The position numbers and the translations under genes were made by a program. Shown here piece by piece: positions 1 to 35,969 of a DNA stretch of 35,969 nucleotides. Under the pieces are notes generated by a model. It was not told the DNA's origin and ran no database searches. It worked only from the letters and a program-made list of their open reading frames with translations. Each line of letters opens with the position of its first letter. The stretch's first letter is position 1. This DNA is from Spizellomyces punctatus DAOM BR117 (Eukaryota). The stretch lies in assembly GCA_000182565.2 (NCBI GenBank), contig KQ257462.1, one strand, 5' to 3'.

Positions 1-83
1 TCCGCACACACGCATCATCGGACTTATACACTTTAAATCGCTTCCTTTTGCTACTCTTTTGACGACAAGATTTCCTTGCTGTA

Positions 84-1925
84 ATGGCCGCTGTATCTGT
101 TGACCAGAACAGTCTGTACCTTCAGCAGTCATCAACGAGCCCACGGTCATTGCAACGTCCTCACATGCCGCAACAACAACAGCAACAGCAACACCAGCAG
201 CAACACCAGCAACACCCGCAGAGTGCGAGTGTCCCTAGCGGCCATTCCTTGTAAGTCACGTGTATGATCGAGACTCTGATGGTAATGGAGATTTTAAAAT
301 GTATGGATGTTTGTAGGCCGTACACGTCTTCCCAAGCGCAGGCGCAGGGACAGACAATGATGGGCTCGCCTACGGTTCCCATGCCAGCCGACTATGCGTC
401 GCGAAAGCTTTGCATTGATACGGCTGTGACAAGAGGGCCGTACGAAGCGGCTGGCCCGTCGACTTCATACTTTTCGCTCCCAGCCATGCCATCGCCGACT
501 CGGCGACGACGCGGCGATCATATGGGATCCTTTGCGGTCAGCGTCGGCCCATTTTTCAAGCCAACGAAGCAAATCTACAACATTTACAGCATTGATCGGA
601 CTCGATTGTACACACTGCGGATCAACCCCAAAGTCGATCGCGGCTTCTTTCTCGCGGACAATGACTGGACATGCTACCGTCGAAATTACTTTCAAGTGTC
701 GAGCGCCTTTTCGGCTGCCGATGCCCACGGCCAAGAGGTTGAATTGCCTTGTCTCATGGAGATGGATAACAACCTCTACACGGTGACTGGATTCGCACTT
801 GGCATTTCTGCTCGTGTAGCAAACGGGGAAAAGAAGATTGAACTCGTGCAGCACACACCCAAGCGCGACAAGGGACCGCAACTCATCCCACAGCCAAAGG
901 TTGTGCGTTCGGGTGGAAACCCTCACCAGTACAATGGCATCGGCACAAACCAGCTCGTCGCCACCTTTGAGCGCCTGCAGTTCAAAACAGCAACGGCCAA
1001 CAATGGCAAGCGCAGAGCCGCTCAACAGTACTACATTTTGATTATTGAGCTCTTTGCTCAGACTGAAAATGGACAACAGTACAAGATTGCCATGACAGAG
1101 TCTGCTCCGCTCGTGGTCAGAGGCCGCAGTCCCGGCCACTATGCTGATGGCAACTTGGACGCTCTGCGCATTTTCCCCGTGGACATGCACTTTGGCCGTC
1201 GTCCCGAATTTTACGGACCCATGACATCGCCCATGTCGCCGTACGGAATGACGTCACCAATGTACTCGCCTGTGACGCCTGGAGGGCAGATGATGTCTCC
1301 TGGAAGTCCGGGGATACCGATTCCATCGCCACATTACCATTCGCACATGCCTGGCGGAGCCAGCATGTCCGCACCCACCGGTCCAGGTGGGCTAGACTTT
1401 GTCCAGCGGGGACACGGCGGTGATGGATCTCATTGGAACCGGGCTCGGGCGCATTCTCTGGCAGAGTCCGACTCTTCTTTCACGACAACGGGAACGAACG
1501 CGACTGCATCCTCTTACAACTCTATCGATTTTGACGAAATTGATCAGTCCGCCATGGGAACGAGCGCTGCAAGCCACCATCATGTTCCTCCCCCGGTCGA
1601 TGTCCAATCACCTCCCTCGTTGTCTCCACAGAGTCCACCTTCTTCCTCGGCAACGTCAGTTAGCGGGCCTGGAGCGCCCATTCATGACCTTGTCTCTCCA
1701 GACAACCGGTCTCCTCACGCTCCTGATGGTCGGAGAAGCTTCCACCCGTACTCAAACATTCCAAGCTGGGTTGAAGAGGCTGGCCCTCGGACGCCCATCA
1801 CTCCCACCACCGAGATTAGCAAAATGATGGGTGGATTCCACTTTAATCAGCTTCAACAACACAAGTACAAGGACGATTACAAGGAGGATTTGATGGCTGC
1901 GAATCCCCCTGTGCCCCTATACTAG
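84..1925 (+). CDS. NDT80/PhoG-family (p53-like fold) transcription factor; 2 exons (84-250, 317-1925)
   Basis: ATG at 84 opens MAAVSVDQN...polyQ. Intron 251-316 (GTAAGT...TGTAG) joins in frame to ORF 264..1925. NDT80/PhoG motifs: DRGFFLADNDWTCYRRNYFQV, LVQHTPKRDKGPQ, FERLQFKTATANNGKRRAAQQYY, PLVVRGRSPGHY. Orthology within the family (Ndt80 versus Vib-1/XprG/Fsd-1) is not resolved. Confidence 0.93.
171..215 (+). repeat. CAA/CAG/CAC trinucleotide tract encoding polyQ/H (QQQQQQQHQQQHQQH)
   Basis: Read directly in exon 1 of the NDT80-family gene. Confidence 0.85.
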
Positions 1926-2498
1926 ACGCGAGTATAGATGAGATTTGGCAAAAAGGCTCGACTCTACGCATACCAGCAAAAAGGCATCCACATTGCGCAA
2001 CTGGCACCAGCATCCGCATCTGTATCGTTATGTAAAGTTTAAAATGACTGAAGGACAATCAGTATTGTATATAGTTTCAGGGTTGCGGAGAGTATGTAGA
2101 AAACCGGAAACCTTTCTTTTTTGTGAGTTTAGGCGTTGGAAGAGCAATCGCGCGCGCACGGACAAGGATTGTCTTGCAGGCTAGACGAGGCAAATAGCAC
2201 TGTTGATCAGTTTTGTTGGATTTCTTTCCTGTATTTGCTGAGCAAAATGGGAACTTGTAGCTTGGTATTTTTTAGCTGTCTTGTATAGTTAAGCTAGGAT
2301 CTGTCAGTGCGACGTTGTGTAGTACGCCGGTGGACTGTGGACTCTAGTTGAGAAGAAAATTTACTTTTGTTTTGTGGACGTTTTGACTGTTTGAATTTTT
2401 GTGTGCATCTTTGATACTTCTATTCTGCCCGGTCTCAATTCACACATTTCGAATTGTTCAAAGAGTCATGGACCACACAACTCTTATTGAATATATCG

Positions 2499-2580
2499 GA
2501 CACGATGGCCGAGTGGTTAAGGCGTCAGACTCGAAATCTGATGGGCTCTGCCCGCGCAGGTTCAAATCCTGCTCGTGTCG
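2499..2580 (+). tRNA. tRNA-Ser (anticodon CGA), intronless
   Basis: Acceptor stem GACACGA/TCGTGTC with discriminator G; D-arm TGGCCGAGTGGTTAAGGC; anticodon arm TCAGA-CTCGAAA-TCTGA; long variable arm GGGCTCTGCCC; T-arm GCAGG-TTCAAAT-CCTGC; 82 nt. Confidence 0.97.
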
Positions 2581-2601
2581 CTCGTAGGAGAGTCGATTTC
2601 A

Positions 2602-2607
2602 TTTTTT
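2602..2607 (+). terminator. Pol III oligo-T terminator of the tRNA
   Basis: T6 run about 20 nt downstream of the tRNA 3' end. Confidence 0.6.
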
Positions 2608-3981
2608 CTTTGATGTCGCAGTGATCAGCATTCGCATGACGGGGATGATTACCCAGGTAATGGATGGTGATCTGTTTTTATCCACAACGGAAATTAGTTG
2701 ATTCTATTTAATTTATGAATGTTTGGACCAAAAGTTCTTTCCGACAGATGTTGCAAATGCCATGTGAGTTTTGCAGCTCCTTCAACTGACATGCATCCCT
2801 TGATCAGATTTCGGGTGATGTCTATCTTTCCAACCCTCAAGAAGATCCTTGATTCATCCCCGACGAGAGATTGTTGTCGCTGTTACGCGGAATGGATTTG
2901 TGAAGGATACTGGGTCAAGTCCTCCCGATAATAAGATGTAAAGAGAGGGGGAGCTAACAGTCATGATGTGCCAAGTTGGCTGTGGGCAGTTGCGAATCAT
3001 AGTTTTAGCAGATCGTTGGTGGGAGAGTTATCTAGTTGATGCTCATGTAAAATTGGCGACTTTTAACACATCTCATGGGTTGGTGACTCTGTAGCATATG
3101 CCATATATTTTCGTGAGTCACTTGTACCTGGGTACAAGGAGTACCGTTCCGTATCGCCAGAAAGGATGAATAACAGTATGTACAGATTTGCTGCTGCAAA
3201 CAGTGTGTGTGTATGATGAAGGGTTACAGCCAAAAAGATCGTTCAAGAACAAAAAAAAGGGTTTCGCCCCTCCCCTCCCAAAGTTGTGGTTGGATAAATG
3301 CGCGTTTCGAACTTCCGTCATCATCGCGTCGTTTTCGTTCGCCACACACACCCGATTCTTACCAGCTGCCGTGTGAACTTTTTCATTACACACTCTTCCT
3401 GCCTCAGCCCACGTAACCCGTTGGGAAAGTATTTAAAGACTCATCAAACACTACAAGAGGCCTGTCTTGCACCTGCAGGTAAAAACACTTTAGGAGAAAA
3501 GGAAAACTCGCAGATATCGGCATACGTACAGAGGGTCAAGACAGAGACAGAGAGAGGGCAAAAGAAAAAAAAGGGCAGATCATGATCCATCTTTAACTTG
3601 GTGGCATATCTGCGGTCAACAGAAAAAAGAAAACCTACCAAATGCTTCATGTCTGGAAGCCGTTCGTGTAAAACTTTTTTGACCGAAGGACTGTTGATAT
3701 TTGCCCGCCGACTACGCACGTCGTCTGTCGACGTTAACCAATACACCTCTTTGACTGATTTACGATCCAAATACCCTTCATTGCACATTTTCGAATCCCG
3801 CGAGAAAACCTGCAGAGGTATTCGCTTTGTAAACACCCTATCACCGCCTTTGCATTTGAACCGATATCCTGCTGTCTGCCGAAACTACGTAACTGCTAGT
3901 AGTACTCATTTATCTCGCTCGCCGCGACACTTTGATCGGAGTACGCCTTCCGCACCTTCAACTCAGAGTACGAGGGGCGAC

Positions 3982-6900
3982 ATGGCGGATATGAATGCTG
4001 CTGCACGTCGGGGATCGAGTGGTGCCCCCGTCGCTGGTTCGGGATTGGTTTCGGATTTGGTATCGCTTGGAGTCGAGGGCAAGATTTCGTCTGCTAGTAT
4101 AGGGGCCCGGAAAGGTAGCATCAAGGAAAGTGTGGATGATGAGAGCTATCGATGGAAGGAGACGTTGGAAAGTGTGATTGACTCTGTACGTTTATATGGC
4201 TGTTGAGTTTTGATGAGAGCAGAGTTGAAGACGTTGACAACAGTCGTATCACACAGGTTGTTTCGATCCGTTTTATTGTCACGCGCAACTTTGATACCTG
4301 GCAAGTAGGCTCATATACTGCGGTAAGTCTTTGGTACCGGATACGGATGGTGGCACTTGCCAATAATCGGGAGCTTTATTGGTGATAATGTCACATATCC
4401 ATTTGATAATATAGACCGGGTTCATTGTGGATGTCGAAAACGGGATTATTTTGACAAACAAGCATGTTGTTACTGGTAATGCAAGGGCTTTTTTGAGATT
4501 AGCGAGAAAGAGTCGGGATCTCAAGAGATTTGAATTGCTTTTTTTTTGCAGATGCCCCATTTGTGGGTAAAGTATGCTTTAGGAATTCAGAGGAAGTGGC
4601 AGCGTGGCCTGCATGGAGAGATCCTGTGCATGACTTTGGTACGTGAACACACATTCCCATCCGATGGCAGCAGGCGGGAGAAGGCGGGAGACTGAATTGC
4701 GTATAACCGATACCAGGATTTTTACGATTCGACAAGTCAAAAGTTAAATTTATGAAGCTGTCGGCCATTCCTTTGGAACCGGATGCGGCTCGTGTTGGTC
4801 TGTCCGTTCGTGTGCCCGGTTCCGATGCAGGAGAAAAACTTGCGGTATTGTCGGGAATTATCGCTCGGATTGATAGGCCGGCAGGTATGGTATCACGTAT
4901 GGTATCATTTTTCTTTTCCAATATACTAATCTGAGACATGCTCCTGGTAGCAAACTACGTGAGTACCAGATCTGACCACAGACGCAATACGGTTATGAGG
5001 CATGTCGAGAATCGTTTCTGAGCAAAACTTTCTAATGCAGGGAACCGGCACTTATTGCGATTTTAATACGTGAGTTGGGTAAATGTATTCCAACGTTTTG
5101 TCAGATGCTGAACTTTTGTTTATTAGGTTTTACATACAAGCATCTGGTATGCGTTTGCCCACGTCCACACATCCAATAATGTACTTTGGTCAACGTCCTA
5201 ACGTCCTTCGTCAGCAAACACATCTGGAGGTTCAAGTGGATCTCCTGTAGTCGATATCGATGGACGAGCCGTTGCGTTAAACGCTGGTGCGTTTGTTTAA
5301 CACATGTGAACTCTTTTGGGCCAGGGCAAATTATTGATGGTCGTCAATGAACGGTCGCTGTTTAGGGGGTTCAACACATGCTGCATCCAGTTTCTTCTTG
5401 CCCCTTCATCGTGTGAATAGGGCACTGAATCTACTCCGACAGAACAAGCCTATTCCTCGTGGTACTTTTCAAGTCGAGTTTGTGTAAGTCGCCAAAGCCT
5501 TTGTAATGATTCTTTGATGTCCCCAATAACACTCGCTGCACCTTCCCAGCCAAAAGCAGTACGATGAAGCCAGGCGTCTTGGATTGCCAGTAGAATTTGA
5601 GACAAAGTTCCGAGAGAAATCACCAGAGCTAGGTGGTTTGCTTGCAGTCAAGAACACCATACCAGGGGGCCCAGCCGATGGCATTTTATACACTGGCGAC
5701 TTGCTGATCAAGATTGGTGACAAACTTGTGAATCATTTTGTCGAATTGGCAGCGGCGCTCGATGACACATCGGCAGTATGGGACGAGAACGATTATAAAC
5801 TGCCTGAGGATAAGAGACCGTATCTTACTCTCACAGTTTTCCGCGATAAGCAGTTTATTGAAGTGGATGTTCCCGTTGACTCACTTCATCGTATTACTCC
5901 CGACCGATATGTCGAAGTGGGTGGATCTATTGTGCATCCCCTCAGCTATCAACTCGCAAGGTCCTATCTTCATGCAGTAGGCGGCGTATTTGTGGCAGAC
6001 GCAGGACATATGCTTGGCGTTGCGGGTGTCCCTGCGTATAGCATTATCACATCGGTAGCGCATAAGCGTGTACCAAATATTGAGGCCTTTATCGAGGTTA
6101 TGAAAGATTTGTCGACTGGCAAGCGCGTTCCGATTCGATACTATTCCCTTGCCAAAAAGAATGTGGAGATTGTCAAAATTGCGGTTGTGGAGAACAAATG
6201 GGGAAGATTTAGAATGGCAGTTCGAGATGGTACGCTTTTTTCAAGCTCTGTGATGCCATTAGTTTTGGACAGAGTGTGTAATCGGTTTCTCCTACTGCTG
6301 CGAAACAGATCCGGCTGGAATTTGGGCTTATACTGAGCTCCCAACCACAAGCAAGCCCCTGCTCCCCGCACCACGCACAGCATCCTACGTTCACATCAAC
6401 GCAGCGAAAAACAAGCACAGTAGAATTGCCAATACCGTCATGCCGTCCCTCTGTGTTGTGGAGACGCATTCTCCCTTTGGCATTGACGGCCACAATTCGA
6501 AATGGTCGGATGGAGTTGGACTCGTGGTTGACCACAAAATTGGGCTCGTGCTAGTTGATAGGTCCACCGTCCCCACGTCACTAGGTCGGCTATTTGTAAC
6601 GTTTGCAAACAATCTTGTTGCGCCGGCCAAGATTGTTTGGATGCATCCTATGCATAATATCGTGTTTGTTCGCTACGATAAGTCCTTCCTATCGGCACAA
6701 GCAAGTGAGAGGAGGGCCAGTTTGCCCCAACCACCTTTGCCGGTCAAGTCTATTGAAATATCGCCTTTACCGGCAATGACATCTGGCGACGAAATCCACC
6801 TCGTTACGATTAATGTGATCACGGTATGCTGTCATTAGTGTCGACTCTTGTGGACAACGTTTACTCAGATAGTTCATTTCAGCACATTCCAAGAGTACAG

Positions 6901-8416
6901 ACCACGCACGTCAAGGCAAAGGGATATTTCATGTTTGGCGATACCTCACCTCCCAAGCCTCGTACAATGAATTGGGATGATGCCATTACGTAAGTTGATA
7001 TATCATTGAACTATTGAGTCTTTGGTAGACTTTTACTTACCATATAGAGTCCAGGTTGCAAAAACCCATGTGCGAAGAAGCTGGTGTCCTCGTGGATGAG
7101 AACGGGCGTGCCAGGGGAGCGTGGCTTGTATCACCAGAAAGTAATAGTTACTTGGGTGTGGGTCTCGAAGATGGCAGTGAAGTTCGTCAGATTCTGGATG
7201 CGCTGCAGCAGCGTGAAGCGGCGCGGCGGTTTGATCAGCCGCCGTCCGAAGGCTTACCACTACCTTTATTGCGATGCGTTGATGTAGAGCTTACAGAGAC
7301 TTACTTTTGGAAGGTAAGCGTATACATCTCTGCATTTTTGCCTTAACTGCGTCTTGCTAATAGTATCCTTCAGGCACGAGAACTTGGACTCTCTGAGAGA
7401 TGGATTCATCGAATCACAATGGCACGGGCTGAGGAGCTCGGTAGTGACTTGCAGGATACACCGGCAGAGTTGCAACAACTGGCCGAAACCGAAATTGGCG
7501 GAGTTGTTGGTGGAGACAAGTATACGGTATATATAATATATATCCATAGGTCCGATGCGATGAAGTTAAACACTAAATGTCTCTTCAGGTTATCACTGTT
7601 CGCCGTATCCCTGCTATCAGCGGCCGCGAAGACGATGAAAGCAAGCCAAAGGAAGGAGATTTGATTCTGGCAGCAGACGGACGGCCAGTTACGTCCATGC
7701 GCGGAGCGTTGATGGATATTGTGGTACCGACCGCTGGGCAGGCTGTTGAACAGCCTTCTCCAGTCACTCTTACGATTCTACGGGAGGGAGAAGAGAAACA
7801 ACTGACCGTTCCTCGAATTTTACTCTCCGGAGCTCCTACGGTGGATGTTGTGCAGTGGGGAGGCGCCATTTTCCAGATGCCACATCGGAGCCTTTTTTTC
7901 CACGTTAAAAGAATTCCAAAGGGCGTATATATTTCTCTGTTGTATTCAGGATCGCCAGCGCAGAGGGATCATCTATCAGCTTGTTGGTTTGTGGTCGAAG
8001 TGGTATGTGCACATTTCCTTTCACTTGATCCACTCCTGCTATTTCTAATGGTCTGCGGACTGTGCTTTTGTACCATCAAGGACGGCAAGAAGATTTACAA
8101 TCTGGACGACTTTTTAGAGGCGGTGGAAGGCGAAGATTGGCACAGCCGTGTACCTATGGTTGATCCCATCAGTGAGGGCTGGCAACAGGATGCAGTGGCC
8201 ACTATTGAACGTCAGCAAACTCCAACCGCGTCTGCCCTAACGAAAACAGAAACGCCTACAGGAGACGAGGGGGAGATGTTGATCAAATCTACCGTGACGA
8301 GAAGTTTCCGTTTCCGGCTCGTGAGTTTGGAGCAAGTTCATAAGGTGGTGACAATTGATATGGATCTGGCTAGTAAGAATTATTGGCCGACATGGAGATG
8401 CGTGGTCAAGGGATGA
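3982..8416 (+). CDS. NMA111: Nma111/Ynm3-like HtrA serine protease (duplicated protease-PDZ architecture), about 17 exons
   Basis: Hand-spliced exons give WKETLESVIDSVVSIRF, TGFIVDVENGIILTNKHVV (catalytic His), RDPVHDFGFLRFD (Asp), [24 protein letters not shown] (Ser), PDZ segments (PGGPADGILYTGD; LLYSGSPAQRDHL) and a second degenerate protease half (GVGLVVDHKIGLVLVDRSTVP). All junctions are GT-AG. The start ATG is inferred. Confidence 0.92.
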
Positions 8417-8935
8417 AAATGTCTCCGCATTAAAGAGGAGTTTTTTTGGAAATATTTTGTGTTGATGAGGACAAATGGAAGGTAGGGCGGATTTTTACCT
8501 ACCCGCCTTTGAATGAGAATACCTGTACTGGTGTTTGAGGCTTCCGATCGCCAGAGCCTTGTTCATAAATACCTTTGGAACTTGGCGGTCGCTCTTGCAT
8601 GCTGTTTGGAGCATGTTCACGCGGAGCTCTGCAGTCAGTCAGTCTTTGACAGGGAAAACTGGATGTGATATGTAATCTCTACATGATATCCGAAAATATC
8701 CAGTAGACCTGTGTATTGAAGCGTGAGTCAGATACATTGAAATACTTGCATCTTCACCTAACCTTTGCATTGGTTGGCCATTGCGTCACATCCACGCGCG
8801 TGCATGACAGAGCACATTCCAGAGCCTTTAGGCGGGATGTGGGGTATTTAAACACCATAATGGGATGTGTCCCTCGCAACATTTCTTGTTCCATCTTTCC
8901 CCGCAGGTATTCGTCCAAAAACAAATAGAATAGGA

Positions 8936-10532
8936 ATGGGTATCCAGAACTCGGCAAATCTGAAAGCAGTCATTCGCCCGTCAGTCGAGAAAGCACTCTC
9001 TCTAACAATCCCAAAAACCCAGCGGGCGGCAGTTGCATTTACTCATGGTGGAAAACTTGAGATCAAAACCTCTGAACCAGTTCGTGAACCTGGACCTGAA
9101 GATGTCTTGGTTCATGTCGTGAAAACTGGAGCTTGTCATACCGATCTTCATGCTTTGGTATTGTAGTGCAATGAATTCCTCCTGTTTTTCTTTTACCTTT
9201 GCTAAATTGATGTGCGTAGAGTGGGGACTGGGAGTTGAAGAGTAAGATGCCTTTAATTGCTGGTCATGAGGGTGCAGGTCAGTCAAGTGGAGGCATCATT
9301 TAATGCAATCTCCATCCACTTTGCGTGCCCTTTCAACTAATGACGATAAACAATCATTTAGGATATATTGTGAAAGTTGGCGAGCAAGTCACGTATGTTG
9401 GACATGTGGATGTAAGACAATGCCAATCTCTCTCATTAATGTTCACAATGCAGGAATTACAAGCCTGGAGATCGTGTTGGTATCAAATGGATCCATGACA
9501 CATGCGGTATCTGCGAGTTTTGTTTGAGTGCGCGTGAGACTGTTTGTCCGAATCAAGAAACCTCGGGATTTACTGTTGATGGAAGTTTTCAAGAGTATGC
9601 CGGTAGGCAAAATCTTCGAATGGACTAGTCTTTAAACGGTTTGAAATGATTCACACTGATCTTTGTTCAGTTGCGAAAGCACGCCATGTTGTTCCCCTAC
9701 CCGAAGGGTTGAGTTATGAGCAAGCGGCGCCCATACTTTGTGCCGGAGTATGTGCCATCCGAAAATGTTTGTATAATTCTAAAGACTGCTAACAAGTGCC
9801 AAAATTTGGGTCCTGTAAAAAACAGCTTACAGTATACAGGGTATGTGACTCGTGCGACCCAGTTACAGTCAGGCATTTATTCTAAAGTTCCTTAATATAG
9901 GGTCTAAAAGAGACCGAGGTTAAACCTGGACAGTGGGTGGTCATTTCTGGCGCTGGCGGGGGTCTCGGGCATTTGGCAGTACAATATGCGAAAGCAATGG
10001 GAATGAGGGTCGCTGCGATAGATGCCGGCTCCAAACGAGAATTCTGCGAATCCCTTGGCGTCGATGCTTTCTTTGATTTTCAAAGTGAAAAGAATCTCAG
10101 TCAAGCTATACTTGATACTACTCATGGAGGGGCGCATGGGGCCTTACTTGCCGTTGCTAACCCAGAACCGTACAAGCAAGTAAGTTCTAGAAATGACGTT
10201 TCAATGGTGCTACCCCATCTTCTGCTAAATGGAAATATCCAAATTAGGCCCTTGGGTATCTTCGAACCTGGGGTACACTGGTTACCTTAGGTTTGCCCAA
10301 GCGCGGCTCAGAGATCCCTGTAGATATTTTCGATACCGTCATGAGACGATTGACGGTTAGAGGCTCCATTGTTGGTAGTCGTATCGAAGCTATCGAGGCT
10401 TTGCAATTCGCTGCTCGAGGTGAAGTTAAGGTGCATCTTGAAGTCCGACCCCTGAGTCAGCTCCAGGAGGTTCTGGAAAGTATGGCAAAAGGGGACATCA
10501 AGGGTAGGATTGTGTTGGATACTAGTAAATGA
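8936..10532 (+). CDS. Zn-dependent medium-chain alcohol dehydrogenase (ADH1/ADH3-like), multi-exon
   Basis: Motifs IPKTQRAAV, GACHTDLH, GHEGAG, structural Zn site CGICEFCLSARETVC, APILCAGLTVYRGLK, Rossmann GAGGGLGHLAVQYAKAMG, C-terminus GRIVLDTSK*. The exact start is uncertain. Confidence 0.95.
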
Positions 10533-10729
10533 GCAAAGCACTTGTGTGTGCGATTCGCGCAATCAGCTACAGATTGTATGTTTGTAAATTTACTTTTCAT
10601 TGCAAAAATTGGGAATTACTGAATTCGACATAACGTGTGATTGCAAAAATCTAACAAATACCCACAAACTTTGGAAAAAAGTACATTTACGATGCTCTAT
10701 GAGGTAGTTGCGGACGTCCAAAGAATTTC

Positions 10730-11413
10730 TCAAGACAACTTGCTGATCACGAACGATGCCGCCTCTCCCGCCTGCGGGCTGGCACCATAAGAAGCGTGGA
10801 CTAACCAATTGGAGCCGGTCGACGTGCAGACCGGATCACCAGCATTACAGTAGTCTCTCGTTTTGGCAACCCACTCCTGGGGAAGGCGTGGTGCTCCTGG
10901 GCGCGGGCCACCTTGACCTTTGGCGGTTCCAGCCGACGAAGGCAAACTTGGATCGTAAAAAGGGTCGCCGAACATGATGACAGCTGGAATACGGTTAAAG
11001 GTGGCTTCACTGATGCTGCTGAAGGCGCGATGCAGAACCATGGCGCCCTGCGAATAACCGGCTAAGACGTATTGTTGCTCAGGGCAAGCTGCCGCTTGAG
11101 CAGTGAGGTGATCCATCAAATCTTTGGCACCTATAATGGGGCCGTTTGCGAAATCCCTGTCAGCAGGGTAAACTACATTGTACAACGTTGCTTTGGGGAA
11201 TTGCCGCATGATTCGCCCGATGGTGGGTTGCATAACTCGACTCCCAGTCTGAGGTTCAGTCGTTCCACGAACGGATATGATTTCGATCGGGCTGCACGCA
11301 GTTATTGAGGGATCGTTCTTGCCGTTAGCCAGCGCATCTGACACGGGCGCTCCTATGACGGCGGCAAGGCTCGACATCGCAAGGCCCAAAATCGTAAAGG
11401 TCCGGAGAGGCAT
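10730..11413 (-). CDS. Secreted cutinase / cutinase-like esterase (CE5), intronless CDS
   Basis: Signal-peptide-like MPLRTFTILGLAMSSLAAVIGA; C..ISVRGTTEP; CPEQQYVLAGYSQGA (catalytic Ser); MFGDP; CNAGDPVC (Asp); VHASYG (His). True ATG at 11413. Confidence 0.93.
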   Translation of the reverse strand: MPLRTFTILGLAMSSLAAVIGAPVSDALANGKNDPSITACSPIEIISVRGTTEPQTGSRVMQPTIGRIMRQFPKATLYNVVYPADRDFANGPIIGAKDLMDHLTAQAAACPEQQYVLAGYSQGAMVLHRAFSSISEATFNRIPAVIMFGDPFYDPSLPSSAGTAKGQGGPRPGAPRLPQEWVAKTRDYCNAGDPVCTSTGSNWLVHASYGASPQAGEAASFVISKLS

Positions 11414-11425
11414 CACTGGCAACGG

Positions 11426-11482
11426 CTAAAGTGGGGGATTTCAGCATGGACTCTGGACAGCATATGTCTTTTTGTTACTTAC
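11426..11482 (-). other. Probable 5' UTR intron of the cutinase gene
   Basis: Minus strand reads GTAAGT...GCTGAA...CCCCCACTTTAG, 57 nt, ending 12 nt before the ATG. Confidence 0.6.
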
Positions 11483-14270
11483 CAATCTTCAAAGAAGCCA
11501 AGAGAGCAGTCAAAGCAAAGAACGTGAAAGGCTGAGGAAAAGTAGTCCATCACTGTGTCCTTTTAACCTTTGGCATCAGTCAGCAATGTGAGAGTAACAG
11601 CATCCATGATCCATAGAACCAGCCAAAATTATTTTGTCCACATTGAATGATTATGATGGCCTCAACAGTTTGTGACAGAGTGGAAACGGCTCCGTTGCAT
11701 GTACGTTCATTTGTTGGCTATCTGCTAGTAGCATTAGAAATCATTTAAGCGGATATACAGATGTTTTGCTACACTGCTTTCAATTTGTCTGCCCATGTTG
11801 CCAAACACTTGTTTTGCCAACGTAGTAAATGCACGCCATGTCGCGTACGAACATTCCAGTTAGCATGGGGGACGTCCACCACACTAGGACAATTCACTGG
11901 TGAGAAGAGCACCCACGACGCACAAAAGGTCAAGTGTAGAAACTCGGGTGAGAGCAATTGCCGGTGAGGTCTGAGAGTGATGATGTTACTGTAATGTTCA
12001 TTATTCTGCAGACGTGCAAAAGGGGATTCAACCTTCCGGAGATTCAGCAGCGAGCAGAATTATCCAAGACCATTGGCTTACCGTAGGTAGTCTGCCAACC
12101 TCGGGCCCTCCAATCGCTTGTATGTGATCTCCCCACAACACCGATCTCATTATATCAATTTCCCAAACATTATTTCATTACAAGCAACTCTCCGAAAGAT
12201 GGAATTTAAGAATTTTACTTTCAGCATCTTCAGAAGGATTTGGGTCGTCCTCCACTAATCGCGAGCTTTCGGTATCAAGAACCGATTTTCAAGGGGAAGC
12301 CTGTCCGGGTAATCAAGAATGGTGTAAGTCCAGAGCGAGGTATTATATGGTCTTTTGACCAGGTTCCGTTAAACGTACAGCGAAATATACCAGGAACAAG
12401 GTCGGTAGATCAAATATGGCGAAAGAGAAACTTGAATTGTGAGCGTGGATTGCAAATAGTGGCCAATTGTACTTCGTGCACCGTCAGCTTTGCAATTCAG
12501 TGTCGGTAAATATCGAAATACGAGCCATGGGCAGTGTTGTTCGAAATATGGTCCGCATGTTTCTGCTCCGCAGCAGCTTGTGATTGTTCCATAAGCCTCC
12601 AGCGTAACCCAGTTCAGTGAACGATACTCAAAGTCGGAATCGAAATGGTTTAACATGACAGATTCGGGAGGCACGGAGCACCAAGCGTCTAGCTAAAATT
12701 GAACATCGTGCCGGGGAGATAGCTTATTTTCTCTGTCGAATGATGCTGACAATTCTTGTGGCAACCACAGTTACAGAACAGGCTGCTGCAGGTGTGATTA
12801 GTCGTGCTGTTATTATCTAGACGACACTTGCATGTGACAATTACACAACCGAAGAATCGGTTGCAGAGAGTGTGAGATCAAGCACGAAGTAGCCTGTCCA
12901 ACCTGCTTCACCGGCCTTTTTGGACATGCTTGATTATCGAGAAGAAATGGCAGATTATGCAGCAGAACAGATTGTGAAGAGCGGGATATGTTGCCAGTGA
13001 ACCAGATTCTGCAGAAAGGTGGCCATTAAGTGACCTGTGTTTGGAAAATGGAGCTGGCTTGGTTAGCATGGCCATCTGAACTGGCAGAGGGTATCTCCTT
13101 TATGATAGCATCCATGCAAGCAGCATTATTCCTTGCACCAGGTGTTGATCACTATAGAATGTTCTTCAAACTATGGTATCACAGGGAATTATAGATAATG
13201 CACGGATGGATGACCCAAACCTTTGCCAAGCCGCTCTATGATTCAAGGCAGAGCAGCTGTGAGCAGGTCTCCCAGCAGCAAACCAACATCAATGGGCATT
13301 GAGGCGGTACTAATCCCAAATGGAACCACGGCATACCTGTAACAGGTTCAAAGTCCTCCACAGATGCCTCTCTTCGAATTAATCGTAAGATCATCTTCGA
13401 TTAGCAAGAAAAGCATTTGGCAGAAGAGATCAAATGTCCCGTCTCCCTACGCCGTCGGTGAACGTCTGCACCCTCCCATTGCAGTGTTTAGCCTACGGAG
13501 GTGCATTGATCGACCTCTGTGCGGATGGAATTTAGTAGCACCTGTGACAAGAAAGTGTCGAAAAGGGTTCATTGCGCAATGATCGAAATTATGTAAAAGA
13601 CTGGGCGAAAACGTTTTGAAGGCATCCACTGTTCCTGGCTTTTCACGTATCGTTTGCCGTGATTTCAACGCACCTGTTTGTTATTTTCAGGTGGTCCTTT
13701 CAGTATTCCGTGGCAAATTGGTGCTTTTGCTCCCCATGTCAACATCGATTGCGCACACGGCCTTCTCGGCTGCCACGCTGTATTAATCCACCGCTCAACA
13801 TCAGTTTGTATCATAGTTCCTCTCATGGCCAGACGTGCTGCATCATTCCCGTCAGACTCTCAGCAATTGCTTGTCTAGAAACCCTTGATGGCAGCCACGC
13901 GGTCTACGGTCGAAGCGACACCCTACCGGCTCTCGAATGTAGCTGCCATTATCCTTCAGGTTGTATTGCAAAAGTACAAGGTTGGTGTCCTTCCAGCTTT
14001 CAGCATCGCAGCAATCGCAACCAAGCCAAATTTTTGAATATCATGGCCGACGTACAAAACTATGAGGTATTTAATGATAGGGCCCTCGTTCTTTATTGCG
14101 GGTAACATGTCGGATATACAAATCCATGAGCTGTTAATACCCTAACATAATCCCCATCCCCTATCATTGCCTATTTGTGGTTGCAGATGAGCAGACGCAC
14201 GTTGCCAACCCGTACTGATCAACTATTGCTTCAATCGTCATTTTAAGTTGATCGGTACATATGCGCTGTC

Positions 14271-15890
<1,620 letters not shown>

Positions 15891-17558
15891 GGTGGAGGTG
15901 AGTACAGGTTGCCCGGGAAAATGAACGATGTTACGAATGTAGCGTGCGACCACGCTGGGAGATTGCAAAGAACGTGAAGTGAGAGTCAACTACCAGTTGA
16001 CAGGCGCGTAGAGAGGTCGGAAATGTGCTTGGTCAGGCGGAATCGCTGGATCGAAGACGGAATCACAAAGCGGAGAGGGGAATAAACAAGCAATATGTAC
16101 AAGTTCGTCACAGCAGGTATGCAGCTGGGAAATTTCGGTTTGTACAAGAGGGTAAGGGAAGAACAGCTTTCTGGTATTTGATCACTGGTGAAAGTGACAC
16201 TGAGGCTTTGTTGCGCGTGATAGATTGCGACAGATGAAGCGGAGTCAGAGGAATTTGTAGCGTATGGTAAGGTGTGTCTACTGACGTTGTTGGCTCTGCG
16301 GCAAGAAGTTCTTGGTTTCCTCCAAATAGGAGATTTGGGTCAGAGGAGAGTATTCTTCTTGGCAAAAGATGGATTGGAAAAAAAAAAACCGTAGGAATAG
16401 ACTTGAGTGCTTTCACTTGCATGAGGACACAAGAAGCCAACAAAGGGTTGGCGTATCATGTGAGTTAACAGCACGGCCATGGCAACGCTGTTTACGTAAT
16501 CAACGCCATTCGAGCGCACGATGCACAATGACTGGAGTTGAGCACCACCCATAAAGATTATGTCTTTCACGTCTGGATGGATTTGAAGGGATTGATTTGA
16601 CTCTAAAATAATTGATGTCCTGTTCGTAGGAGTTATCTGATTGCGTCCAAGTTTCCAACGAGGAACCTGCCAACCACTGGTGGACAAGCAGAAATGGTGC
16701 CCAACAAGGCGGCAGTATATAATAAAAATGCGTCCTTCGAGCATATCAATCAATCATTCAGATCCCTGATAGAAATGAGTACTGTTCCTGTCAATGGAAG
16801 GATCACCTTTTTCGTTCGACGGCCTCATTTTCTGAGAAAGTCGTCTCCACGTCAGGCATATTCCCAAGTTTGGAAATTTTCAGGTATTGGGGGTGGTGGG
16901 ATGGGCCTCGGCCATCTTCTCCATACGATGTGCAAGATACTACTAGTTACTGGTTGTTTGCAGGTCATTATGCCTTGCTATCATGTCTCTCAAGTATAGT
17001 AATACGCCAGATTTGCGATGTCTCAACCAAATTCTAATTTCCGATGCCGTATCAGCCGGCAGCAAGAAAGATTGCCTGTTCGAACCCGAGTCCTTAACAG
17101 ATCCAATGTAGCAAGTGGAGAAGGATTAAGCCAGTGCGCACATGTTATTTATCCCCATTTCACCCAGATATGCCTCGACCTAAATATCTTTCTGAACCCT
17201 AACCATGACCCTAAGATGCGTTTCTTGGCCTCTTCCTTGTTCCCTAATTCCTATCCACCGCCATTTATACCGCTGCCCTCCATCTTTTACCTTGTATCTT
17301 ACATTTGTTTTGGTTGCTCGGCAGGCCACCATCTAACTTGGTTTCTGGTGGACATTTGGGCAAATCAAATCCAAGCCACTCGCTTAGCCGCGGGTGTGGT
17401 TTCATCACAATACCCGTCGGGACATCTTCGTAAGACCAGTTTTTCACACCAATGTATATAAGATTGCAAGCTTGAACTCACATCATCGTCACCACACACT
17501 ATCCCATCTTTCACACAGGGCCCTTCCCAAAGCATAAAGCTGGCCACCTTCAAACAAC

Positions 17559-20500
17559 ATGACAGAAGCTGTTTCACAAGAGGCACTGACGCTGGACGAA
17601 AGTTTGAAACATACAGCAGCACCTGTATTAAATGAAGCGCAAAACCAGAAAGCTAGGAAAGAGGGGAACGAAGAGAGTAGGACGGGACATCCTGATGGCG
17701 TTGGACATAAAGTCCCCTTCCTGACGTCGGAGATCGCCCAACTGGGTGGTCGACCGGATGACCTTGTGCAAACGACTGAGACCACCAATGGTAAACCTGA
17801 GCCTCCAGCGCCTGCGATAGAAAATGAACCCAAGCCTGAGCCAATAGAACATATGGACCCGGTCGTCGCCATACAGGGTACCGACGAGGGCGACAGCATC
17901 CCATTACTCTCTACCACCGCACGTAGAGTATGGCGGCAACGGAAACTCGACTGGAGAACAACTGTTGTAACGCGGTGGCCGTGGATAAGACCGTATTGGG
18001 AACGTGTAGAGTTTGGTCTCAGCCTTCTGCCGCCGGGCTGGCCGGAAAAGCTACCCATTTTGGCGATCGCATTTTTGTTTTCCCCTCGTCTTTTTGCTGT
18101 GCTGTGTGCGATAAGTGTGGCTACGCTACTGGGTTACATGTGGGGAGTTACCTCTGGAAAGGGTTCTGGGGGGCTTCCAAACACCTTATCATGGGACCAT
18201 CGTATGGACCAGGATCGAGGACTTGAAGTAGGTTGTCAGACGCGATATTATGGGATTCACGAGTTGTCTGATCATGATTAGGCGCTTAAGGTTCCTGTTG
18301 ATATGTCAGCATTCTCCGTTTCTCCAAGCGTCCACAATGCGTTAGAACAATTCTGTGGTCATATTGTGAGGGACTTCATCAATAACTGGTACAGCAACAT
18401 CAATCATTCAGGCAGCACGGACTTTCCCGAAGCGGTCCATGCAAGCGTACGGCATGTCTTCATAAAGTTGGGGACATCTACTAATGAAATACGCCCGACC
18501 GCGCTAGCGTTACCAGTTTTCCAAACTATTATTCTTCATATGGTAAGAAACCGTTAAATCCGTACAGGGTCACCATTTCAACTCGCTGACACGCGTTTAC
18601 ATTAGCGAGAATATCGCGTCTTTGAGTCTTCTTCGCTGCAGCTTGATGAGTATCTGTCTCGAAACCCCAATTCTGCCTTTAATCTTCACCGCACGAAAGA
18701 CCAAATCTTTGAACATCTTCGAAGGTTGTCCATGCATCTGGCGGTCGAACTTCTCCCTCGTGGAGATAGATGCAGTCCGATGGTTTTTGCATTTGTCCAG
18801 GAAATATTGGCAACGTCTGTTCTGCTGCCAATCGTTGAGATGTGCAGTGATAGCGATTGGATCAATCGGCAGTTGCTGACGTTCCTTAGAAAATCACAAG
18901 CGAGCGCCGTTGCCATGGCTAGCAAGCAAACCGGATCTACAGGATCGCCACAGCCAGGTTTGTGGGCTCCTTCAAGAAAAGATAGTAGTGGAGAACAGGT
19001 GTACGTCAAAGGTAGGCTGAAAATTCGATCTTGGTCGGAATGCGTTTTCTTTTGGCCATGCTCACTCGTAGGGCCTTGTATAGTTGTCGAAGCTCGAAGA
19101 CTGCCCATTGCTGATATGTATGGATTATATTGTTCGCTCCTCTGCGGTACAAAGGTGCAGAGAAGCCGTAAAATAAACGCGGAATCAAATCCAATGTGGA
19201 TGGAGGAGTTCCGATTGTAAGTGAGAACTAATTCAACCGGTAAACCCAGCATTAAAAGGATCTATCATTTAGCGATTGGGACAATGACGATGCTAATGGT
19301 GGTGTAGACGGAATAGTGGTGGATTTGCTGGAGTCGAGGTTAATCAAAGGTAAACCGTGGACTTGTTGTGCCGCGTTCAAGTTTCCTGAGATTCCGCAAT
19401 TCGGTTCTACACAGATGAAATCATTGGCAGCGTGTACGTCCCAATGTCACAACTCCCCCCAAACAAGTTTCTGAAAGGATGGTTACCGATTGATACTGCG
19501 GATACCCGATTTGCCGGTGTAACCAATGCTGAGATCTTACTTGAAGCAATACGGATTGCACCTGCAGCTGGGCATGGGGCCGGCACAAACAGTGCACGTG
19601 GATCCTCCGCAGCACAAGGCAATGAAAATCCCAACTCAGGGCTCAGTAACGAAATTTCAGACCTGACAGCGGAAGATATCCTAGTTCGAAACGAAGGATT
19701 GGTGGAGTTCATGCAATACATGGATGATATAAAGTCGTCCGATTACATACAGCTCTACGTCATGATTGACTCTTTCAATCGGTTCGCGAAGCTGGAGATG
19801 TCAAGTCAGTCGTCTTCGGGGCTGGCCAATGCGATAGAAGGACTCAGAACAGATGCATTATCCATATTTGACACTTTCTTTTCTCCGTCGGCGTCTCAAA
19901 GAGTGGATTTGGAATCTCCAGAACTGGTGGAAAGGGTTCGGCAGGCGGTGTTAGCTTCACCCGGCGCGGATGTTTTCCGCCCTTTACAACAACGCATCGT
20001 CGAAGTTACCGAAAAGCGCTTCATGGAAGGATTTAAGCATAGCCAACTTTATCAGCGGTACCTCGTTGAAAATGGACTGACATTACGAGAGAGCCAGCAA
20101 AAGACTGGGTCCGCGTCGGGTAGTGGGAGTTCTGGCTCAGATTCTGAGTCAGTAGCATCTGCAAACAACTCAATCCCTCCTGCACTTCCTCCGAGATTAC
20201 CTGACGTCAGCTTGCCTGCCCCTGAGCTACCTCCCCGATCGGTAGCTGAAATTCCAGCAGTCCCACCACGACCGACTGTGGTGACTGAAGGGACATCCGG
20301 CAAAATGTCCCCATCAACGGACGCAACACCAACATTACCGCCGCGTCCCCCTGCGCAGACCGATGATGTGAAATCCAACGTAAGTTCCGGACAGGATGCC
20401 ATTCCAAAGTCCTCCTGGAAAGGTGCATCTGACATTGATAACGAATTGTTCACCGACGTCCTCCCGCTTAATGATGATACGTCCACGTTGGAGGAACCGG

Positions 20501-22377
20501 TGCCGGGTACCAGTGGAATGCAGTCGGCTGTAGAGGCGCAGGAAAGCGTTGCTGCAACGGCTGCTAGTGAGATCGAGGACGAGACAGACGCGATGACCGC
20601 TTCTATTCAGTCAGCAGCGCACGTACTTGAGAATCTGGGAAAGAATGGTAACCATGACATCGAAGAGGTGAAAGCAGCCATCAATACTCTGCGGGAGCAA
20701 GTTACTCTTATCGATTCAATAATGCGACGCTCTGCCGATGCTGAAAAGTTGTCCGACTTAGCTAGCACGAAACTACAGCTGCAGACGCAGGTAGAAGAAT
20801 TGGCCGATCTGATAGCGCAAGAAGAGCAGCAGGCTAAGCAAGGGCACCTCGCGGTAGACCTGCGCAACGTGAGGATAAACATATTGGACATGACAGCTCC
20901 TGAAAAAGACAAGGACGAGAAGAACATCTTTGCATTTGCCTCTACACCTACGCATCCCAAATCTATCGTGTTCATTGTCCAAATTGAAAGGACTAACGGT
21001 AGTGGAGGGTGGATGATCTCAAAGTCCTATGCGGATATCATTGCTCTTAATGAGGCGCTCCGCACTGTGTTCCCCAAAGTTCGGAAGTCCAATTTCCCAC
21101 AACGCACACGCGTGACTGGAACGAAAGCAAGAGAGGAGCTATCTCATGAGCTGGAGCGCTGGCTGAATATAATTGCCAGCGACGCCACGTTATACGAATC
21201 TGCACAAGTACAGGATTTTATGAAGCCCGAGAATATCCAGACTCAAGAGTATAGTGCAAAGCCTGTCGTTGCTACTAAGGTGCTCGGAACCTTAAAGTCC
21301 GCAGGAAGTATCCTGCGAAAGGTTGCGGTTGCCACCCCTATGCGGGCCGCTACGTTTGTGGCAAGTGAAGTTAATGCCGCTGTAGCCGGGGTTGCGCATG
21401 GAATGAAAAAGAATGAGCCAACAAATTCAAAGACAATACGTAGGTCTAGCAGTTTTTGGTCAAACAAACCTGCTGGCAGCGAAGAAGATCAGCCTGAAAC
21501 TCTACTCGTACCTGCCAGGGCATCGTCACTGGATGATGCCGTATCGGATCACGATGAAGGGTCAGATAAGGGGCTAGGAACCAAACCAATGGTGAGGAAC
21601 AAGTCAGTCGGCAGTCTAGCGTCCGTGACCTCGCATATATCTGCTGGAGGTTCCGCATCCGTGGATGCCAGTAATGCTACGGTACCGGTGGGCTCGAATG
21701 CCAGCGGTGATTACTCAATGTCCGCAACGTCCTATCGTCCTGAAACTCCTCCACGTTCTTCTTCGGCCCGATCAGCGTCTCCGGCCAAGTCGCTTGCCGG
21801 CTCAATAAAATCTGTCGAAGGACCCAGCGGTAGCGGCTCACCCGCCCGACATTCACGAGAGGATCCACCGCTGTCTGATGCAGAACTTGAGATCATGCTT
21901 GAATGCGTTTTTGGGATAATAGAAGAAGTGTTCCATCTGTCGGATCCGAACCAATGGCTACGGCAGAAAGGATTACACATGGTGAAAACTATTCTGAGAC
22001 GCACATATGGCACCAGTATTTCCACCCTTATTCAGTCTCGACTCATCGAAGCTACCACAGAGACAAAAGTTGCGTCTTATGTTGACATGCTGGACGGTTC
22101 ACTATGGCCGGAAGGAATCTGGTACTCTACAAAAGCGCAACAGGACGGTATTCCTCCTACCCCAAGGAGTGAGGAAGACATGGCTGAAACGAAAATGGAA
22201 GCCAAACATCTTTTCATCAACTCGGGGTTGGGTGGCGTAGAGACAGTTGCTCGCGTTGTGGGCAAGTACAATACGGTGGCTGGAATGACCAGACTATTTA
22301 ACATGCTTCAGCATCAAGATTTGAATAGGCATTTAGTGTGTATGATCATGGATCGTCTCGTGAAAAGTATATTTTAG
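17559..22377 (+). CDS. SNX-RGS family protein (Mdm1/SNX13/14/25-like): TM hairpin-PXA-C2-RGS-coiled coil-PX-Nexin_C; 6 exons
   Basis: Hydrophobic segment ILAIAFLFSPRLFAVLCAISVATLLGYMWGV; PXA (HIVRDFINNWYSNI; FVQEILATSVLLPIVEMCSDSDWINRQL); RGS (EDILVRNEGLVEFMQYMD...ALSIFDTFFSPS...FKHSQLYQRY); PX (IVFIVQIER..GWMISKSY..LERWLNII..VQDFM); Nexin_C (EEVFHLSDPNQWLRQK; LWPEG; RLFNMLQHQDLNRHLV). Confidence 0.9.
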
Positions 22378-22565
22378 GGAGATAGAATAGGGTTATGTAA
22401 AAATGAAATTTATAATAGTAGTCGCATTCAGTAGTGCGGAATTTCGCCAAAATATCAGGCGAGAAAAGAACGTCTGTAGTAGCACGCGTTTATTTCGTTG
22501 GCTTAGACTACACAAGAATCGTTCTCTATTCCGGTTGTCGCAGACTACACTAGAATCCATTGTTT

Positions 22566-25500
22566 CTATTCCTCGGATTCGGCAAGAATCCTGGCAAAAG
22601 CGAAGGGTTCAAACTTCTTGCCAGTGCCGCCGTAGAATTTGTTCTGGAATTCCACCCTGAAAGTTACAGGTGAGACAATGTATATTCTTATGCGTGCTAA
22701 CTACAGTGCACCTACCAGTGCAGACGCAAAGCATGCAGGAATGCCGAGAGGCCTTCCATGAGAAGCAAAATGCCTATGGTCAACACAAACCACATACAAA
22801 ATGCAATCACAAGGGCAAAAGGGAGAAAGGGCCCGGTCCTTGTTAGAGCGCTTCCCATCACCATGACCCATAACACCTCGGACAGCTCTGAATTACAAAC
22901 AGTGAGACCAAATAAATAAGCCCAAAGCCAGATTCGACGTACGCGCATGAGCTAGGGACAAAGCCCAGAGACGAAGATACGATGCCGTGTTGGAAATCGT
23001 GCCCAAACAAAATTCGATCGTGTGAATCATTTGATGGATCATGATTTCTCCGAAATCAAAATGCTGCGGGACATTGCAGAATGAGTATCTGAGGGTATGT
23101 GTCTAACGAAAGCTCTTCACATACCTCATGACCATCGTGTGACATCTCTACATGTCCACCATCGCCTTCCTCTGACGGCCTAGGGTCAGAAGATCCACTC
23201 GATGTCCTGTTCTCCGGTAAATTCTCATCCGACAAGTTCGCATATCCTAGTCCCCCGCGCTTCTGGTGCTCCTTGTTCAAAAAATAAGGCTTTGCGAATA
23301 GCATCCAGGGTACACAGACAAACGCCACGAGCAGCAGAAATACTTGCAGGCCGGCCTGAAAATTCGGAAAACATCGCATCACACATTCGTCGAAAGACGA
23401 CTGAGGCCTGACGGATCTGGTTAAATTTACCCACCTGTCCCTTGAATAACTGATCCTTTTCAGCAACACTCCCGGGGGACAAGAACATGTAAATCAGGGT
23501 ATTCAGCAAACCCGGAGCGCGCGAAGGGTCAGGCCAGTAGGTTGCCCATTTGTAAATAATCAAAATCGCCAAATAGCCGAAAATGCTTAGGAAAAAGATG
23601 ACTTGCGGTAAAAACTCGGTGTAGATGCTCATTTTCTTTTTGAAGTACGTGTAATTGCACACGTTCAAACAGATACCGAAGGTCATCTATTGAATGATAA
23701 GAATACTTTTAGATCCCTATTTCATGAAAATACTGCATTTGGTTTCTCCCATGTTCTGTACTCACATGCATGACTCCAAACACGATAGCCTGTTTCATTT
23801 TATACGAGTTGGAGAATAACAAAGCATTGTCCGAACCATGCCAAGCCTGGACAACCAAGTTGGTCAAGTACATGGCTTGGTTGGATAAAGAAATCCAACG
23901 CCCTTACCGGGTCGACTCCGAAAACATAGGTCCATTTCTTTTCACCATACCATTTTCCACCACGTTCATGAAACTCCCATCCGCTTCCGAAAAGGTTCAT
24001 GGCCCTCGAAAAGATATCATTATAGATAAGACCCGTATAAATGGAGAAAGCCCCCATGAGAAGAATGATATATCGGCCCCCAAAGAACATCTGCCAGATC
24101 TGGTACATCCAAAAGCTTTAAAATATGTTTTTCGCAAGGTACTAGCATCTCAAGACTTACCTCATCCTTAATCTTGGCCAGCTTTTTCTCCTGTATGACC
24201 ATCCAGGCGGCCATGGCGGTCATAAAGATACCGTGTCCGAAGTCCCCAAACATCACGGCAAAGAGGAACGGGAAGGTAATCACGGTGAAGAGACCTGGAT
24301 TAACCTCTCGGTAGGTAGCGACACCGTATGCATCTACAATATCTTGGAACCCCGCGGTAAACTTATTTGTGCGATGGTAAGTCGGCGGTGTCAATCGCGT
24401 TCGCAACTCATTTAGAATTGGAGGAATTGTCGACCCTGTCCGCTCCTGAAATCATAGCACAGCTTTCCGTTATTCCTCAATTACAGAGTCATTCAAAATT
24501 GATTACTATATACCGTAACACCACGCAAAGAGTATTGAAGAGCATTGATGGATAGAGTGGGGCACCAGCCCTCTGCAATGAGAGCCTTTCGGTTGACGTC
24601 GTAATTAAACATATTCATTGTATGGTAGATCGCCTTTTCTTTCTTAACAATCGTAGACCACGATTCCATGTTTTCAGCGACTTTGGCAAGTTCAATACGT
24701 CGCGCATTACGGGTGTTATCAAGAACCTGCGTTTGCCATGTCTTCTGTAAACCGTGACCAGAAAAGTTTCTGCAAATTTGACACCTACATGCTTCAGATC
24801 TTCCAGTCTGTTGAGGACCTCCTGCGCGTCCTCACGCCTCTTTTCTGGCCGCTCATCGACTGGGTACACAGTAGCACCCATGCTCTCGCATATCTTGCGT
24901 ATTTTGGCTAGAAGTTGCTTCCCATGGGCAAAAATTATGAAGACATTCTTTTGAACCACTTCGTCTGTCGCAGGATCGATAATGGGCTCATCAATCTCTG
25001 CATAATTCATGTAAAGGTTGCCACGAAGTGCTCGGAAAAGAATACGCTCGAAAGTTCCCATGCGTGAGCGAGGAATAACTCCAGCTACAAAACTGTCAGC
25101 GACATGAGCAATTTAATGCATGATCATCGTTCCACATCTGAAATAGGGACCTACCCGAGATTGGCCGTTCGCAAAGCGCTTTCTCCACGTTCTGCAGCCT
25201 CGCTGTCATCTGGTTGCTCAAGTGTACCTGCTGGCGCCAATAGGTGGGTATCTTCCCGGTGAGGCGCTCCCAGAATGTCCTCAGTTCGAGAAGTCGCCTT
25301 ATCATAGGCGCCACTTTCAATATAAGCGGGACAAAAAGGTATTGTAGCGCTATGTTAACAGCCTACCTCATCAAAAAATATCGCGGTTTCGCGCAATACG
25401 TGTCGCAACTCGGTGAGCTCGAGGTATCTCTTGTTTAAAGTTTCCAATGAGGTAATCATTTGCTGAATACGCGCTTCATAGTCGTTCAGCCGCTCTTCAA

Positions 25501-25994
25501 GCTCATCAATCTCCTGCTGCGTTCTCGAGCGAGCATAATACATGCTGCTATCTAACGGACGAACAGGAATTTCCGCCTTGTGAATTTGGCTTTCAAGAAA
25601 GCCTATGGATATCAAGGTACGTTCCAAGCGCGATTAGCAAGTCATTGAATCGCCGTCCACGTTTTAAGATAACATACGCAGTTTCCTTTCCATTTCGTCC
25701 AAGCGGCGAATTTCATTCACGAATGCGCGTTGAAAAGCGTTCACATTCGGGTTCAGCTGCAAAGCTCTCGGTTAAAAGCAATGCATGGCAAAAATAGAAG
25801 CTCCTTAACTCACATCTCGAAATTCAACTTGCCCAAGCTCACCAAGCTCCGCAACAGTCGGCTGAGCAATCTCCAACGGTATGTAGAGCTTAAAAACAGA
25901 GGAGGGGTCAGATGGCAGCTGCTAAGGCATCCAAGCAGAAAATATCTACCTGAATGAGGGACATCTCCTCTGAGCGGAAGAGGTTGCCCGCCAT
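22566..25994 (-). CDS. VPH1: V-type ATPase V0 subunit a (Vph1/Stv1 family), multi-exon
   Basis: [113 protein letters not shown]. All inferred introns are GT-AG. Confidence 0.98.
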
Positions 25995-26232
25995 TTTTTA
26001 ATGACCTGCTACTTGTGAAGTCAATAGGATGACAGGGACGCGCCTAGTGCGATTCTTCAAACGAGCCCATCAGCTATGTATATACCTTCTTCAGGTACTT
26101 ATAATGCACTAAGGTAGCAGACTATGTGTGTGTGGCGAAATTCGCAAGGAGGGAATGAAGCTATCCGCAAACTCAGATGAGGTTCGTGGCGACGATTGCT
26201 TACCGCACCCTATATTCAGATGGTGAAAGGAC

Positions 26233-26243
26233 GGTTCGAATCC
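26233..26243 (+). promoter_or_regulatory. Isolated consensus B-box-like sequence GGTTCGAATCC in the divergent promoter
   Basis: Exact B-box consensus with no surrounding cloverleaf; function is not shown. Confidence 0.3.
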
Positions 26244-26324
26244 GGATCGAAGCGGCTCTCGGTCGCCTCGCGTCCTGCCTCGCGTGCTTCGTGAGCAGCG
26301 CGTACCAACTCACCTCCTGCAGCG

Positions 26325-28616
26325 ATGCCTTCTACAGAACCAAAGAGACCAGTGGTTGGATACTTCCAAGACAATTCGGGCTTATCTGAAGCTAACGAGA
26401 AACAGGCGCCCCGAACGTATGCACATCAAGATCGCAATTTCCATTCTCATCCGGACCAGCCATCAATCCGCCAGAAAAATGGTTGGAATTTCCAGAAACT
26501 AGAGCGCCGACTTCAACGAGCGCAAAAGGTCGCTAGACAGGAATTGCGCTTCCTGGATGTTACCAACAAAACAAAAGGCACTGTATCATCCTTTCCCCGC
26601 AGCTCAGAAGAGGTTTGTGAACTCGTCAAAGAGCAGCTGAGTGAAAGGGGCCTCCTTCGCTCTTCAAGAAGAAATCCCCACGCTCACCCTGCAAGGAATT
26701 TTGCTGCTGAAAGCACTGGCACCGATGTTTCCCAGGACGATCGGATTGGGAAAGAAGTACAGCTACCAATTTTGGAAGATCTAGCATCTATGTATTTTGA
26801 TATTCCTGAGAACCGAGTTCAACAATGCCAACAGGTTGAGGAAGCTCAACAGACACACGAGACTATGGAGCAAAATTCAACTGCCGATCTATTCTGTAAG
26901 AAGACCATGGAGAAGGAAAGTGCTGGCAATCGGATGCGATCGCACGTCGTTAGAGAAGGAGAAAATAAGGGAGTTAAGTTTGCGCCGCGGGAAGCGAAGC
27001 ACTTCGTTCCGCCAAAGTACCCGGAAAATGTCAAAAAAGGAAAACCAGTGAGTTCAGCACCAATTTCAGAGTGTAGATCACATGGTCGGCTAGAAAACCC
27101 CACGGTAATAATGAAAAGGTGAACAGGCAGGTACGCGTAGTACCGTCCGGAGCTAGTGAAAGAAAGGCATCCCGGCCCGCCCGCATCGGTATGTTCTACA
27201 GCAGTATGGTAGTTTGTTATCCAACGAGGGAGGTCAAACATTTACCAAATCGTGATAGTAACACAGCCTTCCCCCATCGCAGCGGACACGGATATTAAAA
27301 TGCAAAGTGGCATTGGGATAGTGTCACATCACCAATCAAAGGCATCAAAAAATAGTGGCCCACAGCGTCAGAAGTCGAAGGACTTTATCGTTGAACCTCC
27401 AGTCAGGACGATAGGCAAATCTAAAACAGGGCTAAAAGTGCATGATCGTCGTGTGGATGCTGCCAATGCCTGGCAAATGAAAGAAAGTGATCAGCGTCTT
27501 CAGCGAGCGTATGAAAAAATGTTGCGGGAAGCGGCAATTGAAGAGGAAGTTAACAACAAGCGACGAAAAAGGGGAAGACACCAAAGTCGCCCAGCGAAGG
27601 TAACAGTAAATATCCAAACCTTCGACAAGCGCGCGTTGGCAAATACTCACCTTGTTTGGCTGTCACTCAAAGCGCAATGAAGGGTTACCCATTTCGGTGA
27701 ACTTGAGAACGGAGTTGCAGCGATTTCTGGACTCACGGGCGGGCATGTTAGATACACGAAAAAGTCTTATGTCGGGCCAATCAAGTCCACCACCCCACTC
27801 TAATCCGAAGTCAGATGCTAGTCCGGATGCTCTTGAACCACCTGAGGGCAAAGTGCAACTGCAGACTCACGGGGAAACCGCTCGACTTGAACAGCAGGTC
27901 GAGGTTATAGTGGCCCAAAAGATTGAGCCTTTACTTGCCAAAGCGTTAGAAGATCTGGAGCATGCTATGGGACGAATCTCGTCGGTACCTGTCACAAGTA
28001 AAAGTGATGTACAAGAGCGGGCGATCAATCACGGATCGGCAACAATAGAGACAAAGATCATACGTAGTCAATCACCCGTAGCGACGGGGGTTGTCGAAGA
28101 TGACGAAAGCCGGGGCTTAGTATACCTGCTAAGTAAACTAAGAGAGTTGGAAGTTGAAGGGGAACGACTTTTGCACGTCAAAAAGCATGATACCGCGGAG
28201 GCGCACGAATCAGCACAAGTTGAAGACGATGTCGCGCCTCAACAACCAGCTGAACTAGCGGCGGTCAGACCGCGTCTTGCTTTATCCATACCCCCTGACG
28301 CACTCAATGGAATTGAGGATGGGAGAATGCGATATATTCGACATCAGCGCGCCGCCATCGGCGCCTTGGTTGTGTTACCTTCTGGCGACGAAGATTTCAC
28401 AACGATAGCAGATTATATTGACCCATGGAATACTGTGCAAAGGTGCGTTGGCGACGTCCGCAGTATCCCACAAGCTCTAATTGTCATGTATAACTATCTA
28501 GCATTGCGGATGAGCTTCTTGATGAGATTCTGCAAGGAAATGCAAGTGAGATTGTACGTGTTGCTGATGATTTTGTGGAACGTCTTTTTGATGAAGAGTT
28601 CGAACCAGAAATATAA
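26325..28616 (+). CDS. Mostly disordered/coiled-coil protein with a Moonraker (KIAA0753/OFIP)-like C-terminus; about 5 exons
   Basis: Inferred exons about 26325-27047, 27119-27188, 27259-27599, 27672-28442, 28502-28616 keep frame. The spliced C-terminus reads LSIPPDALNGIEDGRMRYIRHQR...DPWNTVQSIADELLDEILQGNASEIVRVADDFVERLFDEEFEPEI*, matching the Moonraker terminal helix pattern as I recall it. Confidence 0.72.
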
Positions 28617-28854
28617 GAATTATAATCTACGTTTAAGACCTTTCACATGTGCTATCTTTTATTCGAAGGTTAAGGTGTTCCAGAAACATCGAATTGAAAT
28701 GTAAAAACTAGCATCTGATTCTAACATGTTCTATTCGTTAACTGTTCTAGAATCTCTAGAAATCTAGTGGAGATTTGTGTGACGTCATGTCTTTTAATAA
28801 GTGCTCTTTTCAACGCGCGGACCATCGGGTACCCATTTGCCCTCCGACCTCACA

Positions 28855-29411
28855 ATGGTATGAGCATTCATTTCACCACAGCCCTTTTGACAGCAGTAGT
28901 ATCTCTTACGTATTGACTAACTGATATTACTGGACAAATACTTTTGCTTCAGCACCTTCCCCATACCGCCATCGTTCAAGTTGTCAAAGATTATTACGCT
29001 GGAGTTGACAGTAGGGATGCCGATCGCCTCGCCTCTCTATATCATCCTTCGCGGTGCTCCCTTCAATTTAATGCCGACCCAGCGCTTGTTGGACTAGAAG
29101 CAATTCGATCCTTTTCGGCTAATTTCTTCAACGCCGTCCTCAAAATTCAACATGAGAAAGTCGAAGTTTGGTCACAGCCATTGTTAGGAGGCGTGCTACC
29201 TACCCGAGAAGAGATGGATGATCAGGACACAATAACAGTGGCGTCCACAGCTCTGCCAACATTCACCGTGACTGGCAATGACGGAAAACAAGCAGTTGTG
29301 ACGGTCCCGGCCTGTTCAATCTTCACCATCCATGCGCAGACAAAAAAGATCGTACGTGTCCACAATATGTTCGACTTGAACAAGATTTATACCGCGATGA
29401 AACCTGTCTAG
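28855..29411 (+). CDS. SnoaL/NTF2-like domain protein; ATG-only first coding exon (28855-28857), second exon 28953-29411
   Basis: CACAATG|GTATGA...ACTAAC...CTTCAG|CAC. Product IVQVVKDYYAGVDSRDADRLASLYHP...FNADPALVGLEAIRSF...VPACSIFTI...KIVRVHNMFDL is the typical SnoaL_2 pattern. Confidence 0.82.
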
Positions 29412-29728
29412 GTATTGGTATTTGTTTCGCAAAGATGTTGATAACCGGTTACGCCGTGCTGTAACCCACGAGCTGGGCTCTAGAGGTGCGAATAAAATTA
29501 ATGATTAGGGAAGTTGCCCTACTATTATATTTCTATCATTTCTGTACGGTAGTCGTTGAAGTCGAGATTGATTAGATATTGGCTGCTTGGATGATCACAC
29601 ATGTTTGAGTTTTATATATGAACAAAAAGCTGTGATAGGATATGCTCACTGAACTCGGATACGTCTATCATGCCTATATATCTAGGCTGCCACGCGCCCC
29701 CCATAGCATAACATAAATAAAAGCTGCT

Positions 29729-32273
29729 CTACTCATTTGCCGCTCGCTCCTCCGCATACTTAGCTTTGAGCATATCTTTGTAATCCCGGATATCACCATC
29801 AAACTCTTCTACCTCCCCATCTCGGACAATCCAGATCTCCTTTGCAACTTGATCAATGAGGCGAAAGTCCTATATTATAGCCAGTAAGTGATGACGTGCG
29901 ATGTCAACATACGCTTGGCGAGTGAAACTTACGTGAGTGATGAATACAACCCCACCGTCATAGTCATTAATCGCTTCTGCAAGTGCATCGATTGTCTCAA
30001 TATCCAGTGCGTTCGTTGGCTCATCCATCAAGAAAAGGTGTGGAGTTTTCAGGCCCAAGTATGCAAAGATAACCCGCCGTCGTTGACCATCGCTCAACTG
30101 CCGCATGGGAATGACCTGGCTTTTCCCCGTTAGACCATATTTGCCAACCTCCCGTCTCATGTCTTGGTCGCGCCACTCTTTAAACTGGGAACACAACCAC
30201 TGTACTGCACTCTGGTCCATGTCCAGCTGATCGCCCATGTGTTGGTGAAATTGTGCAATTCTGAGGTGATGGTTCCTTGTAACGGTGCCCTGAGTAGGTT
30301 GCAATTCCCCCAACATCAGCTTGATGAGAGTCGATTTGCCTGCTCCGTTGGGACCAACCAAGGCGATCCGCGAATCGAGATCAATTCCAAAATTGAGATC
30401 ATGAAACAGCTGACGACCTCCGGGATACCCGAAGTTCACATCACGAAATTTCAGGACGGGCGGAGGTAATCCTCGTCCACATTCCGAGAATTTAAGTGTA
30501 AGAGGCTTGTCCCAAATCAATTCTTCTTCCAAAGCCTTGTTCTTCTCTTTGTCCTTCTCCTGCCTCTTTTCCATAGCTTTTACGCGATTTTTCGCCTGGG
30601 CTTGCTGCTTTGATCCTGTTTTGCTCAAATTTTCCTTCAGCTTTGCCATCTGCTTTTCCTGCGCTCTCGCTCGCTTGTTAAGCAACACGTCCTTCTCCGC
30701 TCGGACTTTAGTGAAAGTATTATAATTTCCGGGGTAATGATCCAAATGCTGATGGTAAAGGTGGATAATGTCGGTACACACTTCGTTAAGTGTATCTTGG
30801 GAGTGCGAGGTCATGACAACCGTGTGGCCTTCGAATGGTCGGTGGTCAGTCAGATGGCAGCTAGGTGCGTAGTCAATCTTTATTATCTGTCACTCTACCT
30901 TCGAGATTGTGAAGCAAATATTCCTCCAGCCAGACTACTGCTTCGAGATCCAAATGATTGGTTGGTTCATCTAGAAGCATCAGGGTGGGTTTCACAAAAA
31001 GAATTCGAGCCAGAGAAATCCTCATTCGCCATCCACCGGACAAATCCTTCGTCTTTGTTTGGATAAGGTCCTCAGAGAAACCTAGACCTTTTAGAATATC
31101 CAATGCGCGTCTTTCGGAGCCTTCTGCCTCAAGTTCTCCAAGCCTCGTTTGAATGTAGTCCAATCTTACGGCATGCTTATCGGGATCTCCGAGGAGCTCC
31201 GTCATTTCGTCCATCAGGTGTTGGTGTTCTCGCCGGGTGATTTCAAGTACGGCTTCTATTGATGTCATCTCAGTAGCAGCAAACTCACGATCCAACAGGT
31301 ACACGTCCAATGACTTGGGCATTGGCACCAGTCCACACGCTATTGCGTGTAAGAGTGTGGATTTACCAGACCCATTTGGAGCTATTAGTCCATATCTACG
31401 ACCGTTGATTAGGGACAGCTCTGATTCCTTGATTAGTAGCTTTCCAAAAGCTTGTACAGTAAGTTTGTCCACTTGCAGATCACGAGAATTTGGTGGGGAC
31501 AAGAGGTTTCCAGTGACGGCAATGGCGTCGCTAGGATTTGTACCCTCAGGACCTAGTGGTTGACCCGAAGCATAGCTATATGCGCCAGGGGTGCTCCTTC
31601 GATCATCATCCACAGTAGTTTCCGGTGCAATGTCTTCGTCCTGGCCGTCGCCATCCACACCGACTTCTTTGTTCTTTTTTCTTCCAGCTTTTTCCTTCTT
31701 ACGTTCCTCTCGGCTTTTACGAGCCTTCTTCTCTTTCTTATCCTCCTCGTTTGCCTCGCCATCGTCTGCAGAATTTGCGCCAGATGCATTTGCGGCCTTT
31801 GCTTTCTTCTCCCTTTTTGAGCGGCTAGACGATTTCCCGCTCTTTCCCCTCCCAACATCCGATGCGTCGCTACCACGTTCGTCATCATCTCCCACCGTCA
31901 AAACACTGAAATTTCCTCCCAGCGTATCCATATCGACATTCGCCTCTGAGTCTTCGTCCTGATCTGCTTGCTCAAGCAAGTCAAATGCGTTCTGTGAGAT
32001 CGACTTCTTTTCGCGTCGTTTGCCTCTTTTCCGGCTGTCCTCCGTCGCATCTGTGTCCTGCTCAACACCTGTCTCAATCAGCACACTATCCTCCTCATTA
32101 TCTGACGCCGTAACTGGCCTCCCAGACGTCTTTGAACTCTTCTTCTTTGCACTCTTTGACGTGCTATCTATGACGTCCGCGTCTTCCACAGCTTTCAAGT
32201 CATATTTCTTATCGTCGTCTGCGTTCCAGGCATCCTTATTTCCCTTCTTCTTACTTCCCTTCTTGGGGGGCAT
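29729..32273 (-). CDS. ABC-F family ATPase, ABCF2/Arb1-type core with long Lys/Asp/Glu-rich N-terminus; 3 exons
   Basis: Starts MPPKKGSKKKG. Two ABC cassettes and no TM domain: RRYGLIAPNGSGKSTLL / LSGGWRMR / LLDEPTNHLD, and LVGPNGAGKSTL / LSDGQ / MDEPTNALD. Two GT-AG introns (about 30830-30898 and 29870-29932); ends KYAEERAANE*. Confidence 0.95.
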
Positions 32274-34536
32274 GGTGGTTGGAGCAAATGGGGTTTGTTC
32301 GCCGATTTGCTGCAACCAGTGCAAGCAGTTTTACATCATCTGATAAAAAATGTGCATTCGAATGCATGCGCAGCAGATACCGTAAGCATGTCCCGATCGT
32401 CCCTTTTAACTTCGACGCTCTCGCTGACTGCAGAATATTGTGACTTTTACATTGCGAAAATGCAGATTTCATAGAGAGTAGATCCATATCATTTCAGGAA
32501 TTATGTTTCATCTCTATCGTTCATGCCGTCCTCTGGAACACAATTGGCAAGGGTAACAGCAACTTTGGTGGGGTAGACGCAACCATGATTTTCCTGCTGA
32601 CCATACTACAGATTCCTAAGTAAACTGCAATACCTGTGATTCATTCGCTCACTGTCTCTGCGGTAATAATTACACCCTGGTATTGTGCAACTCTCGCGAC
32701 GTGAGCATGGCGCTGGATGACCGCGGGGGCGCTTCCTACGACGATGTCTGATGGTCTGCGAGAGCGAAGTGTAAACATTATTTGTCAGCCAGTTGTGGAA
32801 AGCCATTGTCAATACTATAGGTGTGGTCCTTGTTTCAACAAGATCAGAAAGGGTCTTTCACATGTCAGCGCCAATCCTTGGGAGTAGCGCAAGTCACAAG
32901 AGTTACTCCGGTGACGGGCTGGCGAAGGGTTCTGGGATTGACTAAGTGAGCGTGGGCATTTCCCATGCAATAGAATACGCTGTAGTGTCATCGCCATATT
33001 CCGTGTAGAAGCAATTCTTCCCAACGACAGCGAATGGAAACCTAGGTGCGACAGAATGGAATTTGAATGACTGACGACGGAATGGGAATCTTCTCCTCTG
33101 CGTCCAATGGGGGAGAGAGACGGGGGAAGGTTCCAACGGTGAAATGGAATGAGACAAGAAAGGTAGCATTCCTATCTCACGTCGCTGATATGACAGACGG
33201 AGGAACAAGGGGGTTAGTTGTCTGAAGACAGATGGTTCGAAGGTCCTCATTTTGGAAAAAATTATGAATAATCTGGAAGGAATCGAGCAGGAGCCTGCGG
33301 AGGAGAAGCCTATTCAGCTAGAGGGCCTCTTTGGATTGAGGGACTCGCTCAAGACCTTTTACCTCTTCACCATTTGGAACCATTTCTTGGCAGACGCTTT
33401 GAGAAACTTTATGAATTACGGAAATCTCGCAAGAAGGTGTTTACAACTCATCTCGCGCAAACAAAAAGAGTGCGCGGACATTATGTGAGCGGCGCAGAAC
33501 TACTTCAATGGATATTAAACCTTGGTAGGTGGCCGAGCCACCATCTCCTGAGTATTCTTTGAATCTCTTTAATAATATCCCTGGTATGGCGGGACTGTAG
33601 AAGTCCAACTTGACTCCCAACACGTTGAGCTTCCGTAGGATACATCAAGCACCAGCAAGCCAGAAGAGAAGGCGCGAGGTTTAAGGCAAAAAGCTTCGTT
33701 CGTCCCCCCTGGATATGGTAGCACAATACTGTTGAACGAGACGGAAGTGCACGGACCATCAAAGGGCGCACTAAAGTTTTGCACCTTACGTGCTTTGTTA
33801 GGTGAATCTGAGATACTTCGCAAACCAGCTCAAAGAGTCGTCATGCTGTCCCCATCAATATGCCCACAGGGATGCTACCAAAGCCGCCCGCTTCAACAAG
33901 AAGACTGTTACTGGTTCTCTACGCAAACAGGTCGAATGCAGTGGATTTCAGTATGCACTAAGATTAGGGTACGGGTCATCGCTGCGTACAAGCTACGCGT
34001 CCGAAAGCGCCCACTTGTCAAGTTGAAACTCTTTGTTGTCTGATCTTATTATGGGCAAAAACGATAGCCAAGGGGCATTCTGAATAGATTATGAACAAAG
34101 TGTATTTGGAAACCACCCTGTCAAAGATTGGATTCATTTGTCATATATTATCAAGGTGCTGAAAAACAACCCGCGGAACTCTTGACGTGGAGAACATCCC
34201 CACCATACGACGCGATATGCTCCTCTTGAGAAGCAAAGCCCAGCAAGTCGAGCAAATGCAGGAAAGGCACTCAAACGAGTCGCTGTTTGTATCACACCTC
34301 TTCCAGCTTGGTACTCATAGACCGCGGACTAGCTTCACGGCCTTCTGGAGAAGTCATTCCTCCCCATTGTACGCCATCGAAAATCAACGCTGTGCCTGCC
34401 GATAATCTTCGAGTAGGGCTCGGGCGCGATGCCAAGAGTTGTCTGCTGCGTTCAACTTTAGGGGCACCCCATCCATGCCTTGTAAGAATCGGCCGAGTAA
34501 TTGCAGTGCGACGAAGGTGTTTTGCAACCCCTTACG

Positions 34537-35969
34537 CTATGACATCTCGACTGACGTGCACGATTGATATTGCCTCAACAAACTGGCGGGAAGTTGAAGG
34601 GTTGTTGGTCTCTCAGGCACATTATTGACTCCCATCATGACAACCCTTTCCTCCAACCCTTTCACAGTAATCACATCGAACCCATGACCGGGCCCGTTCC
34701 TTTCTATCCGATTGTCACGGAGTGTGACCTTCTTCCCCACCGCAACAGCCAAGCAATTGATACCGGAACCTGAGCTGTCGGAGATGACGTTTCGCGACAG
34801 GATGCCGTGACAGGGACTCATCCCAAAGATCACCCCGGTTCCGCTGTTCCTTGTGACCGCACACCCATCCATCGACAGGAACGCCGAATGGTCCGACTCG
34901 GCGGAGCCCTGCATAACGACCACGTCCGAGCGGTTGTGGTCAAACTTGCAGTCGCGTAGCATCGTGGCTCGGTTGGCAAGGAGGAGGCACGAATGCGTCC
35001 CAAACCTGCCCGAGCTTGTGACCTCGCACCGCACCATCTCCAAAAGGTTCGCGGAGCCATATCCCACAACAGCCTGACTCTGACAGTGGGTGAAGCTGCA
35101 GTCGGTGAGCCGGGCGGTGCAGTCGCGGCCTCTAACCTCGATGGCGGCCATGACACACCTCTTGACCCTGCATTTCTTCATCACGAGGCTCGAAGTGTCT
35201 CCGCCCACGAGCACGGCGGCGGACGTTTGGGGCTGGAAGATACAGCTCTGGAGGGTGCATCGTGACATAGACTGCCAGACGCCAACAGCAGGGGAGTTGT
35301 GCGAGTGGAAGACGCAGCCGGTGGCCGTCACGGAGGCGCCTTCAGTGCTCCGCAAGCAATTAGCCATGGCCGAGGACTCCTTTGCCAAAGAAAGGCTCAT
35401 ATCTTCCAAGAAAAGAGCCGAACCATCACCCTTGGCCGACAAAACTACACTATCTGGCGGAAACTCGCCCTGCGTCAGTGTGGTGGGCTCACACCGCAGC
35501 TTCACCGCCGGCTCATTCCGTTTTGAGTCGTTTTCTGAGAGAACACTCGAGCGTTCGCCTAGAAGCTGAAGGCTCACGTCTCCACAGAGTTCAGCTGAAA
35601 TCTCATACGTGGCCGGACGTAAGATGAGGGTCCAACCGTCGGCGTTCCCGGGCGGTCGACGCTGTGATTGACTTATGGCGTCTGCCAACGACACAAAATC
35701 GCCTCCGCCTTCTGGATCCACCACGCGCACAGCGCCCTTGAACATGACGCGACCCCAGCACTCCAACGTCTCTGGCTTGCACTTGATCACTTTCGTTTTA
35801 GCAGCCAGACCTCTTTCGGCGGTTAACAAACAAGACGAGAGATCCTCATTTCCTGGCGCTATTACAGACCCCTTTTGGCGGCAGCGACAGCAGCGTCAAA
35901 CACTTGCAGCGCAGTCTCGGCTTGAGAACTCTCATGTAGCCCTTTGGCCACGCGGGCTTCAGCTGCACC
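34537..35969 (-). CDS. TPR + right-handed parallel beta-helix (PbH1-type) repeat protein, 5'-truncated by the window edge, apparently frameshifted
   Basis: 430-aa intronless ORF with beta-helix cap (GDFVSLADAI...LILRPATY) and roughly 23-residue repeats (ATGCVFH, LQSCIFQ, MKKCRVK, LTDCSFT, MVRCEVT, LRDCKFD, MDGCAVT, LSRNVIS, LRDNRIE). An upstream TPR-like motif is split over three frames, so this could be a pseudogene. Confidence 0.75.

What the first reader, a model, noticed from the sequence alone, without database searches (positions are those of the whole stretch)
26325..28616. Hidden Moonraker/KIAA0753 (OFIP)-like centriole protein in a fungal genome
Seen: the ORF track shows only uninformative fragments. 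Splicing out intron 28443-28501 (GTGCGT...CTCTAAT...TATCTAG) gives the C-terminus DPWNTVQSIADELLDEILQGNASEIVRVADDFVERLFDEEF, preceded by LSIPPDALNGIEDGRMRYIRH and a coiled coil LLSKLRELEVEGERL; the N-terminal part has ERRLQRAQKVARQELR. Recalled knowledge, not searched: animal Moonraker ends in a similar 'PW.I....S.EL.D..L..VA.E....C.DY.E..F..EF' helix preceded by 'VPP.M..SI..Y..RF..YL', and it works with OFD1/FOPNL/CEP90 at the distal centriole. Inference: this is a flagellated fungus that retains that module, and the gene is likely to be annotated only as hypothetical.
Basis: partly seen in the sequence, partly recalled or inferred. Interest (0 to 1): 0.72.

Follow-up and report, generated by a model that had tools for sequence, protein, structure and literature searches.

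The report
Probable Moonraker homologue in chytrid fungi
A soil chytrid fungus has an expressed gene, annotated only as hypothetical, whose tail resembles the partner-binding end of the human ciliopathy protein Moonraker, which suggests that this centriole-tip scaffold, recently listed as absent from fungi, survives in fungi with swimming spores.

Summary
The gene is real. Five exons at 26325-28616 encode the NCBI 'hypothetical' Spizellomyces punctatus protein SPPG_09426, and RNA reads splice intron 28443-28501. All 9 named relatives from a search of 1.84 billion proteins are zoosporic fungi. The spliced 96-residue tail matches one Pfam family, Moonraker PF15718, at the model's last 42 positions (E 2.6e-4). 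A Polychytrium relative reaches E 8e-6. At E<=1, 7 of 12 family tails match against 0 of 45 acidic decoys. FOPNL-, OFD1-, FOP- and CEP120-like genes and a separate CEP350-like gene exist in the genome. Against: no match reaches Pfam's cut-off, nothing outside the tail matches, no animal sequence was compared, and the predicted FOPNL complex is weak. Verdict: probable divergent Moonraker (about 0.7), not filed as a formal family member. If right, it corrects a 2026 atlas that lists KIAA0753 as lacking fungal homologues (PMC13358043). An earlier scan note raised Moonraker for a micro-ORF in another fungus and found no tie.

The parts
26325..27047 (+). Exon 1 (start codon; residues 1-241 of P0001)
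26496..26564 (+). Conserved basic N-terminal block (residues 58-80), probably a helix; aligned in 6 of 10 family members; no Pfam match
27048..27118 (+). Intron 1 (71 nt, GT-AG), from the NCBI isoforms; not seen in reads (low 5' depth)
27119..27188 (+). Exon 2
27189..27282 (+). Intron 2 (94 nt; an alternative acceptor at 27258 gives the 672-aa isoform P0003); from the NCBI isoforms
27283..27599 (+). Exon 3, basic region
27378..27521 (+). Family-specific middle motif (residues 297-344), the best conserved block outside the tail; aligned in 8 of 10 members; no Pfam match
27600..27672 (+). Intron 3 (73 nt), from the NCBI isoforms
27673..28442 (+). Exon 4
28114..28179 (+).
28294..28359 (+). Tail helix 1 (residues 578-599). 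It matches nothing alone, but the equivalent region of P0010 lies inside that protein's match to MNR positions 868-964
28417..28601 (+). Tail helix 2, acidic and amphipathic (residues 619-660, across intron 4); matches Pfam MNR positions 923-964 of 964; putative FOPNL/OFD1-docking helix
28443..28501 (+). Intron 4 (59 nt, phase 2), spliced in RNA reads; two relatives' gene models break at the same profile position
28502..28616 (+). Exon 5 with stop codon

Best explanation
The gene encodes a highly diverged chytrid orthologue of Moonraker (MNR/KIAA0753/OFIP): a mostly low-complexity scaffold of about 660 residues with a few conserved helical islands. Shown: the gene, its last splice, a family seen only in zoosporic fungi, and a tail that aligns with the end of the MNR profile. 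Inferred by analogy with human MNR: (1) the N-terminal and middle basic blocks attach the protein to the centriole microtubule wall, possibly through CEP120; (2) the terminal acidic amphipathic helix docks on the TOF-LisH dimer of FOPNL/CEP20 and so brings in OFD1; (3) this marks the distal end of the zoospore basal body for distal-appendage assembly, docking and length control.
For: The spliced tail's only Pfam hit among 24,736 models is MNR: E 2.6e-4, residues 51-92 of the tail against positions 923-964/964. The unspliced read-through of equal length hits nothing, and the last exon alone gives E 0.04-0.25. P0010 (Polychytrium, linked to P0001 at E 3.6e-7) matches MNR 868-964 at E 8.3e-6 as a whole protein, and its single match in the own genome is this last exon (E 0.02). 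At E<=1, 4 of 9 plus 3 of 3 family tails match MNR; every match whose coordinates were shown ends at position 964. 0 of 45 acidic/hydrophobic natural decoys match, nor does the CEP350-like tail. 9 of 9 named relatives are chytrids or a blastoclad. The gene is single-copy. Partner-like genes are present: FOPNL-like L002 and FOP-like L001, OFD1-like L003, CEP120-like; the CEP350/DUF4378 role is filled by another locus. The human KIAA0753 C-terminus is stated to be necessary and sufficient for FOPNL binding (PMC13507227, passage citing Chevrier 2016), and residues 1-300 bind CEP120 (PMC8559671, passages). Complex prediction of the tail with a stand-in FOPNL dimer gave weak support: score 0.35, best of 3 controls 0.00, runs agree in at least 80% of contacts, partner pLDDT at least 52. 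The mark was reached by 51 of 78 solved complexes and 2 of 108 mismatched pairs, but at 0.60 or under by only 5 of the 78 and by all 4 mismatches that passed (of 180).
Against: No sequence reaches the curated cut-off of 27 bits (best 24.6). Full-length P0001 has no Pfam hit, and only 1 of 10 full-length relatives hits MNR. 5 of 9 tails do not match at E<=1, and the three tails are weak (E 0.05-0.26; one had a better chance-level hit to DUF761). No block outside the tail matches MNR. Neither phmmer nor the family profile (only 8000 candidates scored) retrieved an animal protein. The MNR model found no candidate in the own genome's six frames (its controls did not ring either). A 40-residue acidic helix carries little information, and the decoys were on average less acidic than the target. 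CEP90/PIBF1 is reported absent from fungi (PMC13358043 supplement) and was not tested. The protein is 664 aa against 967 aa in human.
Confidence: 0.72

Rival explanations
1. A fungal centriole scaffold that shares only an ancient LisH-docking terminal helix with Moonraker (motif-level homology or a paralogue). It would work like MNR at the tail while the rest of the protein has a separate origin.
For: Similarity is confined to the last 40-100 residues. The best-conserved internal block is family-specific and matches nothing. Unrelated scaffolds are known to use C-terminal motifs to bind FOP-family proteins, for example CAP350/TRM M2 (PMC4357431, passage).
Against: The tail picks MNR rather than DUF4378. 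In P0010 the match covers about 100 profile positions including the upstream helix. The gene is single-copy and no other MNR candidate was found in the genome (these searches are insensitive).
Confidence: 0.18
2. Chance or convergent resemblance of an acidic amphipathic helix; the family has a function unrelated to FOPNL or the centriole.
For: All matches are below the cut-off. ESM Atlas, PDB sequence and Foldseek searches found nothing. An earlier scan note found no tie to Moonraker for another fungal acidic-helix ORF (e1-7351235; not checked here).
Against: The register is end to end. 0 of 45 decoys match. The splice improves the match about 100-fold. Named relatives are all zoosporic fungi.
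Confidence: 0.08
3. It is the fungal CEP350/CAP350 (TRM-like M2 motif) protein that binds FOP/CEP43.
For: It also ends in an acidic helix, and a FOP-like gene lies about 29 kb away on the same contig.
Against: No DUF4378 or CAP-Gly match. A separate locus, G000:C8:742300, passes the DUF4378 cut-off, and its tail hits DUF4378, not MNR.
Confidence: 0.02

Closest known systems
Moonraker / KIAA0753 / OFIP (Pfam PF15718), scaffold of the DISCO complex with OFD1, FOPNL and CEP90
   Same: The terminal region of about 40-100 residues aligns with the end of the model and sits at or near the protein's C-terminus. It is a long low-complexity scaffold, single-copy, in a genome with FOPNL-, OFD1- and CEP120-like genes.
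   Different: It is about 300 residues shorter and shows no detectable similarity outside the tail. It has its own conserved middle motif. Scores are below the curated cut-off. CEP90 is reported absent from fungi (PMC13358043 supplement). Binding and localisation were not measured.
CEP350/CAP350 and plant TRM proteins (M2 motif, DUF4378 PF14309) binding FOP/TON1
   Same: Same inferred logic: a C-terminal motif of a large scaffold recruits a FOP-family LisH protein.
   Different: No DUF4378 or CAP-Gly match; a different gene in this genome carries DUF4378.

Membership tests
Moonraker (PF15718) | Score at or above Pfam's curated cut-off (27 bits) | tested here: not met
   Tail 19.7 bits; full length no hit; best relative 24.6 bits
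Moonraker (PF15718) | Conserved C-terminal region aligned with the end of the family model | tested here: met
   Residues 619-660 against 923-964/964, E 2.6e-4, only family hit; P0010 against 868-964, E 8.3e-6; 7 of 12 tails against 0 of 45 decoys at E<=1
Moonraker (PF15718) | Similarity in the N-terminal (CEP120-binding, aa 1-300) and central helical regions | tested here: inconclusive
   0 of 8 fragments outside the terminal helix hit any Pfam family (6 from this gene, 2 N-terminal pieces of relatives); HMMER filters drop weak matches and no profile-profile comparison was possible
Moonraker (PF15718) | Reciprocal best hit with human KIAA0753 | not testable with these tools
   No animal MNR sequence was retrieved. 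Proxy: the MNR-matching P0010 finds only this gene in the own genome. The MNR model's genome search found no candidate.
Moonraker (PF15718) | Occurs with centrioles and with FOPNL/OFD1 | tested here: met
   9 of 9 named relatives are zoosporic fungi, 1 hit unnamed; partner-like loci in the own genome; other genomes' partners and CEP90 not tested
Moonraker (PF15718) | C-terminus binds FOPNL | tested here: inconclusive
   Weak predicted complex with a stand-in FOPNL: 0.35 against best control 0.00; at such scores a pass is more often wrong than right unless likely beforehand (5 of 78 solved, 4 of 180 mismatches)
Moonraker (PF15718) | Microtubule binding and distal-centriole localisation | not testable with these tools
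   Only indirect: residues 241-400 are basic, pI about 11
CEP350/TRM (DUF4378, M2 motif) | DUF4378 at the C-terminus; CAP-Gly domain in CEP350 | tested here: not met
   No such hit in P0001 or in 9 tails; another locus carries DUF4378

The most novel reading that the evidence does not exclude
The MNR-FOPNL-OFD1 core of DISCO predates the animal-fungal split and persists in zoosporic fungi as a scaffold in which only the docking helix is still recognisable. 'MNR-less' flagellates such as Paramecium may then hide equally diverged copies, findable with a tail-only profile. Chytrids would run the module with a lineage-specific middle motif and perhaps without CEP90, and an annotated isoform that lacks the second half of the docking helix could act as an off-switch.
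Probability: 0.3. Interest if true: 0.7.

Novelty: new variant of a known kind. Interest (0 to 1): 0.55.

Why it matters
A 2026 survey of 184 fungal proteomes, which included S. punctatus, scored KIAA0753 as having no fungal homologue and cited its Pfam domain as Metazoa-specific (PMC13358043). Its methods (blastp 1e-3, Pfam default settings, tblastn 1e-5) would probably miss a match this weak. [quoted passage not shown] If this gene is Moonraker, the tether dates at least to the opisthokont ancestor. The few conserved islands would then point to the functional minimum of a Joubert/OFD ciliopathy protein, and it could be tested in a chytrid reported to be transformable (seen only as titles in the reference list of PMC12659703). 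It extends known biology rather than opening a new kind of system.

Tried and rejected
Pfam on full-length P0001 gave no hit. Word-index homologue searches with exon 4 and with residues 515-664 returned only the two Spizellomyces proteins. The tail-profile search returned 10 chytrid or blastoclad proteins and no animal. ESM Atlas gave no usable feature hit for P0001 565-664 or P0010 290-410, and its structure rows were all TM<0.5. PDB by sequence gave one chance-level hit each. Foldseek of the two-helix model (pLDDT 79, pTM 0.37) gave nothing at E<=0.001. The MNR model against the own genome found no first-look candidate and is uninformative. Eight fragments outside the terminal helix gave no Pfam hit. 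The fusion to a SnoaL/NTF2 domain in the S. 'palustris' model P0002 is rejected as a probable annotation error: here the neighbour is a separate frame (28917-29411) after this gene's stop, and read depth falls after 28613. The block profiles were built from the sequences they score and are descriptive only. The complex could not be run with the fungus's own FOPNL because its domain is split over short exons, so an intronless metagenomic FOPNL (L017, organism unknown) stood in. Literature searches for an earlier report of non-animal Moonraker found only the atlas that reports absence. Subscription papers, figures (such as the gene matrix of PMC12659703), bioRxiv supplements and InterPro/PANTHER assignments could not be seen and may already list these proteins.

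Full report
Observation. The window holds a five-exon gene on the + strand from the ATG at 26325 to the TAA at 28614-28616. Exon 4 is 100% identical to part of an NCBI protein named 'hypothetical protein, variant 1' of Spizellomyces punctatus (P0001, 664 aa). Its cluster has three isoforms of SPPG_09426, of 643, 664 and 672 aa, all uncharacterised. Mapping them on the window gives introns 27048-27118, 27189-27282 (or -27258), 27600-27672 and 28443-28501. Sequence alone does not force it, because the unspliced frame stays open to 28704. In RNA run X9 (about 6% of the run read, 1121 reads laid), 8 reads from 5 start sites skip exactly these 59 nt with GT..AG ends, and depth falls from 21.5 to 1.25 just after the stop. 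The other three introns were not seen in reads, where depth was under 3. Contigs of X3-X5 (type unknown) are unspliced. A profile built without P0001 aligns across the junction at 82 bits, and the gene models of two relatives (P0008, P0017) break at the same profile position, which suggests a conserved intron. The gene is single-copy; the only other match in the genome was E 0.02.

Family. phmmer against 1.84 billion representatives gave 10 non-self hits at E<=0.001. Nine are named: Quaeritorhiza, Fimicolochytrium, Powellomyces, Borealophlyctis, Polychytrium, Rhizophlyctis, Entophlyctis, Geranomyces and Sorochytrium. All are hypothetical proteins; one hit is an unnamed fragment. That these are eight chytrid genera and one blastoclad, all zoosporic, is my own taxonomic knowledge. 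A tail profile added three more Geranomyces proteins. No Dikarya protein appeared, but no animal protein did either, so sensitivity limits that statement. The family is low-complexity sequence with conserved islands: an N-terminal block (58-80), a middle motif (297-344), two weak helices and a tail of about 95 residues. AlphaFold2 models the tail as two helices, residues 578-599 and 621-660 (mean pLDDT 79, pTM 0.37). The second is amphipathic with net charge -9, while residues 241-400 are basic.

Link to Moonraker. Full-length P0001 has no Pfam hit. The spliced tail has exactly one among 24,736 models: MNR PF15718, E 2.6e-4, 19.7 bits, against positions 923-964 of 964. The last exon alone gives E 0.25 and 0.041 for two cuts, and the unspliced read-through gives nothing. 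Of 10 full-length relatives, one (P0010, Polychytrium) matches MNR 868-964 at E 8.3e-6, 24.6 bits. P0010 searched against the own genome finds only our last exon (E 0.02). At E<=1, 4 of 9 tails match (best 1.8e-5) and 3 of 3 further tails match weakly (E 0.05-0.26); these are related sequences, not independent trials. As a composition control, 0 of 45 natural 42-residue acidic/hydrophobic stretches hit MNR. These were 44 of the top 45 of 52 candidates (one duplicate dropped) plus one internal helix of L008; most are less acidic than the target. Against membership: nothing reaches the 27-bit cut-off, 0 of 8 fragments outside the terminal helix hit any family, the MNR model found no candidate in the six-frame genome, and Atlas, PDB and Foldseek searches were blank. 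No animal MNR sequence was obtained, so the reciprocal test was not done. I therefore do not file it as a formal PF15718 member and call it a probable diverged homologue.

Partners and the main paralogy rival. The genome has two FOP_dimer loci. L002 is the FOPNL-like one (62 bits against a metagenomic FOPNL, versus 28.5 and 25 for L003 and L001), and L001 is read as FOP-like by exclusion. L003 has an OFD1-type LisH_2 at 48 bits, and a CEP120 domain scores 105 bits. A DUF4378 locus that passes its cut-off lies elsewhere; its tail hits DUF4378 and not MNR. So this gene is not the CEP350/TRM-type M2 protein (M2-FOP binding: PMC4357431, passages). CEP90 was not tested.

Mechanism. In human cells MNR decorates microtubules when overexpressed and recruits OFD1, FOPNL and CEP90 to the distal centriole wall, upstream of distal appendages (PMC9484695, passages; PMC8276316, passages). 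Its C-terminus is described as necessary and sufficient for FOPNL binding (PMC13507227, passage citing Chevrier 2016, which I did not read), and residues 1-300 bind CEP120 (PMC8559671, passages). The only part recognisably conserved in the chytrid protein is that C-terminal region. I infer docking of the tail on a FOPNL dimer and attachment to the wall through the basic upstream blocks; neither is shown. A complex prediction of the tail with two copies of a stand-in FOPNL (L017, organism unknown, from 17 metagenomic loci) gave weak support. The score was 0.35 (runs 0.30, 0.36, 0.35; mark 0.34), the best of 3 controls 0.00, contact agreement at least 80% and partner pLDDT at least 52; the alignments were not used. 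The mark was reached by 51 of 78 solved complexes and 2 of 108 mismatches, but at 0.60 or under by only 5 of the 78 and by all 4 mismatches that passed (of 180). On eukaryotes it was reached by 39 of 65 novel solved pairs and 2 of 126 unrelated pairs. It shifts the odds only slightly. Chytrids have distal-appendage genes that are upregulated at ciliogenesis (PMC12659703, passages; no mention of MNR in the text or in the one supplement held).

Novelty. A 2026 atlas of fungal flagellar proteins lists MOONR among 52 orthogroups without fungal homologues and gives PF15718 as an example of a Metazoa-specific domain, while noting that disorder complicates homologue finding. It scores OFD1, CEP20 and CEP43 as specific to flagellated fungi, and its data set included S. 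punctatus (PMC13358043, passages and supplement rows). MNR is described as not functionally conserved in Paramecium (PMC9484695) and is not mentioned in the main text of a trypanosome transition-fibre survey (PMC11190437, term search). PMC11937173 (passages) added nothing on domains. Nine literature searches found no report of a fungal Moonraker. Subscription papers, figures, bioRxiv supplements and InterPro/PANTHER were not visible. The scan's own notes hold no look-alike of this protein and one unchecked note on a 58-codon acidic helix in another fungus with no tie to MNR; a tail profile like the one built here would be the way to re-test it.

Verdict. Observation confirmed. Probable diverged Moonraker 0.72; shared docking helix only 0.18; chance 0.08; CEP350-type 0.02. 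New variant of a known kind; interest 0.55.

Noticed in passing
L001 (G000:C13:678530-678628): A FOP/CEP43-like gene lies about 2.5 kb before the window start, about 29 kb from this gene on the same contig; probably coincidence, synteny not tested.
   Followed up: partly
window 28546-28608: NCBI isoform P0004 implies an extra 63-nt intron (inferred) that removes the second half of the MNR-like helix; no such joint was listed in the RNA reads.
   Followed up: partly
window 28917-29411 (+): SnoaL/NTF2-like gene (PF12680, E 4e-8); the S. 'palustris' model P0002 fuses it to the MNR-like gene, probably in error.
   Followed up: partly
P0008 and P0017: Gene models of Borealophlyctis and Geranomyces carry extra residues at the position of intron 4, consistent with a conserved intron that was mis-predicted.
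   Followed up: partly
L008 (G000:C8:740800-744069): CEP350-like 3' end with DUF4378, preceded by long acidic tandem repeats and a further acidic helix; the full gene was not examined.
   Followed up: partly
window 10730-11425 (-): Secreted-looking cutinase-family gene (PF01083, E 1e-33) in a chytrid; origin not examined.
   Followed up: no
window 255-1925 (+), 19390-22377 (+), 34537-35895 (-): NDT80/PhoG-like factor, RGS-PX-Nexin_C sorting nexin and a right-handed beta-helix protein; V-ATPase subunit a (about 23000-25900, -) and an ABC-type ATPase (about 29870-32330, -) flank the gene.
   Followed up: no
window 29284-29800: Strong read peaks of opposite orientation meet here, with a poly-A loose end at 29640: convergent 3' ends of the two neighbouring genes.
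   Followed up: no
PMC13358043 supplement: PIBF1/CEP90, CCP110, CEP128 and others are also scored absent from fungi by the same thresholds and may likewise have diverged homologues.
   Followed up: no
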